Sequence record: PV764938.1
Reading direction: 5' to 3' (one strand)
DNA: 64,000 nucleotides
In this document: in pieces, positions 1-64,000 of the stretch
Numbering within the stretch: position 1 is the stretch's first letter
Layout of the letters: each line of letters starts with the position of its first letter
Made by a program: the position numbers and the translations under genes
The notes under the pieces: generated by a model
What the model was told of the DNA's origin: nothing
Seen by the model: only the letters and a program-made list of their open reading frames with translations
Database searches by the model: none

Positions 1-209
1 TAGAATGCTTGTTCAAGATGATCACTGCTCGCTTCATAAGCTTGTTGAATCGTGTAGTTGTGAAGATCCAATACAGGCGAAAACGATATATCCTGAACCT
101 GAGGACGAGTCGCGCGAGTTGGCAACGGAATACTTTCAGATAGGTTGAGCTTCACCCCTTTGGTGAAGTCGTCCCAAAGCTTCCTCTCTGTATCCGTAAG
201 CTCACGCAT
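1..209 (-). CDS. Smr-domain-like protein (3' end outside window)
   Basis: Hand translation from ATG at 209: MRELTDTERKLWDDF...VLDLHNYTIQQAYEASSDHLEQAF. Matches the Smr LDLHG-x-T-x-x-x-A motif with G>N. Confidence 0.6.
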   Translation of the reverse strand, partial: MRELTDTERKLWDDFTKGVKLNLSESIPLPTRATRPQVQDISFSPVLDLHNYTIQQAYEASSDHLEQAF

Positions 210-297
210 TTCTATTTTGACTCTACTTGTCTGAACCAGCTATATTTTGACTTAACAGGACACGACGTTGTCTGTCAATTTTTACAGGAGAAATCTT

Positions 298-741
298 ATG
301 TACGTTTCCACCAAGACCTATGGCCACGATATCGGACTGAGCTGTGCTTTTCGTCAATGGCGCGCCGAATCGCATTGCCGATTCATTCACGGCTACGCGC
401 TGAAGGTCCACCTGGAATTTGAAGCTGACGAACTGGACGCCCGTAACTGGGTTGTTGATTTCGGTTCGCTCAAGAGCTTCAAGAAGATGCTTGAAGACAC
501 TTTCGACCACAAGCTATTGGTGGCCGAGGATGATCCGGAGCTTGAAACACTTATGGACCTTCATGCAAAGGGTCTGGCTGATGTTGTAGTTCTTCCGAAG
601 GCTGGCTGTGAGGCTTTTGCCGAATACGTCTTTGGTGCTGCTGAGACGTGGCTACAGTCGAATGGATACACTCCGCGCGTTCGTATGCGCCGCGTGGAAG
701 TTTCCGAACACGGCGCAAACTCTGCGCAATTTGTTGCTTAA
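298..741 (+). CDS. queD: 6-carboxy-5,6,7,8-tetrahydropterin synthase (QueD/PTPS family)
   Basis: C-x-x-x-HG-Y motif (HCRFIHGYALKV), DFG-x-LK, FDH, EVSEH. AGGAG RBS before ATG 298. Confidence 0.92.
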   Translation: MYVSTKTYGHDIGLSCAFRQWRAESHCRFIHGYALKVHLEFEADELDARNWVVDFGSLKSFKKMLEDTFDHKLLVAEDDPELETLMDLHAKGLADVVVLPKAGCEAFAEYVFGAAETWLQSNGYTPRVRMRRVEVSEHGANSAQFVA

Positions 742-1388
742 TTTCGGTCTTCGACTTCAGCAACCTGGTCCGCAAACATTAGCTTGAGGACCAGGACTTC
801 GTTTAGCTTGTCCACGTAAACGAATGTATCTCGGACAACACCTTCCGGATGTCTTTCATCCACGCTATTCGAATATTTCTTGCAGACTAACTTGTGATGA
901 ACGCCGAGCTCAGTTAGGGCTTTGGCGTTCTCATCGTCTGTGCCCCAGTTACGGTTGCGCATTTTCACACGGAAACGGAACTCTCCGTAGAACTTACCCT
1001 TATCGTTGTTTTGACGTGGCAAAGGCTTGCCCCAGTGCGCGGGATTTGTCTGACGCACACTGTTGACGAAGAAACGGCTGTTGTGGGTCTCAATCCAACG
1101 CAAAACCGCGGGATCGTTCCCGTAGACGTAGAAGTCGTAGGTTGCCTTCACACTGACAAGGTGCGCACCCAATGGATCCAGCGCATCATGAAGAACCTGC
1201 TTGAGTTCATCAAAGTGATGCCACGATTCCAAGCTTGGACTCAGCGCGACACGGAACGCATACTTGGCGAAGAACTTGGGCCTATGGAGCATTTCAGACG
1301 CCTCGGCATCCAAGATTGCGTTGTCAACAAGACGCGCAATTGCTCGCTCCATTCTCTGCTCATAAGTCCACGCCATGGCATGCTCCAA
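738..1388 (-). CDS. hypothetical protein, C-terminal LKL-motif family
   Basis: 216-aa ORF ending FVYVDKLNEVLVLKLMF. Confidence 0.7.
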   Translation of the reverse strand: MEHAMAWTYEQRMERAIARLVDNAILDAEASEMLHRPKFFAKYAFRVALSPSLESWHHFDELKQVLHDALDPLGAHLVSVKATYDFYVYGNDPAVLRWIETHNSRFFVNSVRQTNPAHWGKPLPRQNNDKGKFYGEFRFRVKMRNRNWGTDDENAKALTELGVHHKLVCKKYSNSVDERHPEGVVRDTFVYVDKLNEVLVLKLMFADQVAEVEDRN

Positions 1389-1448
1389 AAATAAGGTCGT
1401 GCCATATTTAACACAAATCGTTTATTGACACAACTGGGTGATTTTTGG

Positions 1449-1476
1449 TTGACACGACCATTTCCTGCTTTATGTA
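1449..1476 (+). promoter_or_regulatory. sigma70-type promoter
   Basis: TTGACA-N16-TATGTA upstream of ORF 1504. Confidence 0.55.
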
Positions 1477-1503
1477 GGACACAATAATCGAAAGGATTCG
1501 TTA

Positions 1504-2025
1504 ATGAATAGCCAGGGGTTTAGGGTTTCACATCACGGTGACCAGGCACAAATGCAGGTGGATCGTGAAAAGCGCCTGGATGCCTTCCAAGATATGTCGC
1601 TCAAGTTCATCAAGGATGTGAAGTTCCTGCATGGCGGCGACATGGCTAAGGCCGTGATTGAGTCCCTTTCCGAAACGCTTGGAAAGCAGTGGTCTTCGCG
1701 TATCATCTTCGACATGATCGCACGCAACGATGAGGTTCCCGCTTACGTTCGGGTTACGCTCCGTGTGAATGCACAGAATGGCGCGGCTCCACAAAAGATT
1801 CCGCTCATCAAGGGTTTCCGTTGGCTCACCGGTACCGGTCTGAAGGAAGCCAAGGATGCTATTGAGGCCCTCATGTCTCGCGTCGAGCTTTGGGAGCTTG
1901 AGCTGGCCAAGCTTAACCGTTATCCAAACTATCGCGAAGCCCCGTATATCCAGATCGAAGTCCGCCAGGACACTTACGACGAGGCTGCGAAAGAATACAC
2001 GAATGCCGGAGGCATTATCCTTTGA
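1504..2025 (+). CDS. protein with ribosomal bL12 (L7/L12) C-terminal-domain-like motif
   Basis: QKIPLIKGFRWLTGTGLKEAKDAIE resembles the bL12 CTD signature K-I-x-x-IK-x-x-R-x-x-TGLGLKEAKD-x-VE. Confidence 0.65.
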   Translation: MNSQGFRVSHHGDQAQMQVDREKRLDAFQDMSLKFIKDVKFLHGGDMAKAVIESLSETLGKQWSSRIIFDMIARNDEVPAYVRVTLRVNAQNGAAPQKIPLIKGFRWLTGTGLKEAKDAIEALMSRVELWELELAKLNRYPNYREAPYIQIEVRQDTYDEAAKEYTNAGGIIL

Positions 2026-2258
2026 GTGACAAACTTCTGACTGATATTCGCGAACAGCTTGCCCGCTTCGGTGGTTCAGAGCTGGAAGCGAAGGAAAACA
2101 TGCCTGCGCTCGAAGCCATGTTCGATCGCCTGCAAGAGCTTCGTACGGAAATGAACGAAGCCAAGAAGAAGGCTGCGGAAGAAGCGGCAGCCCCTTACCT
2201 CGAGGCTATGGCAGAAATTCAGCGCCGTTACGCCTTCATCTTGAAACTTTCATCTTGA
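2022..2258 (+). CDS. hypothetical coiled-coil protein
   Basis: 78-aa helical ORF, GTGA overlap with upstream gene. Confidence 0.65.
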   Translation: MSDKLLTDIREQLARFGGSELEAKENMPALEAMFDRLQELRTEMNEAKKKAAEEAAAPYLEAMAEIQRRYAFILKLSS

Positions 2259-2291
2259 AACTCGGCCAACCCTAATCCCTAAGGACTACGA

Positions 2292-3629
2292 ATGTCTCAC
2301 GTTGACAATAAAGCCATCAAAATTCCTACCGACCACTATGTGGGTTTTCAGAAGCGGCAGGGCGATGATGTGCCACTCGCATTCATGACCATCGACGGTA
2401 CCGATAAGGCTGCTGAAAAGCGCAAAGCAACCGTTGATGCTTGGGCCAAGGGCAACACCTGGCAGTCCCACAGCAAGCAGGCAACGCTGGCGCCGAAGAG
2501 CCTCGTCAATAAGCCGCTTTCGGGCTTCAAGATGGGCCGCAATATTAGCTATGGCTCGGGCTGGGATTCTCGTCACGATAAGTGGCGGCTTGAGGATCCG
2601 CGCGGCTTCCAGCTGGAAATCTCCTCCGGCAACCTGCAACAGATCATGCAGCTTTGCACGATCGAGAAGGGTGAAATTCTCGAGCAGTGCATCTGGGGTC
2701 GTCTCGGCCAGGAAAACATCCTGATTCCGATCAGCTCGCCCGTTTACACGACTGCGACGGCCAATACCGACCGCATGAACAAAAAGGGCACGATCAAGGA
2801 CGCGAAGCCAGGTTCCAAGCTGATTTTCGTCAACGGCGATGAAGGCATCTACATCGGCAAGACCTACGCCAGCGGCTACGACTACGATTACGAGTACTCC
2901 AAGCGGAACGGTTACAGCGACTACGAAGACAAGAAGATCACTCGCACGTTCAAGACCTTCAACGAAAAGACCATTCACACGTATGTTCTTCTGGACAAGG
3001 ATGGCAAGTGGTCGAAGATCATGATGCGCGATTCGCTCAAGCTTTCCGAAGTCGTCGACGGTGAAGATTGGACGCTTGAGGAAGCCTGCGACAAGGCCAA
3101 CGAAGCTGTTGGTCTGAACAAGGTCTACACGGATCTTCCTAACAAGTACAACAAGGCTCGCGTCTTGCAGTTCTCGCCACAGCCGGTTAACGATTGGAGC
3201 AACTACGAGTTCTTCGTGAAGGAAATCGGCAGCTACAAGGACTACACCGAAGAGCTCAATAACGAGCGCGTGTCTTACAGCTCGTACATCGTCATCAAGG
3301 CACCGACTGGCGAGTTTGGATTCTGTCACTTCTATCACTACGACAAGACCCAGCCGCTTTCGGTGAACGACTTCCGTCAGCCACGGAAAATCGATCGCGA
3401 TGCTTTCTTCAAGGATTTCCGAATTGTTCGCCTGAGCAAGGAAGAGGAATACGAAACGTACCAGCATTCCTGGAACTACAATAGCGCGAAGATCAAAAAG
3501 ACCCGCACGGTCAACGACTATTTGGGCGTGAAGGGCATGAATGTCGACGACATCATCTTCTTCAAGTTGAAGGGCCGATACACAACGTTCTCGGGTAAGG
3601 TTCTCGAGCGCGACCACACCGAAGAATAA
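2292..3629 (+). CDS. hypothetical phage protein (445 aa)
   Basis: Long ORF with strong codon bias and an AAGGA RBS. Confidence 0.85.
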   Translation: MSHVDNKAIKIPTDHYVGFQKRQGDDVPLAFMTIDGTDKAAEKRKATVDAWAKGNTWQSHSKQATLAPKSLVNKPLSGFKMGRNISYGSGWDSRHDKWRLEDPRGFQLEISSGNLQQIMQLCTIEKGEILEQCIWGRLGQENILIPISSPVYTTATANTDRMNKKGTIKDAKPGSKLIFVNGDEGIYIGKTYASGYDYDYEYSKRNGYSDYEDKKITRTFKTFNEKTIHTYVLLDKDGKWSKIMMRDSLKLSEVVDGEDWTLEEACDKANEAVGLNKVYTDLPNKYNKARVLQFSPQPVNDWSNYEFFVKEIGSYKDYTEELNNERVSYSSYIVIKAPTGEFGFCHFYHYDKTQPLSVNDFRQPRKIDRDAFFKDFRIVRLSKEEEYETYQHSWNYNSAKIKKTRTVNDYLGVKGMNVDDIIFFKLKGRYTTFSGKVLERDHTEE

Positions 3630-3650
3630 ACGCCCGTAGAGCAGTCAAGG

Positions 3651-3680
3651 AAAAGCCCAGTGAGCAATCACTGGGCTTTT
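3651..3680. terminator. bidirectional intrinsic terminator
   Basis: AAAAGCCCAGTG-agcaat-CACTGGGCTTTT between convergent genes. Confidence 0.85.
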
Positions 3681-3688
3681 TACGTTCC

Positions 3689-5041
3689 TTAGAATTTCTG
3701 CTTGCTAAGCTCTACGAGTTCGCTGCGGTAAATTGCCTTCAGCTTCTTCGGATCCGCCAGGATCTGTGTGTACTCGTCGATGTTATCCTCAAGACGCTTG
3801 ATATTGTCGAGCACATCCTGGTACGCATCCTTCGCCCAACGGAACGAAGGCAAGCTTACGATACGGTCAGTCTGAGATTGTTCCAAAGCAATGCCCTTGG
3901 TGATGGTTGTGACTTCATCAACAATTGCCTGCTTGTTAGCGAGTGTCGGAAGCTTTGCCGGCAGCTTTGCATCGAAGCACGACTTAACAGCACGCCAGAA
4001 GTTCAAGCTATAGGAATCTTCCGCACGCATGTATTCGTAACGGACGGTGTACCAACCCAGGCGCCAATCCACAAACGACTTAACAACTTCTTCGGCCGAA
4101 TCGTACTGCTTGATTGCAGTGGAATTCCAATCCACGACAACGATACGTTCGGACTTCTTCTGCTTCAGCTTGAGGAAATCAATCGCCTTGTCTTCGTTCC
4201 ATCCGGCAATCGTGCCACGTTGGAACTTAACTGTGATATCGATGGTCTTAGTGGAACGGTCCACATAGGAGTTGATCTTGCCGTCATCTTCGAGGCCGTT
4301 GAGGCGTTCCTTGAACTTAGCCAGAGTGAGATCCGGTGGAAGTTCCGTAACATGCACGGTCGAAGTGTCAACGATGTTTACGCGACCGGACATTTCCCAT
4401 GAGTTACCCTCGAGGTGATCCACCTTAATGTCAAAGCGTTCGAAGTGAGGAACCAGCTGCTGAACCTTTTTGCCGTCCAGTGCATCGATGGAAGCCTTCA
4501 CAATGTCCGAGAACTTGCGACGGAGAATTTCAGTCGACCAGCCCACAGCAATACCCGAAACGCCGTTCAACAGAACCGTCGGGATAAGTGGGAGGAAGTG
4601 GATGGGTTCCAATGTGGAACCATCATAGTTTTCCTTCAGCGGAACAATGTCCAGGTCCGGAAGCATAAGGTTTGTCAGTGCCGTTCCACGCTTTACGTAG
4701 GTATAACGTGGAGCACCAATACCATCGACGGGAGCAGTTCGTGTACCAAAGGTACCAATACCATGAAGCAGTGGGACGTTATTGCAGAAGGGTGCTGCCA
4801 ACATGCTAATGGAGCCCGCTGCGGACGCATCGCCGTGCAAGTAGAGTCCCGAGGAGATCATTTCACCTGCGAGGGAAACCGTCTTGATCTTATCGCCCTT
4901 GTTGCGAATCAACCAAAGTGCTTTGCGCTGAGCGTCTTTGAGACCGTCTGCGACTTTAGGAATCGCGCGATTCTCACACACATAGATGGAGTATTCTCGA
5001 GAAGTGTCTTTGATATAGGTTGAGCTTGTAAGAGTTGCCAT
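3689..5041 (-). CDS. gyrA: type IIA DNA topoisomerase, cleavage subunit (GyrA/ParC/T4 gp52-like)
   Basis: RAIPKVADGLKDAQRK, YLHGDAS, catalytic APRYT, LLNGVSGIAVGWST. Confidence 0.93.
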   Translation of the reverse strand: MATLTSSTYIKDTSREYSIYVCENRAIPKVADGLKDAQRKALWLIRNKGDKIKTVSLAGEMISSGLYLHGDASAAGSISMLAAPFCNNVPLLHGIGTFGTRTAPVDGIGAPRYTYVKRGTALTNLMLPDLDIVPLKENYDGSTLEPIHFLPLIPTVLLNGVSGIAVGWSTEILRRKFSDIVKASIDALDGKKVQQLVPHFERFDIKVDHLEGNSWEMSGRVNIVDTSTVHVTELPPDLTLAKFKERLNGLEDDGKINSYVDRSTKTIDITVKFQRGTIAGWNEDKAIDFLKLKQKKSERIVVVDWNSTAIKQYDSAEEVVKSFVDWRLGWYTVRYEYMRAEDSYSLNFWRAVKSCFDAKLPAKLPTLANKQAIVDEVTTITKGIALEQSQTDRIVSLPSFRWAKDAYQDVLDNIKRLEDNIDEYTQILADPKKLKAIYRSELVELSKQKF

Positions 5042-5052
5042 TTTGAGCCTTA

Positions 5053-5250
5053 TTAAGTGTTCATTAATTTGAATAACATTGCCAGCGTAGGATCTTCAAT
5101 AATTAGGAACATGCCTTTCTGGTCGACTCCCATTGGGAGGTCATCCATATTTACACCGCGTTCGATAAAGAAGTTTCTAGCGTCTTGGAGTGATTGGACC
5201 ATGCTTTGTCTCCACCAATCCGACGACGAAATATAAACCTTGTTAGTCAT
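5053..5250 (-). CDS. small hypothetical protein, FKL-motif family
   Basis: Start moved to ATG 5250, which overlaps the upstream stop. Ends IEDPTLAMLFKLMNT. Confidence 0.7.
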   Translation of the reverse strand: MTNKVYISSSDWWRQSMVQSLQDARNFFIERGVNMDDLPMGVDQKGMFLIIEDPTLAMLFKLMNT

Positions 5251-5443
5251 CCCAAAGCATTCGGAAAAGCACGGCATGCGCGGTATTAGTGAAGGTCAGA
5301 TAGAATCCGACGTCATCGCGCTGATACTCATAGGAGTCGATTCCGTGAGTCTTCAACAATTCCACAAGACGTTCCCGTCGCTTGTCGTAGACCGAGACCA
5401 ACATATTGTAGGATGGAACTTTGTACCAGTAGACGCGATTCAT
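5243..5443 (-). CDS. small hypothetical protein, FKL-motif family
   Basis: ATGA overlap at 5440-5443. Ends LTFTNTAHAVLFRMLWDD. Confidence 0.7.
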   Translation of the reverse strand: MNRVYWYKVPSYNMLVSVYDKRRERLVELLKTHGIDSYEYQRDDVGFYLTFTNTAHAVLFRMLWDD

Positions 5444-5691
5444 CCGACCATAAACTCCAGCTTGAACAACATCGCATCTTGTTTCTTGGTGAACCAAAAT
5501 GTGATCTCATGTCGGTTGTAGCGATCGATGTAGTTGCGGAATTCTAGTGGACGGAAACTGACGGTACCAATGCAGGTTCGCTTAATCCAAGCCACGGTTT
5601 CATCCTCAGTCCAGTTCTCATCATGCACGTTGATAGTGAATGTGTGCTTGAACGTTTTGGGTGGTGATTTGACTCGGATTGCTTTGGTCAT
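5440..5691 (-). CDS. small hypothetical protein, FKL-motif family
   Basis: Ends FWFTKKQDAMLFKLEFMVG. Confidence 0.75.
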   Translation of the reverse strand: MTKAIRVKSPPKTFKHTFTINVHDENWTEDETVAWIKRTCIGTVSFRPLEFRNYIDRYNRHEITFWFTKKQDAMLFKLEFMVG

Positions 5692-6098
5692 GGCACTGTC
5701 AGTTTGAATCGTACGGCGTCTGCTTCATCTTTAAAGCCCGCATAGGCATGGAATCCACTATCGAAGAGAATCATCTTCCCATCGCTGACGTGATTTTCCA
5801 GATAATAATCAAGAGCTTCGATAGTACGAGTCCGCTTACGTGGACCCTTCTTTTCGGGTTCATTGATTCTTATGTAGTGGACCCAAGGCGAGTTCGGATA
5901 TAGCAACTTCATCAGTTCGGTTGGGTTTTCCGTATCAATGTAAACGGCTTTGTCCGTGCTATTTGTTGTATCGATGTCTGCACCGATTTTCTTCAAATAG
6001 TGGTGAAACCCGTACATGAGCAAACTGTTGGAACAGCGATGGTATTCATCGCTGCCCAAGAAGTTGATTTCACGAAGATGGTCTGCCGTGACGTACAT
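5688..6098 (-). CDS. hypothetical protein, FKL-motif family
   Basis: Ends AGFKDEADAVRFKLTVP. Confidence 0.75.
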   Translation of the reverse strand: MYVTADHLREINFLGSDEYHRCSNSLLMYGFHHYLKKIGADIDTTNSTDKAVYIDTENPTELMKLLYPNSPWVHYIRINEPEKKGPRKRTRTIEALDYYLENHVSDGKMILFDSGFHAYAGFKDEADAVRFKLTVP

Positions 6099-7975
6099 TA
6101 GATTCCAATCCAGTCCTTACGATCGTCGGAACGTCCGCCGTTAAAGATGAGATCCAGTGTATCCTTCATGTTGCCGTCATTGACGATCGGGAACAATTCA
6201 GGGTTATCCAACGAATACTGCCAGTCCTCTTCCGTCAGCGTAGACAGACCCTTAGCACGAGTAATAGACCAACCCGAATGTGCTTGAGGATCGAAGTCCT
6301 GGTAGTTGTGGGAATACCAATACTTGCGTGTCTTGCCTTTCTCAGCGATGATGAATGGAGTCTTGAAAATGTTGATGAACGGATCCAGCTTCGGGTCGAA
6401 AAGCTCCGGCCAGAATGTGTGGAAGAAGTTGATCAACAAGGCACCGATATTCAAGCCGTCCGGGTCCATGTCGTGCGCAATGTAGACTTGACCGTAACGG
6501 AGATCCTCACGCTTTGCCTTCTGACCCACGATGAGTCCCAAGCTGTTCATGATGTCAGCGAGTGCCTTGTTCGCGATGACAACCTTGAGGTCTTCACCGT
6601 TGACGTTGAGAACCTTACCACGCAGAGCAAGACCACCATGGACTTCAGGATCACGCACCGAGCTCATACCCGAGATAGCGGATTCACCTTCTGCCAGGAA
6701 GAGCTTGCACTTGGTGCGGTCTTTTCCATTAGCGTCCATTAGACCAGCGACCTTGCTGCGGGCATTCTTCTTTGCCATCTTCGCAATGTCAGCGGCGTCC
6801 TTCTTCATTGTACGTTCGGAGCAACGCTTATAGATCTCTTCGATCCATTCCTTGTTGCGCTTGATAACGTCTCTGTATAGTTCAGGATCTTCGAGAGCCT
6901 TGCCGACAACCTTGCTGACTTCCTCGTTAATGAGGCGGGTCTTGGACTGGGAGTCAAAGTTTGGACTGTGCATGTTGGTGATGTTGTAGATCATCACGCC
7001 TTCAGTCACATCCGAACGGTTCGGGCTCAGCTTACGACGCTTGCTTTCCTTCTCTAGCGCACCCAACAGGTTACGATAGAAATCACGACGGAATGTTTCA
7101 ACATGAACACCGCCGTTGAATGCCGGAATGTTGTTGACGAGCGTGTGAGTGTGTTCGCCATCATCGAGGAAATTCGGTACAAGCCAGAAGCGAGTACGGA
7201 AGAAAGTGTCCTTGATTTCAACAGCGATCGGCTTGATCTTCTCGAACAGCGACTGCTCAGGACGCGGCTTAACTCGGATCTGGGTACCATTGAAGTAGAC
7301 TTTGATCAGCGGGTTTGCGATCGCGATTTCCGTTACACGGGAACGAACAAACTCCAACGGCAATGTTGTATCAGCGAACACCTTTGTGCTCAGCTTGAAT
7401 GCGACCTTGGTGCCTGTGAGCTCACCCTTCTTGTCGATGATCTTGGGTCCTGCTGCTACCAGTTCTTCACCAAGAGCCTCGTTACCCTCGGAGAAATTCT
7501 GGGTGAATTTCTTACCATCACGATGAATGGTCAGTTTGAAATATTCGGAACAGAAGTTAACGCCGGCTGCACCGATACCGTTGGTACCAGCGACTTCGCC
7601 GCGTGCTTCAAAGTTACGACCTGCACGAGCGTGGCTCAGCGCGAGAGTCGCAGCATGGATTTGATGTTCTTCATCCCAAGCGATCGGGATGCCTCGACCG
7701 TTATCCTCAACTGACATTTCGCGTGTTTCTTCATCATACGTGATGTCGATGCGATTGCCATGCCCGTGACCGACGACTTCATCCAAGCTGTTGTCGATGA
7801 TTTCGCGGAAAGCCGTATAAACTGCGGGAACCCACTTGAAGTTCTGTGGAACTGGCTTCAGTCCCTCATATGCGATTACGGTCTGTTCGTGTAGGGCACG
7901 AGAACCGAAATACATTTCTGTCTTCAAACGGACGTGAGAGTAGTCGGTGAGTTTTTTAATAGATTGTTCTGCCAT
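6098..7975 (-). CDS. gyrB: type IIA DNA topoisomerase, ATPase/TOPRIM subunit (GyrB/ParE/T4 gp39+60-like)
   Basis: GHKL motifs EIIDNSLDE, DNGRGIP, GTNGIG. TOPRIM LFLAEGESA, LRGKVLN, DMDPDG, RAKGL. Confidence 0.95.
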   Translation of the reverse strand: MAEQSIKKLTDYSHVRLKTEMYFGSRALHEQTVIAYEGLKPVPQNFKWVPAVYTAFREIIDNSLDEVVGHGHGNRIDITYDEETREMSVEDNGRGIPIAWDEEHQIHAATLALSHARAGRNFEARGEVAGTNGIGAAGVNFCSEYFKLTIHRDGKKFTQNFSEGNEALGEELVAAGPKIIDKKGELTGTKVAFKLSTKVFADTTLPLEFVRSRVTEIAIANPLIKVYFNGTQIRVKPRPEQSLFEKIKPIAVEIKDTFFRTRFWLVPNFLDDGEHTHTLVNNIPAFNGGVHVETFRRDFYRNLLGALEKESKRRKLSPNRSDVTEGVMIYNITNMHSPNFDSQSKTRLINEEVSKVVGKALEDPELYRDVIKRNKEWIEEIYKRCSERTMKKDAADIAKMAKKNARSKVAGLMDANGKDRTKCKLFLAEGESAISGMSSVRDPEVHGGLALRGKVLNVNGEDLKVVIANKALADIMNSLGLIVGQKAKREDLRYGQVYIAHDMDPDGLNIGALLINFFHTFWPELFDPKLDPFINIFKTPFIIAEKGKTRKYWYSHNYQDFDPQAHSGWSITRAKGLSTLTEEDWQYSLDNPELFPIVNDGNMKDTLDLIFNGGRSDDRKDWIGI

Positions 7976-8145
7976 AGGTGTTTCCAGTTTTCTTTGTAAT
8001 TTAAAGAGTTAGAGCCTTTAGTGTCAATTTTTGGTTTTCAGAGACCCAAACCGTTGAGTCACATAATAATTTATGCCTGAACCAAATTTAGGTTTGCAGT
8101 TGCACCAAAACATGCTAGTAGAAGAAACCAACATGAGGAAACCCG

Positions 8146-8511
8146 ATGGCTTATTTGGCTTATGAACTTTCGGCAAGCGATCGCACAAAGCTCGCAAGGA
8201 TATTCCCGCCGAAGTTTTCGGATTTCATCGGACACCACTGCACTTACAAATTTGGCGTGATGGCGGATGCACCGCTACCACCTGAGGCTGTTCTGCGTGT
8301 CGTTGGCTTTGCAAGTGATGATTCTCTTGAATGCCTAGTCGTCGATGTTGATGGTTCTATCCGTCGGCCCGATCGCGGTACATTCCATATCACTTGGTCT
8401 CTTGATCGTTCGAAGGGTCGCAAGCCCGTTGATTCCAACGAGTTGCTTCGTGGCGGATATACTCCGATCCGACCCATAACTGTCTCGGCGACGCCAAAAC
8501 TCTTCAAGTAG
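8146..8511 (+). CDS. 2H phosphoesterase-family protein
   Basis: Two H-x-T motifs (GHHCTY, TFHITW) about 50 aa apart in a 121-aa protein. Confidence 0.7.
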   Translation: MAYLAYELSASDRTKLARIFPPKFSDFIGHHCTYKFGVMADAPLPPEAVLRVVGFASDDSLECLVVDVDGSIRRPDRGTFHITWSLDRSKGRKPVDSNELLRGGYTPIRPITVSATPKLFK

Positions 8512-8514
8512 TCT

Positions 8515-8946
8515 ATGGAAGAAAATACCCAGCATAAGATGACCGTCGTGTCATACCCGGATTACCATGTTGATCCAGGTGCCACCCATATCCTCGTCGT
8601 AGGGGATTTCAAGTTTCAAGAGCAAGCACAGGATGCCATTGGTATCCATTGGCCTGATGCAGACGTCACATTGTATCGGGGCGATGCTGCAATTCCCAAT
8701 GTGCAATCGGCAATCGAACATCACACTTGGCTTTATTATCAGTTCAAGATGGCTAAGATCGTGATTGTCACCACAAAGTCATGGAAGTGGGTTTGGCCAG
8801 TCTTGGCTACCATCGATGGCGAAATATTCTTTGTGGATGATCAATCCGATAGCTTGTTTCTCCGCACTCTAAATTTGACATATCCGGGACGAGTGTTCCA
8901 TACTGCTGAACAGGCAGTAAAAGCTGTGGTTTCTACGCGCCTATAA
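8515..8946 (+). CDS. hypothetical protein
   Basis: 143-aa ORF co-oriented in operon. Confidence 0.6.
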   Translation: MEENTQHKMTVVSYPDYHVDPGATHILVVGDFKFQEQAQDAIGIHWPDADVTLYRGDAAIPNVQSAIEHHTWLYYQFKMAKIVIVTTKSWKWVWPVLATIDGEIFFVDDQSDSLFLRTLNLTYPGRVFHTAEQAVKAVVSTRL

Positions 8947-8982
8947 ATATTCAACGATAACAACAAACCGGGGACAAGGTTG

Positions 8983-10242
8983 ATGGTAGAAAAACACAAA
9001 GTCTTGTTTTGCAGCTTCTGCAACAAGAGCCAACACGAAGTCAAAAAGCTTATCGCAGGTCCGGATGTTTTCATTTGCGATGAGTGCACCAAACTTTGCT
9101 TCGATATCCTGGATGAAAAACCAGCTGAAGCTGGTGTCCAGATCGATGAAAAGATCCCAAGCCCGCGCAAAATTAAAGAATTCCTGGACCAGTATATCAT
9201 CGGTCAGGACCATGCAAAGATGGTCTTCGGTGTTGCCGTCCACAACCACTATTTGCGCCTGGATAACCCTGTCGTAGACGGTGTTGAACTTGAGAAGTCC
9301 AACATTCTGCTGATGGGTCCGACTGGTTCCGGTAAGACACTGTTCGCACAGAGCATTGCTCGTATGCTGGATGTTCCCTTCGCAATCGCAGACGCCACTT
9401 CGCTTACTGAAGCCGGTTATGTTGGTGACGATGTTGAGTCGATCATTTCGCGTTTGCTGGCTGCCGCTGATGGCGACGTCAAGAAGTGCGAACGTGGTAT
9501 CATCTACTTGGACGAAATCGACAAAAAGGCGAAGAAGTCCGAGAACCTCAGCATCACACGCGATGTCTCAGGTGAAGGTGTTCAACAGGCTCTCTTGAAG
9601 ATCATCGAAGGCAGCGAAGTTCGTGTTAGCCCGCAGGGTGGTCGCAAGAATCCATCCGCCGAGATGACTGTCATCAACACCAAGAACATTCTGTTCATCG
9701 TTGGTGGTGCGTTCGTTGGTCTCGAAGCTATCATCGAAAAGCGCACTGGCGGTAACAACTCGTCCATCGGCTTCGGTGCAAAGGTTAAGTCCGAGACAAC
9801 CCGTTTGACTCACAATGGCTCGCTCATGGGTCAAGTTGATCCCGAAGATCTTGCCAAGTTTGGTCTAATTCCCGAGTTGATCGGTCGTCTGTCTACGGTT
9901 ACTCATCTTGAAGAACTCACAGCGGATCAGCTGGTTCGCGTTCTCAAGGAGCCCCGCAATGCTGTTGCTCGTCAGTTCGAGAAGCAGTTCAAGCTCGATG
10001 GTGTTGAACTCGAAATTGAAGATTCGGCTCTCCGTTTCATTGCTGAAACCGCCAAGGCCCGTAAAGTCGGTGCGCGTGGTCTCCGCAACGTAATTGAGAA
10101 GAAGCTGTTGAAGCTGCAATTCGAACTCCCAGACCTGAAGGCATCGGGCGTTGAAAAGATCGTTGTTGGTGAGGACTTCTTCTCGAAGGACACTCCGGCG
10201 ACTCTCGTATATGGTCAGCCTGCAGCCACTGGTTCGGATTGA
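8983..10242 (+). CDS. clpX: ATP-dependent Clp protease ATP-binding subunit ClpX
   Basis: C4 zinc finger [26 protein letters not shown], Walker [40 protein letters not shown]. Confidence 0.97.
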
Positions 10243-10307
10243 TGTTGACACATTGGTTATCCTGTTATAGAACGTAACAGGATAACCAACCAAAGGAGAC
10301 TTTTTCT

Positions 10308-10829
10308 GTGAATCTCACACACGATGTGAACAACAAGATCAAGGCGAAGGAAGTTCGTCTGGTCGGTACAGATGGACAACAGCTCGGCGTCGTAGCGTTC
10401 GACGTGGCTCTGCAACAGGCTTTTGATGCAGGTGTCGATCTGGTGCAAATCAACGGAGCGATCAACCCTCCGCTTTGCCGCATCGTCGATTACGGGAAGT
10501 TCAAGTACGAGCTGACCCGTGCCGAGAAGGATCGCAAGAAAAAGAATCGCGAAAACACCGTCGAGATCAAAGAGATCCAGCTGCGTCCGGTTACGGATAC
10601 ACACGATATCGAGATCAAGGCAAAGCGCACTGTCGGCTTCCTCGAGGACGGCGACAAGGTCAAGGTGATCGTTCGTTTCAAGGGTCGCGAACTCTCGCAC
10701 CGTGAAATGGGCCAGAAAATCCTGGATACCTTCTGCGATGCCGTCGGCGATGCCAACTACAAGGTCGAATCTCCGGTTTCGATGAACGGTCGTCAAATGA
10801 TGATGGTTCTCGGCCCAATCAAGAAGTAA
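10308..10829 (+). CDS. infC: translation initiation factor IF-3
   Basis: INAKEVRLV-like N-domain, PPLCRIVDYGKFKYE, KEIQLRP, GDKVKVIVRFKGRE. Confidence 0.96.
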   Translation: MNLTHDVNNKIKAKEVRLVGTDGQQLGVVAFDVALQQAFDAGVDLVQINGAINPPLCRIVDYGKFKYELTRAEKDRKKKNRENTVEIKEIQLRPVTDTHDIEIKAKRTVGFLEDGDKVKVIVRFKGRELSHREMGQKILDTFCDAVGDANYKVESPVSMNGRQMMMVLGPIKK

Positions 10830-10838
10830 GGTGCTCCA

Positions 10839-11036
10839 ATGGCAATGAACGACACTTGCAAGATCCGCAACACCAACAATGGCGTCAACAAGATCTGCGA
10901 CGTTCTGAGCCGTACCGATAAATCCATACGTGTGGTGTTTCCGGGGACGACGATTCCTCTGACACTCACACGTAAGGATACACGCGGCCCCTATGTTGGG
11001 CATTATGCGGGAATGGAGTTCACAAGTGTTGGTTGA
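10839..11036 (+). CDS. small hypothetical protein
   Basis: 65-aa ORF directly after infC. Confidence 0.6.
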   Translation: MAMNDTCKIRNTNNGVNKICDVLSRTDKSIRVVFPGTTIPLTLTRKDTRGPYVGHYAGMEFTSVG

Positions 11037-11343
11037 TACAGCCGAAACCCGACTAAACAAGTTGGGTAAACACGACCGCAAAGAAGTCGTGAAGATGATT
11101 AAGAAAAACCAAAAGCGCCTGGTAAAGCGTAAGGTTACCGGGTCCGCTGCTAAGAGCCTTCGTGCTCGAATACGGCAATCACGCCGCGCGGAAAATCGCG
11201 CGTATCGCATGGGTGAAATATCCATGATGAAGGACATATACGAGGGCAATACTCATGTGCCCACGTATTCGAGGAATTCAGAAAAGGCTCGTAAACAGTT
11301 CCATCGTGGACGTCAACGATCCGCTGACAATTTCCTCTATTAG

Positions 11344-11436
11344 CCGCGTGAGACTTGGTTAGTCAGAGAGAGCTTATACCTCTTTTAGCCCCAGATTAGG
11401 GTTCCCGAGACAGTTCGATTCTGTCCACGCGGACCA
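11344..11436 (+). tRNA. tRNA, anticodon UAU (Ile-reading) with long variable arm
   Basis: CCGCGTG/CACGCGG-A-CCA acceptor; GAGAG-CTTATAC-CTCTT anticodon arm; GCCC/GGGT variable hairpin; GACAG-TTCGATT-CTGTC T arm. Confidence 0.8.
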
Positions 11437-11440
11437 ACAG

Positions 11441-11563
11441 ATGAGTCGGAAGCCCCCAATGCTCGACGGAGTACGCGGCCCCGGCACCAGCAATGGGTTC
11501 TGATTCGCGACCTCCGGTTTAAGCCGTTGCCGACGGGTACGGCTAGGAGGCTTTTCGGAGTCC
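11441..11563 (+). ncRNA. candidate ~120-nt structured RNA between the tRNA and a terminator
   Basis: Nested helices GGAAGCC/GGCTTTT, CGCGG/TCGCG, CCTCC/GGAGG, AGCCGT/ACGGCT. No credible ORF. Confidence 0.4.
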
Positions 11564-11577
11564 ATTGCAACGGTACA

Positions 11578-11605
11578 AAAACAGGAAGCCTGAGGCTTCC
11601 TGTTT
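11578..11605 (+). terminator. intrinsic terminator
   Basis: AAACAGGAAGCC-TGA-GGCTTCCTGTTT. Confidence 0.75.
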
Positions 11606-11615
11606 CCATTTGTGG

Positions 11616-11643
11616 TTGACACAACTGGTATTCCTGTTATTGT
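11616..11643 (+). promoter_or_regulatory. sigma70-type promoter
   Basis: TTGACA-N14-GT-TATTGT. Confidence 0.65.
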
Positions 11644-11662
11644 CCCAGTAATAGGAGAGAAC

Positions 11663-12205
11663 ATGAACGTACACGTAAACGCCAATTTCGTCCTTCGCGC
11701 TGCGGTCAATCGCAAATGGCCTGCCGATGAGCAGAAGGAATGGTGGTACATGAAACTGGCAGACGCTCGTCGCCGGAAACTTCTCCGCTGTTCGGAACAA
11801 CAGAATCACCGCTGCTGTTACTGCGGTGTAAAGACCTGGCATCCCCAATATGGTGAAGTCGGTTCGAAGCGTCGTATGGCTACTCTGGAGCACGTATTGG
11901 CACGTGCTGAAGGTGGCACCGACAATATGAACAATCTGACTATGGCTTGCTCCCGTTGCAATAACGGACGTGGCGATCACTTCGAGGCCATGGAATTCTA
12001 CGAAATGACTGTCGGCTTACGCCCGCAAAAGGCTCGCACTCGTGCCGAAGTCAGCGCGGAGAAAGTTGCAGAACGCAAAGCCAAGCAACAAGCTCGTTCA
12101 CAGACCGCGACGGTTTACGCCGCATACACGCTTAGCGCGTTGGACCTTTGGTGGTGGTGGGATGCCTGGTTGACGTACGGCGAATCCATGTTAGAAACGG
12201 AATAA
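11663..12205 (+). CDS. HNH endonuclease (McrA-like, Zn-binding)
   Basis: CCYCG...TLEHVLARAEGGTDNMNNLTMACSRCNNGRG. GGAGAG RBS before ATG 11663. Confidence 0.85.
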   Translation: MNVHVNANFVLRAAVNRKWPADEQKEWWYMKLADARRRKLLRCSEQQNHRCCYCGVKTWHPQYGEVGSKRRMATLEHVLARAEGGTDNMNNLTMACSRCNNGRGDHFEAMEFYEMTVGLRPQKARTRAEVSAEKVAERKAKQQARSQTATVYAAYTLSALDLWWWWDAWLTYGESMLETE

Positions 12206-12216
12206 AGGAGACCATT

Positions 12217-12348
12217 ATGAACGAAAAGATTATCATCGTGTCCAAGGACAGCCCGGTCAGCAACGATGTTCTCGCTGCATTCGAGGCTCATGGCTGGGAT
12301 ATCCAGTTCGAGGAAGATCTCGAAGCCCAGGCGGCGGTTGAAGCCTAA
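12217..12348 (+). CDS. small hypothetical protein (43 aa)
   Basis: AAAGGAG RBS, ATG 12217. Confidence 0.6.
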   Translation: MNEKIIIVSKDSPVSNDVLAAFEAHGWDIQFEEDLEAQAAVEA

Positions 12349-12391
12349 GCTTGCTGTTCGTATAATTGTTCTACGACATTGTTATTCCTGG

Positions 12392-12445
12392 TTGACAGGG
12401 GAAATTCCTATGTTAATTTGGGAATAACAAAGGAGATCGGACATG
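12392..12445 (+). promoter_or_regulatory. promoter plus conserved RBS cassette
   Basis: TTGACA-N14-GT-TAATTT followed by AAGGAGATCGGACATG. Confidence 0.7.
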
Positions 12446-12841
12446 ACGAAGAAGACTGTTGCAATTGTTGGTGGTGCTGGTCAGATTGCTGCTCGTATTG
12501 CTCACATTATGCTGGACAATCCTGGTGCGAAGGTCACAGTAATCAACACCGACGATATCGCCGAAGTCAAGCTCGATGTCGAAACTATGACCATCGGTTA
12601 CGATCCCAAGATGGTCGAATCGCTGATGGGTTCGCTTACGGAGCAGGAACTCTACGGCATCACCCTTCACGAAGCTCATCGCTTGGTTCTGGAAGGTCGT
12701 TTGGGCTCCACCGATTACAAGATTCCCAACGCGCCGGTTAAGGACGTCAAGATTGACGTTTCGGATGATCTCCCCAAGAATGCGAAAAAGCCCAAGTTCC
12801 TTCTGGAACAGAATCACAGCATTCGTGGCTTCCGTCGCTAA
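12443..12841 (+). CDS. hypothetical protein
   Basis: 132 aa, strong RBS. Confidence 0.75.
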   Translation: MTKKTVAIVGGAGQIAARIAHIMLDNPGAKVTVINTDDIAEVKLDVETMTIGYDPKMVESLMGSLTEQELYGITLHEAHRLVLEGRLGSTDYKIPNAPVKDVKIDVSDDLPKNAKKPKFLLEQNHSIRGFRR

Positions 12842-12851
12842 GGAGATCCAA

Positions 12852-13025
12852 ATGAAACTCGGTGTTCTCAACTTCGGCAAATTCATGAAGCTGGTCATGG
12901 AACGGGCCAACGACAACACGCCACCGCCGGCAACGTTCTACTTCAAGGACACGAGCGACCGCATCAGCCCCGAGCGGATGGCGGAGTTTATGGCAGAAAT
13001 CGGCGCAATCGCAGGAGACAATTAA
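12852..13025 (+). CDS. small hypothetical protein (57 aa)
   Basis: AGGAGATCCAAATG start. Confidence 0.65.
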   Translation: MKLGVLNFGKFMKLVMERANDNTPPPATFYFKDTSDRISPERMAEFMAEIGAIAGDN

Positions 13026-13414
13026 TGGCCCGCAAGACCAAGGCACAGGAACTCGCAGACTTCTCTGCGCACGTCAATAAGCTGGCCGTCGGCTATGGAC
13101 TGTTTCCGACAACCCTCGTCATGACCCAGATTCTCGACCTCGGCTATGATATTTCCGAGGAACGGCCCGAGAATGTGTTCCAGATCATTATGCTTGCGGT
13201 TACAGAGATCCAGACGCTCTGGGAAACGTATGGCTCCAAGCCCAACGTACTGGTCGACGCAAAGCTCGCAAACGTCCACAAGAGCCTCCAAAATGTCTCC
13301 GAAGAATATCAGATGATGTTCTGGATTGGTGTGTCCAATCACGGTGTGCGGTTCAAGCGCCAACCCGCGTTCATCACCAAGGACATTGCCGAGTATATGC
13401 TGGAAAATTCCTGA
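13025..13414 (+). CDS. hypothetical protein
   Basis: 129 aa, GGAG RBS, TAATG overlap. Confidence 0.7.
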   Translation: MARKTKAQELADFSAHVNKLAVGYGLFPTTLVMTQILDLGYDISEERPENVFQIIMLAVTEIQTLWETYGSKPNVLVDAKLANVHKSLQNVSEEYQMMFWIGVSNHGVRFKRQPAFITKDIAEYMLENS

Positions 13415-13429
13415 TTAAGTACGTACTTG

Positions 13430-13470
13430 TTGACAACTCTAGTTCCTATAAACTAATGTAGGAACTAGAG
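13430..13470 (+). promoter_or_regulatory. promoter overlapped by a 12-bp inverted repeat
   Basis: TTGACA 13430-35 and TAATGT 13454-59. CTCTAGTTCCTA (13437-48) is complementary to TAGGAACTAGAG (13459-70). Confidence 0.6.
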
Positions 13471-13890
13471 TGTGTCACACGGATACAGTGAACCCGGACT
13501 TAGACGGGCACGATGAGGCGCTGCACTCGCGTCGAACGGAACGAGGTCATCCCCGGCCCCATGCAAAAGGACTCCCGGGTAGATGTGGACCGCCGCAAAG
13601 GGTCGCCGCTGCTGATGGCAGTGAGGAAAAGATCAGTGAAATCTCCTTTGATGTTGAGAACTCTGAGGTACGAAGTTGTAGACTCGTGAAGCTACTTCGT
13701 ATTGCACGCGCCCGCAAGGCAGCGTAACCGTATGAGGGTGAAAGCCCTGGATAGCCGGAAGTTGTAGGATCACGCATACCACCTACGCGATATTCCGTAC
13801 ACGAGAAACTATGAAGCACTCGTAGGAAGTCTGTCCCCCTGTTAGGACTTTGCAATTGTTTTTGTTGCGTTGTTCTAACGGGGGGATAAT
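13465..13890 (+). ncRNA. candidate ~430-nt structured non-coding RNA, unassigned family
   Basis: Gene-free interval after a promoter. Helices ACCCGG/CCGGGT, TACGAAGT/ACTTCGTA, GGG-TGAAAG-CCC, ACGAG/CTCGT and a 15-bp hairpin 13833-47/13873-87. GNRA-like loops on the + strand. Confidence 0.55.
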
Positions 13891-13926
13891 AAACATCGCA
13901 TCTGTAGGAAATCATATACGCTTCGC

Positions 13927-14065
13927 TTTTCCCACCAATAGTCCCATCAAAACCCTGATATATTTCCCACCAAATAGCCCACCAAGCCATCCACGGAAAT
14001 AGCCCATAGAGATCTGACATCCATAACCACCCATGGAAAATCCCGGAATAATGAATACTCCGGGA
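13927..14065. repeat. C-rich imperfect direct repeats plus inverted repeat
   Basis: CCCACCAA at 13931, 13966 and 13978; AAATAGCCCA twice; TCCCGGA/TCCGGGA at 14041-65. Confidence 0.55.
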
Positions 14066-14096
14066 CTACGACTTCCTTGGAATTATGCTCTAGTAC

Positions 14097-14480
14097 TCAG
14101 CTAGTACCCCACGTCAGGAACACCTCAGGCTTCTGAGCTTTGAACCACTCCTTGGCCTCATCCGGCGTATCCGAATTGTCCAGGATCACTTGGAGCTTGG
14201 TCTGGTACTCCTTGTTTTGACTGGAATCCGGCTCCATAGCCGCCTTGAACTTTTCTTTGAGTTCAGCGAGTTTGTCCCAGCCGATATCGTTGCATTCGTC
14301 GATGTCGGTGATTTCAATGCCCAGGAACAACGGCTGATCGCCGGAACCACTGTAGGAGCTTTCGAGAATGTCCGCCTGATAGAGATCGTCGATAGCGATC
14401 TTCAGATCCTCGGAAATATCGAAATTGTTGTAGTCTTTGAGATTCAGTCCGAAAATGAACTGTCCGATTGCATAGGTCAT
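14097..14480 (-). CDS. hypothetical protein
   Basis: 127-aa acidic ORF with an AAGGAG RBS. Confidence 0.75.
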   Translation of the reverse strand: MTYAIGQFIFGLNLKDYNNFDISEDLKIAIDDLYQADILESSYSGSGDQPLFLGIEITDIDECNDIGWDKLAELKEKFKAAMEPDSSQNKEYQTKLQVILDNSDTPDEAKEWFKAQKPEVFLTWGTS

Positions 14481-14632
14481 TTCTTGCTCCTTATTGCTTT
14501 CTCAAGCTCACGTTTCTTTTCAAACATTTTGTGCTTGCGGTGTTGAATTTCTTTTTCCGGCTTGAAGAACACCGCATCGATGTAATCGTCTACAGCGTTT
14601 TGGTATTCTTCAAGGGCTTTCAAAGCGTCCAT
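14477..14632 (-). CDS. small hypothetical protein (51 aa)
   Basis: Hand translation MDALKALEEYQNAVDDYIDAVFFKPEKE...; overlaps both neighbours by 1-4 nt. Confidence 0.6.
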   Translation of the reverse strand: MDALKALEEYQNAVDDYIDAVFFKPEKEIQHRKHKMFEKKRELEKAIRSKK

Positions 14633-15801
14633 CAGCCATCAATCCAATGCGGAACAAACCGCGAGAGATTCCTCGTAATTGGGCCTTTATCCTCACGGAT
14701 ACCGATACCACAGGCCTTGCCCGCTACTACCCAAGACCCAATACACATATAGTCGTCGCCAAACTTGGGCAAGACTGCGGCGGCCTGGACGACATAGCCT
14801 TCCTCGCCGTATTCGCCATCGGCCTCAACCCGTCCGCCTTCGACCCATTCGCTCACTAGCGTAACGTTTTCGCCTTCACGACTCAACAAGGGCTTGCGAA
14901 CATACTCGGTGAGTTCCTTGCTGCGCGGGTCGTCATCCCAATACGCAGGGAGCAAATTGGGATGATCCGGAAACAATTCCCAAAGGATCGGCAAAATGCC
15001 CTTGTTCGAGAGCAGCGCCTTCCACAGGGGTTCGTAAATGCGTGTCGGCGAGGTGATCAGCTTGGGACCAAACTCCTCGTGGAACATATGCTCCAACGGG
15101 TAAAGCTTGAACAGGTTCTTGATCTGCTTGTCGTCGTTGTCCATGAAGTTGTCTTGGGCATCGATGCCAATGTCCGAGATATCAAGGATAGTGACTTCCA
15201 AACCGGCCTGGTGTGCGCAATCTGCCATGTAGTAGACTGTGAGCGCATCCTCTTCGGATTCAAGCGCACCGGTGAAATGGAACTCTTTGTGAGTGCCACC
15301 AAGCACACGAAAAGCCTCGACAAGCTTTTCGTGAATGCTGTTGTACTGATCAGCGCCCTCAGGGAGGATTCCCCGCTGTTTCATGTCCTCGAGCCACATC
15401 CACTGAAACACAGCGGACTCATATAGGCTTGTCGGAGTGTCCGCGTTGAATTCCAGCATCTTCGCTGGAGATTCACCATCGTAGGACAGGTCGAACCGAC
15501 CATAGAGGTCATGATCCGTAACTTCCCAGGACCGTTTGATGGCGTCGTGATAGATCGCCGGGATACCCAACTTTGTCATCAAGCTGGGATCCTTGTAAAC
15601 GATATGATCGACTGCGGCGTAGCAGAGTTCTACGAGTGCAGTTGTCGGATCCTCGATGTTGTTTTCGATTTCATCCAACGTGAACCGATAGGCACGAGAT
15701 TCATCCCAGTAGAGTTCCCCATACATGTGATGAATGTGGAAATCATTTTCCTCGGCAATTTCAACCCAATCGGGTCTCGCACCAATATCGACTCTCTGCA
15801 T
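14632..15801 (-). CDS. ygiC: glutathionylspermidine synthase-like ATP-grasp ligase (YgiC/YjfC family)
   Basis: YWDES, LYGRFDLSY, KMLEFNADTPTSLYESA, FKLYPLE, LSNKGILPILW, KPLLSREGEN, IGSWVV. Confidence 0.93.
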   Translation of the reverse strand: MQRVDIGARPDWVEIAEENDFHIHHMYGELYWDESRAYRFTLDEIENNIEDPTTALVELCYAAVDHIVYKDPSLMTKLGIPAIYHDAIKRSWEVTDHDLYGRFDLSYDGESPAKMLEFNADTPTSLYESAVFQWMWLEDMKQRGILPEGADQYNSIHEKLVEAFRVLGGTHKEFHFTGALESEEDALTVYYMADCAHQAGLEVTILDISDIGIDAQDNFMDNDDKQIKNLFKLYPLEHMFHEEFGPKLITSPTRIYEPLWKALLSNKGILPILWELFPDHPNLLPAYWDDDPRSKELTEYVRKPLLSREGENVTLVSEWVEGGRVEADGEYGEEGYVVQAAAVLPKFGDDYMCIGSWVVAGKACGIGIREDKGPITRNLSRFVPHWIDG

Positions 15802-15810
15802 GTGTTCCTC

Positions 15811-16392
15811 TTAACCGCCGAAGCCACCACTGCGACCACCAAAGCCGCCCTTACCAATTGTGGTAGTACGAACTGCGGGCTTTGTAAAGCTGTGATTCGC
15901 CACATATCCGCGCGGCGACACTTTAAATGCACCGGTGCTCTTGCTGACGTAATCGCCACCAGCGTTTACGAGGCCAGACTGCGACTTGCTCCGATACAGA
16001 GCCTGTGAGCTCAGCGGCGTAGACATTCCACGATTGTCGGGCAGAGCGTAGCTGGGGCGGCCCATCATGTAACCGTACATGAATGGCATGAACCCATGAC
16101 CACCGGCGCTGTGGGTCGCTGGGGTTGGTTCACATTTGCCCTGAGTTTCTTCTTCGCAATCTTTCTGGGATTCAAAGGACGGTGCGTTCTTCTGGTGATC
16201 CAGGAGAGCCTCACGGAAGCTCTTTTCGCAAGCTGCGGGATCATTCAGCCGACGACCGCGGTCATCCGCAGCGTCGATGCACTGGGCAACATTTTCGTAT
16301 GCGCTGGTCTGGATGTCAGGTTCACTTTCACAACCAGCGAGAAGGCCTGCGACACCAATCAGTGCCAGGCTAACACTTGCAGACTTTTTCAT
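15811..16392 (-). CDS. ygiB: DUF1190 / YgiB-like lipoprotein
   Basis: Lipobox LLAGC, paired cysteines, FMPFMYGYMMG, Gly-rich tail GKGGFGGRSGGFGG. Directly upstream of the ygiC homologue. Confidence 0.85.
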   Translation of the reverse strand: MKKSASVSLALIGVAGLLAGCESEPDIQTSAYENVAQCIDAADDRGRRLNDPAACEKSFREALLDHQKNAPSFESQKDCEEETQGKCEPTPATHSAGGHGFMPFMYGYMMGRPSYALPDNRGMSTPLSSQALYRSKSQSGLVNAGGDYVSKSTGAFKVSPRGYVANHSFTKPAVRTTTIGKGGFGGRSGGFGG

Positions 16393-16427
16393 AGTATACT
16401 CAAAGACTTAGGGGCAATGTCGATCTA

Positions 16428-16940
16428 TTAGCCTTGGGCGCCGATGATGCGACCGTCTGTGCCGATCACATCAACCTTACCCAAAGCATTCTTGCGGAGA
16501 CCTGCACAGGCTTCCGCGAAGTATTTGCGAGCAGCTTCTTCGTGAGCCGGGAATGCCCACTCCTCAGGAGATTGCGGATCCCAAAGCAGCACTTCAAGCG
16601 TTTCGCGCGGAGTTTGCGCGGCCATCTGTGATTCAGACCACGGCGTATAGGCGGGTTCAGGACCCTCATACGAGGCAATCAACAGATTCTTAGTGTTGTT
16701 CTCGATGGACTTGAAATCCACGATCTTCCACGTCAACGTGCTCGTGTTGACGCCCGACTCTTGATAGGTCTCCGCTGACAGCGTCTGTCCCCAGGAATCG
16801 CCCATCTCCTGAAAGCCACCGGGCAAGCTAATCTTACCGTAGCCGTGAGAAAGTGCGCGACGAATCACCAAGATCTTGTTCTGGATTTTGACCAATGGGA
16901 CCATAACGGTCGGCGGATTGTAGTTGGAAAATTTAGTCAT
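16428..16940 (-). CDS. NUDIX hydrolase
   Basis: Variant Nudix box LPGGFQEMGDSWGQTLSAETYQESG, AFPAH tail. Start set at ATG 16940. Confidence 0.75.
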   Translation of the reverse strand: MTKFSNYNPPTVMVPLVKIQNKILVIRRALSHGYGKISLPGGFQEMGDSWGQTLSAETYQESGVNTSTLTWKIVDFKSIENNTKNLLIASYEGPEPAYTPWSESQMAAQTPRETLEVLLWDPQSPEEWAFPAHEEAARKYFAEACAGLRKNALGKVDVIGTDGRIIGAQG

Positions 16941-17128
16941 CGTGAATGGATTCCATATACCATGAGAAGAACGAGGCCAAGCACTACTGCGGCAACAATG
17001 GAAGACGCAATAAATTTCTTCCAAGGACCCCACGTTGGGTTATTATCACCCAAAATATAGTTGAACATCATATTGAAGATACCGTAACTGATGACGGTAA
17101 TAAATGTCATGTCCGTATCCCAGATCAT
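16937..17128 (-). CDS. small membrane protein
   Basis: 63 aa with two hydrophobic segments. Confidence 0.6.
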   Translation of the reverse strand: MIWDTDMTFITVISYGIFNMMFNYILGDNNPTWGPWKKFIASSIVAAVVLGLVLLMVYGIHSR

Positions 17129-17373
17129 GCGATCTTTCTTTCAAGCTCTTCTACTTCATTGCGAAGAAGTCGGAGCACGATTTCACTCGCGCTTGGTTTG
17201 GGGATGCCACCGCGCACAGTGGCATTTGGAAATTCGCCGCGAATCGTATCGAGTGCCATTTCGAAATCCTTGAGGTCCTCGGCGTACCAAGCCTCTTGAA
17301 TCTTTTCGATTAGCTCTCGAGCTTCTTTTTCCTCGGCATTGTTTGCGAATTGAAAGTTTGGCCTACTTGCCAT
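17125..17373 (-). CDS. hypothetical protein
   Basis: ATG 17373 (TGATG coupling), 82 aa. Confidence 0.6.
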   Translation of the reverse strand: MASRPNFQFANNAEEKEARELIEKIQEAWYAEDLKDFEMALDTIRGEFPNATVRGGIPKPSASEIVLRLLRNEVEELERKIA

Positions 17374-17552
17374 CAGTAATAACCCCAAGCATGACCAGTG
17401 AGAATACATGCGGCTACCAACACGCTTACTGTGCCAGCGCCCCACATCCATTTGTGGAATACTTTGTCTTGAATGCCTGTGACAACACCAAGCATCAGAA
17501 GCGCAAACCCACCGGCGCCTGTAAGACAGAATGCAATTTCGCCGATATCCAT
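17373..17552 (-). CDS. small membrane protein (59 aa)
   Basis: Hand translation MDIGEIAFCLTGAGGFALLMLGVV...; AAAGGAG RBS. Confidence 0.6.
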   Translation of the reverse strand: MDIGEIAFCLTGAGGFALLMLGVVTGIQDKVFHKWMWGAGTVSVLVAACILTGHAWGYY

Positions 17553-17674
17553 AGTGAGCTCCTTTGAGTTAGTCCATAACAGTTTGGTGTCCTAAGTCAA
17601 TAGCCAAAATATTGACAAGGCTTCGTTAACCCTGTTAGGGTGAAGCAAGCTCGCAAAACAAAATGGAGAAAATA

Positions 17675-17941
17675 ATGAGCGCTCATAAGAATTCCGAACG
17701 CGCGGTAAACAAGAAGGGACTGACCGTTGAGGTTCGTGCTGGCCGTGACGAGAAGGAAGCAAAGAACAACCTGGAGCACGCGATTAAGCTGTTGAAGCGT
17801 CGCGTAATGCAGGAAGGCCTTATCAAGGACCTGCGTAAGAACGAATACGCAGAAACCAAGGGCCAGGTTCGCCGTCGCAAGCACAAGGAAGCAGTTCGCC
17901 GTAACGCGAAGACAATGCGTCTGAATCGAGACAAGGCATGA
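17675..17941 (+). CDS. rpsU: 30S ribosomal protein bS21
   Basis: TVEVR...NNLEHAIKLLKRRVMQEGLIKDLRKNEYAETKGQVRRRK matches the bS21 pattern. Confidence 0.85.
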   Translation: MSAHKNSERAVNKKGLTVEVRAGRDEKEAKNNLEHAIKLLKRRVMQEGLIKDLRKNEYAETKGQVRRRKHKEAVRRNAKTMRLNRDKA

Positions 17942-18075
17942 TTTACTTTATTGTCGGTGTCGGAGTCGGTTACGTCTTGGGCAACCAGGACGTAAAAGAT
18001 TACCTAGGAGACAAGTTTGAGATTATTCAAAGCTTTTTTGTCAATCTTTACAAGGATCTCACCGGCAAGTGGTAA
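17938..18075 (+). CDS. small membrane protein (45 aa)
   Basis: MIYFIVGVGVGYVLGNQDVKDYL...; ATGA overlap. Confidence 0.55.
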   Translation: MIYFIVGVGVGYVLGNQDVKDYLGDKFEIIQSFFVNLYKDLTGKW

Positions 18076-18210
18076 ACTTCCTCGGAAACGTTCTTGGACT
18101 TTTACTGTTGGTTCTAGTGTTGTTGGCTTTACTTTCGACCAACACTCACATAAACGAGGACCTGCAGATGTTCATGATGATCACAGCAATCAGTTAAAAG
18201 GAAACACAGA

Positions 18211-18327
18211 ATGACAACGTTTATCGTTGGTGTAGTTGTCGGCCTCATCGTAGGTTGGAACTTCCTGAAGCAGCCCGAGTGGGTAGCAACTAACGTTGCA
18301 AAGCTTCGTGCAAAGCTGGGCCTCTAA
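18211..18327 (+). CDS. small membrane protein (38 aa)
   Basis: MTTFIVGVVVGLIVGWNFLKQPEWV...; AAAGGA RBS. Confidence 0.6.
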   Translation: MTTFIVGVVVGLIVGWNFLKQPEWVATNVAKLRAKLGL

Positions 18328-18379
18328 GGCTTGCGCAAATCTCCTCTAGGAAGTATATCTTAGGGGAGATTTTCCATAT

Positions 18380-18817
18380 GTGAGTACCATGATGTTTGAT
18401 TTCAAGCCAGGCGAAAAGCATTTGATTAACGGCGGTAAGCTGGTAGCCCTCAAGTTAGCGTCCGACCGCTTGAATTTGTCCTACTACTTGAACAGCTTCA
18501 AGCCTCACACCCAACGCGATGGAACCTATCGCCGAAACTGTGATTTCCTTGGCTTCCTCGAGGAGTTTGGCTCAAACTGTGGACACAAGGCTGCTGGACA
18601 AAGTTTTGTTGCGGTTCACATTTTCGAGCAAAACTGGGATTGGGAGCTAACGTTGAAGGATGGAATAAACGCACAGTCGCATCCGTGGGTCCTATTCTTT
18701 CAGGGCTGTGATGACATTTCCTATTATAAGCGGTTTCAAACATATGCTGAGCTGCAAGAGGAATGGGATTCAACGCTGACTTTCACGGCTACTGATTCGC
18801 ATTTTGTTTGCAACTAG
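18380..18817 (+). CDS. hypothetical protein
   Basis: 145-aa ORF. Confidence 0.6.
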   Translation: MSTMMFDFKPGEKHLINGGKLVALKLASDRLNLSYYLNSFKPHTQRDGTYRRNCDFLGFLEEFGSNCGHKAAGQSFVAVHIFEQNWDWELTLKDGINAQSHPWVLFFQGCDDISYYKRFQTYAELQEEWDSTLTFTATDSHFVCN

Positions 18818-18820
18818 GTG

Positions 18821-18848
18821 TTGACTTAGTTCCTGTTTCTGTTATTTT
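18821..18848 (+). promoter_or_regulatory. sigma70-type promoter
   Basis: TTGACT-N14-GT-TATTTT. Confidence 0.6.
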
Positions 18849-18874
18849 ACAGACATAGGAAGAAGGACACGCAA

Positions 18875-19141
18875 ATGACGCCGGTACAACAGCTTGAGGC
18901 AATCTTCGCATATGTCCGTAAAAACGGCAAATACGTAGAGCGTGACTACAAGACGATCGGCGGTATGTGGATAGTGGATACTTGGGTCCTCAACGATATT
19001 AAAGTCCAACTGATGGATGAAGGTTCGACGCAAGCTGTAATTGCAGATGGCCTCAACGCTCATTCCACTTGTGGACGGCCTGTGAATTACTCACAGGGTA
19101 CTGAAGTTGAAATCACAGCAGTTTACGAAAGCCTAAAGTAA
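18875..19141 (+). CDS. hypothetical protein
   Basis: 88 aa, AAGGA RBS. Confidence 0.7.
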   Translation: MTPVQQLEAIFAYVRKNGKYVERDYKTIGGMWIVDTWVLNDIKVQLMDEGSTQAVIADGLNAHSTCGRPVNYSQGTEVEITAVYESLK

Positions 19142-19147
19142 GTTAGC

Positions 19148-19357
19148 ATGACCATGTTTATGACCAATGAAATCGCTACCGCGCATCGTGTTCCGACCTA
19201 CGAATTCGTGACTCCTGTTCTGCGTTCAAAAATCCGTGCATTCTCTGAAGCCGAAGCCATCGAACGCGTCAATGCCCTCTACATGGGATTCACCGATCGC
19301 GAAGGAACTTGGAAAAAAGTTGGCGATTTTGAATTTTCGTGGGAATCAAAGGCATAA
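19148..19357 (+). CDS. small hypothetical protein
   Basis: 69 aa. Confidence 0.6.
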   Translation: MTMFMTNEIATAHRVPTYEFVTPVLRSKIRAFSEAEAIERVNALYMGFTDREGTWKKVGDFEFSWESKA

Positions 19358-19403
19358 ATAGAAATAGCTGGGAAACGCCATGTGTGCGGATCTCGGTGAT
19401 GAT

Positions 19404-19478
19404 GCGGATGTAGCTCAGCGGTAGAGTCCCTGCTTGCCATGCAGGTTGTCGAGAGTTCGAATCTCTTCGTCCGCTCCA
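19404..19478 (+). tRNA. tRNA-Gly(GCC)
   Basis: GCGGATG/CGTCCGC-T-CCA; CCTGC-TTGCCAT-GCAGG; canonical T arm. Confidence 0.95.
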
Positions 19479-19513
19479 AATAAAGGTTGAGAATCACGAG
19501 CTCAGCTTTTCCT

Positions 19514-19544
19514 AAGAGGATGGTCTTTATGACCATCCTCTTTT
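19514..19544 (+). terminator. intrinsic terminator
   Basis: AAGAGGATGGTC-TTTAT-GACCATCCTCTTTT. Confidence 0.8.
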
Positions 19545-19587
19545 CATATCTTGACTTACTTCATGCCTAGTTCGTAATTATTGATGT

Positions 19588-19863
19588 ATGAAAATAATTA
19601 CAGATTTCGAAACTACGATGGGCCACAGTCTTGTGCTGGAATTTGAGGCACAAGATCCATTGTGCCAAACATTCGTGGATTATGTAGCAAGTCTTCCTCC
19701 ACCTAATAAGCTAAGGGAATTGAAAGTCTACATAACTCAATATCCTACAAGACCAGTATATCGGAATGGTATGACTAAGCTTCAACGAATTCCTATTCGT
19801 AAGTTTTGTGTTGATTTTGCACAACATGAACGTGTTATTCTGAAACTTGCTTTGGGTATCTAA
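19588..19863 (+). CDS. small hypothetical protein, LKL-motif family
   Basis: Ends VDFAQHERVILKLALGI. Confidence 0.7.
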   Translation: MKIITDFETTMGHSLVLEFEAQDPLCQTFVDYVASLPPPNKLRELKVYITQYPTRPVYRNGMTKLQRIPIRKFCVDFAQHERVILKLALGI

Positions 19864-19868
19864 CATCC

Positions 19869-20114
19869 ATGCACATGAAAACCGCAGGTCCCTATGAGGA
19901 CGATGGCCTTTACACGCTCTGGGTCCACGTATATCGGAATTCCGAAGATTCCGCTCGCGTCCTCGAGTTCTGTGAAGCAACAGGTATTTTTGGACGTTGG
20001 AGTGATTATGATCTCGATGCGTGGTGGGGCTCAGTAGCCAAACGCTGCACAGTCGTCGAGTTCAAAGACATAGATCGAAACACTCTGCTCATGCTTCAAC
20101 TGGGTTTGAAGTGA
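19869..20114 (+). CDS. small hypothetical protein, LKL-motif family
   Basis: Ends VEFKDIDRNTLLMLQLGLK. Confidence 0.7.
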   Translation: MHMKTAGPYEDDGLYTLWVHVYRNSEDSARVLEFCEATGIFGRWSDYDLDAWWGSVAKRCTVVEFKDIDRNTLLMLQLGLK

Positions 20115-20130
20115 CGCCTTAAATAGGCAT

Positions 20131-20355
20131 ATGGGGCATAGATTGATTACTGAAATGTATGAGCACGATGGCCAAGTCGAACTCGTCTACGGGTGCGATA
20201 CTTGGGAAGAAGCCGTGCGTATTCATGGCATCGCAACTGAACTTGGATACCTTTGCTATCCATCTCAAGCCGCGCTTGTCCGTCACCAATCCACATTCGT
20301 CCGAATCATCACCACCGATGATAAAGATCGCGTTATCTTGAAGCTTGCGCTATGA
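20131..20355 (+). CDS. small hypothetical protein, LKL-motif family
   Basis: Ends IITTDDKDRVILKLAL. Confidence 0.7.
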   Translation: MGHRLITEMYEHDGQVELVYGCDTWEEAVRIHGIATELGYLCYPSQAALVRHQSTFVRIITTDDKDRVILKLAL

Positions 20356-20579
20356 GTGACCTCAAGATCCTTTTCAAGACTCCAGGGCCCGATAACAAGG
20401 TTGGCGTTTGCATGGGGTTCTTCTCAGAGGAAGCTCACCGTCATCTAGGCGAGTGGACTGAATCTGAAAATCTCGATGCCGCATTCACCTATGATACGTC
20501 TTCGGCTTTGTATTCGGGCGTCGTATACATACACGATTGCACCGAACAACAGCTCATGATTTTGAAGTTGATGACATGA
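20352..20579 (+). CDS. small hypothetical protein, LKL-motif family
   Basis: Ends YIHDCTEQQLMILKLMT; ATGA overlap. Confidence 0.7.
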   Translation: MSDLKILFKTPGPDNKVGVCMGFFSEEAHRHLGEWTESENLDAAFTYDTSSALYSGVVYIHDCTEQQLMILKLMT

Positions 20580-20863
20580 TCACGACTGTCTATCCGATTC
20601 AAGACCGCACTCATCCAATGTTCGTGAATATCCGCATAAGCGAGATTCATTCAGAACGTAGCCTGATGCTTTGTGAGGCAAATGCGGTTCTCAGCGTGGT
20701 GACTGAGACACCCGCTGATGTGGATGAACTAGAAGAATACCTTAGGGAGTCCGATGGTATTCTTCTGCATAATCATGTGCTTACCACTGGGGTTTCGGTG
20801 AATTTCATCGGCTACGGATCTATTGAAGAAATGATGATTGGAAAGCTGACATTATCGGCATGA
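20576..20863 (+). CDS. small hypothetical protein, LKL-motif family
   Basis: ATGA overlap at 20576. Ends FIGYGSIEEMMIGKLTLSA. Confidence 0.7.
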   Translation: MITTVYPIQDRTHPMFVNIRISEIHSERSLMLCEANAVLSVVTETPADVDELEEYLRESDGILLHNHVLTTGVSVNFIGYGSIEEMMIGKLTLSA

Positions 20864-21111
20864 GTATTACAATTCACGAACGACAATTTCCGTATCTGGG
20901 TTACCAAGTCCGAATCAATCCCTATAAAGAGGGTATGGAAAAGGACCTGATGGATTGGCTACATGAGACCAAAGTCGAACTCGATTATTCCGTCTACACG
21001 AGCGGGTATGGCGTCCTTTTGGATACCGTGACATTCGAGAAAATCCTCGTCTGCTATATTCGATCGATTACAGATGAACAGCGTATGCTTTTGAAGTTGA
21101 CATTCGTATGA
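20860..21111 (+). CDS. small hypothetical protein, LKL-motif family
   Basis: Ends YIRSITDEQRMLLKLTFV. Confidence 0.7.
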   Translation: MSITIHERQFPYLGYQVRINPYKEGMEKDLMDWLHETKVELDYSVYTSGYGVLLDTVTFEKILVCYIRSITDEQRMLLKLTFV

Positions 21112-21356
21112 TCCAGTTTGGCGTTAATAATATCTATGTGAATGCTGTCACTCACAGGTCCATTGAAGGCTGGGGCATCGTGAATATGCCGTATTCCGAT
21201 TATGGGCGGCTTGACGAATTCTGTAAGGAAAACGCGATTGTCATATCTCGTTGCTACCCATACCTAGTAGACTGGTCCGAAACGATTCATATGAGCGTGA
21301 TCCTGCAGGGAACTAACGCTGAAACACAAATGCTCTTAAAGTTGATGTTTTCTTAA
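21108..21356 (+). CDS. small hypothetical protein, LKL-motif family
   Basis: Ends ILQGTNAETQMLLKLMFS. Confidence 0.7.
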   Translation: MIQFGVNNIYVNAVTHRSIEGWGIVNMPYSDYGRLDEFCKENAIVISRCYPYLVDWSETIHMSVILQGTNAETQMLLKLMFS

Positions 21357-21364
21357 AAAACATA

Positions 21365-21393
21365 TTGCAATGCTTTCCAGTCCAAGCTATAAA
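21365..21393 (+). promoter_or_regulatory. sigma70-type promoter with the -10 box inside an inverted repeat
   Basis: TTGCAA-N17-TATAAA; CCAGTCC/GGACTGG flank the -10. Confidence 0.6.
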
Positions 21394-21404
21394 GGACTGG
21401 TAAT

Positions 21405-21480
21405 GACGGGGTGGCCGAGTTGGTTAGGCACTTCCCCGCAAGGGAAGGACACGTAGGTTCGAGTCCTCCCCCCGTCACCA
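21405..21480 (+). tRNA. tRNA-like RNA (nominal anticodon GCA, non-canonical anticodon loop)
   Basis: GACGGGG/CCCCGTC-A-CCA, normal D and T loops. Anticodon arm is CTTCCC-CGCAA-GGGAAG, with no U33. A73 instead of the Cys U73. Confidence 0.7.
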
Positions 21481-21502
21481 ACATTTCGGCGTAAGCCACT
21501 TG

Positions 21503-21533
21503 GCCCGGATTGCGAAAGTGGTCCGGGCTTTTT
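21503..21533 (+). terminator. intrinsic terminator
   Basis: GCCCGGAT-TGC-GAAA-GTG-GTCCGGGC-TTTTT. Confidence 0.8.
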
Positions 21534-21547
21534 GTTTGGAGGAATGA

Positions 21548-22210
21548 ATGAAGTTTGAGTCACCTTTGGATAACGCAAACATCGCTTTTGAAGATCGTCG
21601 TCTTCTAGATATTCTCTATAACGAAGCTCATCGCAAATATCACAATCGTCCTCATCCCGGGCATGTTCGCGCTTATTGCGAACGCATTCGTTTCCTTTAT
21701 GCGAATGTCTTGGATAAGATGCCGGGTTCCAAAGCTTTCAACGGTATCGGACTGAGTCTCTTCTATGACCAAGTCACGGCATGGCACGACGCCTACTATA
21801 CAATTGGCCGCTCCGATAATGAGGAACGTTCCGCAGTTTTGTTTGCTTCGTCCGCCACCGCAGACGCTCTTCCGCAGCAGATTGCCACGGATGTAACCGC
21901 AGGTATCCGCGCATCAGCGGACCACTGGAATCCACTCAATGACGCGCTTCCGACGCATATCAAAGTGTTCTTGGATGCTGATCTTTTCGAGCTCAGCACT
22001 CATTACGAAGTGTTCCATCAAAACGCCCTGAATATTTTGGATGAGTATGCAAGCCACTTTCCGTATGAGGAGTGCGTGAAGGGGCGCGAGACTTGGTACC
22101 GCAGTGTGCTGGAAAAAGATCGAATCTTTTGGATCTGCAAGGATCGTGATGATCTGGTACGCGCAAATATCGAGCGTGCCTTGAAAGAGGTTTGTAAGTG
22201 CAAGAGCTAA
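21548..22210 (+). CDS. HD-superfamily metal-dependent phosphohydrolase
   Basis: KYHN...H, WHDAYY, NEERSA, FLDADL, EY...GR pattern. Confidence 0.8.
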   Translation: MKFESPLDNANIAFEDRRLLDILYNEAHRKYHNRPHPGHVRAYCERIRFLYANVLDKMPGSKAFNGIGLSLFYDQVTAWHDAYYTIGRSDNEERSAVLFASSATADALPQQIATDVTAGIRASADHWNPLNDALPTHIKVFLDADLFELSTHYEVFHQNALNILDEYASHFPYEECVKGRETWYRSVLEKDRIFWICKDRDDLVRANIERALKEVCKCKS

Positions 22211-22389
22211 GACTAACGGTACCCGAACTTGAGGAGAAGTTCGAAGAATATTTAGACTGGCTAAATGAGACCAACGGCCGCATATATATTCTAGATGAAA
22301 ACAACGAACCAACTGTGGTGATGATCTCTGCCCAAGAAGCTAGAGAATTGGGGATGGATCTAGGCGAAGATGAAACAGGCACTGATTAA
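22198..22389 (+). CDS. Phd/YefM-like antitoxin-type small protein
   Basis: TVPELEEKFEEYLDWLNETNGRIYILDENNEPTVVMISAQE follows the Phd/YefM N-terminal pattern; acidic tail. Confidence 0.55.
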   Translation: MQELRLTVPELEEKFEEYLDWLNETNGRIYILDENNEPTVVMISAQEARELGMDLGEDETGTD

Positions 22390-22522
22390 TGTATTTGCGA
22401 CCCTCTCTGTGGTGGGATTGGTTATTGTGGTCACAGGTCTATTACTGTGGGCTACAGCAGCCATCAATGATGAGCTTACCGAACTCAAAAGAATCGTTGG
22501 CCCAGTAAACCAAGAATATTGA
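22370..22522 (+). CDS. small membrane protein (50 aa)
   Basis: Hand translation MKQALINVFATLSVVGLVIVVTGLLLWATAA... Confidence 0.5.
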   Translation: MKQALINVFATLSVVGLVIVVTGLLLWATAAINDELTELKRIVGPVNQEY

Positions 22523-22570
22523 TTTCCTGATACCAAAGCTTGCAGAGTCTCCCTAAAGGAGACTCTTATC

Positions 22571-22846
22571 GTGTCAAAATTGCTCAAGAAAATCATTCAC
22601 GTTAATCGTCATTTCATTGCTGCCAATGCCAAGGACGGCGGCAATCGTCCCGTCTATACGGTTAAAGTTGGTGGCCAGACCCGTTATGGTCGTGAAGTAG
22701 AAATCCTCGGACCTTCTCGTATGGTCTATGATGGTCGCCAGCTTTCCTGCGGTGCCCGTGCTTGGATCGAAACCGATGCCGAGATCAACATCATCGATGA
22801 AATGAGCTTCCAGGAAGCGAAATCTTTTTCTGAAACAAATAGTTAA
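22571..22846 (+). CDS. conserved hypothetical phage protein
   Basis: IHVNRH...VEILGPSRMVY...LSCGARAWIET; AAAGGAG RBS. Confidence 0.8.
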   Translation: MSKLLKKIIHVNRHFIAANAKDGGNRPVYTVKVGGQTRYGREVEILGPSRMVYDGRQLSCGARAWIETDAEINIIDEMSFQEAKSFSETNS

Positions 22847-22991
22847 AAGAATATTGAAACCAGGAATTCCTATCCTGTATAACAGATATAAGTTGTTCGC
22901 AATGAGGCGAACAACCCGGAGTAGGACAAGCTCTAGGACGCTGCCGACAAACTCCCAATAAAAAGAACACTTCGTACAGAAAGTGCAAAAC

Positions 22992-23963
22992 ATGACAGAC
23001 AATACGAGTCCCCACGACGACCAGCCAGCTCTTACGGTTGCACAAATCATTGCTCAAGATAAGCTGATGATTGACCGTAATGCGTTGCCTCATCCAGGTG
23101 ATGAAGGTGAGTTGGTGTATGTGGATCCGCGTACACTCCATATCGACCACGGTAACTACCAGCGCGAAACCAACTTGAAGCACGCAACGACCATCGGTCA
23201 GAACTTCAAGTACGAATACTCTAAAGCGGTTTCGGCGTATCGTTGCCCAACAACAGGTCGACTGTTCGTAACTGACGGACAGCACACAAGCATTGGGGCT
23301 GCTCTGGCAGGAGTGGCGCGGATCCCAGTTCTCGTTTTCAATCTGCAACAGCAGGTTTCTTCCAAAGTTCTTATCAAGCGCCAGTCCAAGCAGTTCGTGG
23401 CTATCAATAAGAACGTCAAGAAGATGGACCGTTACACGCTTCACCGCAACGAACTCATCCAAGAGGAAGCTCTTGCTGTTGAAGTTCAGGAGCTCTGCGA
23501 TAAGACCGGTGTTGTGTTGATTCCGACGAGTCAGAAGAAGAAGCGCACTCCTGGTTCTATGAGCCACGTCGATGTCGTCTACAAGAGCGTGACACAGATT
23601 GGCTCGAAGGCCGCAGAGATGGGCTTTAGGTTCCACCGCAAGTTCTGGCCACGCGAACCTATTGAACCCGTTGTATTCTGGGGTCTTGCTCGTTTCTTCA
23701 AGCAATTTGAGGCTTACCGCGCACGTGGTATTGCAGGTGCTCAGTTTGACGAAACGCTAATTTACAAGGCGCTAACCGAAGACGGTCTTCGTATGCTGAA
23801 GGACGTTCCGGATTTCCTGGAAACTTACTTCGCACAGACCGGCGCGGTCAACGCCAACAACGGTGACATTTGGCGTGCCAAGGCCATCCGCATGGCGTAT
23901 AACGACTATGTCGATGATCTGAAGCTGGGCGCGGATAAGCGTCTGGATGCAAGGATCTACTAA
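22992..23963 (+). CDS. ParB-like N-terminal domain protein (DUF6551-like)
   Basis: VDPRTLHIDHGNYQRE...FVTDGQHT motif. Confidence 0.65.
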   Translation: MTDNTSPHDDQPALTVAQIIAQDKLMIDRNALPHPGDEGELVYVDPRTLHIDHGNYQRETNLKHATTIGQNFKYEYSKAVSAYRCPTTGRLFVTDGQHTSIGAALAGVARIPVLVFNLQQQVSSKVLIKRQSKQFVAINKNVKKMDRYTLHRNELIQEEALAVEVQELCDKTGVVLIPTSQKKKRTPGSMSHVDVVYKSVTQIGSKAAEMGFRFHRKFWPREPIEPVVFWGLARFFKQFEAYRARGIAGAQFDETLIYKALTEDGLRMLKDVPDFLETYFAQTGAVNANNGDIWRAKAIRMAYNDYVDDLKLGADKRLDARIY

Positions 23964-23964
23964 T

Positions 23965-24771
23965 ATGAATGCGGTTGTAGGTTTCACAGTTGCCGAGCTT
24001 GAGTCTCGGCAACTATTTCCGATCTTTGCCAGCAACAGCGACGACGATATTTCCTTCTTCGTGGATTTTGAAGATCCGAATTGGAACGGAGACATCAAGA
24101 CGTATGTGCAGATGCTTGCGGCGAATCCAGAACTACTTGAGCGCACTACTTGTTTCAAGCGTTGTTCGAGTGCAACTAAGCTGAATCGCGAAGACTGTTT
24201 CTTTCCGATCCAGAGCTTTACTTTCACTACGAAGGGCGCCCGTGCAACGTGGGAAACCAGTGTAAAGGAAATCAAGAATCTAGCAAGTCGTGAGCAATCC
24301 CAAGCGTATCGTGCAAAGAACCTTCCGTTCCTTCGCATGTATGCGATGGGTGATCCCGAAGGTCGCATTCACTGCCCGATCTTTAACATTTGCATTGATA
24401 GTATCGAACTATTCGGAACTATTGTGAATGCGTGGGTTCAGCACCACTTTAGGTTCCTCAACGGCTTTTCCGTACATAAGGAAAACTTGGATCCCGGCGC
24501 AATACTTAGCTCAACCGACTTTAGTGTTCCATCGTCTCGGGCCTATGATGGCATCAAAGATATGGCTAGGACGATCTTCTTGAGCTCCACTGCGCATGAT
24601 GCACTCCACAAGATCAAGCGTTCCGGTGATATTGCCGATTATACCGTTGAGCAACTTCCTTGGGCTCTTCGCAGCGAAGCAAACTGGGAAGCATTTAACA
24701 CGTTTGTAATGTCCTACGGTTACGATCATCTCGGTGATTACCAGACTTGGTTCAACGAACAAAAGAATTAA
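23965..24771 (+). CDS. hypothetical protein
   Basis: 268-aa ORF, 1 nt after the upstream stop. Confidence 0.75.
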   Translation: MNAVVGFTVAELESRQLFPIFASNSDDDISFFVDFEDPNWNGDIKTYVQMLAANPELLERTTCFKRCSSATKLNREDCFFPIQSFTFTTKGARATWETSVKEIKNLASREQSQAYRAKNLPFLRMYAMGDPEGRIHCPIFNICIDSIELFGTIVNAWVQHHFRFLNGFSVHKENLDPGAILSSTDFSVPSSRAYDGIKDMARTIFLSSTAHDALHKIKRSGDIADYTVEQLPWALRSEANWEAFNTFVMSYGYDHLGDYQTWFNEQKN

Positions 24772-24803
24772 CAGATTGCTCTGGGAAACACATTCCCAGA
24801 GCA

Positions 24804-24809
24804 TAAATA
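24804..24809 (+). promoter_or_regulatory. putative T4-late-like promoter (TAAATA)
   Basis: TAAATA upstream of Hsp20. The same hexamer precedes genes at 27073 (TATAAATA 26986-93), 46489 and 54147 and, on the minus strand, 43242 and 45423. Confidence 0.45.
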
Positions 24810-24891
24810 GTTGTGGGTAAAGTACGCACTTATCCACAATGGACGCCCAAGAGGGTCCAAACGTAAACTCTCGCTATTTAGGAGAAACAAA

Positions 24892-25353
24892 ATGACTACT
24901 ATTCGCACTCTCACTTCCTCTGACATCCAGAATCTCTTCGCACGCACTGCAATTGGTGCTGAGCGTTACTTCGACGACTTCTTCTCTGCGAAGACTACTC
25001 CGAACTATCCGCCCTACGATATTGAGGCGTTGAGCGAAGATGACTACCGCATTACTTTGGCGGTTGCCGGATTCACAAAGGAAGAACTCGCAGTGTCCAT
25101 CGATAATGGCACTCTCCGTGTGAAGGGTACTCGCTTCCATGAGGAGCAAGCCTCGATCACTGAAGAAGTTCAGGAGACCAAGTACCCATTTGCGATTCAC
25201 AAGGGTATTGCGAAGCGTGACTTCGATCGTACTTTCAAGCTGATGGAATACGTGGTTGTTTCGGATGTTGCTTTGAAGGATGGTCTTCTGGTCATCAACT
25301 TGAAGCGTGAACTTCCCGAAGCTCTTAAGCCCCGTACTATTGACATCGGCTAA
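24892..25353 (+). CDS. small heat-shock protein Hsp20 (IbpA-like)
   Basis: NYPPYDIE, YRITLAVAGF, HKGIAKRDFDRTFKL, LKDGLLVINLKRELPEALKPRTIDI. Confidence 0.95.
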   Translation: MTTIRTLTSSDIQNLFARTAIGAERYFDDFFSAKTTPNYPPYDIEALSEDDYRITLAVAGFTKEELAVSIDNGTLRVKGTRFHEEQASITEEVQETKYPFAIHKGIAKRDFDRTFKLMEYVVVSDVALKDGLLVINLKRELPEALKPRTIDIG

Positions 25354-25413
25354 TCCGAGTCCTTGGACAAGCGGGTCAACGCTCGCTTGTCCTTGATATA
25401 TCTGAGGTGAAAT

Positions 25414-25977
25414 GTGGCATACGGTTCTTTGACCGTCATCTGTGGTCCCATGTATGCGGGAAAGACTACAGAAACTCTCAAGCGCATACTCTGGGCACGT
25501 AACGGTGAAAACAGAAACGTTTATGTGTTCAAACCAACATTCGATACGCGATACGGTGAATCCGAAATCGTTAGCCATGATGGTCTCCGGGCCAAGGCCG
25601 AGAATGTTAATGCAATCCCAAGCACTGAATTCAAAGAAGGCGACTTGGTCTTTTTGGATGAGATTCAGTTCTACATGGAGCCCTACTTCCGTGGGGACGT
25701 GGTTGCATGGGTCAAGTCGTTGCTCGCACAAAACGTTGAAGTGGTTGCTGCGGGTCTCGATATGGACTGGCAGGGCAATCCATTCGAGCTAACTGCGCGT
25801 TTGCTTGCCATGGCCAATGATGCTAAAAAGTTAACGGCACATTGCACGGTTTGCGGTAAGCCCGCGACCAAAACCTTTAAAAAGCAGCAGGATCCGGACT
25901 CTGGATCGGTTGAACTTGGTGCAACAGAGCTATATGAGGCTAGGTGCAATTCGCATTGGTTCTTTCCTAACGCTTGA
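25414..25977 (+). CDS. tdk: thymidine kinase
   Basis: GPMYAGKTTE, FLDEIQF, AAGLDMDWQGNPF, KLTAHCTVCG, YEARC. Confidence 0.95.
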   Translation: MAYGSLTVICGPMYAGKTTETLKRILWARNGENRNVYVFKPTFDTRYGESEIVSHDGLRAKAENVNAIPSTEFKEGDLVFLDEIQFYMEPYFRGDVVAWVKSLLAQNVEVVAAGLDMDWQGNPFELTARLLAMANDAKKLTAHCTVCGKPATKTFKKQQDPDSGSVELGATELYEARCNSHWFFPNA

Positions 25978-26038
25978 CAAGGAAAAGCTCCTAAGCTAGT
26001 TTGCAGGAAATGTTCTGTTCACAAGGATTTGAAACAAA

Positions 26039-26338
26039 ATGAGCGATACGGCAACCGCAACGGTAACCAAGACCACGATCAAGCTTCCCTCGCAGTGGAA
26101 GGTGGTCATGTTGAATGACGATTTCACCCCGATGGACTTCGTCGTTTCCGTTCTGACCAACATTTTCGACAAAACGCAGGAAGAAGCGCGTGAGTTGATG
26201 ATGGCGATCCACAACACCGGCCGTGCAGTCGTCCTCGTGACGACTCTGGAAGTCGCTCGTCAGAAGGTCGATGACACGATGAAGCTCGCGAAGAGCTACG
26301 ACTTCGACAAGTTCAAGGTAATCAAGGAGCAGGCATGA
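26039..26338 (+). CDS. clpS: Clp protease adaptor ClpS
   Basis: WKVVMLNDDFTPMDFVV...MMAIHNTGRAVV...EVARQK. Confidence 0.93.
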   Translation: MSDTATATVTKTTIKLPSQWKVVMLNDDFTPMDFVVSVLTNIFDKTQEEARELMMAIHNTGRAVVLVTTLEVARQKVDDTMKLAKSYDFDKFKVIKEQA

Positions 26339-26970
26339 TTCTGTCTAGGGATAAGAAAACCATTTTCGACGGCAAACTGCCAAGAGTGGCCATGCGCTTA
26401 TCCCAGCTGAAGCAGCTTCATGCACGGTTGCTCCGCAGTTTTGCGGAGTGCCCTGGCTTCGACAATACCCGCCTAAGTGTTCGAGTCCGAACAGTTGAAC
26501 GAAAGAAACAACTGGAGTTCGAAAGTCTCCAGTCGTTTCTCGATCATCACAAGGACAAGGAAGAGCTTCCCTCGAACCTTGAACTCTCCTACAGCTATTC
26601 CAGCTTGGGCCCCTATAACGGCTCCATCGATGTCATCCTGATGGATGCAAAGTTGAATTTCGGTGACAACGGATTCAACGACGTTTACATCGCGTCGAAC
26701 GATCACGACTGGGCCGATCGTGTTCATCAAACGATCCAATCCAAGCTTGCCACTTGCAGCGTATTCCGATCCGCAAATTTCATCAAGACCGTGAGCTTTA
26801 CAGCGGCAATGGTCTGCTTGATGATTTTCGGTGCTGCTTTGGTTCCGTTTGCCAGCATCGAAATGGGATTGATTGCAGTGGTCTTCCTGTTGTCCATGCT
26901 AATCACAGCAATCCCTAATGATGCGAAGCCATTCAAAAGAATGTCGTCGAATCGAATTTCTCTCTCCTAA
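26335..26970 (+). CDS. hypothetical membrane protein
   Basis: 211 aa with two C-terminal hydrophobic helices. Confidence 0.7.
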   Translation: MILSRDKKTIFDGKLPRVAMRLSQLKQLHARLLRSFAECPGFDNTRLSVRVRTVERKKQLEFESLQSFLDHHKDKEELPSNLELSYSYSSLGPYNGSIDVILMDAKLNFGDNGFNDVYIASNDHDWADRVHQTIQSKLATCSVFRSANFIKTVSFTAAMVCLMIFGAALVPFASIEMGLIAVVFLLSMLITAIPNDAKPFKRMSSNRISLS

Positions 26971-27020
26971 ACTGAGCCTTTCAGGTATAAATAAACACGG
27001 GTGATAACACCCATGTTTAA

Positions 27021-27058
27021 GGCAGTTAAGACCCGCGCGGTTGCGGGCAGTTAAGACC
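27021..27058 (+). repeat. 13-bp direct repeat in the VWA gene leader
   Basis: GGCAGTTAAGACC at 27021-33 and 27046-58, with a CCCGC/GCGGG hairpin between the copies. Confidence 0.7.
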
Positions 27059-27072
27059 TGAAAGGTACATCA

Positions 27073-27804
27073 ATGGCTCTAGTAAATGCTTTTGAAGTCG
27101 CACCTGTGACTTCCACTCCTAAAACTGAAACCCTCATTCAATTCGTACTCGATGAAACTGGCTCGATGAATTCGTGCTGGGACGCCACTATCAATAGCTT
27201 CAACGAATACATCGGATCCCAGCGCACTGTCAACGATGGTATGGTTTGCCGCGTTGGTCTCACAAAGTTCTCTGACATCGGTCGCTCACTCTTCTACAGA
27301 AGTTCAACCGATAATGATCCTACAACCACCCAGAGCATTCGCAACGTATACGTGCAAAAGGACATCAAGGATGTTCCGCTTCTGACACGTTCCACATATA
27401 CACCGAACGGTGGTACCAACCTCTACGACGCAATCGGTAAGACCATTGTCGATCTTGATGGCGTGGTAAAGGATTCCCAGAACGTCCTCGTCGTGATCAT
27501 CACAGACGGTGAAGAGAATGCTTCGCGCGAATACAGTGTTCAGGCGATCAAGACAATGATTGAAGATCGTCAAGCCAAGGGCTGGACATTCGTATACCTG
27601 GGCGCAAATCAGGACGCATGGAAAGTCGGCTCTACATTCGGTCTCGCAAAAGGACAAACTATGTCCTACAGCACTGCTGAAATGGCTTCCACGATGGATT
27701 CGCTCAGCATGGCAACCACTGTTTACCGCAGCGCACGCTCGCTGAACGCAACGGATAACAAGTCGGGTGAAGTAGCTCGCAACTTCTTCGGAGACGTAAA
27801 GTGA
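27073..27804 (+). CDS. von Willebrand factor type A (VWA) domain protein
   Basis: MIDAS-like FVLDETGSM, GGTNLYDAIG, VVIITDGEENAS. Confidence 0.9.
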   Translation: MALVNAFEVAPVTSTPKTETLIQFVLDETGSMNSCWDATINSFNEYIGSQRTVNDGMVCRVGLTKFSDIGRSLFYRSSTDNDPTTTQSIRNVYVQKDIKDVPLLTRSTYTPNGGTNLYDAIGKTIVDLDGVVKDSQNVLVVIITDGEENASREYSVQAIKTMIEDRQAKGWTFVYLGANQDAWKVGSTFGLAKGQTMSYSTAEMASTMDSLSMATTVYRSARSLNATDNKSGEVARNFFGDVK

Positions 27805-28652
27805 AGCAGGGACAATTTCAACTTGATATCACCGTAAATGGCAAGTCCGTTTACGAATACGCACACGAAGGCGATTCCTACATCGAGGGTCGCAAGGGTT
27901 CCACATTCAAGATGACCTTCTTGAACTTCAGTGGAAACAAAGTGTTAGTGGTTCCCGCAGTAGATGGACTATCCGTTTTGGATGGCAAGCCTGCGGGTCC
28001 TGACAGCCCAGGTCTTGTCGTGCAAGCGGGCTCGTCTGCGGCAATTCCCGGATGGATGGTAGACTCCAATCGTGCAAGCGAGTTCATCTTTGCGGATCGT
28101 GAGTCGTCCTATGCTCGTAGCGTTGACGCCACAACCACAAATACTGGCGTGATTGGTCTGCTCGTGTTTGGCGAAGCCCAGAAGGAACGTCAGGTCACAA
28201 ACATCGTTAATTACCCGACGATCTATCCGACGATTCAACCGTGGACACCTTGGACGACAACCCCGAAGAATCCTTGGGGTGGTCCGATTTGGGTTAACGA
28301 TTCTTCCAGCAACCCAACCTACAGCGTGAACACTTCGTCGGTTACGATGGGTCTCGATAACATGCTTGTGGGTGCTGTTGGATCAAATGCTTCGGTAGAA
28401 CCTACCCAACGTCGTATCACAAAGAACACTGAAGAAAATCTCGGTGTTGGCTGGGGTCAAGCTGTTGATTTCAAAACGAATACTACAACCTTTGATAAGG
28501 GTGAACAATTAGCGCAACTCGTGCTATTCTACGATTCTCGTAGGAATCTAGAACGTCGTGGTATCATCGTAGAACGTCGTGAATCAGTAAGCGTAAGACC
28601 CAATCCTTTCCCTGGTATCGGTTGCAAGCCACCAGCGGGCTGGAAGGGTTAA
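27801..28652 (+). CDS. conserved hypothetical protein coupled to the VWA gene
   Basis: 283 aa, GTGA overlap. VDGLSVLDGK...IPGW...TGVIG and a C-terminal PNPFPG...CKPP. Confidence 0.8.
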   Translation: MKQGQFQLDITVNGKSVYEYAHEGDSYIEGRKGSTFKMTFLNFSGNKVLVVPAVDGLSVLDGKPAGPDSPGLVVQAGSSAAIPGWMVDSNRASEFIFADRESSYARSVDATTTNTGVIGLLVFGEAQKERQVTNIVNYPTIYPTIQPWTPWTTTPKNPWGGPIWVNDSSSNPTYSVNTSSVTMGLDNMLVGAVGSNASVEPTQRRITKNTEENLGVGWGQAVDFKTNTTTFDKGEQLAQLVLFYDSRRNLERRGIIVERRESVSVRPNPFPGIGCKPPAGWKG

Positions 28653-28717
28653 TATTGACTTTTCTGAAACAGATATTGCAGAGTGGGATTAAATTCCCAC
28701 TCTGAAGGACGCAAAAG

Positions 28718-28960
28718 ATGAACGATATCCAGGTTAACCTGAGTCGGGAACAATGTGATATCATTGCATTGGCCCTAGACACACTAATGAGTATTCGTGG
28801 ACTAAAAGAAGAAGTCCGCTCCGAAGTGAACATGCTGTTTTATCGCTTCGATACACTCAGTGATCCCGTTGATGAAACTCGAACCCTCCCAAAAGTAACA
28901 GGCCCACAACTCGTGTACGATCGTGACTCCAACGTTCGTCCGCTGTTTCCAAAAGGTTGA
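28718..28960 (+). CDS. hypothetical protein
   Basis: 80 aa, AAGGA RBS. Confidence 0.65.
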   Translation: MNDIQVNLSREQCDIIALALDTLMSIRGLKEEVRSEVNMLFYRFDTLSDPVDETRTLPKVTGPQLVYDRDSNVRPLFPKG

Positions 28961-28984
28961 CACAACTGGCGCCTGTGTTAGTTT
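28957..28984 (+). promoter_or_regulatory. sigma70-type promoter
   Basis: TTGACA-N14-GT-TAGTTT; shares GGTTGACACAACTGG with the promoter at 11614. Confidence 0.65.
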
Positions 28985-28990
28985 CCACAA

Positions 28991-29209
28991 ATGTTTGATA
29001 AACTTAAGAAATGGTACGAAGATCGCTTCGTGGCCAAATACATCGTATACTATCGGTTCCCAAGCCGGTGGTATCCCGGCAAAGTCGTTGAGGGTCAAGA
29101 ACGCCCAAGTAGCCGAAACAATGCTCTACAACGGGCACGAATCGGCAACGGACTTTACGGAGATGGATCGCATTGGGTCAGGAAAGTAGAAGATGAACCG
29201 TCCAACTAA
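28991..29209 (+). CDS. small hypothetical protein
   Basis: 72 aa, probably near-leaderless after the promoter. Confidence 0.6.
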   Translation: MFDKLKKWYEDRFVAKYIVYYRFPSRWYPGKVVEGQERPSSRNNALQRARIGNGLYGDGSHWVRKVEDEPSN

Positions 29210-29765
29210 CACGTTCGTTGCAATCGATGAAATTGAGCGACGCATGAAGTCCGCGGTGAAGAAGTTCCATTCGGATCTTCTTAGCCTTCGCACGGGCACA
29301 GCATCGGCATCGCTTTTGGATTCCATCGTCGTTGAGGCCTACGAGACGACAGTTCCGCTTGCACAGGTCGCAACAGTGAGTGTGCTTGAGGCTCGCACGC
29401 TTGGTGTTTCTGTCTGGGACAAAGCCACAGTCAAGGCTGTGGACCGAGCCATTCGAGAATCCAAGCTCGGCTTGAGTCCAGTCGTGGATGGTCTTACCCT
29501 ACGTATACCTCTTCCGGCTCCAACCGAGGAACGTCGTCGTGAACTCGTTAAGGTCTCGAAGACATTTGAGGAAGCTTCGAAGGTGGCAGTCCGAAACATT
29601 CGCCGTGATTCGCTCAATCATATGAAACGGCTAGTCGGTGGTGGCACCATGGCCCAACACACTATGAGCTCGCTGAGCACCAAGGTTCAGGATCTCACCG
29701 ATAAGTATGTTGGTGAGATTGAGACGCTCCAAGCGGCCAAGGAAAAAGAAATCCTGACGGTGTGA
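29193..29765 (+). CDS. frr: ribosome recycling factor
   Basis: LRTGTASASLLD-x-I-x-V-x-x-Y, PLAQVATVS, VWDK, PTEERRRELVK, KVAVRNIRRD, KEKEILTV. Confidence 0.95.
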   Translation: MNRPTNTFVAIDEIERRMKSAVKKFHSDLLSLRTGTASASLLDSIVVEAYETTVPLAQVATVSVLEARTLGVSVWDKATVKAVDRAIRESKLGLSPVVDGLTLRIPLPAPTEERRRELVKVSKTFEEASKVAVRNIRRDSLNHMKRLVGGGTMAQHTMSSLSTKVQDLTDKYVGEIETLQAAKEKEILTV

Positions 29766-29784
29766 TTTTTCTTCCTATTTTAGG

Positions 29785-29812
29785 TTGACGCGTCCTAAAT
29801 TGGTGCTAAGTT
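29785..29812 (+). promoter_or_regulatory. promoter for the large ncRNA
   Basis: TTGACG-N14-GC-TAAGTT; TTTAGG/CCTAAA palindrome around the -35. Confidence 0.7.
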
Positions 29813-29818
29813 ACGAAC

Positions 29819-30647
29819 ATGAACAGCAAGCAACGAAGGGTTTCGGAACTTGCTGGACTAGAGTAAAGTCGGAGTCGGAGTAAGTGTGCGGCAAACACAA
29901 CTCGTCTCTAAAACGGGTGTCAAGCACGGAATGGACGCATTCGGTTGCAACGACAAGCAGTTCGATTCTGTTGATCCCGATTTCGGCTTCGCTTGCTAAA
30001 TTAGAAGTATCCGGGCAGTCATAAAGTGACCACTCCGGCGCAGGGTGAAAGATTCAAAGCTTGGGCCCGGATACTTCTACTTTAGTGGGAAACTGTAAAG
30101 GTAGTTTATCGGTGTAGGACGCCTGAGGGGCGGCTTTCGATGACGTTGGACTTAATAACTTGCGTACCCTAGGCAACTGCGCGAGTGAACGGAAAGATCG
30201 AGAGGGTAGGGCTTCGATGCCCGAACTACAGGCGGCGGTTGAAAATATACCGCGTCAGCCAGTGCATGGTGCGGGCGATAAAAAGCCCCTTGGTTCGAAT
30301 CCGGGACTACCGATAAACTTCCTTTACAGTTTGGGATAACTGCTTGAACGCTTCCTCGGTGTGGAGGATCCGTTATATGGTGATTCACTTAATTGCGTGA
30401 GTGCTTCGCCTAAGGATTGCAGTGGCTGAGCTAGGACAATGTCTACGGAACGCAACTGGGATAAAGTCCGAATAGCAGTTATCTCATTAAGTTTGGCCAG
30501 TTGAGGAAACTCCTGGCCTCTTTTCTAGGGGCGAGCAATCGCGAAACGAGTAGGAGCGGGATGTCAGTACCATTGGCGCCCGCAACCAAAGGAGTAGCGT
30601 GGGCTTATGAGGATGGTACCCTTCCTGGTTCAAGTCCAGGCGTCCCG
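29819..30647 (+). ncRNA. ~830-nt large structured RNA, GOLLD-like
   Basis: Perfect long-range helices 30002-16/30065-79 (15 bp), 30090-101/30321-32 (12 bp), 30104-13/30309-18 (10 bp) and 30335-44/30474-83 (10 bp). tRNA-like 3' module GGGATG/CGTCCC plus CCTGG-TTCAAGT-CCAGG. Size and 3'-domain words (CGATAAAC, ATAGCAGTTA, GCCAGTT, GCGAAACG) recall GOLLD from memory; not verified by covariance search. Confidence 0.72.
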
Positions 30648-30685
30648 GGTTTTATTTTGCAACAACAAGAATAATAAGAAAGCAC

Positions 30686-32608
30686 ATGATCAAAATTACC
30701 TTCCCCGATGGTTCTGTTCGCGAATTTGACCCGGTTCTCCTGGACGGGCATACTATTGCTAAGAGCATCAGCCCAAGTCTTCACAAAGCTTCTATTGCGA
30801 TGATTCTAAATGGGGAAGTAGTCGATCTTTCCCATATGATTATGGATCACTCCACTGTCGAGTTGCTCAAGCGTGGCGACGAGCGGGTCCTTCCAGTTAT
30901 GCGTCACAGCATGGCGCACATTCTTGCAGAAGCCGTCATTAACCTCTGGCCCGAAACCAAGCTTGGTGTTGGTCCATCGACGGAAAACGGCTTCTTCTAT
31001 GACTTCCATCGTGACACCCCGATCACCGAGGCAGAGCTTCCGTTGATTGAAGCGGAGATGCGCAAGCTCATCGCCGAAAATAAGAACTTCCTGCGTTGGA
31101 ATGATGTTCCGCGTGAGTCGCTTCTCGAAATGTTTGAGAATCAACCCTACAAGCAAGCGATTATGCAGACGCTCCCATCGGACGCGGAGATCAGCGTTTA
31201 CTGGCAGGGTTCGTATCCGGAAATGTGCCTGGGTCCTCACGTGGTGTCCGCGGGTCAACTCGGCAACAGTTTCAAGCTTGTTAAGGTTGCTGGTGCGTAT
31301 TGGAAGGGTGATTCCTCCCAGCCCATGTTGAGCCGTATCACCGGCGTATATTTCCCGGAACAGAAACAGCTGGATCAGTATTTGGTTCGTCAAGCCGAAG
31401 CTGAAAAGCGCGATCACCGCAAGCTCGGCAAAGAACTCGATCTGTTCCACTTTGAGGAAGCTGCACCCGGTAGTGTATTCTGGCATCCTAAGGGTTGGTC
31501 GCTTTTCCAAAAGCTTATCAACTACATGCGCGAGACTCAAAACGCCGCAGGATATCAGGAAGTCAATACTCCGGATATGATGGACAAATCCCTTTGGGAA
31601 ATCTCCGGTCACTGGCAAAATTATCACGCCAATATGTTCACGACAACGACCGAGGACGAGCGAGAATTCGCGTTTAAGCCGATGAACTGTCCGGGCCATA
31701 TGATGGTCTACAATCAAGGTATCCGCAGCTACAAGAGCTTGCCGCTAAAGCTGGCCGAGTTCGGTAAAGTCCATCGCTACGAGCCTTCTGGAGCCCTACA
31801 CGGACTTATGCGCGTGCGAAGCTTCACGCAGGATGATGCTCATATCTTCTGCACCGAGGATCAGCTTCTCGATGAATGCGTGGCCGTCAATAACCTGATC
31901 TTCAAGATCTACAAGGACTTTGGCTTCACCGACATTCGTGTAAAGTTGAGCACCATGCCTGAGAACCATATTGGTTCGGTTGAATCATGGGAGAAGGCAA
32001 CGAACGCGCTGAAGGATGCACTCGAGCATTTGGGTCAGCCCTACACGATCTTCGAAGGTGAAGGTGCTTTCTATGGTCCAAAACTCGAATACGTTCTGAC
32101 CGACGCAATCGGCCGTGATTGGCAATGTGGAACTCTGCAGGTTGATTTCAACTTGCCAGCGCGTTTCAATTCGACCTACGTTGACGCCAACAATAAGCGT
32201 CAGTTCCCGGTTATGCTGCACCGCGCAATGTTTGGATCCCTTGAGCGATTCACTGGTATCCTTATCGAGCATTTCGCAGGTATTCTCCCGGTATGGTTGC
32301 AGCCGACTCAAGTCGCAATCGTCACCGTAAGTGATTCGCCGGCTCAGGTCGAAACCGCCCAGCGTATTTCGGGTTTCCTGAAGAACTACAGCGTTTCGCA
32401 TGTTGTGGATGACCGCGTGGAAAACCTAAGTGCGAAAATCGCCGAACAGTTCAAGGGCAAGGTCCCCTACGTGCTGGTAATCGGCGATAAGGAAGCTGAA
32501 GAAAAGGGCGAAGTCGTAAGTGTTCGTGAACTCGGTGGTGCATCCTACCGACTACCGACTGACGATTTCCTCTATGAGCTATCCGCTGTTATTCGAGAAA
32601 AGCGGTAA
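30686..32608 (+). CDS. thrS: threonyl-tRNA synthetase (full length: TGS, editing, catalytic and anticodon-binding domains)
   Basis: RHSMAHILA, MCLGPH, RDHRKLGKELDLF, KPMNCPGH, GLMRVRSFTQDDAHIFC, GAFYGPK, WQCGTLQVDF, HRAMFGSLERF. Confidence 0.98.
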   Translation: MIKITFPDGSVREFDPVLLDGHTIAKSISPSLHKASIAMILNGEVVDLSHMIMDHSTVELLKRGDERVLPVMRHSMAHILAEAVINLWPETKLGVGPSTENGFFYDFHRDTPITEAELPLIEAEMRKLIAENKNFLRWNDVPRESLLEMFENQPYKQAIMQTLPSDAEISVYWQGSYPEMCLGPHVVSAGQLGNSFKLVKVAGAYWKGDSSQPMLSRITGVYFPEQKQLDQYLVRQAEAEKRDHRKLGKELDLFHFEEAAPGSVFWHPKGWSLFQKLINYMRETQNAAGYQEVNTPDMMDKSLWEISGHWQNYHANMFTTTTEDEREFAFKPMNCPGHMMVYNQGIRSYKSLPLKLAEFGKVHRYEPSGALHGLMRVRSFTQDDAHIFCTEDQLLDECVAVNNLIFKIYKDFGFTDIRVKLSTMPENHIGSVESWEKATNALKDALEHLGQPYTIFEGEGAFYGPKLEYVLTDAIGRDWQCGTLQVDFNLPARFNSTYVDANNKRQFPVMLHRAMFGSLERFTGILIEHFAGILPVWLQPTQVAIVTVSDSPAQVETAQRISGFLKNYSVSHVVDDRVENLSAKIAEQFKGKVPYVLVIGDKEAEEKGEVVSVRELGGASYRLPTDDFLYELSAVIREKR

Positions 32609-32674
32609 CACGCATTGACGCCATGCGGATAGTCTGTTATTGGAAGAGATCATTTCTCCAAGAGGACAATCCGC

Positions 32675-33685
32675 ATGGTCGCATCACGCACGCTTATGGC
32701 AAAGGGATCCAAATGGATCGTTAATGCCGACTTCTCCGCCGAAAACCATTACGGCGCTGAGTATCAATGGCAAAAGAATGCCAAGGGCGGGCAGGATCTC
32801 GTCCAGACCAAGAAGCACATGACGGACTTCAAGAAGGGTGAGATCATCGTGATCACCGACAAGTCCTCAACGTATCATCCCCGCACCTATGATAAGGGCA
32901 TCTTCTATCCGGTCACCTGCGAAGGTCGCAAGGGCCAGGGCAGCTTCGAGCTCAAGGATATCTCCCAGTATTTGGACCTGCACGAGGAAGTGCTCCAGTT
33001 GATCTGGGTATTCTACTCGGCCAAGATGGGCGGATACATCGAAAAGATCCCCTATTCGACGTATCACGACGGTGACAGCTACGAAGCTGCTCAGAAGACC
33101 GGCGGCGTGCTCTTCAACGCGAAGATCACCAAGGCCATGAAGAAGAAGCGCAGCCAGGATACCAAGCAGTATCTGCTCAGCCATTCCGGTTATTACGACG
33201 GCATCGATACCAGCGACATCTACTACGTGTTCGAACCCGGTGGCAAAAAGGTCGACTTCCCGGATGACCTGGTGATCCAGGAACTCAACAAGATCACGAA
33301 GGAAGTCCGCTCGGAGACCAAGGCCAGCGACTACCTGACGGAAGCATTCCGTTTGCGTCCGCTGACACTCAAGTACGGCAGCGCCATCCGCAGTGTCTTC
33401 AAGGACATGGAAGAAAAGGGCGAGTCCTACACCACGCTCCTCATGTTCCAGGACACCAGCGAGGACGTCGATCAGTACGACAAGTCCAAGCCCATCGATC
33501 AGCTCAAGACGGAATTCAAGGCGTCAAAGCCCGCGAAGGGCACCTACATCATGAAGTCCGACTATCGCACGGTAGCCTTCGCGTTCAAGAACCGCAACGA
33601 TGCTCTCATGTTCCGACTCAGCTACTCGGGCGATTTGTCCTCACAACTGGTCGATGCGGAAACCCTCGCGGAAGTCTCCAAGTGA
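32675..33685 (+). CDS. hypothetical protein with C-terminal FRL motif
   Basis: 336 aa; FAFKNRNDALMFRLSYS near the C-terminus. Confidence 0.8.
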   Translation: MVASRTLMAKGSKWIVNADFSAENHYGAEYQWQKNAKGGQDLVQTKKHMTDFKKGEIIVITDKSSTYHPRTYDKGIFYPVTCEGRKGQGSFELKDISQYLDLHEEVLQLIWVFYSAKMGGYIEKIPYSTYHDGDSYEAAQKTGGVLFNAKITKAMKKKRSQDTKQYLLSHSGYYDGIDTSDIYYVFEPGGKKVDFPDDLVIQELNKITKEVRSETKASDYLTEAFRLRPLTLKYGSAIRSVFKDMEEKGESYTTLLMFQDTSEDVDQYDKSKPIDQLKTEFKASKPAKGTYIMKSDYRTVAFAFKNRNDALMFRLSYSGDLSSQLVDAETLAEVSK

Positions 33686-34005
33686 CACGACGCAAATACG
33701 TCAACCGCGTGGAAATCGAACATATTGATTCACCCATTCAGTCAATGAATGGGTGGAAGAATCACGAGCAGTTTGAGTACCGCGTGAGTTGGCGTATCTA
33801 TACGAAGGACAATGGTGAGGAACTCAGAGACTATCGCATTTGTGCAGAGCTTGATATGCCCATCATTGTGCCGGAGATTCAAGAATGGTTTGGGCCCTAT
33901 GGCCCGAACGGTCGCTGGGACATTGATTACGCCTACATGTACCTGTTCTTCCGAACCCTGACGGATATCACTGAATTCAGACTCAGGATAAATTTACCAG
34001 GATAG
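33682..34005 (+). CDS. hypothetical protein, FRL-motif family
   Basis: Ends LFFRTLTDITEFRLRINLPG. Confidence 0.7.
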   Translation: MTRRKYVNRVEIEHIDSPIQSMNGWKNHEQFEYRVSWRIYTKDNGEELRDYRICAELDMPIIVPEIQEWFGPYGPNGRWDIDYAYMYLFFRTLTDITEFRLRINLPG

Positions 34006-34008
34006 GTG

Positions 34009-34062
34009 TTGACGTCTTCCTATTTGCTGTTATATTAAGGGCAACAAAGGAGATCGGACATG
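34009..34062 (+). promoter_or_regulatory. promoter plus conserved RBS cassette
   Basis: TTGACG-N14-GT-TATATT ... AAAGGAGATCGGACATG. Confidence 0.7.
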
Positions 34063-34425
34063 GCTAATTACATTCTCAAGCGTTTCAATGCTCGTATGTT
34101 CAACATCGACTACAAGCGCAAGACTATCGGCATGGTCACTGCTCAAGAGGATGGCACCTGGTCCGCACGTCTCATCGACGACTCCATCACGGTCAAGGTC
34201 GAGGGCTTCGCAACTTCTTCCAACGCTTTCTACGCTGCAACGCAGTCGCTGAAGGTGTTCTCGCTGAACCGTCGCGCACGTACAAACCTCATTGCTCCGA
34301 CCACCGGCACCGGTAACGAGGCGGAGGAAATCGAACAGCGCAATCGTAGCGTTCGCGAATACGTTGCCGCGTACAACGCTTACGAGCAGCGTTCTGTGCT
34401 TCGCGTAGCAACACGCCGGCGCTAA
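34060..34425 (+). CDS. hypothetical protein
   Basis: 121 aa, strong RBS. Confidence 0.75.
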   Translation: MANYILKRFNARMFNIDYKRKTIGMVTAQEDGTWSARLIDDSITVKVEGFATSSNAFYAATQSLKVFSLNRRARTNLIAPTTGTGNEAEEIEQRNRSVREYVAAYNAYEQRSVLRVATRRR

Positions 34426-34426
34426 G

Positions 34427-34813
34427 ATGATATCGAATCTCGTTGCAAGATATCGGGCGCTCGTGAAGGAAAGACTCGAGCGCCGTGACGACAACGATCT
34501 CGCCGATAATTCGGTGATTTACGAGCAGCCGACCTATAACCATCGGTTCGTGCTTTCGGAACTCATCGGTAATCGCCACTTCCTTCGGCATCAGTTGTCG
34601 ATCCATATAAATTACTCGATCTTTGAAGCCGACAATTTCCGTGCCATCGAGCTCGCAGAGGAAATCGCACACGAGCAACTGGTGACAGATGGTATGGAGA
34701 AATACCGCGACTACTTTATCGGCGGCTACGTCAGTAACGGCACCGATGCAATCCTCGTGATTCAGACCAATAGTTTGGATATGCTGACACTGGCCAAGCT
34801 CACCTTTTCCTAA
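34427..34813 (+). CDS. hypothetical protein, AKL-motif family
   Basis: Ends VIQTNSLDMLTLAKLTFS. Confidence 0.7.
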   Translation: MISNLVARYRALVKERLERRDDNDLADNSVIYEQPTYNHRFVLSELIGNRHFLRHQLSIHINYSIFEADNFRAIELAEEIAHEQLVTDGMEKYRDYFIGGYVSNGTDAILVIQTNSLDMLTLAKLTFS

Positions 34814-34817
34814 TAGG

Positions 34818-34845
34818 TTGACTCCAGTTGTTCCTATGTTAAAGT
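34818..34845 (+). promoter_or_regulatory. sigma70-type promoter
   Basis: TTGACT-N14-GT-TAAAGT. Confidence 0.65.
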
Positions 34846-34869
34846 GGGAATAAGACAAAGGAGCAATAC

Positions 34870-35502
34870 ATGGAAAAGTTCAAGAAGCAGCTTTTGGTTC
34901 TCCGCAGCCAACTTATTGGTGCAGGCTACCATAACGCGCTGATCGCTCTGGAAAAGGGTCTCAAGTACCACAAGGGCAAGCGCAAGGGCGGCGATCCTGA
35001 ATTCTCCCACCAGGTAAACATTGCGCTGTTCGCGCTTACGCTCCCTGGCATCCGTAACATGGAACTCCTGATCTGCATCATCTTGCTGCACGATGTGCGC
35101 GAGGACTACGACGTCGGTCACGAAGAGTTGGTGTCCTGGTTCCCGGAACGAGCTTTCGGTCTCCAAGTCGCACACAGCGTCGAAAACATGACCAAGGAAT
35201 TCCGCAAGGTTCGCAAGGACGACAAGCTGGTCTTTGCTTCGCTCGCAGAAGACGAATACGGCTCCCTCGCCAAGCTTTGCGACCGCATTCACAACTTGCA
35301 GAGCATGGCCGGCGTCTTCACCCTGGCCAAGCAAAAGGCCTACATCGAGGAAGTATTCGAGTTGTTCTTCCCCATGCTGAAGGATGCAAAGCGCAACTTC
35401 CCCTGGCACACCTCTGCTTACGAAAACATCAAGTGGATGCTCCAGAGCCAGATCGACTTGCTCCAGCACATCCACAAGGCGATGGAGCCCCAGGATGCCT
35501 GA
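34870..35502 (+). CDS. HD-domain (p)ppGpp-hydrolase-like protein (small alarmone hydrolase / Mesh1-SpoT HD family)
   Basis: YHKGKRK-x-G-x-P-x-x-x-H, LLHDVRED, V-x-x-MTK, KLCDRIHNL. Confidence 0.8.
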   Translation: MEKFKKQLLVLRSQLIGAGYHNALIALEKGLKYHKGKRKGGDPEFSHQVNIALFALTLPGIRNMELLICIILLHDVREDYDVGHEELVSWFPERAFGLQVAHSVENMTKEFRKVRKDDKLVFASLAEDEYGSLAKLCDRIHNLQSMAGVFTLAKQKAYIEEVFELFFPMLKDAKRNFPWHTSAYENIKWMLQSQIDLLQHIHKAMEPQDA

Positions 35503-35824
35503 GTTCACGCAAGTCCGTAACCCACATGCACCGGCCGAGTTTCCGTTCATGTTGCGGGCCAACAATAAAAACGAATTGCAACATTACGAGGCCTGGTGCT
35601 ATAGGTTTCTTGGGGCAAAGGCTGTAGCTGGCGCCCATAAGAACTCTCGGTGGTACCAGTCCAACGGCTACTTCTTTTTTCGTAGGCTGACAGACGTTAC
35701 CCGATTTGTATTCGGAGCAAGACTTGACGTCCCCAAAGCCAATGCCGGTCCTGAACTTACAGGTCTTGAAATCTCGCAGCTCTACGCCAAACTTTACGGT
35801 GCATTTCCGGAAGCTCGAAGATAA
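35495..35824 (+). CDS. hypothetical protein
   Basis: ATG 35495 overlaps the upstream stop; YFFFRRLTDVTRFVF motif. Confidence 0.65.
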   Translation: MPEFTQVRNPHAPAEFPFMLRANNKNELQHYEAWCYRFLGAKAVAGAHKNSRWYQSNGYFFFRRLTDVTRFVFGARLDVPKANAGPELTGLEISQLYAKLYGAFPEARR

Positions 35825-36059
35825 CGAGCTCGCCTACGGCTTCGAAGCCGGATTCGCCGTTATATCGTCCAAGGGTAAGAAGCTTCTACCAATCCTTGAA
35901 GAATATTTGGGCGACAATATCAAAGATTTTGACTCCTTTTTGGAGCGTCCCGTTTATCGACCCAAAGAGGGCCGCTCTTGGGTTGAAGACCATTTGTATT
36001 TCCGTACTAAAGCTCTGGCCACTCAAGTGTATCTGAGGTTCCATGCAACCGACATATGA
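35706..36059 (+). CDS. hypothetical protein (start uncertain)
   Basis: Ends LYFRTKALATQVYLRFH; overlaps the previous ORF, so the true start is probably downstream. Confidence 0.5.
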   Translation: MYSEQDLTSPKPMPVLNLQVLKSRSSTPNFTVHFRKLEDNELAYGFEAGFAVISSKGKKLLPILEEYLGDNIKDFDSFLERPVYRPKEGRSWVEDHLYFRTKALATQVYLRFHATDI

Positions 36060-36360
36060 TTTTGGTTGGGAATTCAAATATGGAACCATTGTGGGTTCCA
36101 CAATGAACCACTTGGGTAAGGTGGTTGCAATTCCTACCTATTACACGCTGACGATGCAACCGACCCGCAATCAAAATGATCGCCTCAATTTGAATGAGGC
36201 TGTGAATGAAATGTGGGAATGGTGCTCCATAACATTTGGAGACCAGCGTGACTTTGACGGTGAAGTCGTTTGGACCCACAATTGGAGCCCTAACATCAGC
36301 TTCATTTTCCGTGAAGAAGCTAACTTGACTTTGTTCGTGCTCCGCTATAAGGGCACCTAA
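36043..36360 (+). CDS. hypothetical protein, motif family
   Basis: Ends FIFREEANLTLFVLRYKGT. Confidence 0.7.
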   Translation: MQPTYDFGWEFKYGTIVGSTMNHLGKVVAIPTYYTLTMQPTRNQNDRLNLNEAVNEMWEWCSITFGDQRDFDGEVVWTHNWSPNISFIFREEANLTLFVLRYKGT

Positions 36361-36430
36361 GAATATTGATTTTCTGATTCCTGAACAATTAAGATACTGG
36401 TAAATTCTTAATTGTTTTAGGAGAAATCAT

Positions 36431-37192
36431 TTGGATCTCGTTAGTAAGAAGTCGGACAAAGTGTTCGACGATACTCTAGTCGATCTCGGCGGCATTGCAA
36501 TGTTCGATGTTGCCTCGACTAAGCTGGATAAAGAATTCCGTTGGCTGAACCAGGCAACTGCTGATGATTGGAAACGTTTGGCTCCGATCTATTTGGGCCA
36601 TACCTCGGGTACCATTTACGTTCGTTTCGTGCATCCTTGCCATGAACGTTTCGGCTCAATTGCCAAACTGACACGTTCTTCTTATTACAGCAATTCCTAC
36701 TATAACGGCTACGGTTACAATCGTTCTTACCAAAAGCCGGACCAGTCTCAGGAAGTCGCTGAGTTTGCACGCCAACGCTCGCTAGGCGGCGATTTGCGTT
36801 GGAACGGACGCAACAGTAGCCCGAACCTTTACTCGTATAGCGACTATGTCGAATGGCTGCCCAATTACAATGGTGAAACTCACTGGGCCTTCGATCGCGA
36901 GCGTAAGCAGCGAGTACACGCGAAAGCTGCCTTTGACCGTCTGGGCCGTGAAATCCAAGTCGGTGACTTCTGCACTTACATCCTATATCAGTTCGACGGT
37001 CGTGGCGCTGCCGGCATCTACTTCGGTAATGTCACAGCCATCGATAAGGAAGGCAAAGTCACCTGCAAAAACATCACGTTGAAGTCGGGCGAGCGAGTCG
37101 CTGAAAAAGAAATCAAGGATAATAACCTGATCACCATCCTAACGGATGACTTGATGCGCCAGCTCATGCTAAGCAAGTTGGCAAGTGCATAA
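36431..37192 (+). CDS. hypothetical protein with C-terminal KOW/SH3-like segment
   Basis: FDRLGREIQVGDF...G-x-V-x-x-I; paralogous to 62997..63698. Confidence 0.75.
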   Translation: MDLVSKKSDKVFDDTLVDLGGIAMFDVASTKLDKEFRWLNQATADDWKRLAPIYLGHTSGTIYVRFVHPCHERFGSIAKLTRSSYYSNSYYNGYGYNRSYQKPDQSQEVAEFARQRSLGGDLRWNGRNSSPNLYSYSDYVEWLPNYNGETHWAFDRERKQRVHAKAAFDRLGREIQVGDFCTYILYQFDGRGAAGIYFGNVTAIDKEGKVTCKNITLKSGERVAEKEIKDNNLITILTDDLMRQLMLSKLASA

Positions 37193-37466
37193 AATGTTCC
37201 TCTACGCCTATAGAGATAAAACCAAAAAGGGCATACCGTTCCCACATCACGTTATTATGTACGATAACGAGGATCGTTGGGACCATGCGTTTATGGTTGC
37301 TTTGAAGGCGGAGCGAGAGCGTCTGTGCAGAAATGCCTTACGTGCTATAGGCGTAGAGGGAAAGAATTGGTCGTTCGATGCTTCTTGGGATAATGAATTT
37401 GGCTACTCAATCACGTTCATGTTCCGAGATGCAGGACAAGCTGCCGTGTTCAGGTTGATGATATGA
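37185..37466 (+). CDS. small hypothetical protein, FRL-motif family
   Basis: Ends FMFRDAGQAAVFRLMI. Confidence 0.7.
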   Translation: MHKMFLYAYRDKTKKGIPFPHHVIMYDNEDRWDHAFMVALKAERERLCRNALRAIGVEGKNWSFDASWDNEFGYSITFMFRDAGQAAVFRLMI

Positions 37467-37750
37467 ATATTGAATACAAGTGCGAGCCGCATGTAGATCA
37501 CGAAGGATTCGATCATTGCATCGCGATGGATTCAAAGAATTTCATACAGTACCGGGAATACAACAGGAAAATCCTTGCTGTTTTGGGCCCGGTTTGTGAG
37601 ACATGGAACGACAGTAATGTCATTGGGAGGCATGGCTTCCTTAGTATGGATGATCCATCCACCGCAAATTGGTTGATCGTAGATTTGGTTCCGCTCACGC
37701 TTCGGTTCAAAACGAAGGCCGATGCGATGATGGCGAAGTTGTTGGCTTAG
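37463..37750 (+). CDS. small hypothetical protein, AKL-motif family
   Basis: Ends LRFKTKADAMMAKLLA. Confidence 0.7.
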   Translation: MNIEYKCEPHVDHEGFDHCIAMDSKNFIQYREYNRKILAVLGPVCETWNDSNVIGRHGFLSMDDPSTANWLIVDLVPLTLRFKTKADAMMAKLLA

Positions 37751-37760
37751 GAAAAAACTA

Positions 37761-38144
37761 ATGGAATTGATTACAGGAATGGCTATTGCGGCCAAGAACC
37801 CTAAGAACGCCTATGGCGTTTATTTGGAGTTCATGCACGGTGACGCCGACGGTTACACGGAAGAGCGCATTGCTGTTTTCCAAGCCGACACTAAGGTTGA
37901 CCGCAATGGCAATGCTCTCGAGGATTGCATCGGTCTGATGCGTCGTATCGAAGAGCTGGATCGCCAGTGCTACCTGCGCAAGGAAGAAGATCGTCTGCTC
38001 AGCCTGCCGCATTATGAGAAGTTCATCGATTACTGGCCCGGCGACAACACCTGTGATGGTCAATATCCGGCCGCTTTTGATGGCTGGTATGTCCGCTATT
38101 ACGACGCCGCCGGTAACGAATTCGAGGTCGACGTTCGTGGTTGA
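37761..38144 (+). CDS. hypothetical protein
   Basis: 127 aa. Confidence 0.75.
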   Translation: MELITGMAIAAKNPKNAYGVYLEFMHGDADGYTEERIAVFQADTKVDRNGNALEDCIGLMRRIEELDRQCYLRKEEDRLLSLPHYEKFIDYWPGDNTCDGQYPAAFDGWYVRYYDAAGNEFEVDVRG

Positions 38145-38526
38145 AAAGATCATCATCCCTGATGATATCATGAAGCTGGCCATCGACACGGCCGCTGCTA
38201 TCAGCCCTGAAACACCTTGGGAACCCATTGCAGCGGCTATTCTTTATGAACGCCAAGCCAATGCAAATGAAGTTGAACATTGGCGCGGTAAGTGGCGTGA
38301 ACTTAGTTTCTCAAGGGATGCTGGTGCCGAAGTTGCTGAGAATTGCCGCGAATATGCCAAAGTTATCGTTGGTGTGAACGCAACATGGGTCGATGATGAC
38401 CTGAGAGTCCTTGCGCATCTGGCGGATATTGCCGTGCGCAATGGTTTGTACCAAGGCTTGAATCCCGTTTGCAGGATCTCTATTGAAGCTTTGGCTGAAA
38501 AACGCAGGAGAGAAGAAGATGCGTGA
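38137..38526 (+). CDS. hypothetical protein
   Basis: GTG start 38137 with a GAGG RBS. Confidence 0.65.
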   Translation: MVEKIIIPDDIMKLAIDTAAAISPETPWEPIAAAILYERQANANEVEHWRGKWRELSFSRDAGAEVAENCREYAKVIVGVNATWVDDDLRVLAHLADIAVRNGLYQGLNPVCRISIEALAEKRRREEDA

Positions 38527-38854
38527 TCTTTACACGAGCATTTCAACGACCGGTAAAGTCGAGGACACTGTTAACCCATACACGCTGAACGGTGATGAAA
38601 TTCACGGCGTTCGTTGGTCGGGCACCAATTTCTACAGCGTCAAGCAGATCATCGGCTATAACACCGAAGGTATTTTGAACGGTAAGCTTCACGTGTTCGG
38701 CCGGCCTATTAATGTGGGTGATTTCGTGTATACTAACGTGAGTATTGATCGTATCACTTACGGTCCTTCTCGCGGTTCGTTTGGTGGAAACCTCCAGGAA
38801 ACTGAAGTTTTCATCATCGACAATGGTAACTATCGGATCATCCAAGAGGCCTAA
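38519..38854 (+). CDS. hypothetical protein
   Basis: ATG 38519 with an AGGAG RBS. Confidence 0.65.
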   Translation: MRDLYTSISTTGKVEDTVNPYTLNGDEIHGVRWSGTNFYSVKQIIGYNTEGILNGKLHVFGRPINVGDFVYTNVSIDRITYGPSRGSFGGNLQETEVFIIDNGNYRIIQEA

Positions 38855-38855
38855 T

Positions 38856-39707
38856 ATGCTTGTTTATGCTGCAATTGGTGACGCTTACGGCGCAGCTTTT
38901 GAATTCCTCGATTATGCGCGGTGGCCCATCAATAACGGCCAAGCATATTTCCGCCAGCCCGACACTGGTCTCGGCGAAGGCAGATACACCGACGACACAC
39001 AGATGATGGCCGCCATCATGACGACCATGCTTGAGCAGGGCGATCTGGCGACCTCATCCGATTATGTCGAAAACTTCTTCCAGTTCTACAAGCGTGATCC
39101 GCGTCCTGGCTATTCCATGGGATTCAAGAATCTTATGGATGGCTGCGAGAACGGTCATGAACTGGAGAAGCAACTCCGTCCAATATCATCGCGTTCTGGT
39201 GCGGTTATGCGTGCGGCACCGATCGGTGGTTTCGATAGCGTGCATGAAGTGTTGGAGATGGCAGCTCGTCAGGCCGCCACTACCCACAACACGCCAATTG
39301 CCATTGAATGCTCCCAAGCAATCGCCCTGCTTGCCCACTATTTGATCCACAATAAGGGACCTCGCAACCAAGCTCGCGGATACATCAACGACATGCTCGC
39401 AAAGCGTGAAGTTGACTGGACCGTTGATCGCAATGATTGGGCTACTGTGGAAGCCGTTGACTGTGCCCGCAATGCAGTCACGGCATGGTACAACTCCCAC
39501 AGCGTGACAGAAGTCCTCGTTAAGAGCGTTGCTCCTGGTGGTGATACTGATACGGTTGCGACCATCGCAATGAGCCTGGCATGGGCTGACAAAACAATTA
39601 CAGACGATCTCCACGTAAATATGTTGAACGATTTGGAATCCGGCGTATATGGGTTCGGATATCTCTTCGATATCAACCATCGCTATACGGAGCAGTTCTG
39701 TAAATGA
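38856..39707 (+). CDS. ADP-ribosylglycohydrolase (DraG/ARH family)
   Basis: AIGDAYGAAFEF, YTDDTQM, SGAVMRAAPIG, TTHN, GGDTDTVATIA. Confidence 0.92.
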   Translation: MLVYAAIGDAYGAAFEFLDYARWPINNGQAYFRQPDTGLGEGRYTDDTQMMAAIMTTMLEQGDLATSSDYVENFFQFYKRDPRPGYSMGFKNLMDGCENGHELEKQLRPISSRSGAVMRAAPIGGFDSVHEVLEMAARQAATTHNTPIAIECSQAIALLAHYLIHNKGPRNQARGYINDMLAKREVDWTVDRNDWATVEAVDCARNAVTAWYNSHSVTEVLVKSVAPGGDTDTVATIAMSLAWADKTITDDLHVNMLNDLESGVYGFGYLFDINHRYTEQFCK

Positions 39708-39958
39708 GTCTGACTGAACAGGTTAGCAATAAGCTGACGCGGAAACAAAAGATCATTCTCATTTTGAGCATTGGACTCATGTGGTTGGCCACCACGGCCT
39801 ATGACATTCACTTGAGGATCGGGCTTGAACGGTACCGAATCGAGACTCGCAACGAAAGCGACCGCGTCAGCGCGGAAGTCCTCAAACAGCTCTTGGAGCG
39901 TTTGGCCGAAGAGAAACGGCAAGAGGAATCCGCTGATTCAATAGATTGGTCAATATGA
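39704..39958 (+). CDS. small membrane-anchored protein
   Basis: N-terminal hydrophobic helix, ATGA overlap. Confidence 0.6.
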   Translation: MSLTEQVSNKLTRKQKIILILSIGLMWLATTAYDIHLRIGLERYRIETRNESDRVSAEVLKQLLERLAEEKRQEESADSIDWSI

Positions 39959-40099
39959 AACCTAAAAATTCGGTCCCTCTTAGGGAGGAGCTAAGATGTT
40001 TGGCTCCTCTTGTAATCGTATCATGTATCCTCTTCGCCTGTGTCTATACGGCAATGCAGTTTCGTGATAGCTTTGTTCCGACACAAGTTGAGGTGACTC

Positions 40100-40489
40100 A
40101 TGCTCCCTGAAGAAGTTTCCATTATCACGGAAGAGCAGCGCGATTGGGACGACACCTATCGTATTGATGCCGGTCGCACCTATTGCTTTGAGTTCACGTT
40201 TGCGCAAGGCGAGATCATGACGATCGACGTGATCCATACTCGTCCGCAAGCCCAGGACTTGAGCCTGCGGTGCTGGTTCTCCGAAAAGCCTTATGGTCAA
40301 CAAGAGTTCCCGTTTATCGACTCCATGGACGTTTTCTATCCGGGTCGTCATGTTCGGCAAATCCTTATTGGATCTCCGCAGACCGACGCCATCTATAAAA
40401 TGCCGGCGGCCAAGACGAACTATATGATGGTGCAGAACGCACAGAACGCTGAGAATTTTTTCAAGTTGGCGTTTAACATCAAAGCTTGA
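40100..40489 (+). CDS. hypothetical protein
   Basis: 129 aa, GAGGTG RBS. Confidence 0.7.
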   Translation: MLPEEVSIITEEQRDWDDTYRIDAGRTYCFEFTFAQGEIMTIDVIHTRPQAQDLSLRCWFSEKPYGQQEFPFIDSMDVFYPGRHVRQILIGSPQTDAIYKMPAAKTNYMMVQNAQNAENFFKLAFNIKA

Positions 40490-40513
40490 CATACAGGTAG
40501 CCAGTGTTAGTAT
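40486..40513 (+). promoter_or_regulatory. sigma70-type promoter
   Basis: TTGACA-N14-GT-TAGTAT. Confidence 0.65.
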
Positions 40514-40539
40514 TGGCGCGAAGCTATTAAGGAGAACTC

Positions 40540-41940
40540 ATGCTTTACGGTCATAAGGAGATCGTCGACAACCGGATTGCAACACTGGTCACGTCGGCGA
40601 CAACGGTCGAGGAATACACCTCATTCCTCAAGATTGTCCAAGGTCAGGCCTTCGACAAGCGCAACTTCAACGAAGTCTATACGAGCCAGGCACTTCAGCA
40701 TATGGTTGAAGACCTGTATCGTGGCTTCAAAAAGCCGATTCATGTGTTCTACCACAACGACGATGCTCAGCGCGATGCGTTTGTAGCGGAGTGGAAGATC
40801 AACGTTGTCGAAAACGGCGTCCAGTCCCGCGACAAACAGGCCGATATGCTCTTCGAAGAGAAGTATCGGAAGGAAAACGAAGCCAAGCAAAAGCGCAACG
40901 CCGACGAAGCGGCGGCCGAAGCTGCCGGTCAGGAATACACCGGTGAACGCGAGAAGACAATCGCCGAAATGTTCGGCCTCGAAGAAAATGATCCGTGGGA
41001 TCGTCGTACTGAAGAGGAACTCGAATACGACCGTGAAATGAAGAAGATGATGAACGACGCCAAGGCGGCCGGCACCATGTCCGACGACTCCTTCGCTGCG
41101 CCGGCAAATCCTTCGAACGCAAATCCCGACAAGATGCAGCCGGGCCAGACGCCTCCGAGCAACGGCAAGCTGACCATCACGGACTCCGATGGTATCATCA
41201 ACGCGGACGGTTCGCTGAACATCTCCAACATCCAGGCCGTGAAGACTGGTGGCCCGGTCGACGAAAATCTGAAGGCTGCACGCGAACAGGCCTACGACGA
41301 CAAGAAGAAGGAACTCCTTCAGGGTCGTAAGACGTTCTCGCCGGAAGACTTCGCAGCGGTTCTCGCCGGTGACGGTTCGTCCGATGCAAACATGATCAAG
41401 GGCGATCGTGAAATCCGCAACGGCACCAAGCCCATCGAGCGTCCGTCGCTCTCGCAGAACGCTGAAGAAGCGCGTGCCGACGTGCAGAAGATGGAAGACG
41501 ACGCGATGGCACAGACCCGTCGCGAAAACGACTTCAAGCACAAGCAGGAAGCCGAACAGGGCATCTTCCGCGGTGCTGATCTTTTCGGCGAAGACGATGT
41601 CGACTTCGGTGATCTCGATCCTGACCTGCAGGCTGCTCTGCAAAACTACGGCGTCCAGGCAAGCACGATCTCCGTGAAGGATTATCCCTTCAACAGCCAG
41701 CTCGGCGGCAAGTCGGTCATTCCCTTTGATACGTTCGGTCGCGTTAGCGATCCCGGCAAGGAAATGACTGCGGTCGTGGACACCGTAAACGTTGTCCAGC
41801 ACGGCACTGTCAACATGGGCGCGACCGCTGCAATGGTCGTATCTCGCGAAGACGAATCCCGCGATGGCTGGGTCATTTACCAGCGCACTGGTGGCCGTCT
41901 CGGCAACACCGTTGTAACGTCGGTCGTCCGCATTCGATAA
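40540..41940 (+). CDS. large acidic hypothetical protein (466 aa)
   Basis: AAGGAG RBS, strong codon bias, D/E-rich low-complexity centre. Confidence 0.85.
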   Translation: MLYGHKEIVDNRIATLVTSATTVEEYTSFLKIVQGQAFDKRNFNEVYTSQALQHMVEDLYRGFKKPIHVFYHNDDAQRDAFVAEWKINVVENGVQSRDKQADMLFEEKYRKENEAKQKRNADEAAAEAAGQEYTGEREKTIAEMFGLEENDPWDRRTEEELEYDREMKKMMNDAKAAGTMSDDSFAAPANPSNANPDKMQPGQTPPSNGKLTITDSDGIINADGSLNISNIQAVKTGGPVDENLKAAREQAYDDKKKELLQGRKTFSPEDFAAVLAGDGSSDANMIKGDREIRNGTKPIERPSLSQNAEEARADVQKMEDDAMAQTRRENDFKHKQEAEQGIFRGADLFGEDDVDFGDLDPDLQAALQNYGVQASTISVKDYPFNSQLGGKSVIPFDTFGRVSDPGKEMTAVVDTVNVVQHGTVNMGATAAMVVSREDESRDGWVIYQRTGGRLGNTVVTSVVRIR

Positions 41941-41989
41941 CAATAGGGGCCGGCACTCGTTGCCGGCTTTCCTATGACTGGAAATCACT

Positions 41990-42406
41990 ATGGCTTATGA
42001 TGACGGCGAATTCTTAGCTCCAATCAAATTGGACAACGACTCCCTACTGCATTGGGTAAAGTTCTGCATGGGCTATCATCCGATTATTCAGGATGAAACA
42101 TACCAGCGTCTGGAAAAGCTCGACGTGTATCAGCAAATGCGTGACAACCCTGAGCTGTTGAAGCGTCTCCGTGCTGTTCTGGAGGCGGATGTGATAGTAC
42201 GTGAAACACGTAAGGATCGCCGCTATTATTTCACCAACAAAGCGATGACCACGATTAGCAAGCTTAGGTTTCTCAAGATGAAGACCGGCCTTGAAGTCAA
42301 GGAGCGGGTGGCCGAACGACAAAAAGCCCACGATGCATATGAAATGCTTCGCAGGCTTTCGTTTCAAGATCCAGAAGGTCTAGTCTTTAAACTAGAGTTC
42401 CGTTAA
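41990..42406 (+). CDS. hypothetical protein, FKL-motif family
   Basis: Ends LSFQDPEGLVFKLEFR. Confidence 0.7.
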   Translation: MAYDDGEFLAPIKLDNDSLLHWVKFCMGYHPIIQDETYQRLEKLDVYQQMRDNPELLKRLRAVLEADVIVRETRKDRRYYFTNKAMTTISKLRFLKMKTGLEVKERVAERQKAHDAYEMLRRLSFQDPEGLVFKLEFR

Positions 42407-43242
42407 TAGTCCTTCAGTAGACGCATAACGATTTCCTTCTCAGCAGCAACCTTGGACTTCCAATCGTTGATCTGCTCGTCCGAAATCATACCGCCCATAG
42501 CTTTACCCAAGTTGATTGCAGTCTCGATGAGCGAGTCGATAGCGTCCTCATCTGGGTGTCCGAACATGTCGGAGCCTTCAGCAACGGATTCCGCTGGCTG
42601 CGCTTGTGCAGCCATGGACTTCAGCTTTGCAAGCTTGGAGTCGTAGGACGATGCCCAGTTCGTGACCTTTGCATAGAAACGCTTTGCAAGGTCCTTGATC
42701 TTGTCCAGGAAGCCCTCGTCCAGCTGAATAGCTTCTTCGATAGACTCGTAACGCTTGTCCTTGGCCTTCAAGCCTGGGGACTTCTGGGTGACGGAGGAGA
42801 ACTGTGCCTTGAGGCCTTCCATAACAGCGAGTAGTTCAGGAGTCAGGTGCTCTTCAAGAGCCTCAAGAACCTTCGAGTACTGAACAGTTGTCGTTGGCTT
42901 TGGATCCTTGGTCATTTCGAAGGTGAAACCAACAGTTTCAACAACGCGAGTACGGCAAGCATCATCAGCGTGGAACAAATCAGCGATAGCTCCCTTAGTA
43001 TCAGCCTTAACTTCTTCCTTAAGCTGGTCAATCTTTTCGGAGAGCCACTTGATTCGGTTGAGGTTGCGACCCAACTTGGTGTATCGACCTGAGTCGTAGG
43101 ACTGGAGGTTTGCGATGACCTTTGTGATTTCACCCTTCTTCTCCTCGTGCGAGTAAGAAACGTTTGGGGAGTCGATTGGGCCTGTGTACTCGGCTTCCGT
43201 GAGCTTCATAAACAAGCGCATCTGGTCTGAATGGTTAGCCAT
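42403..43242 (-). CDS. hypothetical protein (possibly late/virion)
   Basis: 279 aa; TAAATA on the minus strand at 43271-76; AAGGA RBS. Confidence 0.8.
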   Translation of the reverse strand: MANHSDQMRLFMKLTEAEYTGPIDSPNVSYSHEEKKGEITKVIANLQSYDSGRYTKLGRNLNRIKWLSEKIDQLKEEVKADTKGAIADLFHADDACRTRVVETVGFTFEMTKDPKPTTTVQYSKVLEALEEHLTPELLAVMEGLKAQFSSVTQKSPGLKAKDKRYESIEEAIQLDEGFLDKIKDLAKRFYAKVTNWASSYDSKLAKLKSMAAQAQPAESVAEGSDMFGHPDEDAIDSLIETAINLGKAMGGMISDEQINDWKSKVAAEKEIVMRLLKDY

Positions 43243-43331
43243 AGAAATATCCTTAATAGAGGGTTTTCCTTATTTATTGACTTTTATCTGTCTGTGATTG
43301 CAGAACAAAGTTAATAGAAAAAGGACTCCCA

Positions 43332-43979
43332 ATGTATCATTTGATTTTTCACTCACGTAAGCATCAGCCTTCTGCCTATTATTACCGCCAGCCCAAGGTT
43401 AATCGCGCGTCGACTCACAACCAGTTTGAGCTTGATACTATTCGTGGCTCTATTAAGTCGCGTTGGGAACTGCACGGTTTCGGTAACGAGGATTTCCAAA
43501 AGGCCATCTGGATCATGGAAGAGCGGATGGATATCAAGGCTCCGCCGTTGCACCTGCACAAGAACATGAACGGCCATATCATCACCGTCGAGAACTCCGC
43601 TGATGCTATTTGGTTCCGTTTGAATCACGAAAACGTAAGCAAAAACAAGTGCAAGCTCATTGAGATGTATAAGGACTTGGATATTGAGTTCATCCGTTCC
43701 GAATACAAGCGTTTCGATGCTGCATATCAGGAACTGACTGCACGGACTTCATTGGGTTCCACGCTGAACCAATCCGTTTACAACTTGCAGAAATTTGCAA
43801 CGCACAGCATCATCGAAAACACTCATCAACTTAATTCCGACGCTGTTTACCTGCATAGCCGTTTACGGACACTGTACGATGACCACACAAAGGTTATGGA
43901 TGATCTGCGCAAGGATTGCCGGGAAATCGCCCAAAAGGTGTTTGACCATTTGGATGAAAAACGCACCAGCATCGGCTAA
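43332..43979 (+). CDS. hypothetical protein
   Basis: 215 aa; internal VENSADAIWFRL motif. Confidence 0.7.
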   Translation: MYHLIFHSRKHQPSAYYYRQPKVNRASTHNQFELDTIRGSIKSRWELHGFGNEDFQKAIWIMEERMDIKAPPLHLHKNMNGHIITVENSADAIWFRLNHENVSKNKCKLIEMYKDLDIEFIRSEYKRFDAAYQELTARTSLGSTLNQSVYNLQKFATHSIIENTHQLNSDAVYLHSRLRTLYDDHTKVMDDLRKDCREIAQKVFDHLDEKRTSIG

Positions 43980-44052
43980 TACTTTGTATTATATTAACTA
44001 AGCAAGAGTGCTTATTCAGTTGTGGTTGACATTTTAGGAATCTCAATTATAC

Positions 44053-44535
44053 TTGGTGTGTGGTTTGAAATTCCATTTGGGTCGAAGCATGTTTAGGCAC
44101 GTGTTAGTTAAGGCACATTGTCGGAAAGAGCTCATAGCCGCTTTGGATATAGCGGACGACTCACTACGGATTGTCCGTTTTCGACCTTTCGAAACTCGGT
44201 TGGCAGCAACCGAGTTTCTCCAACTCAAGCTGAATATATTGCGTTCTCACCGGGCCATAGCAGCTCCAGTAAAGCTTCCGACGAGTCCTGAGTACACACG
44301 GGCTATTACGGAGCTAACCGAACTGGGCGAGCGTCTACGGGCTATTCCAGCGGGGTGGGCAGCCAATAAGGCAATGACGGAAAAGAAAATTGTTGAACAG
44401 AGTTCTCGTCTAAGCTATATGGAGCAGGAAGACACGGGAACCCAAAAGGAACTCTACTGGGTCGTCTATCTAGCAGAGGAACCGCAAAATGTTCAACACA
44501 GTGGATCTAGTCCGCAACTTCAGCAAGCTCATTAA
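44053..44535 (+). CDS. possible hypothetical protein
   Basis: Fills the gap after a TTGACA promoter but overlaps the next gene. Confidence 0.35.
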   Translation: MVCGLKFHLGRSMFRHVLVKAHCRKELIAALDIADDSLRIVRFRPFETRLAATEFLQLKLNILRSHRAIAAPVKLPTSPEYTRAITELTELGERLRAIPAGWAANKAMTEKKIVEQSSRLSYMEQEDTGTQKELYWVVYLAEEPQNVQHSGSSPQLQQAH

Positions 44536-44779
44536 CAACGGCCGCACCCTTCGCAGCATTTCCGAACATATGCGCGGCGAACACATCGAACTCGACGAAG
44601 AAATCGAAAAGGTCGAACAGGGCGTTGAAGAAGGCGCTGATGGCGTTGTCGGCGAAAGCATCGACGTAATAGCTTGCGCACTTGATGCAATCTTCCAGCA
44701 TAAGCCGGATATCACTGACGAAGAAATCTATACGATCATGGATCGTAAGTGCCGCAAGTGGGTCCAGAAATACTCTTAA
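44489..44779 (+). CDS. MazG-like nucleotide pyrophosphohydrolase
   Basis: EHMRGEHIELDEEI...VGESIDVIACALD...RKCRKW all-alpha NTP-PPase pattern. Confidence 0.75.
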   Translation: MFNTVDLVRNFSKLINNGRTLRSISEHMRGEHIELDEEIEKVEQGVEEGADGVVGESIDVIACALDAIFQHKPDITDEEIYTIMDRKCRKWVQKYS

Positions 44780-45423
44780 TAGAATAGGAAACGACAAGGC
44801 TCAGGCTTCGAAGGCTTGGGCTTTTCTGTTGTGTCAATGTCACCGTCGATGCGATCGGGCATTCCATCGGATGAGATCATCATATCCGAATAAACAAAGC
44901 GCACCAGAGCACGAGGCATCTCTGTAAATTCGGTACTGCCGTAGGCATTCGTATTAGAGATCCATGCACGCTGAGCCGGACCGAAAATGGCAAGCATTTT
45001 AGCGTTTGCTGATGGACTCAAGCGAGTCTCCTTTAGGCCATCCACACAAACTGTTTCTGTTCCGCTGTGAAAGAACATGCGAGCATTTTCCGTCAGCAGG
45101 ACATTATCCGATGCACTCAACAGCATGGTGCAGGCGCTGTAGCATTCGCCATCAATGACAATGGTCTTGTTGGAGTGTTGACTCAGATAATCAAGAGTTG
45201 CGAGCATTCCGTTGACCTTGCCACCGAGACCCAATTGGATCACGACTGCATCGGTTTGCTCAAGCATTTCAATGAGATTATCGTCGGTGCCACCGGCATA
45301 TGCAGTGACGACCGTTGTGTTGATGAAATTTTCATGGGATTGAGGACGACCGCCATGGGTAACTGCGCCGAAAAGCGTTACCAGGGAGATCACTAGGATG
45401 GTGAAAAACTTGCCCACAGTCAC
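44776..45423 (-). CDS. secreted ClpP/crotonase-fold protease-like protein
   Basis: Signal peptide; GLGGKV, IVIDGECYSACTMLL, MFFHS. Confidence 0.65.
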   Translation of the reverse strand: MTVGKFFTILVISLVTLFGAVTHGGRPQSHENFINTTVVTAYAGGTDDNLIEMLEQTDAVVIQLGLGGKVNGMLATLDYLSQHSNKTIVIDGECYSACTMLLSASDNVLLTENARMFFHSGTETVCVDGLKETRLSPSANAKMLAIFGPAQRAWISNTNAYGSTEFTEMPRALVRFVYSDMMISSDGMPDRIDGDIDTTEKPKPSKPEPCRFLFY

Positions 45424-45465
45424 TCCCCCAAATAGTGTTACGAACTATTTAAGGGAGAAACTGGC

Positions 45466-46068
45466 TTATTTAACTACTAGGTCACCGTGCTCGACGAGAT
45501 TTGGGAGCTTCGATGACTCCACAAACATATTGGGGAAATATGCGCGGGCAGTGTCGTTGTCCATATCGGTGAATTCGATGGAACCGAAAGCATCGGTATC
45601 CAGGATCCATTCCTGAACTTCTTCAGTGAACAGATCAAACATCTTTGCGTTGCCGTTCCCCGAAAGCTGATAGGTGCGCTTTCCGTCCTTGGCCGTCGAG
45701 TAAACTGCGGCGCTGTGGAATTGGAACACCGCATGTTCCGTGAACACAACGTTTTGGGGCCGCGTTAGCAACAGCGTGCAGGCACTTGCACAGACCCCAT
45801 CGATTACGATGATCTTGTCTTGGTTTTCATCGAGGAACTTGAGAGTTGAGATCATCCCATCGAGTTCACCACCGCGACCCTCTCGGATAACAATGGCGTC
45901 GATCTGATCGAAGATCTTGATCATGAACTGATCGGTGCTGTTTGTGCCGTCGACCATTGCGACGACCTTGTTTGCCGTAAATTTGTCCATAACGGTTGGC
46001 TTGGTAGCGCAACCCGTAGACAAAAGTGCCAGTGCCGTACCGATAAGTGCTGATGCGATCTTGTTCAT
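45466..46068 (-). CDS. lipoprotein, ClpP/crotonase-fold protease-like (paralogue of 44776..45423)
   Basis: Lipobox LSTGC; GRGGEL, IVIDGVCASACTLLL, FQFHS. Start set at ATG 46068. Confidence 0.7.
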   Translation of the reverse strand: MNKIASALIGTALALLSTGCATKPTVMDKFTANKVVAMVDGTNSTDQFMIKIFDQIDAIVIREGRGGELDGMISTLKFLDENQDKIIVIDGVCASACTLLLTRPQNVVFTEHAVFQFHSAAVYSTAKDGKRTYQLSGNGNAKMFDLFTEEVQEWILDTDAFGSIEFTDMDNDTARAYFPNMFVESSKLPNLVEHGDLVVK

Positions 46069-46198
46069 TTGTTCCTCGTTTCCTGTTTCCAGTAATACAG
46101 GAAAGGAAAAAATGTTCAAGTCTAAAAATAAAAATATTGAGCTTTTTGAGCGCCAGATGCTAGGTAATTGGTGAACGTCGAAAACAAAGGAACACGAC

Positions 46199-46402
46199 AT
46201 GAACTTCATCAAGAACCTTTTCGCCCGCATCAACAACTGGGGCCGCGCTGACAACGATGCCGTTTATGCTGCGCTCCCGGGCTTCACTGCGGACATGACT
46301 GCCGATCACGCTACGCTCGGCGCTCGCATCGACGCTGCAAAGGCAACTGATGCTGCAAACCGCCGTCGCCTGGGTATTGCCCAGTACGCTTACAAGTTTT
46401 GA
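46199..46402 (+). CDS. small hypothetical protein
   Basis: AAAGGA RBS, 67 aa. Confidence 0.7.
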   Translation: MNFIKNLFARINNWGRADNDAVYAALPGFTADMTADHATLGARIDAAKATDAANRRRLGIAQYAYKF

Positions 46403-46414
46403 TAGTGTCGTGTT

Positions 46415-46438
46415 AAGCCGGGATTAAGTTCCCGGCTT
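46415..46438 (+). terminator. intrinsic terminator
   Basis: AAGCCGGGA-TTAAGT-TCCCGGCTT. Confidence 0.65.
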
Positions 46439-46488
46439 TACCATTCCTGGTAAATAATTTCGAACACATCGAAATGCCAGGAGCTACA

Positions 46489-46956
46489 ATGTCTAACGCT
46501 AACGAAATTCGCAAAACGCTTGAGATTCTGAACGAAGCAGCGCCTTCGAAGAAAATCCCACAAGCGGGTGTCGATCAGAATAAGAACGTCCGAGTCAACA
46601 TCGAGACTCTCGGCCGTCAGGCTCCATCCCGTGGACGCTATGATTTCAACAAGGGCTTCCTGACATTCCAGGATATCCTAGACGATCCGAATCCATTCAT
46701 CGGAAAGTATCGTAAGGAATCCCAGCAGGATACTTCTAACCTTGCCCGTTATATCGGTGGCATGAAACCCAATGATAAACTGACGGATAAAGAAAAGTAT
46801 CTGCGTGACGGATACGAAGCACGTGGTTTCGACAACGGTCGTAACTATTTGGTTTGGTGGAAGGACAAGAAGGAATCCCTCTTGATCTTCGCAAGCTCCA
46901 AGGACGACCACATGCAGATCAGAGACTTCCTCAAGTTCTTCAACGTGATTCGATAA
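46489..46956 (+). CDS. hypothetical protein (possibly late)
   Basis: TAAATA 46451, AGGAG RBS, MSNANEIRKTLEILNE N-terminus. Confidence 0.75.
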   Translation: MSNANEIRKTLEILNEAAPSKKIPQAGVDQNKNVRVNIETLGRQAPSRGRYDFNKGFLTFQDILDDPNPFIGKYRKESQQDTSNLARYIGGMKPNDKLTDKEKYLRDGYEARGFDNGRNYLVWWKDKKESLLIFASSKDDHMQIRDFLKFFNVIR

Positions 46957-47017
46957 ACATTTTGACTAGCATACCTAAAGAGTCTATCCTCAACTGAAAG
47001 GTTGAGGATTTTCTTTT

Positions 47018-47206
47018 ATGGGTAAGTTACTTCGTAAGTGCGTTACTGGCGCAGCCGTACTCGCAATTCTCGTTATCGTTTATGGCGAATTCAGAAATCA
47101 TTTCTTCGTCTGCCCCACAGATACCCTGAAGGTTCGTCTGGCCGATGGTGGTGTTGGCTGTGTTGTCGGCACTCCTGCAGTGGATACATTTAGGACGACA
47201 GAATGA
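47018..47206 (+). CDS. small membrane-anchored protein
   Basis: Hydrophobic N-terminus then C-x-x-x...G-x-x-GC; paralogous pattern to the next ORF. Confidence 0.55.
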   Translation: MGKLLRKCVTGAAVLAILVIVYGEFRNHFFVCPTDTLKVRLADGGVGCVVGTPAVDTFRTTE

Positions 47207-47388
47207 CCCAGCGTATTGGAGCCATTGCACTCGTCCTTTTTGGTCTCGCTGTCGCGGGCATTGTAGTGCGTGAGCAGAACAAGGAGCGCCTTGCTTCTTT
47301 GACTTGCGCACCGACCACACCACGTGTAGTTTTGAGCAATGGCACAATTGGCTGCCCACTTGTTATTACGGATGAGGCAAAGAAGTGA
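47203..47388 (+). CDS. small membrane-anchored protein
   Basis: ATGA overlap; TCAPT...NGTIGC resembles VCPTD...DGGVGC of the previous ORF. Confidence 0.6.
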   Translation: MTQRIGAIALVLFGLAVAGIVVREQNKERLASLTCAPTTPRVVLSNGTIGCPLVITDEAKK

Positions 47389-47630
47389 TTGATACGACCG
47401 CATATGAAGAAGCCGTATACCAGTATAAGCTGTATTGTGTGGCACTTGAGCTTTCCCGCAGTGAGCTCCTTAAGGACGCTCTTAATCGGCAAGCCCGAAA
47501 AGAATTCGAGAGCGCACTCGATGTTGTGCGTAGAAGTGCAATTAGAATGAACAAGCTGGAGGGCGATATTGCTCACGCTGCCCTCGTAAGTGCTTGTAAT
47601 CGTTTGAATATTTCCGCTCCAGAGCGATAA
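47385..47630 (+). CDS. small hypothetical protein
   Basis: GTGA overlap, 81 aa. Confidence 0.6.
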   Translation: MIDTTAYEEAVYQYKLYCVALELSRSELLKDALNRQARKEFESALDVVRRSAIRMNKLEGDIAHAALVSACNRLNISAPER

Positions 47631-47753
47631 AAATTCAAAAAAGTTCGTGTCCTGTAATTAAAACTATTGACAATTCCACACAGGACATATAAATATAAAC
47701 ATAGAAGCGTCGTGCAAAGGCACCACGTTAAACGAATTTTAAGGATACTGACC

Positions 47754-47918
47754 GTGCAAACGACAACTCAACATAGCTGGCAAGTGAAGGGCTTTAAAGC
47801 CTTGCGCGCGGCTGCGTTTGAGCAGGTCGCGGCGCTAGAACAGTATCTGGGCAACCGTATTAATATGCGTCCAGATACCACCGGGTCGGTACTCCGAGGA
47901 GGCACTAAGATAATTTAA
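47754..47918 (+). CDS. 54-aa leader-like ORF
   Basis: AAGGA RBS, GTG start, stop inside a hairpin followed by a terminator. Confidence 0.45.
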   Translation: MQTTTQHSWQVKGFKALRAAAFEQVAALEQYLGNRINMRPDTTGSVLRGGTKII

Positions 47919-47946
47919 GCTTAGGCACTCCATTTTAGGATAACTG

Positions 47947-47975
47947 ACCCGGATTAGGAAACTAATCCGGGTTTT
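47947..47975 (+). terminator. intrinsic terminator
   Basis: ACCCGGATTAG-GAAA-CTAATCCGGGT-TTT. Confidence 0.85.
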
Positions 47976-48019
47976 GTCGTTTCTTACTCCAACAAAAACA
48001 ACTACAGAAAAAGATTTTA

Positions 48020-48117
48020 AAAAAGTTGAAAAAAGTAGTTGACGCGGAAAAGAAACATATCGTATAAGAAGATATAACGAAAAAACAGTTGACGCAGGAA
48101 TTGATTCATGCTAGACT
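48020..48117 (+). promoter_or_regulatory. tandem rrn-like promoters at the head of the tRNA array
   Basis: A-tract UP-like element; TTGACG(48040)-N17-TATAAG and TTGACG(48089)-N17-TAGACT. Confidence 0.75.
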
Positions 48118-48121
48118 GTCG

Positions 48122-48350
48122 GGCAAGAGCGCAGCGAAAGCTTAGTTCTTGTAAAGTTTAAGAAGGTGGCTGCTTCCCCATAGAAGCAGACTTCGGCTTG
48201 TAGGATGGCGGAGACTTCGAGTGCTCCAATGCTAGACTGGTTTCAAGCGAAGGATACATTACGGGGACGGACTGTAGTAGGTCCGCTCCCGTATTGGAAA
48301 GCTCATCCTGTCACTGTAACGGCCGATTCGACGCCCACAGCGATGATCTT
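48122..48350 (+). ncRNA. candidate ~230-nt structured RNA leading the tRNA array
   Basis: GCAAGAGC/GTTCTTGT, CTGCTTC/GAAGCAG, AGGATG(48202)/CATCCT(48304), TACGGG/CCCGTA, GGAC/GTCC. Confidence 0.5.
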
Positions 48351-48356
48351 TCTTAT

Positions 48357-48431
<75 letters not shown>

Positions 48432-48502
48432 ACTTTTGTGGGCCGAATGTGCTGGGTTATCTTTTGCTGATGAACCCCAGGACAAACTACTTGCCCACTT
48501 AT

Positions 48503-48578
48503 GCTCCTGTAGATCATCTGGTGAAGACTCCGCACTGTCTATGCGGAAAGGCGGGTTCGATTCCCGTCAGGGGCGCCA
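48503..48578 (+). tRNA. tRNA-Asp(GTC)
   Basis: CCGCA-CTGTCTA-TGCGG; G73; CCA. Confidence 0.92.
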
Positions 48579-48580
48579 AT

Positions 48581-48656
48581 GCTTTCGTAGTGAAACTGGA
48601 CATAACAGGAGTCTACGAAACTCCAGATGAAGGTTCGAGTCCTTCCGAAAGCACCA
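48581..48656 (+). tRNA. tRNA-Arg(ACG)
   Basis: GGAGT-CTACGAA-ACTCC; CCA. Confidence 0.92.
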
Positions 48657-48740
48657 ACAGTTTACGCGAGCCGATATGTTTTGGTTATCTTGACTCTTAA
48701 TCAAACCCTACCCAAAGCAGTCCACTTGCTCGCACTTTAT

Positions 48741-48819
48741 GCCCTCGTAGCCCAACATAGGTAGAGGTGTCACGCTCAGAACGTGAAGGTTGTCGGTTCG
48801 ATCCCGACCGAGGGCACCA
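48741..48819 (+). tRNA. tRNA-Leu(CAG), short variable loop
   Basis: TCACG-CTCAGAA-CGTGA; 5-nt variable loop; A73-CCA. Confidence 0.9.
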
Positions 48820-48826
48820 ACTTTAT

Positions 48827-48903
48827 GCTCCTGTAGCTCAGACAGGTAGAGCGGCACCCTGAAACGGTGCGCGTCGGTGGTTCGATTCCATCTGGGGGCA
48901 CCA
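48827..48903 (+). tRNA. tRNA-Phe(GAA)
   Basis: GCACC-CTGAAAC-GGTGC; CCA. Confidence 0.92.
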
Positions 48904-48915
48904 AACAACACATGA

Positions 48916-48992
48916 TGGGGAATGGCCAAACTGGCAAGGCAGCGCACTTTGAATGCGAAGATGTGTAGGTTCGAACCCTACTTCCCCAACCA
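48916..48992 (+). tRNA. tRNA-Gln(TTG)
   Basis: CGCA-CTTTGAA-TGCG; TGGGGAA/TTCCCCA. Confidence 0.9.
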
Positions 48993-49007
48993 AATAGAAA
49001 TACCAAT

Positions 49008-49090
49008 GGGTGGTAAAAGCTAGTGGTTCTAGCAAGTGGTCTGTAAAACCGCGCCGTACGGGAGTTGTTCGATTCAACTACCACCCACCA
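49008..49090 (+). tRNA. tRNA-Tyr(GTA)
   Basis: GTGGT-CTGTAAA-ACCGC; extended variable region; A73-CCA. Confidence 0.88.
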
Positions 49091-49097
49091 ACAATGA

Positions 49098-49173
49098 TGG
49101 CAAATGGCGCAACTGGTAGCGCAACACACTCTGAATGTGAAGGTTCTAGGTTCGAGCCCTAGTTTGCCAACCA
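49098..49173 (+). tRNA. tRNA-Gln(CTG)
   Basis: CACA-CTCTGAA-TGTG; TGGCAAA/TTTGCCA. Confidence 0.9.
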
Positions 49174-49196
49174 ATTCTTTTGACGATGTGCTTAGC

Positions 49197-49273
49197 TGGT
49201 GCGAGCCGAACATGGTGGACGGGACTCACTGTTAATGAGTACATGGTAGGTTCGATTCCTACCGCATCAGCTA
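49197..49273 (+). tRNA. tRNA-Asn(GTT), ends CTA instead of CCA, inside a 12-bp extended stem
   Basis: ACTCA-CTGTTAA-TGAGT; TGGTGCG/CGCATCA-G-CTA. Confidence 0.82.
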
Positions 49274-49287
49274 AACACATCTCAAAT

Positions 49288-49361
49288 GGGCCGTGGCTCT
49301 GGGTTAGCGGGTTTTCCTTGCAAGAAAACTGACACCGGTTCGATTCCGGACGTGTCCACCA
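49288..49361 (+). tRNA. tRNA-Ala(TGC), irregular acceptor stem
   Basis: TTTTC-CTTGCAA-GAAAA; G3:U70; bulged acceptor; A-CCA. Confidence 0.75.
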
Positions 49362-49366
49362 AACAT

Positions 49367-49442
49367 GGGGTAGGGGCTTGGGTACCCGGATTTTGCTGGC
49401 AGCGAGATAGCCTGGTCGGTTCGATTCCGATCTACTCCACCA
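49367..49442 (+). tRNA. tRNA-Ala(GGC)
   Basis: CTGGCAG loop; GGGGTAG/CTACTCC with G3:U70; A-CCA. Confidence 0.82.
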
Positions 49443-49471
49443 ATTATTTTCGATATTTTTGAATTCAGGAG

Positions 49472-49536
49472 TTGACGCATTCCTGAATTGTGTTATTCTG
49501 ATAATACGGAAACAAACACAACGGAGATCGAAAATG
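49472..49536 (+). promoter_or_regulatory. promoter plus conserved RBS cassette, -35 inside a palindrome
   Basis: AATTCAGGA-GTTGACGCAT-TCCTGAATT; TTGACG-N14-GT-TATTCT; GGAGATCGAAAATG. Confidence 0.7.
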
Positions 49537-49749
49537 GCTAAGTCGAAGATGGAACTGATTCGCGAATTTGCTGCAAAGCAGGGCGTTGAAATCGTTGAAA
49601 TCAAGGTCAAGCGCGTCCGTGCAAAGGACCTCGCAGGTCTCCCGAAGATGGTCGAAAAGACGAACCTGATGACCGGTAAGAAGTACATGGAAGCAGAAGG
49701 CACTCCGCTTTGCTGCTCGCCGGCTTCGGAAACTTACTGGAGCATGTAA
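49534..49749 (+). CDS. small conserved phage protein
   Basis: Ends NLMTGKKYME...TPLCCSPASETYWSM. Confidence 0.75.
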   Translation: MAKSKMELIREFAAKQGVEIVEIKVKRVRAKDLAGLPKMVEKTNLMTGKKYMEAEGTPLCCSPASETYWSM

Positions 49750-49976
49750 TGGCATATCCGGTTCGGTCAACATTCTGGGCTGCTTACAAACTCGTAAGCA
49801 GCCGAGGTGTTTCATTTTTCGAGCAACCCAGCAACGCGGAGCTTGAGCCGATGGTTGCTGCGATCCTGATTCGCGAAAAGGGATATCCTACTGATACAGT
49901 TGTAGAAATCGATGGCTCCGATCCAATGGCTATGGTCTTGGTCGTAGAAGACAACGGTTCCTGGGAACTGGTTTAA
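49749..49976 (+). CDS. small hypothetical protein
   Basis: TAATG overlap, 75 aa. Confidence 0.6.
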   Translation: MAYPVRSTFWAAYKLVSSRGVSFFEQPSNAELEPMVAAILIREKGYPTDTVVEIDGSDPMAMVLVVEDNGSWELV

Positions 49977-50065
49977 ATTCGAGCTGGGGAGTAACAACGG
50001 CAATTGTTGCCGGCCCCACTGAGCCACAGCCCTACTGGAGCTTTGCCGAGCTTCTGTGGGGTTGA

Positions 50066-50128
50066 GACTTCTGGTGTAATGTAGCACACCGCATGGCGCG
50101 GGAGAGTCCGTCGATTCGGGCAAAGTCG
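50066..50128 (+). pseudogene. degenerate tRNA-like element
   Basis: GACTT/AAGTC acceptor remnant, GTG/CAC D arm, CCGC-ATGGC-GCGG short arm, GTCCG-TCGATT-CGGGC T-like arm; no CCA. Confidence 0.45.
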
Positions 50129-50141
50129 TTGGCAACAATAT

Positions 50142-50217
50142 GGGTCATGGGCCAGATGGGACGGCTCCGCTTTTACACGGCGGCATTGACTAGGTTCGAT
50201 TCCTAGATGACCTACCA
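50142..50217 (+). tRNA. tRNA-Val(TAC)
   Basis: CCGCT-TTTACAC-GGCGG; A-CCA. Confidence 0.88.
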
Positions 50218-50225
50218 AACTACAT

Positions 50226-50299
50226 ACCTGTCTAGTATAATGGTAGTGCAGCTGGCTCCAACCCAGCGAGCGTGGGTTCGATTCCTACGGCAGGTGCCA
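50226..50299 (+). tRNA. tRNA-Trp(CCA)
   Basis: GCTGG-CTCCAAC-CCAGC; G-CCA. Confidence 0.9.
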
Positions 50300-50322
50300 A
50301 CACTCTTACGCTTCGGCGTTAT

Positions 50323-50413
50323 GGGGAGTGCCAATAAGTATCGGTGGTCCGGTAGCTGCGCTGTAAACGCAGTCCCTTAGGGCAAGAGGTTCGATTCCGT
50401 CCATTCCCCACCA
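50323..50413 (+). tRNA. atypical tRNA-Tyr(GTA) with 8-bp acceptor stem
   Basis: GGGGAGTG/CATTCCCC-A-CCA; CTGCG-CTGTAAA-CGCAG; long connector before the D hairpin; bulged T stem. Confidence 0.7.
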
Positions 50414-50430
50414 ATTCAGGAATATCCTGG

Positions 50431-50458
50431 TTGACAACTCTGGTTCCCATGTTAAACT
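50431..50458 (+). promoter_or_regulatory. sigma70-type promoter
   Basis: TTGACA-N14-GT-TAAACT. Confidence 0.65.
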
Positions 50459-50486
50459 GTAGTTGAGTTTAACGATGGAGCAGACG

Positions 50487-50741
50487 ATGGCTAACTTCAA
50501 AGGCGAGCTTTTCAACTATAACGGTTCGGCAAAGATCATCTCCGCTGAAGCAAGTGAGCTCTACGGTTTCTATACGGAAAGCGTGTTTGGGATCACAAGT
50601 CATCGCACGGGACGCACGATTCATTTCTGCCACAAGTCCACCGAACGTGATCGCGATAACGATATCACGCATTGGGTTTACGAACCCCTCGGTACAGATG
50701 CTGAAGTGCAGGGCTGGCGCGTCCACATTTACAACGATTAA
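50487..50741 (+). CDS. small hypothetical protein
   Basis: GGAG RBS before ATG 50487. Confidence 0.7.
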   Translation: MANFKGELFNYNGSAKIISAEASELYGFYTESVFGITSHRTGRTIHFCHKSTERDRDNDITHWVYEPLGTDAEVQGWRVHIYND

Positions 50742-50744
50742 CAG

Positions 50745-50819
50745 TTTCTGGTAGTTCAAGCTGAGACAAGAATAGCCGCTGGCCAGCGGAAGATGCGGAT
50801 ACTCAACCCGCCCAGAGAG
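50745..50819 (+). pseudogene. tRNA-like element with 4-nt anticodon loop
   Basis: TTTCTGG/CCAGAGA acceptor; CCGCT-GGCC-AGCGG; GCGG/CCGC T stem with a non-canonical loop; no CCA. Confidence 0.55.
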
Positions 50820-50827
50820 CCTTACAT

Positions 50828-50902
50828 ACCTCTGTAGAATATTGGTTATTTCACCTCCCTTTCAAGGAGAAGAAGCGAGTTCGATTCTCGTCAGGGGTAC
50901 CA
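50828..50902 (+). tRNA. tRNA-Glu(TTC)
   Basis: CTCC-CTTTCAA-GGAG; CCA. Confidence 0.87.
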
Positions 50903-50907
50903 AACAT

Positions 50908-50985
50908 GCTGCCGTACTCCAACCTGGTAGAGAGGTTACGTTGAGAACGTAAATGTTGTGGGTTCGACTCCCATCGGCAGCACCA
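50908..50985 (+). tRNA. tRNA-Leu(GAG), short variable loop
   Basis: TTACG-TTGAGAA-CGTAA; A-CCA. Confidence 0.9.
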
Positions 50986-50990
50986 AACAT

Positions 50991-51065
50991 GCTCTGTTCG
51001 TCTACTGGTTAGGATACTAGGTTTTCACCCTGGTGAAACGGGTTCAATTCCCGTACAGAGTACCA
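50991..51065 (+). tRNA. tRNA-Glu(TTC)
   Basis: CTAGG-TTTTCAC-CCTGG; CCA. Confidence 0.9.
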
Positions 51066-51112
51066 AAAATAAATTGACGTTTAACTGGATACTAACTATA
51101 GTATCCAAGTAT

Positions 51113-51188
51113 GCAGCTCTGGCAGTGATGGTTCATGCGCTGGATTGAAGTCCCAGATATCCCGGTTCGATCCCGGGGGGCTGCACCA
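51113..51188 (+). tRNA. tRNA-Phe(GAA)
   Basis: CTGG(A)-TTGAAGT-(C)CCAG; GCAGCTC/GGGCTGC-A-CCA. Confidence 0.85.
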
Positions 51189-51200
51189 AATTTTGTGAAT

Positions 51201-51274
51201 GCCTGGCAGTGGTCTAGCCGGTCCGGATTACCGTTCGGAAAGGTTGGTTGGTTCAATTCCTTCGCTGGGCTCCA
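51201..51274 (+). pseudogene. Gly-like tRNA variant with distorted anticodon loop
   Basis: GCCTGGC/GCTGGGC-T-CCA; loop TTACCG(T) is 6 or 8 nt; weak D and T stems. Confidence 0.5.
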
Positions 51275-51280
51275 CAAAAT

Positions 51281-51356
51281 GGGCTGTTAGCTCATCTGGG
51301 AGAGCGCCTGCTTTGCACGCAGGAGGTGATCGGTTCGAGTCCGATACGGTCCACCA
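51281..51356 (+). tRNA. tRNA-Ala(TGC)
   Basis: CCTGC-TTTGCAC-GCAGG; G3:U70; A-CCA. Confidence 0.95.
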
Positions 51357-51413
51357 AAGTTTTCGGTACAACACGTGGATAACTCTGCTATAGTGGACAA
51401 AAGGGGATCTGCT

Positions 51414-51680
51414 ATGGTTGTTGTGCTTAGAATTATGGGGACACCAAGCGGTGGTTCTACACCCTACGACAACAAGTTTGTTGTTCGTTGCAACTTTGAA
51501 GCCGGATATGGAACATTGGCAGTTGATGTCACAGATGATCCGAAAAAGGCGATGCAGTTTACTCACGCGGTAGATGCTTTTGCATATTGGAAGACCCAAA
51601 GCAAAACTGAACCGCTGCGGCCGGATGGTTTACCCAATAGGCCGCTCACAGGCGTCAACATGTCGTTGGAACGCCTATAG
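51414..51680 (+). CDS. small hypothetical protein
   Basis: AAAGGGG RBS; ends RPDGLPNRPLT. Confidence 0.65.
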   Translation: MVVVLRIMGTPSGGSTPYDNKFVVRCNFEAGYGTLAVDVTDDPKKAMQFTHAVDAFAYWKTQSKTEPLRPDGLPNRPLTGVNMSLERL

Positions 51681-51685
51681 TTTAT

Positions 51686-51760
51686 TCCAGGGAATCCAAA
51701 TGGTGCGGACCACGCCCGATAAGCGTGTTTTAGTGGGGTCAGAACCCACCCCTGGTACCA
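51686..51760 (+). pseudogene. degenerate tRNA-Ile(GAT)-like RNA
   Basis: CACGC-CCGATAA-GCGTG (C33); T loop GTCAGAA; retains A-CCA. Confidence 0.6.
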
Positions 51761-51766
51761 ACACTT

Positions 51767-51841
51767 GCGCATGAGTCCGAATGGTGAGGGCCTCCCCTGA
51801 TAAGGGAGTGGTAGATGGTTCAATTCCATCCGTGCGCACCA
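51767..51841 (+). tRNA. tRNA-Ile(GAT)
   Basis: CTCCC-CTGATAA-GGGAG; GCGCATG/CGTGCGC-A-CCA. Confidence 0.9.
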
Positions 51842-51849
51842 AAACATAT

Positions 51850-51926
51850 TGCGGGTTAGAGAAGTGGTCATCTCATCGGTCTCATAAACCGGGAATCGTT
51901 GGTTCGAATCCAACACTCCGCAACCA
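51850..51926 (+). tRNA. tRNA-Met(CAT), initiator-like D arm, bulged acceptor
   Basis: TCGGT-CTCATAA-ACCGG; A-CCA. Confidence 0.82.
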
Positions 51927-52013
51927 AAAACAACAGGCGTAAAAGGACTCTTTGACCTCGGTGAAGATTCGACTAAGTCCGAGTAGATGTCCGTCGATTA
52001 GCTCTGTTGTTTT
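51927..52013 (+). ncRNA. candidate rod-like small RNA
   Basis: AAAACAACAG/CTGTTGTTTT closing helix, then GGAC/GTCC and CTCGG/CCGAG. Confidence 0.45.
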
Positions 52014-52088
52014 CTCCCTTAAACACCTCGCCGGGCAGGAGCGTTCGAACTGCACGAGGTGGCTAGACGAACGTGGTCTAGTAAACAA

Positions 52089-52158
52089 CGCTCTGCTACT
52101 GGGTAGACTTGGCTCTCATAAGGCTGATGAGGTGGTTCGATTCCACCCTGAGCGACCA
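52089..52158 (+). tRNA. tRNA-Met(CAT), minimal D arm (70 nt)
   Basis: CTCATAA loop; GGTGG-TTCGATT-CCACC; A-CCA. Confidence 0.72.
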
Positions 52159-52233
52159 ACTTCCTGAGATTCCGATCTCGCCGGGAGGATCTATAGTTCG
52201 GATGTAAAACATGGATCTTCCCACCCTCCCTAT

Positions 52234-52309
52234 GTGTCTGTAGCTCAACTGGATGAGCACCACCCTACGAAGGTGACCGATGTAGGTTCGACTCCTATCA
52301 GACACGCCA
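52234..52309 (+). tRNA. tRNA-Arg(ACG)
   Basis: CACC-CTACGAA-GGTG; GTGTCTG/CAGACAC-G-CCA. Confidence 0.92.
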
Positions 52310-52320
52310 AAACCAACGGA

Positions 52321-52348
52321 TTGACTTTGCTTGAGCCTGTGTTATAAT
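52321..52348 (+). promoter_or_regulatory. sigma70-type promoter
   Basis: TTGACT-N14-GT-TATAAT. Confidence 0.75.
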
Positions 52349-52376
52349 GTAAAAACAACAGCTTAGCGAGGTTCAT

Positions 52377-52805
52377 GTGGGGTTTGTTTATGATGATGGC
52401 GGTCGTTCGGCCGCAGGCTTCAAAGGCAAAACAGGAGATTGCGTTACACGCGCAATCGCAATTGCCACACAATCCGATTACAAGACGGTTTATGATGCGC
52501 TGAATACGATTGCAAAATCCGAAAAGCTCACAAAACGTAAGCCGAAGAAATCAAACTCTCGTACTGGTGTTTGGCGCGATACCGCAGGCAAATACTTGGA
52601 GAGTTTGGGTTGGGTCTGGGTTCCGACAATGCGGATCGGCTCAGGCTGTAAGGTTCATTTGAACCCGAATGAATTACCATGTGGTCGTATCGTAGTGAAG
52701 CTCACGCGCCATATGGCCGCAGTCGTTGATGGAGTGCTGCACGACACGTATGATTGCTCCCGCGACGGTACACGATGCGTATACGGTTACTACCGGATGC
52801 GCTGA
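52377..52805 (+). CDS. conserved phage protein, possible papain-like Cys-His-Asp fold
   Basis: GDCVTRAIAIA...RHMAAVVDGVLHDTYD. Confidence 0.7.
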   Translation: MGFVYDDGGRSAAGFKGKTGDCVTRAIAIATQSDYKTVYDALNTIAKSEKLTKRKPKKSNSRTGVWRDTAGKYLESLGWVWVPTMRIGSGCKVHLNPNELPCGRIVVKLTRHMAAVVDGVLHDTYDCSRDGTRCVYGYYRMR

Positions 52806-52815
52806 TGTGCTTTGT

Positions 52816-52901
52816 TGAAGTGTGACCGAGAGGTAAGGTACCCGGCTGTTAACCGGAGGTTGGATTTATCCAGGCAGGATCGATACCTGCCACTTCAGCC
52901 A
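52816..52901 (+). tRNA. tRNA with Asn anticodon (GTT) and long variable arm, inside a 12-bp extended stem
   Basis: CCGG-CTGTTAA-CCGG; variable hairpin TGGAT-TT-ATCCA; T loop ATCGATA; G73-CCA. Confidence 0.82.
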
Positions 52902-52971
52902 AGCACATCTTTATTGAATATTGAGTGTCATGTCATGTAGGTTCGGGTTGTTAACCCTTAAGGAGCATGAC

Positions 52972-53286
52972 ATGACACTTGATGAACAGATCCGAAATGC
53001 AATCGTTAATCACCAGCGCATGGTTATCCTATATAAGGACGCCAATGATGATGCTCCGGTGGAACGCACGTTCGATGCTTGGACCTACGGGGAAGCATTG
53101 CTCGCAACTGGTACCAAGCAAGCGATGATCGGCGGCAAGTTCGTCGGTGAGCATGTCGCACGTATCAAGTTTGATCGCATTTCGAGCGTCAAGGCTGTTC
53201 TCACGGAATCGTCTGAGGGTCCGGTTGCTCCGCAGCCTGGCAGCAAGAAGAGCTGGAACTGGGAAACAGTTTACGCTCAATGGTAA
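52972..53286 (+). CDS. WYL-domain-like protein
   Basis: IRNAI...RMVILYK...ERTFDAWTYG...RIKFDRI follows the WYL pattern; AAGGAG RBS. Confidence 0.6.
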   Translation: MTLDEQIRNAIVNHQRMVILYKDANDDAPVERTFDAWTYGEALLATGTKQAMIGGKFVGEHVARIKFDRISSVKAVLTESSEGPVAPQPGSKKSWNWETVYAQW

Positions 53287-53308
53287 TACCGGGGCTTCGG
53301 CCCCAAAT

Positions 53309-53382
53309 GGTTCATTGGTGAATGGGTATCACACTAGTCTGTCTAACTGGAATAGCGGGTTCGAGCCCCGCATGAATCGCCA
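53309..53382 (+). tRNA. tRNA-Asp(GTC)
   Basis: CTAGT-CTGTCTA-ACTGG; G-CCA. Confidence 0.92.
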
Positions 53383-53400
53383 ACTTTCTTCCTAAATCGG

Positions 53401-53461
53401 TTGACTACTTCCTGAATTCCTATAATATGGGAATACAACGGAAACACGGAGATCGAACATG
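53401..53461 (+). promoter_or_regulatory. promoter plus conserved RBS cassette
   Basis: TTGACT...TATAATAT; GGAGATCGAACATG. Confidence 0.7.
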
Positions 53462-53701
53462 TCGAAGAAGCTTTTTGGACTTACGGTAACTGAACAGGCC
53501 GCCCTGCGTTACGCTTTTCTCAACAAGCCCACTGGTCTGTTTATCTACAGCCCGACCGGTAATGCAAAGGCGATGGTTCGCAAACTGACGGAAAAGGGCC
53601 TGATGTACCGGACCAAGTTTGGTCAGAACGGTCTGACGGCCGCTGCAATCGAGCTTCGCTCGAAGCTCCTGGAAATTCAGCCGCGCTATATGCCGGCATA
53701 A
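53459..53701 (+). CDS. small hypothetical protein (possible winged helix)
   Basis: 80 aa; KAMVRKLTEKGL...GLTAAA. Confidence 0.7.
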   Translation: MSKKLFGLTVTEQAALRYAFLNKPTGLFIYSPTGNAKAMVRKLTEKGLMYRTKFGQNGLTAAAIELRSKLLEIQPRYMPA

Positions 53702-53778
53702 CAGGGTATAAGGAAGTCTGGTTATCCGGTCACCCTCGGATGGTGGCAACGCTGGTTCAAATCCAGCTACCCTGACCA
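53702..53778 (+). tRNA. tRNA-Pro(CGG)
   Basis: CACC-CTCGGAT-GGTG; CAGGGTA/TACCCTG-A-CCA. Confidence 0.9.
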
Positions 53779-53791
53779 ATTACAAAGAAAC

Positions 53792-53886
53792 GGCAGGACC
53801 CCGGACTATCCGCGGTAACATTGTCCTGAGTCGGCGTACTGAACAGGAACTGATCATTCCCAGTTTAAGTGCCTGTCCTGCCACCA
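53792..53886 (+). ncRNA. 95-nt CCA-ended tRNA-like RNA with non-canonical arms
   Basis: GGCAGGAC/GTCCTGCC-A-CCA; arms TCCTG/CAGGA and AACTG/CAGTT; no TTCG T loop and no 7-nt anticodon loop. Confidence 0.55.
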
Positions 53887-53890
53887 ATTT

Positions 53891-53968
53891 CAGGGTATAG
53901 CTCAGCCTGGTGAGAGTGCTACGTCGGGAACGTAGAGGCCGCTGGTTCAAATCCAGCTATCCTGACCA
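53891..53968 (+). tRNA. tRNA-Pro(GGG)
   Basis: CTACG-TCGGGAA-CGTAG (C33); A-CCA. Confidence 0.88.
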
Positions 53969-54018
53969 AGACCAATAACTATGACGCATGTTACATGCGC
54001 GTTAGTTAGTACGAATAT

Positions 54019-54096
54019 GGACTGGTAGCTCAATTGGTCTAGAGCATCCGACTCTTAATCGGAGGGTTGTGGGTTCGAGTCCCACCCGGTCTACCA
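54019..54096 (+). tRNA. tRNA-Lys(CTT)
   Basis: TCCGA-CTCTTAA-TCGGA; A-CCA. Confidence 0.94.
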
Positions 54097-54146
54097 ACAT
54101 ACTCGGTTTGTAAATAGTGGACACTTTTACAAACCCGGGTAGCCGT

Positions 54147-55250
54147 ATGACACGTCGTAGCAATCTTCTCCGTAGAATCGGAATTAGTAGTTCTGGATCG
54201 AAATTTGGTCCACCGGCTTGGTCTCTTCCAACCGGTGTAGCACCGGATCCCAATAAGATTGCTATCACAGCGGGAACCGGATATGCGGGTTCCACATATA
54301 CTGCGAATTTCGCAACTGGCGGACAATGGTTCGCTGATGGTGTTGCTATTTCCGGTGCAACTGCTCTGACCTATACGATGACAGTCGCCAATGAGGGCAA
54401 AGTCATAACGTATCGTCGAAGCGGCGTTATTTCAAATAGCATTCAAATGTGGTTGTATCCGATGTTGGGAACAACACTCAAATGTTGGTACGACGCAGCT
54501 CTCACAACATCGTTCTCGTATCAATCGGGTATAAACATTTCGAGTTGGGCAAATCGTGTAAGTGGCGCTGTGGCAGCGACGCAGAACACAACTAACAAGT
54601 ATCCGCAATTCACAACTAACGGTCTCCAGAGCGGTTACAACGCTGTTGTTGCCAACGGTACGTTCCAGCAGTTTACAATGGCTTCGGGCTTTGCTCTTGG
54701 TGATCAAACAACGCTTTGCGTTATGAAAACCTCAGACACAAAGACAACCTCTGCAACTAGCTGGTGGGGTAGCCCTGGTATTTGGGGTGACGAAATCAGT
54801 GGTTTCCCTAACGATTTTGCATGGGGGTTCCAAGCTGGTTACCCAATGTTTGGTGCATCCAATACTAAGTTCACATCGACGACAAGGATGGTCGCAGATG
54901 GTCAACCGATGCTGCTGGGTTATACTCGAACCAATACAACGGGTTTGATTAACAACTACTATAATGGTAGTTTCCTGGACTCCGGGACAACGGCCGGTGG
55001 AACTCGTGTTATCAATAACGGAACAACTTCGTTGTTCAATAGTAACTCGATGAACAACGTTGCATCGGGTAATGCCGCATATTTGAGTGCAGCGATTTCG
55101 GATTTCATAATTTTCGACACTGTGCTCAAAGATTCCGATCTTCGCCAAGTTGAAGGTTGCGCTGCATGGCGTTGGGGTCTGCAAAGCAAGCTTCCGGTGG
55201 ATCATCCTTATAGGAATGGTCCTCCAGGTTTTCTTGTAGAAGCTGCTTGA
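54147..55250 (+). CDS. probable virion-surface / tail-fibre-type protein (Ig-like plus LamG/concanavalin-like region)
   Basis: G/T/S/N-rich beta protein; GQWFADGVAISGATALTYT; WYDAA; EGCAAWRWGLQSKLPVDHPY; TAAATA upstream. Confidence 0.7.
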   Translation: MTRRSNLLRRIGISSSGSKFGPPAWSLPTGVAPDPNKIAITAGTGYAGSTYTANFATGGQWFADGVAISGATALTYTMTVANEGKVITYRRSGVISNSIQMWLYPMLGTTLKCWYDAALTTSFSYQSGINISSWANRVSGAVAATQNTTNKYPQFTTNGLQSGYNAVVANGTFQQFTMASGFALGDQTTLCVMKTSDTKTTSATSWWGSPGIWGDEISGFPNDFAWGFQAGYPMFGASNTKFTSTTRMVADGQPMLLGYTRTNTTGLINNYYNGSFLDSGTTAGGTRVINNGTTSLFNSNSMNNVASGNAAYLSAAISDFIIFDTVLKDSDLRQVEGCAAWRWGLQSKLPVDHPYRNGPPGFLVEAA

Positions 55251-55274
55251 CATTAATGGAATTGGTGTTAGAAA
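55247..55274 (+). promoter_or_regulatory. sigma70-type promoter
   Basis: TTGACA-N14-GT-TAGAAA. Confidence 0.6.
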
Positions 55275-55277
55275 CAA

Positions 55278-55495
55278 ACTGCATCGGACGGAAAGTTCGG
55301 TGCAAAGGACTGTATATGCCAGGCGATCTTATCGGACAGGGACGTAATTAACCCCGGGTCCAATTGAGGTAGTTTAAAGGTAAAACGCAGACGGTGACCA
55401 GGGTTCGATCCCCTGGGCGGGCGCTTGCCCGCTACGGTGAAGCCGGAGAGATGCAAGTTTCGAAATCTTGCTCCGATCATAGGATCGTCTGGCGT
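55278..55495 (+). ncRNA. candidate ~220-nt multi-hairpin RNA containing D-arm and T-arm modules
   Basis: TGCATCGGAC/GTTCGGTGCA; D-arm-like TAGTTTAAAGGTAAAAC; CCAGGG-TTCGATC-CCCTGG; CGGGC/GCCCG; GCAAG/CTTGC; CAGACG/CGTCTG. Confidence 0.5.
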
Positions 55496-55508
55496 ATATA
55501 GTTCAAAT

Positions 55509-55586
55509 GGGTGTATGCCTGGAAGTGGGAATCAGGGCTGGCTCTTAACCAGCGACATGTCGGTTCGATCCCGACTGCACTCACCA
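55509..55586 (+). tRNA. tRNA-Lys(CTT)
   Basis: GCTGG-CTCTTAA-CCAGC; A-CCA. Confidence 0.88.
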
Positions 55587-55596
55587 AACGTTTTAT

Positions 55597-55677
55597 GGGC
55601 CGGCTACAAGTGGCTGGTAGAGGGCGTGGCCTTCGGGGCGCTCTTGCGGAGGGACACGCGCTCCGTCTGGTCCACCA
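55597..55677 (+). ncRNA. anticodon-less tRNA mimic with Ala identity elements
   Basis: GGGCCGG/CTGGTCC-A-CCA with G3:U70; CTAC/GTAG D stem; AGGGCG/CGCTCT arm capped by CC-TTCG-GG; GCGGAG/CTCCGT T-like stem. Confidence 0.65.
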
Positions 55678-55740
55678 AATTTCCAAACTTTTCAAATCCT
55701 AGCATTCAGTTGCTAGGCTAAACCGGTTAAGCAACCAAAT

Positions 55741-55816
55741 GGGTGTGTGGCCGAGCGGTTTAGGGACCGGCCTTTTAAGCCGGGCAACGTGGGTTCGAAT
55801 CCCACCGCACCCACCA
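55741..55816 (+). tRNA. tRNA-Lys(TTT)
   Basis: CCGGC-CTTTTAA-GCCGG; A-CCA. Confidence 0.93.
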
Positions 55817-55821
55817 TTTAT

Positions 55822-55895
55822 GTTCGGGTAGGCTAATGTAAAGCCGCTCCCACGAAAGGGAGTGATTGTTGGGTCAAAACCAACCCTGAACACCA
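55822..55895 (+). pseudogene. tRNA-like RNA with 6-nt ACGAAA anticodon loop
   Basis: GTTCGGG/CCTGAAC-A-CCA; CTCCC-ACGAAA-GGGAG; T loop GTCAAAA. Confidence 0.6.
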
Positions 55896-55896
55896 T

Positions 55897-55973
55897 GTCC
55901 TTGTAGCCCAATTGGTAGAGGTACCAGACCGAGATTCTGGGGGTTGTGGGTTCGAATCCCACCTAGGACACCA
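55897..55973 (+). tRNA. tRNA-Leu(GAG), short variable loop, C33
   Basis: CCAGA-CCGAGAT-TCTGG; A-CCA. Confidence 0.8.
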
Positions 55974-55988
55974 AACGATGTGTTTAGT

Positions 55989-56064
55989 CAGGGTAGACGT
56001 AGGGCAAGATTACTACTACCCTTGGAAGGTAGTGAACCCGGGGCGGCGCCGGGTACCCTGACTA
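55989..56064 (+). pseudogene. degenerate tRNA-Pro(TGG)-like RNA inside a 12-bp extended stem
   Basis: CAGGGTA/TACCCTG-A-CTA; CTACC-CTTGGAA-GGTAG; CCCGG/CCGGG T stem with loop GGCGGCG. Confidence 0.6.
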
Positions 56065-56077
56065 AGCACATCAATAT

Positions 56078-56155
56078 GCCCGTGTAGTCCAACCAGGTAG
56101 AGGCGCCGGATTCAAATCCCGGATGTTGTCGGTTCGAGTCCGACCATGGGTACCA
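56078..56155 (+). tRNA. tRNA-Leu(CAA), short variable loop
   Basis: CCGG(A)-TTCAAAT-(C)CCGG; A-CCA. Confidence 0.87.
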
Positions 56156-56163
56156 AATTATAT

Positions 56164-56238
56164 GCTCCTATCGAATAGCGGTCAGTTCGCTACCCTCTCA
56201 AGGTAGAAACACGGGTTCGAATCCCGTTAGGAGTACCA
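56164..56238 (+). tRNA. tRNA-Glu(CTC)
   Basis: CTACC-CTCTCAA-GGTAG; CCA. Confidence 0.92.
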
Positions 56239-56293
56239 ATTATTGACTTCCTGGATTTCCCGGCACTAAAATGCTAGGAAAAACAAGGAGTTA

Positions 56294-56710
56294 GTGATGA
56301 AGCTTGAGGACAAATACGCAGGTGCAATGGGATCCGTTGAGGAGTTCGATTTCGAACACTTTGTTGAGGGTTCCCTGAGAAACCTGATGAAGGATGATGA
56401 TCTTCGTTCGTTCCGTTACGAAGAGGTTATTCTCCGTCCTCGCCATCTGATCATGCTTTGGGAAACACTTCGGACCGCGAAGGCCGAGCTATTCACGGCT
56501 CGTGCACCAATTGTGGTATTCGATGGTCAAAGCTACGAGATCCGATCCATTGCTACCGACACATTCGAGGATCTTCTCAAATACGTTGAGGATCTCACAC
56601 AGAGCAATTCGCGCGTGCTGTTGTACTCGGTCATGCGTAACGGCTTTGTTGACCCCAATACATTTGAGGGTCAAACCCGATACAAAGTCCGTTTCGGTAT
56701 CATCTCTTAA
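56294..56710 (+). CDS. hypothetical protein
   Basis: 138 aa, AAGGAG RBS, TTGACT promoter upstream. Confidence 0.75.
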   Translation: MMKLEDKYAGAMGSVEEFDFEHFVEGSLRNLMKDDDLRSFRYEEVILRPRHLIMLWETLRTAKAELFTARAPIVVFDGQSYEIRSIATDTFEDLLKYVEDLTQSNSRVLLYSVMRNGFVDPNTFEGQTRYKVRFGIIS

Positions 56711-56712
56711 AT

Positions 56713-56786
56713 GCCCATATAGCTCAGTGATAGAGCAACGCTTTCGTACAGCGAAGACTTGGGTTTGATTCCCAGTGTGGGCTCCA
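56713..56786 (+). tRNA. tRNA-Thr(CGT)
   Basis: CGCT-TTCGTAC-AGCG; GCCCATA/TGTGGGC-T-CCA. Confidence 0.85.
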
Positions 56787-56787
56787 T

Positions 56788-56862
56788 GCTCCTATAGTTC
56801 TAGTGGTAAAACAATCCTTTGGTAGGGGACAGTTGGTGGTTCGATTCCACCTAGGAGCACCA
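56788..56862 (+). tRNA. tRNA-Thr(GGT)
   Basis: TCCT-TTGGTAG-GGGA; GCTCCTA/TAGGAGC-A-CCA. Confidence 0.88.
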
Positions 56863-56867
56863 ATTGC

Positions 56868-56921
56868 TTGACACTTTGGTTGCCTGTGTTAGTCTAAGAC
56901 GATAACAGGAGATCGAACATG
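56868..56921 (+). promoter_or_regulatory. promoter plus conserved RBS cassette
   Basis: TTGACA-N14-GT-TAGTCT; GGAGATCGAACATG. Confidence 0.7.
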
Positions 56922-57185
56922 AAGGCAACTGTTTTTTATTGGCTCAAGAAGCCATGCGACGACGCCCTACTCGACAAGGCCTACGACAATGGTCTTGTTG
57001 ATCCCGATTGGGTTAAGAAGGGCGGCCGCACATTCGTCGAATTCAACCGCGAAGGTGAAACTGTCGACGAAATCGTAGCTGGCTGTAAAGCTGATCTCGA
57101 AAAGCACGGCATCGGATTCAAAGACAAGGTTTACGTCTTGGAAATTGATGGTGTGCGGCAAAACGTGGATCCACGCTACTCGTAA
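56919..57185 (+). CDS. small hypothetical protein
   Basis: 88 aa, strong RBS. Confidence 0.75.
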   Translation: MKATVFYWLKKPCDDALLDKAYDNGLVDPDWVKKGGRTFVEFNREGETVDEIVAGCKADLEKHGIGFKDKVYVLEIDGVRQNVDPRYS

Positions 57186-57191
57186 TTTTAT

Positions 57192-57265
57192 GCCCGTGTA
57201 GTTCAATGGTAGAACGCTTGGTTGTGGCCCAGGAGACGTAGGTTCAATTCCTACCGCAGGTACCA
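57192..57265 (+). tRNA. tRNA-His(GTG) lacking G-1, with U72/A73
   Basis: CTTGG-TTGTGGC-CCAGG; base -1 is T; 3' end CGCAGGT-A-CCA. Confidence 0.88.
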
Positions 57266-57283
57266 AATCAGAAGGATCCCGTA

Positions 57284-57820
57284 GTGGATTACGTGAAGAA
57301 ACTAAAAGAAGCACAGGACACCGGAGGCGCAAAAGCTGTCTGCGGAACTGTGCTTCTTGTCATGCAGGGAATCAGTTCAGACAATGGACGGTTCAATCGG
57401 CAAAAGCTTGCTGGAACTCTCGAGAATGATGGCAACAGTGGGTTGCTCGCTGCTTTCGAGTTCTGCGAAATGCTCATGGCCAACACCATCTATTATTCGA
57501 TGCGTGATCGCTCCGATACTCCGTTGAAGCAGATCCGTTGGCTGACAGAGCTGTGCAAAATGCACAAGGACTACCACAGCAAAACAACGCCCGAATTCGT
57601 GTTTATGCTGGACGCCGTTGCCTATGCGATGAACGAGAACATCAAGGATTTCCTCGAGGTCATCGACAAGAAAGTTTCCAAGTTTGGATCCGAAAGCGTC
57701 GGCAGCAAGCACCAGGATAAGATCCACAAACTCGCACAATACTTGATTGAGTTTCAAATCGAAGGCGAACACGTCGAACAGTTGAAGCGACGGGCAATGA
57801 TCGCAAAGCTTGCCAAATAA
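57284..57820 (+). CDS. hypothetical protein, ends RAMIAKLAK
   Basis: 178 aa, AAGGA RBS. Confidence 0.75.
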   Translation: MDYVKKLKEAQDTGGAKAVCGTVLLVMQGISSDNGRFNRQKLAGTLENDGNSGLLAAFEFCEMLMANTIYYSMRDRSDTPLKQIRWLTELCKMHKDYHSKTTPEFVFMLDAVAYAMNENIKDFLEVIDKKVSKFGSESVGSKHQDKIHKLAQYLIEFQIEGEHVEQLKRRAMIAKLAK

Positions 57821-57871
57821 TATCGCAGTTTAGGAACTCCTTTGCTAGAATCAGTCAAAAGGAGTTCCTAT

Positions 57872-58285
57872 ATGCTTGAAGATCTATTTCTAAGGGGCTG
57901 GGTCGTACTTGTCGATCCTGGGGTCCCCCTTGAGGACCCCGCTGAGTATCTCGCGGAAAAATACTTGGGTATGTTCCCGTCCGCGGAACTTATCGAATGC
58001 ACTGAAAATTTCAAAGTCGCCGAATCAGATCGCATTGTGGAATGGCACAATGACTCTAAATTCGGTATGAACATTACTTTCCTCTATTACGTGGATGAGA
58101 TGTCCGAGAGCACAGGCGGTTCAATCAGCCTGCGTAACTTGGACACACAAGATGAAGCTAAGATTTATCCCAAGGCTCACCAACTAATCATCATGAGTCA
58201 GAAACCACATATTGAACATAGAGCAGAATACTGTAGTGTGCGACGTCACATGTTCAATATCGACTATAAGGTCAAGGGTTTCTGA
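57872..58285 (+). CDS. 2OG-Fe(II) oxygenase-family protein
   Basis: EWHNDS (H-x-D), ITFLYYV, GG, distal IEHRAE and R; AAGGAG RBS. Confidence 0.75.
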   Translation: MLEDLFLRGWVVLVDPGVPLEDPAEYLAEKYLGMFPSAELIECTENFKVAESDRIVEWHNDSKFGMNITFLYYVDEMSESTGGSISLRNLDTQDEAKIYPKAHQLIIMSQKPHIEHRAEYCSVRRHMFNIDYKVKGF

Positions 58286-59007
58286 TGTATCGGTTTGCGT
58301 TCTTTTTCTTTTTGTTCTTGGTTCTCTCAACCCCGCTGTGGGCTTGTGAGGTTACTGAACGCACTGGTGCTCCTCAGGTCCAGGTTCCCGGTATTTCAAT
58401 CTGCCGGACTGGATACGAGCTCCTCTACCGACCCGAATACAAGACAGCGTTTTGGTCTGCCGAGCATGTGACGGCGGATGAAGTTAAGGGAAAGTCCGAA
58501 CGTGAGGATGCCTTCCAAAGCGATCCACTCATTCCGGACCAGCTTGAGGCTCAACTATCCGACTATGCAAAGTCCGGTTATGCTCGTGGACATTTGGCTC
58601 CCGTCGGCAACTTCCGCGACGATCCCAAGGAAGCACAGGAAAGCTTCTACCTGACGAACATGGTTCCGCAGTGGCAGAAGTGTAACAATGCGGGCGTATG
58701 GTCGCAGATTGAACGAGTGGTTCGTGACTGGGCTGTTCACTATGGTGAGCTTTACGTGGTCACTGGCCCGATTTATCAGGGTCCAGTTCGGACAATCGGT
58801 CGCGGTGTTCGTGTACCGGACCAGCTGTTCAAGGTTATTTGGAATCCGCAGCTGAATGCAACGGTTGGCTTCGTTGTTCCGAATCTGCCCCTGTGCAAGA
58901 CCAAGCCCCGTGATTTCATGGTGAGTGTTGAGAACGTGGAGTTTCTCACTGGGATTAAATTCTTCCCTAAGGTGAAGGCGGAGTCTTTGGACCGCCTCTG
59001 GAACTAA
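58285..59007 (+). CDS. secreted DNA/RNA non-specific endonuclease (NucA/EndA family)
   Basis: Signal peptide; YARGHLAP, ESFYLTNMVPQ, NAGVWSQIE, YVVTGPI, VPDQLFKV. Confidence 0.92.
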   Translation: MYRFAFFFFLFLVLSTPLWACEVTERTGAPQVQVPGISICRTGYELLYRPEYKTAFWSAEHVTADEVKGKSEREDAFQSDPLIPDQLEAQLSDYAKSGYARGHLAPVGNFRDDPKEAQESFYLTNMVPQWQKCNNAGVWSQIERVVRDWAVHYGELYVVTGPIYQGPVRTIGRGVRVPDQLFKVIWNPQLNATVGFVVPNLPLCKTKPRDFMVSVENVEFLTGIKFFPKVKAESLDRLWN

Positions 59008-59294
59008 ACGCCCAGAAGCGGATCTTCTCCATAGCGGATTGCGAAGAATACAACAAATTCCTTCGCGTCCGCTGGGGTCAAGTTGAACCACTCTCCCTTG
59101 ACACGCTTGTAGCCGAGATCCAAATGGATTTTCTTCTCAAGCTTACGGACTTGCTTTGCAGCGATGGGTTCCTTGTGGTGGATAAACAATTCACCTGGAT
59201 AACCCGTTTGTAGGGTTTGAAGTCTCTTCTCTACGTTGCCGCTGAGTCCGATTTTTTGTGGGCCTTCTTTTGGGCCTATGACATAAATAAACAT
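59004..59294 (-). CDS. GIY-YIG / T5orf172-like protein
   Basis: FIYVIG...QKIGLSGNVEKRLQTLQTG...EKKIH...GEWF. Confidence 0.8.
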   Translation of the reverse strand: MFIYVIGPKEGPQKIGLSGNVEKRLQTLQTGYPGELFIHHKEPIAAKQVRKLEKKIHLDLGYKRVKGEWFNLTPADAKEFVVFFAIRYGEDPLLGV

Positions 59295-59355
59295 TGAAAT
59301 GCTCCGAAAGTTTCGCTAGTATAGCGGAAATTGGAATAGATTCCAATTTAGAAAT

Positions 59356-59431
59356 GGGTGATTAGCTCAGTTGGTAGAGCGCCGGCTCGACACGCCGTAG
59401 GTCACAGGTTCAAGTCCTGTATCACCCACCA
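59356..59431 (+). tRNA. tRNA-Val(GAC)
   Basis: CGGC-TCGACAC-GCCG; GGGTGAT/ATCACCC-A-CCA. Confidence 0.92.
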
Positions 59432-59505
59432 AACACACAACGGTCATCCAATCCTAACCGAATTGGGACGCATTCGTGGCAACCCTTTCAAGGTGTTGTG
59501 TGTTT
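59431..59505 (+). ncRNA. candidate 75-nt RNA closed by an 11-bp helix
   Basis: AAACACACAAC/GTTGTGTGTTT; internal TCCAAT/ATTGGG and CCT/AGG hairpins. Confidence 0.4.
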
Positions 59506-59508
59506 TAT

Positions 59509-59585
59509 GCACCTGTAACTCAGTGGACGAGAGTGTCACGCTTCGAACGTGAAAGTCGGGGGTTCGAATCCCTCCAGGTGCTCCA
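59509..59585 (+). tRNA. tRNA-Arg(TCG)
   Basis: TCACG-CTTCGAA-CGTGA; GCACCTG/CAGGTGC-T-CCA. Confidence 0.9.
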
Positions 59586-59646
59586 ATTGCTTGACAAATC
59601 CAAAAGACTCTGTAGGACTACAGGATAAAGGATTTGAGGATAAGCC

Positions 59647-60021
59647 ATGCAATACTATTTCCCAGAAAAGCAGGAATTCACGCTCGACTATTTTAGTGCG
59701 AAGTCGATCACACGCGACACGAAGCATGAAGTCCAAGTGGCTGTGGAAAGCTGGCTCGCCGAAAACGGTTATGAGCAGACCGACTTCTACCTCTACACGC
59801 GCAAGACGACGATCGATCATATCGACGTCGACTACAACGGCGGACTGTTCTATTACATGCACCTGAACAACTATCTGCGTGATGTAGCAAGCGTCGTGTG
59901 GTGTATCGCTGAACGTCGCGAGCGTGCTGCTGGAAAATCCGAAAAGGAACGCGGCAAAATCGTCGACAAAGCAATGCGTGAATTCGTTGAGTTCGCCAAG
60001 GCCAAGTATCCGAAAAAGTAA
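59647..60021 (+). CDS. hypothetical protein
   Basis: 124 aa, GAGGA RBS. Confidence 0.75.
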   Translation: MQYYFPEKQEFTLDYFSAKSITRDTKHEVQVAVESWLAENGYEQTDFYLYTRKTTIDHIDVDYNGGLFYYMHLNNYLRDVASVVWCIAERRERAAGKSEKERGKIVDKAMREFVEFAKAKYPKK

Positions 60022-60031
60022 AGGGCACACC

Positions 60032-60277
60032 ATGTTTGTTCTCTTCGGCGTAATCTCGCCCTATGATGGTTCCTATATCTTGGGAGTCTTTGACACTCTC
60101 GAGAAGGCTACCGAGGGACGTTCGACGTTCCGAGCCGACTACTGGGCCAAAAACAAGTGCGAGCCCTATGAGTCCTACGAGACTTATGAGCACGCGCTCA
60201 ACGTACTTGGTGAACAGCATCAGCCCGTTGATGTGTTTGTGCCGGGCAAGACCAAGCGACCAAAAGGACGTCACTAA
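60032..60277 (+). CDS. small hypothetical protein
   Basis: ATG 60032; TAATG coupling to the next gene. Confidence 0.65.
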   Translation: MFVLFGVISPYDGSYILGVFDTLEKATEGRSTFRADYWAKNKCEPYESYETYEHALNVLGEQHQPVDVFVPGKTKRPKGRH

Positions 60278-61053
60278 TGCGATTCATTGGCGGCAAAGAC
60301 TATTATGATGGCGTGACGGGTTTCGATACGGATGATCGTATCGTATTCATCCGACAAAACTTCGCCAAAGCGGAACACCGTCCCAAGGACAAAGTCTACG
60401 GATACGAGAGCACGCTGGTTTTCGACAACTACTCGCGCAAATCTCGCTGGAAACATGAAGGTGCTGATCTCGGCACCATCGACGTTATCTTCTGTGGGCT
60501 TCTCTACCGCGGTCTTGTCCGTACGGAGACCAAGTATAACGCAGATGCTGGGCAACACTCTACGACGTATCACTGCTTCTGGGATCACACGTCCGCGCTT
60601 GCTGAGCTTGAACGCCAGGACTGCAAACTCCACGACGATGATTTCGCTTGGAGGCCTCACGGTGTCACCACTGAACGCAAGCGGGTAACGCCTGATACTT
60701 TTCACAAGTATTTCGAACCGCAGCCTTTGCCCCAGCGCATTACGGATATGCTGATCGCCGACAACGTTGTTCACAGCATTCAGCTTGGTATGGTTCCTGA
60801 TTATCATCCCAAGTACACGACGAACTATCCGAAATGGGTCGACAACACCGATGGTCTCAAGGCTATTGGTTTCGCCAGTGTGATCGATCCCTGGCAAGCA
60901 TATCAGCAAATCGATATGTGGCTCGGCTCACAACTTGCACGAGACGAGGACAACATGGTGAAGCTCTCGGATAAAGAGCTGATCGCCAAGCATGGCTTCG
61001 ATAAGGTCAGCTTCCGCAACACGCATCACGCCGGTAAGCCTCGTGGACGTTGA
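60277..61053 (+). CDS. conserved hypothetical phage protein
   Basis: MRFIGGKDYYD...WQAYQQIDMWLG...KHGFDKVSFR. Confidence 0.8.
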   Translation: MRFIGGKDYYDGVTGFDTDDRIVFIRQNFAKAEHRPKDKVYGYESTLVFDNYSRKSRWKHEGADLGTIDVIFCGLLYRGLVRTETKYNADAGQHSTTYHCFWDHTSALAELERQDCKLHDDDFAWRPHGVTTERKRVTPDTFHKYFEPQPLPQRITDMLIADNVVHSIQLGMVPDYHPKYTTNYPKWVDNTDGLKAIGFASVIDPWQAYQQIDMWLGSQLARDEDNMVKLSDKELIAKHGFDKVSFRNTHHAGKPRGR

Positions 61054-61288
61054 GCTGCTTCGTGAATACGCATGGAAGACCTATATGCGGAAGGAGGAAC
61101 TCCTCCCAACGGATCTTCCCGCTAAGAGCTTCAAGCATCATCTGGAATTGCTCGAACAAGATGAGCTTCTCGACGTGTTAATCAAGATAAAATACACGCG
61201 AGAACTCGAAATGGGATGGCATTCTTTGGATGAAATTTATGGGACTCGTACCCGTCGCGCAGTTCAAAGAAATGCAAATCTTTTCTAA
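61043..61288 (+). CDS. small hypothetical protein
   Basis: GTG start overlapping the upstream gene. Confidence 0.55.
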   Translation: MDVELLREYAWKTYMRKEELLPTDLPAKSFKHHLELLEQDELLDVLIKIKYTRELEMGWHSLDEIYGTRTRRAVQRNANLF

Positions 61289-61295
61289 AAACTAA

Positions 61296-61324
61296 TTGAC
61301 GCAAACAGAAGCTCACGTTATAAA
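61296..61324 (+). promoter_or_regulatory. sigma70-type promoter
   Basis: TTGACG-N17-TATAAA with A-rich upstream. Confidence 0.7.
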
Positions 61325-61338
61325 GAGAACAACAAAGG

Positions 61339-61440
61339 GCAACACATAGAGTTGGTCAGCCGGACAAGGCTTCGGTGACTAAATTTAGGTTTAGGGTGGT
61401 CTTAGGATCCCACTACAAGCTGGCCAACATTATGTGTTGC
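61339..61440 (+). ncRNA. candidate ~100-nt RNA: degenerate cloverleaf on a long extended stem
   Basis: GCAACACATA/TATGTGTTGC plus GTTGGTCAGC/GCTGGCCAAC; three small internal hairpins. Confidence 0.55.
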
Positions 61441-61444
61441 TTAT

Positions 61445-61520
61445 TTCCCGATAGCTCAGTTGGTAGAGCGTTCGACTGTTAATCGAATTGTCCCTGGTTC
61501 GAGCCCAGGTCGGGGAGCCA
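61445..61520 (+). tRNA. tRNA-Asn(GTT), canonical
   Basis: TTCGA-CTGTTAA-TCGAA; G-CCA. Confidence 0.95.
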
Positions 61521-62068
61521 ATTGAAGGATGCGTTGATGTCGCATTCCTTCAAGTCAGAAGAGGTTTGCTTTTGGAGAAAGAGCAATCCGAACTGACACT
61601 TATTTGTCCCTAGTGGACATACGGAAGCCTTAGTGCAGCAGCGAAAGCCCACGCACTTCGGGAGGGGGAGAGCAAAAAGGTTTCGACCGAAAAGTTCTCC
61701 CCCGTTTATTCAGAGGTCCGGCACTGACCAAACTCCTGATGGAGGAAACTAAGGTGCCTGGACAAAGCCGGAAGTTGTAGACGAGAACCTCGTGCTTGGC
61801 TCCTTCCGGCTCCCCAATATAGGTAAGACCAAGATATGTTGCTCCACTAAACACGGAGAGTTACACGGTTTGGTCATTGATTCGGCGTGTGGAACGGGGC
61901 CGGGATCATAAACACTTTCCCAAAGTCGGGGTTACATTTAGTAGTTTGATACCGGCGATGGCGGCAGGGTTTTGCGTGTCTTAACTCCTGCTCGTCCAAA
62001 ACTACTCGGCGCGGCCGGGAAATAAGCCGTTGCTCCGTAAAAGCAACACCGGAAGCTGGCAACCGGTT
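61521..62068 (+). ncRNA. candidate ~550-nt structured RNA region, unassigned
   Basis: No credible ORF. TTGAAGGA/TCCTTCAA, GGGGGAGAGC/GTTCTCCCCC, GTCCGGCAC/GTGCCTGGAC, GCCGGAAG/CTTCCGGC, AGTAGTTT/AAACTACT, GCAGG/CCTGC, GTTGC/GCAAC, ACCGG/CCGGT. Confidence 0.55.
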
Positions 62069-62129
62069 AAAAATATTGAACTTCTGGTTCAAGAGCTGTT
62101 AGGATTCCTGAGTAACAAAGGAGTCCACA

Positions 62130-62447
62130 ATGGCAAACATTGAACTAGGAACGCTGAAGGCGGTCGATCGTTACATTGACATGCTGGAAGCAAAAGGGAT
62201 CAAACCCGACAACTGTACGCTTGACGACACGAAGGATCCAACAAGCCTTCCACATATCCTGTGGATGTGCAAGGAACTGAAGATGAAGATTATGCCCTAT
62301 TCGGGTCATGGCTTCTCCGTCGATAAGTTTTCGAGGTGGCTCGGATTTATTCAGGGCATTCTCATCTCGAAGGGACTGACAACAGTCCGTGCAGAACGTG
62401 ACGTAACCCGTAGCTGGTTTACAAGCCAGATTCTGGAAACGGATTGA
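62130..62447 (+). CDS. hypothetical protein
   Basis: AAAGGAG RBS; HILWM...KFSRWLGFIQG. Confidence 0.8.
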   Translation: MANIELGTLKAVDRYIDMLEAKGIKPDNCTLDDTKDPTSLPHILWMCKELKMKIMPYSGHGFSVDKFSRWLGFIQGILISKGLTTVRAERDVTRSWFTSQILETD

Positions 62448-62471
62448 TCTCTCGGGGCTTCGGCCCCATTT

Positions 62472-62548
62472 AGGGGTATAGCTCAGCCAGGTAGAGCAAT
62501 GGTCTCCAAAACCATGTGTCGGGGGTTCGAATCCCTCTGCCCCTGCCA
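62472..62548 (+). tRNA. tRNA-Trp(CCA)
   Basis: ATGGT-CTCCAAA-ACCAT; AGGGGTA/TGCCCCT-G-CCA. Confidence 0.95.
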
Positions 62549-62571
62549 ATAAATACTTTAGCGAAAGCTAT

Positions 62572-62645
62572 TGGGGAATAGGTTAATGGTAGACCAGCAG
62601 ACTCTGACTCTGTTAGTCTTGGTTCGAGTCCAGGTTCCCCAGCCA
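62572..62645 (+). tRNA. tRNA-Gln(CTG)
   Basis: GCAGA-CTCTGAC-TCTGT; TGGGGAA/TTCCCCA-G-CCA. Confidence 0.95.
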
Positions 62646-62817
62646 ATACAGCTTGACACAGTTGTGGTTAGGTTGTAGCTTGAATAGTAGGCAGAACTTC
62701 ACGGGGTTCTGTAACATGAGTAGACGGAGTCCGCTGCAACACGCCCACGCTGTGATGGGGAATGTGCAAACAGGGGTAAACGCGCAGGTCTCATCGTCAA
62801 AACGATGCGCGAGTAAT

Positions 62818-62906
62818 GGAGCATTATACAGCCTGGGAACGCTGTCGGGGCTTGCTAAGCCTTTGGATCCGAAAGGGTTAGGGTTCGATTCCCTATTGCT
62901 CCTCCA
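62818..62906 (+). tRNA. tRNA-Ser(GCT), atypical (5-bp D stem, U73)
   Basis: GGGGC-TTGCTAA-GCCTT; ATCC-GAAA-GGGT variable arm; T-CCA. Confidence 0.8.
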
Positions 62907-62909
62907 ATT

Positions 62910-62935
62910 AAAAAGCGGCCTTCGGGTCGCTTTTT
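62910..62935 (+). terminator. intrinsic terminator
   Basis: AAAAAGCGGCC-TTCG-GGTCGCTTTTT. Confidence 0.85.
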
Positions 62936-62947
62936 CCATTTCCAGTG

Positions 62948-62999
62948 TTGACTTATTCCTGATTCCTGCTAGAAACAGGAAAACAGGAGATCGACTATG
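62948..62999 (+). promoter_or_regulatory. promoter plus conserved RBS cassette
   Basis: TTGACT-N14-GC-TAGAAA; GGAGATCGACTATG. Confidence 0.7.
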
Positions 63000-63698
63000 A
63001 CGGAAGTTGCCTACGTGGAATTCACAGCTTACAGGGGTGGTCCCAAATATTCGGAACTCCGTAAGGAGTTCATGACCGAAGCCCTCACCGGCAAAGTCTA
63101 CATTCGGCTTGATGGTTCCGCACGTAACGGTATGATCGGAATCGCCGACTACTCCAACTGCGACAGCGTGTTCACGAAGAAAGAATTCCACGCATATCGT
63201 CGTGGTAAAGATATCGGCGAACTGAAAAGCTACGCCCGAACGCTTCTCGAGGAATGCAGGACCTTTAAGGAATATATCGACCGTGTTTGCTATAACTGGG
63301 ATGATTTCGAACTCCGTATGGATGACGGAACAATCATCAAGCCGGCCCGATATAATGGCGAGGATCGCGGCTTTACGTGGCTACGCGATTACACTGGGCC
63401 GACCGTAAAGACGTTCACAAAGGTCCCCAAGTCGGTTCGCGAAGCCAAACGCGCTGCATTTGTTCCAACGTTTCCGGATGCTCTCGGCAAGATCGTTGAA
63501 GTCGGTGACTTTGTGGCAGTGAGCATCGGCGGCCAAATGACAATGGGATCGGTAACGGAAATCGTAAAAACGGGTAAATCGATCCGCGTGAAGGGCATTA
63601 TGAATGCTACGGAGACGTTGATTACCGACAGTACCAAGCTTATTGTAATCGACGGCGAAACCAAGACCCGTGCGATGATGAAGAAACTCGCTAAATGA
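62997..63698 (+). CDS. hypothetical protein with C-terminal KOW/SH3-like segment
   Basis: PDALGKIVEVGDFVAV...GSVTEI; ends RAMMKKLAK; paralogous to 36431..37192. Confidence 0.8.
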   Translation: MTEVAYVEFTAYRGGPKYSELRKEFMTEALTGKVYIRLDGSARNGMIGIADYSNCDSVFTKKEFHAYRRGKDIGELKSYARTLLEECRTFKEYIDRVCYNWDDFELRMDDGTIIKPARYNGEDRGFTWLRDYTGPTVKTFTKVPKSVREAKRAAFVPTFPDALGKIVEVGDFVAVSIGGQMTMGSVTEIVKTGKSIRVKGIMNATETLITDSTKLIVIDGETKTRAMMKKLAK

Positions 63699-63961
63699 TC
63701 ACAATCAACGATATGCCCAACGCAATGGCCCTAAAGGACCACCATTGCCGTTTCTATTGGTCTGACAATGGTTCGCGTTGGGTTTTCAGCGATAAACGTT
63801 TCACCGAGATTCGCGAAATCGTTGGTCTCGACACGCATATCATCCATTTTCATACTCCGTTCCACAAGGAACGGATTGGTGTAAAAACACTTCTGCGGAA
63901 TGATCCGATCATCCAATTCCAAACCCTGGCTGATCTAGTTCACTTCCGTTTGCTGCTTTAG
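63695..63961 (+). CDS. small hypothetical protein, FRL-motif family
   Basis: Ends IQFQTLADLVHFRLLL; ATGA overlap. Confidence 0.7.
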   Translation: MITINDMPNAMALKDHHCRFYWSDNGSRWVFSDKRFTEIREIVGLDTHIIHFHTPFHKERIGVKTLLRNDPIIQFQTLADLVHFRLLL

Positions 63962-63970
63962 GGGACCACT

Positions 63971-64000
63971 ATGAAATTTGTGTTTTCAGCCCAGGGCAAC
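63971..64000 (+). CDS. start of a gene running off the window
   Basis: GGGGA RBS, ATG AAA TTT GTG... Confidence 0.4.
   Translation, partial: MKFVFSAQGN

Follow-up and report, generated by a model that had tools for sequence, protein, structure and literature searches.

The gap between genes 529 and 530 of the Sinorhizobium jumbo phage Phosso likely holds an independent gene whose product is a structured noncoding RNA, read from the + strand and extending from ~13467 to ~13927 (probability of roughly 0.8). Positions are those of the window, the 64,000-nt stretch of GenBank record PV764938.1 analyzed here, which matches that record at 100% identity (record position = window position + 372000). 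The RNA belongs to a family recorded so far in a single clade of jumbo soil phages only and uncatalogued within the Rfam models searched.

RESULTS

The GenBank record annotates no gene at 13415 to 14096. Gene 529 (+ strand) ends at 13414 on the left, and gene 530 (− strand) ends at 14097 on the right. The convergent minus-strand operon (genes 532 to 530) is closed by a terminator-like hairpin, which forms the right-hand boundary of the RNA locus (Table 1); this hairpin was absent from the list of the consensus scanner. An initial annotation, made from sequence alone, had described 13430 to 13890 as a gene-free stretch carrying a promoter overlapped by a 12-bp palindrome, many helices with GCAA/GAAA-type loops, and a 15-bp terminal hairpin, without resemblance to RNase P, tmRNA, or introns. 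All of these features were present. The perfect inverted repeat is 13 bp and extends to ~20 bp; GCAA and UGAAAG cap the hairpins at 13706 to 13725 and 13735 to 13748, respectively; the terminal hairpin was found as 17 + 6 bp at 13832 to 13888; and the lack of resemblance to known classes held in Rfam and ARAGORN searches. The reading offered there, a promoter-driven structured RNA, is now supported by comparative data that were not part of its evidence.

Table 1. Features of the RNA locus (window coordinates)
Feature	Position	Strand	Details
Sigma-70-type promoter	13430-13459	+	−35 TTGACA 13430-13435, 18-nt spacer, −10 TAATGT 13454-13459
Inverted repeat/hairpin enclosing promoter	13431-13477	+	Perfect arms 13436-13448/13459-13471, extended by TGACA/TGTCA
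Predicted noncoding RNA, copy A, ~460 nt	13467-13927	+	Alignments A2, A7, A8
5′-end pseudoknot	13468-13528	+	GAGUG 13468-13472 with loop CACUC 13524-13528 of H3 (13517-13533)
5′ domain	13478-13632	+	H2 13488-13511; H3; H4 with extension 13548-13585; H5 13588-13591/13601-13604; H6 13607-13623
5′-domain pseudoknot	CGG 13537-13539 with CCG 13593-13595	+	Model R1
Variable middle	13633-13703	+	H7 13633-13666; H8 13669-13701
3′ domain	13704-13831	+	H9 (GCAA loop) 13706-13725; H10 13735-13748; H11 13756-13797; invariant CUCGUAGGAAGUC 13819-13831
3′-domain pseudoknot	GUAUG 13730-13734 with CAUAC 13775-13779	+	Model R2
Terminal hairpin H13, long, near-perfect	13832-13888	+	17 + 6 bp in Phosso copy A, 20-25 bp in homologs
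Conserved 3′ extension	13889-13927	+	Second GUAGGAA motif UCUGUAGGAAAUCA 13901-13914; CGCUUCGCU 13919-13927
C/A-rich repeated tail, TTTCCCACCAA...	13928-14020		Copies 13928-13950 and 13963-13985
Intrinsic-terminator-like hairpin plus TTTTCC	14037-14067	−	Inverted-repeat listing and sequence reading

The criterion for a sigma-70-type promoter (hexamers 16 to 18 nt apart, key positions conserved) was met upstream of the RNA, with a weak match to the hexamers themselves. The −10 hexamer, TAATGT, matches at only 3 of 6 positions, and for this reason the consensus scanner did not list the promoter. In the alignment, TTG..A-N17/18-TA...T is unchanged in 11/11 homologs, and the remainder of the promoter region is variable. 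The Phosso genome has 13 occurrences of the promoter motif, TTGACAACTCTGGTTCC, versus one for a reversed control; four copies were checked, and these lie 34 to 52 nt 5′ of start codons in the correct orientation. From this promoter, transcription is predicted to start near 13467. The arms of the hairpin that encloses the promoter have wholly different sequences among the A, B, and C types, yet their complementarity is kept in 11/11 homologs; in copy A, this palindrome also contains GUAGGAA. A covarying hairpin at this place is unexplained if transcription starts inside it. Possibly, the hairpin points to processing of the RNA out of read-through transcripts, either in addition to or in place of initiation at the promoter.

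Four relatives were obtained via a neighboring protein. Phosso itself carries a second, diverged copy (copy B), in which models R1 (record positions 71123 to 71289; 64.7 bits) and R2 (record positions 71363 to 71482; 51.2 bits) match collinearly. Both copy types are present in G007, a 480-kb IMG/VR phage, and one copy is present in G006, a 57-kb fragment. In Phosso and its 480-kb relative, the A-type and B-type paralogs have a common core and different peripheral helices. The genes upstream of copies A and B (529 and 112, respectively) are unrelated by BLASTP and profile comparison, as are the downstream genes. A-type copies face a convergent operon and therefore have no gene to lead; B- and C-type copies precede a same-strand gene.

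Outside this clade, the searches were negative. A DNA search of the phage collection returned only Phosso itself, and the small flanking proteins had no relatives in IMG/VR. More distant jumbo phages (G002 to G005; 417 to 465 kb; gsp ~45% identical) gave neither a DNA match nor a match to R1, R2, or the broader model R3. One weak, repeated model match was recorded in G005 (E values of 2.2 and 0.5). A scan of 185,579 prokaryote genomes with the conserved-core pattern produced three matches, which we take as chance because none was confirmed by the models, and a metagenome scan yielded nothing beyond the compost contig already in the set. Pfam and PHROGs were silent on the neighboring proteins except for an RNA ligase adjoining copy B. 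A shared partner protein was considered and dropped: the neighborhood of this ligase is not kept in G006 or G007, and comparison of the genes neighboring copies A and B linked no partner protein to the RNA. The literature searched held no paper on Phosso or its RNA.

The fold comprises ~13 helices and four pseudoknots, organized as two conserved domains with a variable hairpin region between them. Compensatory changes back this fold, as do G-U pairs compatible with the + strand only. In the 5′ domain (model R1), 91% of cells were paired and 16 pairs had changed on both sides, a result reached by 0/500 shuffles; slid controls gave 34 to 43% pairing. For the 3′ domain (model R2), 96% of cells were paired and 11 pairs had changed on both sides (0/500 shuffles; slid controls, 37 to 48%). 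RNAalifold detected compensatory changes in 35/74 pairs, and the helices and pseudoknots were recovered independently on MAFFT alignments, in which H3, H4, H6, and the CNGG/CCNG pseudoknot each showed 98 to 100% pairing with 3 to 5 compensatory pairs. In the R1 model structure, helices 2 and 3 reached only 72 to 74% pairing and are left unclaimed. Two long-range helices that alifold drew from the A type alone (UAGAUGUG/CGCAUCUG and CGAGGU/GCUUCG) were also dropped, as they break or weaken in homolog L157 and in the B type.

The pseudoknots join the 5′ end to the H3 loop, J3/4 to the H5 loop, the H8 loop to the strand before CUCGUAGGAAGUC, and J9/10 to the H11 loop. The first of these begins 1 to 2 nt past the predicted transcription start and spans 5 to 7 bp, formed by GAGUG/CACUC throughout the A type and by AAGCA/UGCUU throughout the B and C types; its covariation amounts to one A-versus-B/C switch, compensated at three positions. 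The H8 loop CUCGUG (13683 to 13688) pairs with CACGAG (13800 to 13805), and this pairing is kept through five sequence versions at 6 to 13 bp. Pairing between J9/10 and the H11 loop alternates between GUAUG/CAUAC and GUGUU/AACAC.

Per-pair tables of the R1 and R2 alignments placed G-U and U-G pairs at 33/286 and 28/231 of paired cells, respectively. Several columns shift from G-C to G-U or from A-U to G-U, and because the minus-strand equivalents of these switches would be A-C mismatches, the RNA was assigned to the + strand. Support for the structure rests on such comparative data and not on single-sequence folding, which was not significant alone (z = −1.72 for the + strand and −1.18 for the − strand). 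The covariation set consisted of 11 sequences in three subtypes; since a large share of the covariation traces to one A-versus-B/C split, independent covariation events are few.

The promoter and the 5′ pseudoknot together suggest a 5′ end at ~13467. The initial annotation gave a length of ~430 nt, which needs correction to ~460 nt because conserved sequence runs ~40 nt beyond the terminal hairpin. This hairpin, H13, folds in all 10 full-length homologs (−31 to −42 kcal/mol), with a conserved base (CCCC(C)UG...CGGGGG) and a covarying upper stem. No U tract lies 3′ of H13; it is thus not a canonical terminator, a second point on which the earlier description is amended. In the absence of a canonical terminator after the RNA, the 3′ end is not fixed and remains uncertain between 13889 and ~13930. 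The 3′ extension (13889 to 13927) is almost invariant across the A, B, and C types, and two GUAGGAA copies flank the terminal hairpin. Farther downstream, the C/A-rich tail motif is retained 3′ of both paralogs. Whether this tail forms part of the RNA is unresolved; on the − strand, it is readable as a small Trp-rich open reading frame (ORF) from 14020 to ~13955.

Metatranscriptome contigs from four studies cover 13450 to 13674, including the 5′ domain, and in two of the four studies nothing else within 2.8 kb is covered. One RNA-library contig starts at 13450, upstream of the predicted start. These data suggest expression without proving it: they are contigs only, without ends, strand, or level, and DNA carry-over could have produced them. 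A selection effect is also possible, because the runs were chosen for holding the stretch and the 5′ domain is its most conserved part.

We found no sign of coding in the conservation pattern. RNA identity to the four relatives was 92, 92, 78, and 73.5%, versus 83, 74, 67, and 54% for the upstream coding sequence. The RNA contains dispersed indels of 1, 2, and 4 nt, which do not preserve a reading frame. Substitutions at the three codon positions (10/11/10, 14/13/9, 32/33/27, and 40/34/33) lacked 3-base periodicity, and ORFs were not conserved in position or length among homologs.

The covariance-model search of Rfam proposed in the initial annotation was run, and no family matched. Copy A had no hit among 4227 models at gathering thresholds or at E values up to 10; for copy B and the G006 and G007 copies, there was none at E values up to 5. 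Likewise, covariance models of GOLLD, ROOL, HEARO, OLE, raiA, and other large Rfam RNAs matched no copy at these thresholds. ARAGORN reported no tRNA or tmRNA in the gap, and the tmRNA criterion (tRNA-like domain plus tag frame) was not met. Nor was the criterion for group I or group II introns, as no Rfam intron matched in the copies searched. Flanking exons are absent: a stop codon closes the upstream gene, and the downstream genes run on the opposite strand.

The sequence shared with the region at 61.76 kb, pointed out in the initial annotation, did not reflect relatedness. The 15-mer AGCCGGAAGTTGTAG is indeed exact at both 13753 and 61766, and GAAGTTGTAG recurs at 13672, as claimed. However, the 13672 copy is part of a covarying stem, where homolog L149 has GCTACTGTAG, and the CCTGGA portion forms the 3′ side of another stem that covaries, with CCCAGGA and GCGAGGA in relatives. 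The 3′-domain covariance model scored ≤1.8 bits throughout 61300 to 62300, and BLAST against the 61.5- to 62.1-kb region gave only short, scattered matches; kinship between the RNA and this region was rejected on these grounds. Since all 110 matches to the 15-mer in IMG/VR sit in unrelated contexts, it is shared by chance, and the GAAGTTGTAG repeat is chance as well.

DISCUSSION

We infer that a host-type RNA polymerase would start at ~13467 from a promoter class used elsewhere in the phage and that the RNA would be a stable product acting in trans. If the RNA gene is real, our best guess at its role is a protein-binding scaffold or decoy, an inference made without a known partner, which we hold to be less likely than not. 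Here, a rigid pseudoknotted core would display the conserved single-stranded motifs GUAGGAA (three times), GGAACGA, and UGUGGACCGCC, and their target may be a factor, from phage or host, that serves RNA or translation metabolism. On the same premise, a ribozyme is unlikely; the remaining odds go to a mechanism that is unknown. A bolder reading, possible though unlikely, places the RNA at the heart of a novel phage ribonucleoprotein or makes it a novel large ribozyme, with which jumbo rhizobiophages would re-tool the host RNA or translation machinery. The A and B paralogs would then provide two specificities or two times of action.

The closest parallels are the large phage-associated noncoding RNAs GOLLD and ROOL. 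Like them, the Phosso RNA exceeds 400 nt, is intricately folded and pseudoknotted, lacks an ORF, comes from a tRNA-rich phage, and appears to be its own transcription unit. Unlike GOLLD (~800 nt) and ROOL (~580 nt), it is smaller, with no sequence or structure match to either, and comes from one clade of jumbo soil phages with two diverged paralogs per genome. By inference, the RNA would resemble 6S and decoy RNAs in being stable, abundant, structured, and protein binding, and the repeated single-stranded GUAGGAA (three times) could be binding sites, for which no partner is known. In contrast to 6S, its architecture is not that of a long helix interrupted by a central bubble, and the Rfam 6S models did not match.

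Few bacterial or phage RNA classes longer than 400 nt have an intricate, pseudoknotted fold that evolution has maintained. The understood classes (rRNA, RNase P, tmRNA, and self-splicing introns) perform central biochemistry, and GOLLD, ROOL, and OLE are long-standing puzzles. The Phosso RNA offers a clean comparative signature: four covarying pseudoknots, two paralogs per genome, and its own conserved promoter. If the bolder reading is true, the very few large functional RNAs with complex folds would gain a new class. Phosso is in culture on the genetically tractable Sinorhizobium meliloti, so deletion, pull-down, structure probing, and cryo-EM are feasible.

A first alternative is that the sequence is a cis-acting part of neighboring transcripts with no function in trans, either a structured 3′ untranslated region or a processing or stabilizing element of the upstream operon (genes 525 to 529), or the leader of a downstream gene. 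In its favor, the RNA locus begins 17 nt past the stop codon of gene 529, a same-strand gene follows the B- and C-type copies, the RNA-library contig starting at 13450 precedes the predicted start, and a covarying hairpin over the supposed promoter is what would be expected if read-through RNA folds there. Against it, copies A and B share neither upstream nor downstream genes, and the invariant promoter core is a member of a genome-wide promoter class. The predicted 5′ end coincides exactly with the 5′ strand of the first pseudoknot, a strand that the hairpin would trap in a read-through RNA. Moreover, a 460-nt fold with four pseudoknots far exceeds the needs of a stabilizer. We therefore consider a purely cis-acting role very unlikely and favor the stand-alone RNA gene.

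It is also highly improbable that the RNA is an antisense or antitoxin-like regulator of the convergent Trp-rich peptide encoded at 14020 to ~13955, in the style of a type I toxin-antitoxin system. An ORF of ~22 amino acids (M.SDF.ESF.W..W..IWWE.R*) is readable in Phosso and in homologs L149 and L153, copy B is followed by an annotated gene, CDS 114, with a similar string (..KESY..IWWEI..), and the tail motif is retained behind both paralogs. However, in the alignment as read by eye, the frame is broken by a stop in G007, and conservation there looks nucleotide level. An 11-nt insertion in Phosso alters the C terminus, no convincing ribosome-binding site precedes the ORF, and the ORF sits 3′ of the terminator-like hairpin of the minus-strand operon. 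Finally, the copy B peptide is not hydrophobic, and the conserved, covarying core of the RNA lies outside the overlap.

A DNA-level element, such as a replication origin, a packaging site, or a cluster of protein-binding sites, could be invoked for a gene-free stretch at which transcription converges, bounded by a long palindrome on one side and by direct repeats (TTTCCCACCAA...) on the other. The initial annotation had named such a function as what would refute an RNA; the pairing evidence speaks against it, as compensatory changes preserve Watson-Crick/G-U pairing on one strand only and the pseudoknots covary. In addition, each genome holds two diverged copies at unrelated loci, the stretch is present in RNA libraries, and 13467 to 13927 contains no AT-rich unwinding region and no iteron array. 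This explanation has very little likelihood.

Equally hard to sustain is membership in a known family (RNase P RNA, tmRNA, group I or II intron, GOLLD, ROOL, or 6S) disguised by high divergence or circular permutation. Type A RNase P RNA (RF00010) is of similar size, has several pseudoknots, and would suit a tRNA-rich genome; Phosso has >40 tRNA genes. In copy A, the strings ACAGUGAACCCGGACUUA (5′) and GUAGGAAGUC (3′), which we take to resemble CR-V and CR-I of RNase P, could pair. Unlike in RNase P RNA, however, the order of the two strings is inverted, and the P4, P1, and P2 architecture is absent. RF00010 matches nowhere in the whole 469-kb record at E values up to 10, the would-be P4 pair is altered in L157 without compensation, and the CR-V-like string, which is hairpin H2 with its covarying stem, is lost in copy B (AAACGGCGAAUCCGGGAAGUC). 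A permuted RNase P was rejected on the lack of any RF00010 match across the phage genome and on the nature of the motif, a covarying hairpin lost in the paralog.

The remaining alternative, one or more missed protein genes, is all but excluded: a 157-amino-acid minus-strand ORF (13547 to 14020) and a 58-amino-acid plus-strand ORF (13513 to 13689) do exist, and gene callers place a 75-amino-acid gene in L149 and CDS 113 in copy B at homologous places, but the ORFs are not kept, indels break the frame, substitutions are even over codon positions, and hand translation of two 58-amino-acid ORFs puts the invariant block UGUGGACCGCC in one frame in copy A and in another in copy B.

A conserved, unannotated gap in Phosso likely encodes a new structured RNA family

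We consider it likely (probability of roughly 0.8) that the + strand from ~13467 to ~13927 (copy A) carries a large, structured RNA that belongs to a new family, found here in a cultivable jumbo phage; its function is untested. By megablast, the window matched Sinorhizobium phage Phosso, a circular record of 469,473 bp (PV764938.1), at 100% identity (window position + 372000 = record position). The record has no annotated feature from 13415 to 14096, confirming the gene-free stretch proposed in the initial annotation. Upstream of this gap, the + strand carries ClpX-like, IF-3, tRNA-Ile, and HNH genes, and a convergent operon on the − strand carries genes for glutathionylspermidine synthase, DUF1190, and NUDIX. 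The tRNA-Ile(UAU) (11344 to 11436; 93 nt) is unusually long for a class I tRNA. A terminator-like hairpin (TCCCGGAGTA/TATTCCGGGA, followed by TTTTCC) closes the convergent operon of genes 532 to 530.

Other features described in the initial annotation also held: a promoter (TTGACA, 13430 to 13435; TAATGT, 13454 to 13459), a palindrome over the promoter (a perfect 13-bp inverted repeat overlying both hexamers), loops of GCAA and GAAA type, a 17 + 6 bp terminal hairpin (13832 to 13888), a 15-mer in common with 61766, a 10-mer repeated at 13672, and the lack of a match to RNase P, tmRNA, or intron cores (Rfam and ARAGORN return nothing in the gap). Its reading of a promoter-driven structured RNA is supported and the underlying observation confirmed. 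The single-sequence fold was unconvincing alone (z = −1.72 on the + strand and −1.18 on the − strand).

Searching a phage collection by DNA returned Phosso itself and no other phage. A word search with protein 529 gave relatives at 90, 78, and 64% identity, on contigs from compost, soil, and other metagenomes that retained both gene order and gap. Nucleotide identity across the RNA region (92, 92, 78, and 73.5%) exceeded that of the upstream coding sequence (83, 74, 67, and 54%) in each comparison, indicating that the gap is more conserved than the adjoining protein gene. Two covariance models built from four A-type sequences, R1 for the 5′ domain (13478 to 13632) and R2 for the 3′ domain (13704 to 13831), detected a diverged, B-type paralogue (copy B) on the + strand of the Phosso record, with collinear matches at record positions 71123 to 71289 (R1, 64.7 bits, E = 8e-15) and 71363 to 71482 (R2, 51.2 bits, E = 2e-9). 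GenBank CDS 113 (71160 to 71336) and CDS 114 (71557 to 71673) fall inside copy B or its tail and are likely not genes.

Further relatives of copy B were fetched via protein 112, and a pattern of positions invariant in both paralogues identified two IMG/VR contigs. G007, a complete phage of 480 kb bearing terminal repeats, has one copy of each type (A, 124.8 bits; B, 52.6 bits), and G006, a 57-kb fragment, has a single copy (79.3 bits). More distant jumbo phages (417 to 465 kb) gave no match with R1, R2, or a broader model, R3. Three pattern matches in prokaryote genomes were dropped, as the covariance models did not confirm them. Within the genomes searched, the family is therefore known from a single jumbo soil phage clade, with two paralogues per complete genome. 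In one 417-kb IMG/VR phage (G005), two 5′-domain models weakly matched the same place (262960 to 263042, − strand; R1, E = 2.2; R3, E = 0.5), possibly a very diverged homologue or chance.

The region is very likely noncoding and probably folds with four pseudoknots

Four observations make it very likely that the region does not encode protein. Homologues differ by scattered indels, most of them 1, 2, or 4 nt long; substitutions are even over the three codon positions (10/11/10, 14/13/9, 32/33/27, and 40/34/33); ORFs of ≥40 aa vary in place and length; and in the 58-aa ORFs from a conserved AUGAG, the invariant block UGUGGACCGCC lies in different frames in copies A and B (hand translation). Summed from per-pair tables, G-U plus U-G pairs make up 33/286 (5′ domain) and 28/231 (3′ domain) of the paired cells, and several paired columns alternate G-C/G-U or A-U/G-U. 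Because G-U pairs would become A-C mismatches on the − strand, we read the RNA from the + strand.

RNAalifold on nine sequences predicted 74 pairs, 35 with compensatory changes. When the alignments were fitted to the models, a structure inferred solely from the A type also held in B-type sequences. In the 5′ domain, 91.1% of cells pair (16 doubly changed pairs); in the 3′ domain, 96.3% (11 doubly changed pairs). None of 500 shuffles reached the observed pairing and double-change values, and slid controls paired at 34 to 48%. A separate search on MAFFT alignments for covarying, fully paired stacks recovered six of the helices (see table). Comparative evidence supports all four pseudoknots, the second occurring also as CAGG/CCUG, UUGG/CCAA, CUGG/CCAG, and CUAG/CUAG. 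Terminal hairpin H13 spans 20 to 25 bp across homologues, with a conserved base and a covarying upper stem. H5 is invariant save for one C-to-U change giving a U-G pair in the B copy of G007 (5′-domain alignment, by eye). We do not claim R1 helices 2 and 3 (pairing 72 to 74%) or two long-range helices proposed from A-type sequences alone, which are broken in one homologous locus (L157) or in the B type.

Coordinates of features at the RNA locus and its paralogue (window positions unless a record or a locus of a B- or C-type copy, L162, L182, or L183, is named)
Feature	Position	Strand	Comment
Gene 529	ends 13414	+	left border of gap
Gene 530	ends 14097	−	right border of gap
Terminator-like hairpin	14037-14067	−	
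Promoter motif sites	13430-13446; 50431-50447		11 further in PV764938.1
H3	13517-13521/13529-13533	+	covarying stack
H4 + extension	13548-13556/13575-13585	+	covarying stack
H6	13607-13613/13617-13623	+	covarying stack
H7		+	covarying stack
H10	13735-13738/13745-13748	+	covarying stack
H11 outer stem		+	covarying stack
Pseudoknot 1	13468-13472/13524-13528		5′ end GAGUG with H3 loop CACUC; AAGCA/UGCUU in all B and C types
Pseudoknot 2	13537-13539/13593-13595		CGG with CCG in H5 loop
Pseudoknot 3	13730-13734/13775-13779		GUAUG with H11 loop CAUAC; GUGUU/AACAC in B and C types
Pseudoknot 4	13683-13688/13800-13805		H8 loop CUCGUG with CACGAG; five versions, 6-13 bp
Copy B (diverged B type)	PV764938.1 71090-71600 (L162 ~1470-1980)	+	outside window; 3′ of RNA ligase gene and gene 112
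Gene-112 family protein	L162 878-1441		25-26% identical mutually
Gene-112 family protein	L182 1730-2251	−	as above
Gene-112 family protein	L183 1743-2264	−	as above

Promoter, ends, and expression

Ahead of the RNA in all 11 homologues, TTG..A, 17 to 18 nt, and TA...T are kept and the rest varies freely; the kept positions are the key sigma-70 positions. The copy A version (TTGACAACTCTAGTTCC) belongs to a motif with 13 occurrences in Phosso versus 1 for the reversed control (promoter-class motif TTGACAACTCTGGTTCC, at up to 3 mismatches), and four copies examined lie 34 to 52 nt 5′ of a start codon in the right orientation. Inferred from sequence alone, a start ~7 nt past the −10 hexamer would place the 5′ end at ~13467, immediately ahead of the GAGUG arm of pseudoknot 1. 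Since no U tract lies 3′ of H13 and strong conservation carries on beyond it (UCUGUAGGAAAUCA, 13901 to 13914; CGCUUCGCU, 13919 to 13927), the 3′ end remains undefined. Farther on, both paralogues keep a repeated tail rich in C and A (TTTCCCACCAA(A)TAG; 13928 to 14020 in the window). On the − strand the tail is readable as a Trp-rich ORF of ~22 aa in Phosso and homologous loci L149 and L153; this frame is interrupted in G007 (alignment, by eye).

A hairpin at 13431 to 13477 takes in the entire promoter, reaching from the −35 hexamer to ~+15, and covaries in all 11 homologues; the arm sequences of the A, B, and C types bear no relation to one another, yet the two arms are always complementary. 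We found no explanation for this hairpin, which may signal processing of a read-through transcript or a DNA-level role.

Parts of the stretch occur in five RNA libraries from five studies, four of which were mapped. One soil and one plant-associated library yielded one contig apiece (13482 to 13623 and 13485 to 13642), the rest of the 2.8 kb examined being empty; one wastewater library gave a contig at 13450 to 13674 plus small pieces in flanking genes, and one soil library covered the entire neighbourhood. Expression is thus possible but merely suggested: the contigs lack ends and strand, such libraries can contain DNA, and the runs were chosen for containing this stretch, in which conservation is highest in the 5′ domain.

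Possible functions of the RNA

The two paralogues have different, unrelated upstream genes. Each B- or C-type copy is immediately preceded by a member of the gene-112 family; that of G006 has ArsR/MarR-type winged-helix matches at residues 73 to 107. The RNA ligase neighbour is limited to near relatives of Phosso.

If the RNA gene is real, the mechanism we rank first is a protein-binding scaffold or decoy acting in trans, although we hold it to be less likely than not. This preference is inferred from the fold, given the rigid multi-pseudoknot core, conserved unpaired motifs, three GUAGGAA copies, and paralogue-specific peripheral helices; function is untested. Under the same premise, a ribozyme ranks second and is unlikely, again without a functional test. 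Rfam models matched none of the copies, and there was likewise no match to tmRNA, introns, GOLLD, ROOL, HEARO, OLE, raiA, or 6S. Circularly permuted RNase P was weighed, since strings in copy A recall CR-V and CR-I and can pair, and was rejected: RF00010 has no match over the whole phage, the CR-V-like string is hairpin H2 (a covarying stem whose loop differs in copy B), and L157 alters the would-be P4 pair without compensation.

The sequence shared with 61.76 kb does not point to kinship. Across 61300 to 62300 the 3′-domain model scored ≤1.8 bits. The CCTGGA portion, like the 13672 occurrence of GAAGTTGTAG, is a stem arm altered in relatives, and the conserved element consists solely of UUGUAGG and a stem. 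We therefore attribute the match to chance, or to no more than a short motif in common. The 110 matches to the 15-mer across IMG/VR were all unrelated, chance occurrences. Another gene-free stretch of ~580 nt (61520 to 62100) lies between tRNA-Asn and a small gene. Rfam models matched nothing in it at E up to 10; it is unrelated to the copy A RNA and may be a further noncoding RNA.

Follow-up and report, generated by a model that had tools for sequence, protein, structure and literature searches.

The 64,000-nt stretch of record PV764938.1 analysed here, hereafter the window, is DNA of Sinorhizobium phage Phosso, a jumbo phage with a 469-kb genome. Between its frr and thrS genes lies a gap of 920 nt, which is home to a structured RNA. 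An earlier note, made from the letters of the window, had read this gap as a single, ORF-free, GOLLD-like RNA of 830 nt, with its own promoter and a tRNA-like 3' end. The features distinguished at the locus are the following.

29193..29765, plus strand: frr (ribosome recycling factor), upstream neighbour wherever the D2-D4 core occurs
29785..29812, plus strand: promoter-like site, sigma-70-like, conserved in all six sequences
29819..30526, plus strand: giant structured non-coding RNA, ~708 nt, made of a 5' hairpin, D1, the D2-D4 core and a terminator-like hairpin
29824..29855, plus strand: 5' hairpin, CAGCAAG...CTTGCTG, with an inner CGAA/TTCG stem
29866..29989, plus strand: D1, tRNA-like cloverleaf (its MFE fold), closed by a 13-bp leader/trailer helix
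29885-29899, plus strand: D-arm of D1, GG in the loop
29901-29917, plus strand: anticodon-like arm of D1, loop C-U-CUA-A-A
29919-29954, plus strand: variable arm of D1, ~36 nt, hypervariable
29956-29972, plus strand: T-arm of D1, AGCAG-TTCGATT-CTGTT, canonical T-loop, conserved
29996..30085, plus strand: D2, three-hairpin junction closed by a 21-bp helix
30090..30332, plus strand: D3, large multi-branch domain closed by a 24-bp helix
30332..30486, plus strand: D4, three or four hairpins enclosed by a 13-bp helix
30495..30526, plus strand: intrinsic-terminator-like hairpin and T-run, conserved in all lineages and in L006
30528..30658, plus strand: separate 3' module, ~120 nt, made of an acceptor-like helix, H2, a 52-nt block and a T-run
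about 30558-30581, plus strand: hairpin H2 of the 3' module, ACC loop, three double-change pairs
30588-30640, plus strand: near-invariant 52-nt block of the 3' module, T-arm included
30624-30640, plus strand: T-arm of the 3' module, CCTGG-TTCAAGT-CCAGG, invariant
30650-30658, plus strand: T-run of the 3' module
30686..32608, plus strand: thrS (threonyl-tRNA synthetase), downstream neighbour wherever the D2-D4 core occurs

Boundaries and folding of the RNA

Relatives do not preserve the frame of the longest ORFs in the gap, which span 59 aa on the plus strand and 78 aa on the minus strand; among the aligned relatives no ORF is conserved and substitutions have no 3-base periodicity (49/42/35). 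With no frame conserved, a protein-coding reading was rejected, and the description of the gap as free of ORFs holds in the sense that none is conserved. An annotated 37-aa ‘hypothetical protein’ (29886-29999) overlaps the D1 cloverleaf; this annotation is corrected here, the supposed gene sitting within the tRNA-like fold. The 3' module also has a small ORF with a Shine-Dalgarno-like motif, AAAGGAG; the case for this ORF is weakened by the change of the motif to AACGAAG in the relative L024 and by a frame relative to thrS that varies among phages. The true tRNA gene nearest to the giant RNA, as called by ARAGORN, is at 21405, about 8 kb off.

The promoter-like site, which had been noticed earlier, proved to be conserved in all relatives. 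It consists of a -35 element TTGACG (29785-29790), a 16-nt spacer and an extended -10 element TGcTAAGTT (29804-29812), the latter taking the form TGnTAAGTT across relatives; its counterpart in L006 is TTGACT..TACATT. A simple consensus scan did not flag this site, nor was any promoter-like site visible by such a scan between the terminator-like hairpin (30495-30526) and the thrS ATG. Judging from these signals, transcription would start near 29819 and would terminate at the hairpin GGCCAGTTGAG-GAAA-CTCCTGGCC, which is followed by TCTTTTCT. A simple terminator scan did not flag this hairpin; across relatives its loop is GAAA, CTTCGG, CTACGG or GTTA, and three of its stem pairs have changes on both sides.

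The RNA folds far better than chance (MFE = -273.6 kcal/mol, z = -5.6), its plus strand being 48 kcal/mol more stable than the minus strand, and the GC skew across the region is +0.13 to +0.20. The long-range helices that the earlier note had pointed out do exist: 30090-30113 pairs with 30309-30332 (24 nt, 96%), 29996-30016 with 30065-30085 (21 nt, 95%) and 30332-30344 with 30474-30486 (13 nt). The core of the RNA consists of three large domains, D2 to D4, each closed by a helix of 13-24 bp. A terminal helix linking the 5' and 3' ends was also considered and is unsupported, since by eye a substitution in L021 disrupts the pairing.

Relatives, covariation and domains

Metagenomes from soil and compost added five further lineages with the structured RNA, and the carriers known so far, Phosso-like jumbo phages of these two settings, make up a small clade. 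In the phage database, blastn matched Phosso alone; a ThrRS search of IMG/VR gave no matches, and the motif AAGGATTGCANTGGCTGAGC was absent from IMG/VR and had four chance matches in GTDB genomes. The L012 ThrRS has no entry in the exact-sequence gene index, and an nhmmer search of the window and of the first 50 kb of Phosso found no paralogue. At the syntenic site of Atu_ph07, frr and the RNA are both missing. L008 and L009 were discarded as relatives, their context being unrelated. In L006, a distant relative, the terminator is kept and the 3' module follows an RNA that is much shorter; neither thrS nor frr is near the two. This short RNA was rejected as an alignable counterpart of the giant RNA, as the alignment holds only at the terminator.

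Across six sequences, from which the structure was itself derived, 98.4% of cells pair over 166 predicted pairs. Changes on both sides with pairing kept were found at 38 of these 166 pairs (59 cells), against 15.9 +/- 2.6 in shuffles, the observed value being reached in 0 of 500, and against 0-4 in slid controls. A three-sequence alignment behaved in the same way. This covariation is shallow, since only five distinct lineages are known, at 78-86% identity. The RNA core is 84-86% identical between lineages, as compared with 74-78% for the adjacent thrS DNA. The plus strand of the frr-thrS gap carries a real, conserved, structured non-coding RNA of ~708 nt. Covariation in homologues, a kind of check that the earlier note had put forward, thus supports its core idea, namely that a jumbo phage of alphaproteobacteria encodes a giant structured RNA that is non-coding and has tRNA-like parts.

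The domains differ in how they vary. The 5' hairpin has one double-change pair (G-C to A-U in L021) and is missing from L024. In D1, 99% of cells pair among five sequences, in which the D and anticodon arms are invariant and the closing helix has two double-change pairs. D1 possesses the cloverleaf geometry, a UUCRA T-loop, G53-C61, GG in the D-loop, a 7-nt anticodon loop and U33; its acceptor contains A.C and A.G mismatches and runs on into a 10-bp leader/trailer helix. The Rfam tRNA model (RF00005) gave no match to D1 at E<=10, and ARAGORN with default settings called no tRNA, whether or not the variable arm was trimmed, so that D1 was rejected as a canonical tRNA. In L024, a ~45-nt hairpin-looking segment takes its place. 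The D1 cloverleaf near the 5' end is a real but optional insert, and since one lineage is without it, a tRNA-mimic mechanism cannot be the core function.

Within the core, the closing helices of D2 and D4 have six and five double-change pairs, respectively, and several more are found in D3 helices 5-15; a covariance model of D2 retrieves D2 alone. An 11-nt loop of D3 contains the invariant palindrome CCTAGG (30168-30173), and in L002 and L018 flank changes around CCUAGG yield the 8-nt palindrome UCCUAGGA. D4 contains a near-invariant 26-nt stretch, CTAAGGATTGCAGTGGCTGAGCTAGG, at 30410-30435, in which two positions vary. Two T-loop hairpins had been described in the earlier note. The one at 29956-29972, in D1, is conserved; the one at 30289-30305, in D3, loses its register in 3 of the 6 sequences, where G.G and U.U oppositions occur, and it is the register GGTTC/GGACY that is kept in 6/6.

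The tRNA-like 3' end of the proposed 830-nt unit has to be separated from it: the terminator-like hairpin would end the ~708-nt RNA, and the T-arm-bearing module past it is a separate, separately conserved element. Its acceptor pairing is also not the one initially drawn, as CGGGATG/CGTCCCG is not conserved, whereas GGGGCG (30528-33) with CGTCCC (30641-46) is compatible in 5/5 carriers of the module. These carriers are Phosso, L026, L021/L012, L024 and L006, while L002 and L018 are without it. Against Rfam, the module gave chance-level matches only, the top one being mascRNA (E = 2.7), and the tRNA model gave no match at E<=10.

A possible thrS leader or precursor of small RNAs

The position of the RNA could point to a role in cis, as a leader or attenuator of thrS: the RNA, above all the terminator with the 3' module, would be a 5' UTR that senses tRNA-Thr or ThrRS and controls read-through or translation. 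The models for such control would be T-box leaders and the E. coli thrS operator, which mimics the anticodon arm of tRNA-Thr. Consistent with such a role, thrS comes immediately downstream in 5/5 lineages that have the D2-D4 core, the stretch from the terminator to the ATG shows no promoter-like site, and the H2 loop of the 3' module shows the threonine codon ACC. In addition, GTACCAT is complementary to ATGGTAC, which holds UGGU, with a compensatory change in L006; this complementarity makes alternative or pseudoknotted folds of the 3' module possible. However, the RNA has its own promoter-like site and terminator-like hairpin, L002 and L018 retain the giant RNA and thrS without the 3' module, and in L006 the terminator and the 3' module exist with no thrS or frr nearby. 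The anticodon-like loop of the cloverleaf reads CUA, which is no threonine anticodon. T-box and other leader families of Rfam remained unmatched at E<=10, the T-box model (presumably RF00230) having been compared with the 1-kb region and with a 151-nt query. To our knowledge, an ornate leader of ~700 nt with three closed domains is unprecedented for aminoacyl-tRNA synthetase genes. We hold the leader reading to be unlikely; still, as every phage with the core has thrS directly downstream and no separate promoter of thrS is visible, the RNA could be a 5' leader, at least in part.

A less probable reading, in our view an improbable one, is that tRNA-processing enzymes including RNase P excise D1 and the 3' module from a precursor in which D2-D4 would be structured spacers; the D1 product would be amber-suppressor-like, perhaps derived from tRNA-Tyr. 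A precedent is the tRNA cluster of phage T4, from which the stable species 1 and 2 RNAs arise as well. A class-II tRNA register suits D1, with 5 of 7 acceptor pairs, two nucleotides before the D-stem, G53-C61, the loop U54-U55-C56-G57-A58 and the anticodon-like loop C-U-CUA-A-A, and the T-arm of the 3' module sits on a 5-6-bp acceptor-like helix that starts right past the terminator T-run. Yet the D1 acceptor, with its two mismatches, is buried in a covarying leader/trailer helix, D1 is missing in L024, and covariation is strongest in the ‘spacer’ D2-D4 rather than in the tRNA-like parts. D1 is missed by both the Rfam tRNA model and default ARAGORN, and the 3' module by the former. No tmRNA, standard or permuted, was found by Rfam or default ARAGORN. 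Relaxed ARAGORN returned two intron-containing tRNAs, a tRNA(cta) (358-nt intron) and a tRNA-Pro (36-nt intron), and also a permuted tmRNA whose tag, AGCQYHWRPQPKE*, is interrupted or shifted in L021 and L006; as these models have poor stems or non-conserved features, a tmRNA or a tRNA with an intron was rejected. A relative, AP-J-162, is reported with a tRNA(CUA) and without tRNA-Tyr (PMC11242549), in line with an amber-suppressor-like product; the supplements on AP-J-162 state no location for its tmRNA or misc RNA. Against such a product, the share of TAG among stop codons is ~10%, and no sign of recoding was seen.

GOLLD, ROOL and other known RNAs

An Rfam scan of Phosso 29700-30750, at gathering thresholds and at E<=10, gave no GOLLD, ROOL, tRNA, tmRNA or T-box match, nor did its relatives have one at E<=10; for the GOLLD (RF02032) and ROOL (which we take to be RF03087) models, the relatives compared were L002 and L006. 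As a positive control, a true GOLLD was detected elsewhere in Phosso, outside the window, over the full model and at 186.6 bits (E = 1e-52), the gathering score of this model, which covers the conserved 3' domain, being 150 bits. The Phosso GOLLD has an embedded tRNA and is unannotated. With a negative cmscan and a positive control in the same genome, GOLLD or ROOL membership was rejected, and the family call of the earlier note did not survive the GOLLD and ROOL search that the note had itself proposed. As far as these models can recognise it, the giant RNA belongs to no family in Rfam 15. The earlier note had stated that without a GOLLD match the RNA would become a candidate new class, and we regard it as a candidate new class of giant phage RNA.

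A highly divergent GOLLD member would also be of similar size, phage-encoded and provided with a tRNA-like insert, and the promoter and 5' start do resemble those of the Phosso GOLLD locus. Past these, no similarity between the two was found: their Smith-Waterman score is 16, against a shuffle mean of 15.1, and the D2 covariance model has no match in the GOLLD locus, so that paralogy was rejected. With three homologues unmatched at E<=10, against 186.6 bits for the true GOLLD, this reading is very improbable and, at the level of detectable homology, effectively refuted. It is just as improbable that the gap is a non-functional remnant, of decaying tRNA genes or of a protein gene turned pseudogene in a genome rich in tRNAs, for although tRNA-like fragments occur and annotators put a 37-aa ORF here, the gap is conserved above neighbouring coding DNA, 38 pairs covary, and the promoter and terminator-like hairpin are conserved while the reading frame is not.

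We give the best, roughly even, chance to a stand-alone, stable, trans-acting ornate RNA, a functional analogue and not a homologue of GOLLD, that would engage the tRNA or translation machinery. Its own promoter and terminator would yield a discrete, stable RNA acting in trans, whose large rigid scaffold would present a handle in the shape of a tRNA; GOLLD can likewise carry a real tRNA in its linker. The RNA might self-associate through the invariant palindromic loop CCUAGG, which is a guess, because 6-nt palindromes are common by chance. During infection, it would engage components that recognise a tRNA by its shape; candidates are the ribosome, RNase P, the CCA-adding enzyme and host nucleases directed at tRNA. 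The roles that the earlier note had offered, as a scaffold or decoy for tRNA-binding proteins or as a leader controlling ThrRS, may still apply. Aminoacylation of D1 is unlikely, as its acceptor end is locked in the leader/trailer helix. Being called a GOLLD analogue explains little, since the function of GOLLD is itself unknown. More tentatively, the RNA might found a new class among the giant ornate RNAs of phages, a self-assembling RNA-only scaffold convergent with GOLLD and ROOL, which would carry a tRNA-shaped handle and act on the translation or tRNA machinery while a jumbo phage infects its host.

Giant folded RNAs of bacteria and phages are rare, the examples being GOLLD, ROOL, OLE, HEARO and raiA, and their functions are a long-standing open question. 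The Phosso RNA adds a further giant RNA, unrelated to those examples. Phosso is an isolated, culturable jumbo phage, and its host, Sinorhizobium meliloti, is genetically tractable; the presence of the giant RNA and of a true GOLLD in one genome makes side-by-side comparison and deletion feasible in Phosso and S. meliloti. Work on the two RNAs could reveal the role of such molecules and show whether the recurrent association of giant RNAs with tRNA-shaped inserts in phages has a function.

Modules that resemble tRNAs are found in or after several larger RNAs, namely the tRNA-like domain of tmRNA, YrlA (a bacterial Y RNA), MALAT1/mascRNA and the T4 species 1 and 2 RNAs. As in the 3' module of Phosso, a T-arm is stacked on an acceptor-like helix and joined to a larger RNA, and it is plausible that RNase P or other enzymes acting on tRNAs would recognise the Phosso module. 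The tmRNA, YrlA, mascRNA and T4 species 1/2 families had no significant match to this module, and the annotation examined contains no Ro/Rsr gene. The E. coli thrS operator and T-box leaders control aminoacyl-tRNA synthetase genes through tRNA mimicry or sensing. Like them, the giant RNA directly precedes the synthetase gene, here thrS, and has both tRNA-like elements and a terminator-like hairpin; unlike them, it is several times longer and has its own promoter-like site. In L006 the 3' module is present where thrS is not, and in L002 and L018 it is missing before thrS.

The GOLLD nanocage is a 14-mer. GOLLD is phage-encoded and located near tRNA islands, with tRNAs sometimes in its linker; ribosome pull-down and homo-oligomeric cages have been described for it, and ROOL forms RNA-only cages (10.1101/2024.12.08.627333). 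ROOL is likewise a large ornate RNA of phages and prophages, often by tRNA islands; its covariance model has no match in the giant RNA, nor was any correspondence in sequence or architecture established between the two. Like GOLLD (RF02032), the RNA of the frr-thrS gap is giant (700-900 nt), multi-domain, phage-encoded and non-coding; it measures ~708 nt, has four closed domains and is encoded by a phage of 469 kb. GOLLD is linked to tRNAs and can hold one in its linker; the giant RNA holds a tRNA-like cloverleaf that is not a canonical tRNA and that L024 lacks. Unlike GOLLD, the giant RNA is known from one small phage clade and has no covariance-model match. The giant RNA resides together with a true GOLLD in one genome; these two loci of Phosso have similar sigma-70-like promoters, and both begin with ..GAACATGA...

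A structured non-coding RNA in the frr-thrS gap

In the 469,473-bp genome of Phosso (PV764938.1), a phage of S. meliloti, frr and thrS are separated by a 920-nt gap (window position 29766 is record position 401766), which was shown to hold a non-coding RNA that is structured, conserved and part of no described family. This giant RNA (29819-30526, plus strand) and its surroundings are organised as follows.

29193-29765, frr (ribosome recycling factor), upstream neighbour of the gap
29785-90 and 29804-12, putative promoter: TTGACG, 16-nt spacer, TGcTAAGTT
29824-55, plus strand, 5' hairpin
29866-29989, plus strand, domain D1
29996-30085, plus strand, domain D2
30090-30332, plus strand, domain D3
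30332-30486, plus strand, domain D4
30495-30526, plus strand, terminator-like hairpin and T-run
30528-30649, separate 3' module, followed by a T-run (30650-58)
30686-32608, thrS, downstream neighbour of the gap

The long-range helices proposed in an earlier, sequence-only note were recovered, with inverted repeats of 24, 21 and 13 nt in the gap. No ORF in the gap is conserved among relatives, and substitutions show no periodicity. The sole annotated feature, a 37-aa hypothetical protein (XYS97721.1, 29886-29999), falls wholly inside the D1 cloverleaf, and since the frame does not persist as an ORF, the gene call is probably spurious. The minimum free energy of the 708-nt core is -273.6 kcal/mol (z = -5.6). 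The plus-strand fold beats the minus strand by 48 kcal/mol, as expected when G.U pairs matter, and GC skew is positive throughout the region.

D1 folds as a cloverleaf in the register of a class-II tRNA: an acceptor CGGAGUA/GAUCCCG with 5 of 7 positions paired, a D-stem UGUG/CACA with GG in the D-loop, an anticodon-like loop C-U-CUA-A-A, a variable arm of ~36 nt with hypervariable sequence, and a canonical T-arm. A leader/trailer helix prolongs the acceptor outward and covaries (GCUAG/CUAGC in the compost locus L021). A canonical tRNA was rejected, as D1 gave no Rfam tRNA match at E<=10 and none with ARAGORN, even arm-trimmed. The second T-loop hairpin of the earlier note was not conserved in the register proposed.

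The window contains 37-41 tRNA genes, most of them in an array at 48-63 kb. Four ARAGORN genes had no Rfam tRNA match at gathering score (11344-11436, 49197-49271, 49367-49442 and 62818-62906), a set that includes a 93-nt tRNA-Ile(tat). ARAGORN missed an annotated tRNA-Met (record 20219-20293) and the tRNA embedded in the GOLLD described below.

Homologues and covariation

In the phage database, Phosso was the only carrier. Homologues were reached through the nearest ThrRS and RRF relatives in a large protein collection, and the order frr-RNA-thrS was found in five further lineages.

L002/L003: 469,944-bp contig GCA_902726335.1
L018-L020: ENA and Logan contigs
L021-L023 and L012: compost metagenomes
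L024: SRR9417644
L026: 98.7% identity to Phosso

Between lineages, the RNA core is 84-86% identical, against 74-78% for the adjoining thrS DNA. In L024, a hairpin-looking segment of ~45 nt replaces D1 and the 5' hairpin, so that D1 is not universal. Beyond the phage clade, the closest RRF and ThrRS relatives are alphaproteobacterial (~54% and ~57% identity), which suggests that both genes were captured from hosts.

RNAalifold predicted 166 pairs on a six-sequence alignment of the D2-D4 core, with standard pairs in 98.4% of cells. Pairing was kept through changes on both sides in 38 pairs (59 cells), compared to 15.9 +/- 2.6 in shuffles (0 of 500 as high as observed) and 0-4 when the 3' partner was slid along by 1-3 columns as a control, a count to be read with the structure predicted from the sequences tested and five distinct lineages only. 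The covariation score was 0.241 versus ~0.055 in slid controls, and all three long closing helices, as well as the terminator hairpin, showed compensatory changes. An invariant palindrome in a D3 loop, CCUAGG (30168-30173), is complementary to CUAGG (30430-30434), within a stretch of D4 that is nearly invariant. At the flanking position, L002/L018 have U-A, L021 has C-G and the remaining sequences have C.A, which hints at a tertiary contact between D3 and D4 or at a kissing loop between two molecules.

A more distant 480-kb phage, L006 (IMGVR_UViG_3300020156_000001), lacks frr and thrS; a neighbour protein is 55% identical. The corresponding slot (7966-8516) shares the promoter type, the terminator hairpin and the 3' module, but the structured RNA there is much shorter (~275 nt, z = -4.8) and cannot be aligned to the giant RNA. 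An additional terminator-like hairpin at ~8490-8516, GGGCGGGCC..GCCCGCTCTTTCT, suggests yet another small transcript. None of L006's promoter, short RNA, terminator hairpin or 3' module was found in Atu_ph07, whose syntenic site has only a 236-aa ThrRS-like fragment.

The 3' module and the relation to thrS

The T-arm module claimed earlier as the 3' end of the RNA is present, but past the terminator-like hairpin, as a separate element absent from L002 and L018. It is nearly unchanged in L006, which shares its nearly invariant 52-nt block. The local acceptor pairing first proposed for it is not conserved; all five sequences that carry the module accommodate an acceptor-like helix of 5-6 bp, stacked on a T-arm that is itself invariant, and hairpin H2 has three double-change pairs. 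GTACCAT is complementary to ATGGTAC, and both sides are altered in L006 (GGACCAT/ATGGTCC), which suggests a pseudoknot or alternative fold. In L021 (RCUQ01000214.1, 4918-6915), an ATG in the module shares the thrS frame, so that gene callers give a 665-aa ThrRS whose N-terminal extension is really the T-arm element; the Phosso counterpart is out of frame.

The main rival to a stand-alone RNA is a cis-acting thrS leader or attenuator, as thrS always lies downstream of the core with no promoter in between. However, the giant RNA comes with a promoter and a terminator-like hairpin of its own, two lineages have lost the 3' module, L006 has that module without thrS, and neither T-box nor any other leader family matches. 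A precursor of small RNAs or a remnant is less likely. Constraint is strongest in D2-D4 rather than in the tRNA-like parts.

Comparison with GOLLD

At gathering score, the Rfam scan of the window returned only tRNAs; relaxing the threshold to E<=10 gave nothing but chance matches for the region and its homologues (IMES-2, snoRNAs, mascRNA at E = 2.7). The GOLLD membership initially assigned is thereby refuted, and the negative is meaningful because a bona fide GOLLD was detected in the same genome, outside the window. It occupies an unannotated 1-kb gap (record 33003-34050), matches the full RF02032 model (186.6 bits, E = 1e-52, record 33533-34001), and houses a canonical tRNA in its linker (54 bits, record 33598-33669), with promoter TTGCAA, 17 nt, TATAAC and terminator CCCCGCAAGGGGCTTTTT. 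Gene number 80 is skipped there; numbers are also skipped at other unannotated gaps of 300-650 nt (record 24024-24670, 19109-19415 and 29493-29778).

A D2 covariance model found no match in the GOLLD locus, L006 or Atu_ph07, and no description of the giant RNA was found in the literature searched. The observation of the earlier note is thus partly confirmed, and the locus is best seen as combining a candidate new class of giant phage RNA with a T-arm element that is distinct from it and highly conserved. Its significance is raised by a culturable phage-host pair and a true GOLLD in the same genome, and limited by its narrow distribution.

In our leading reading, the giant RNA would be an ornate RNA that stands alone and acts in trans. 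Its several domains would form a rigid scaffold, on which the tRNA-shaped handle is optional; it may self-associate, and its target may be the tRNA and translation machinery. It resembles Phosso's GOLLD only in promoter and 5' start. It would be a functional analogue of GOLLD RNAs, which are reported to lie near tRNAs, to carry tRNAs in their linker, to pull down ribosomes and to form cages (10.1101/2024.12.08.627333).
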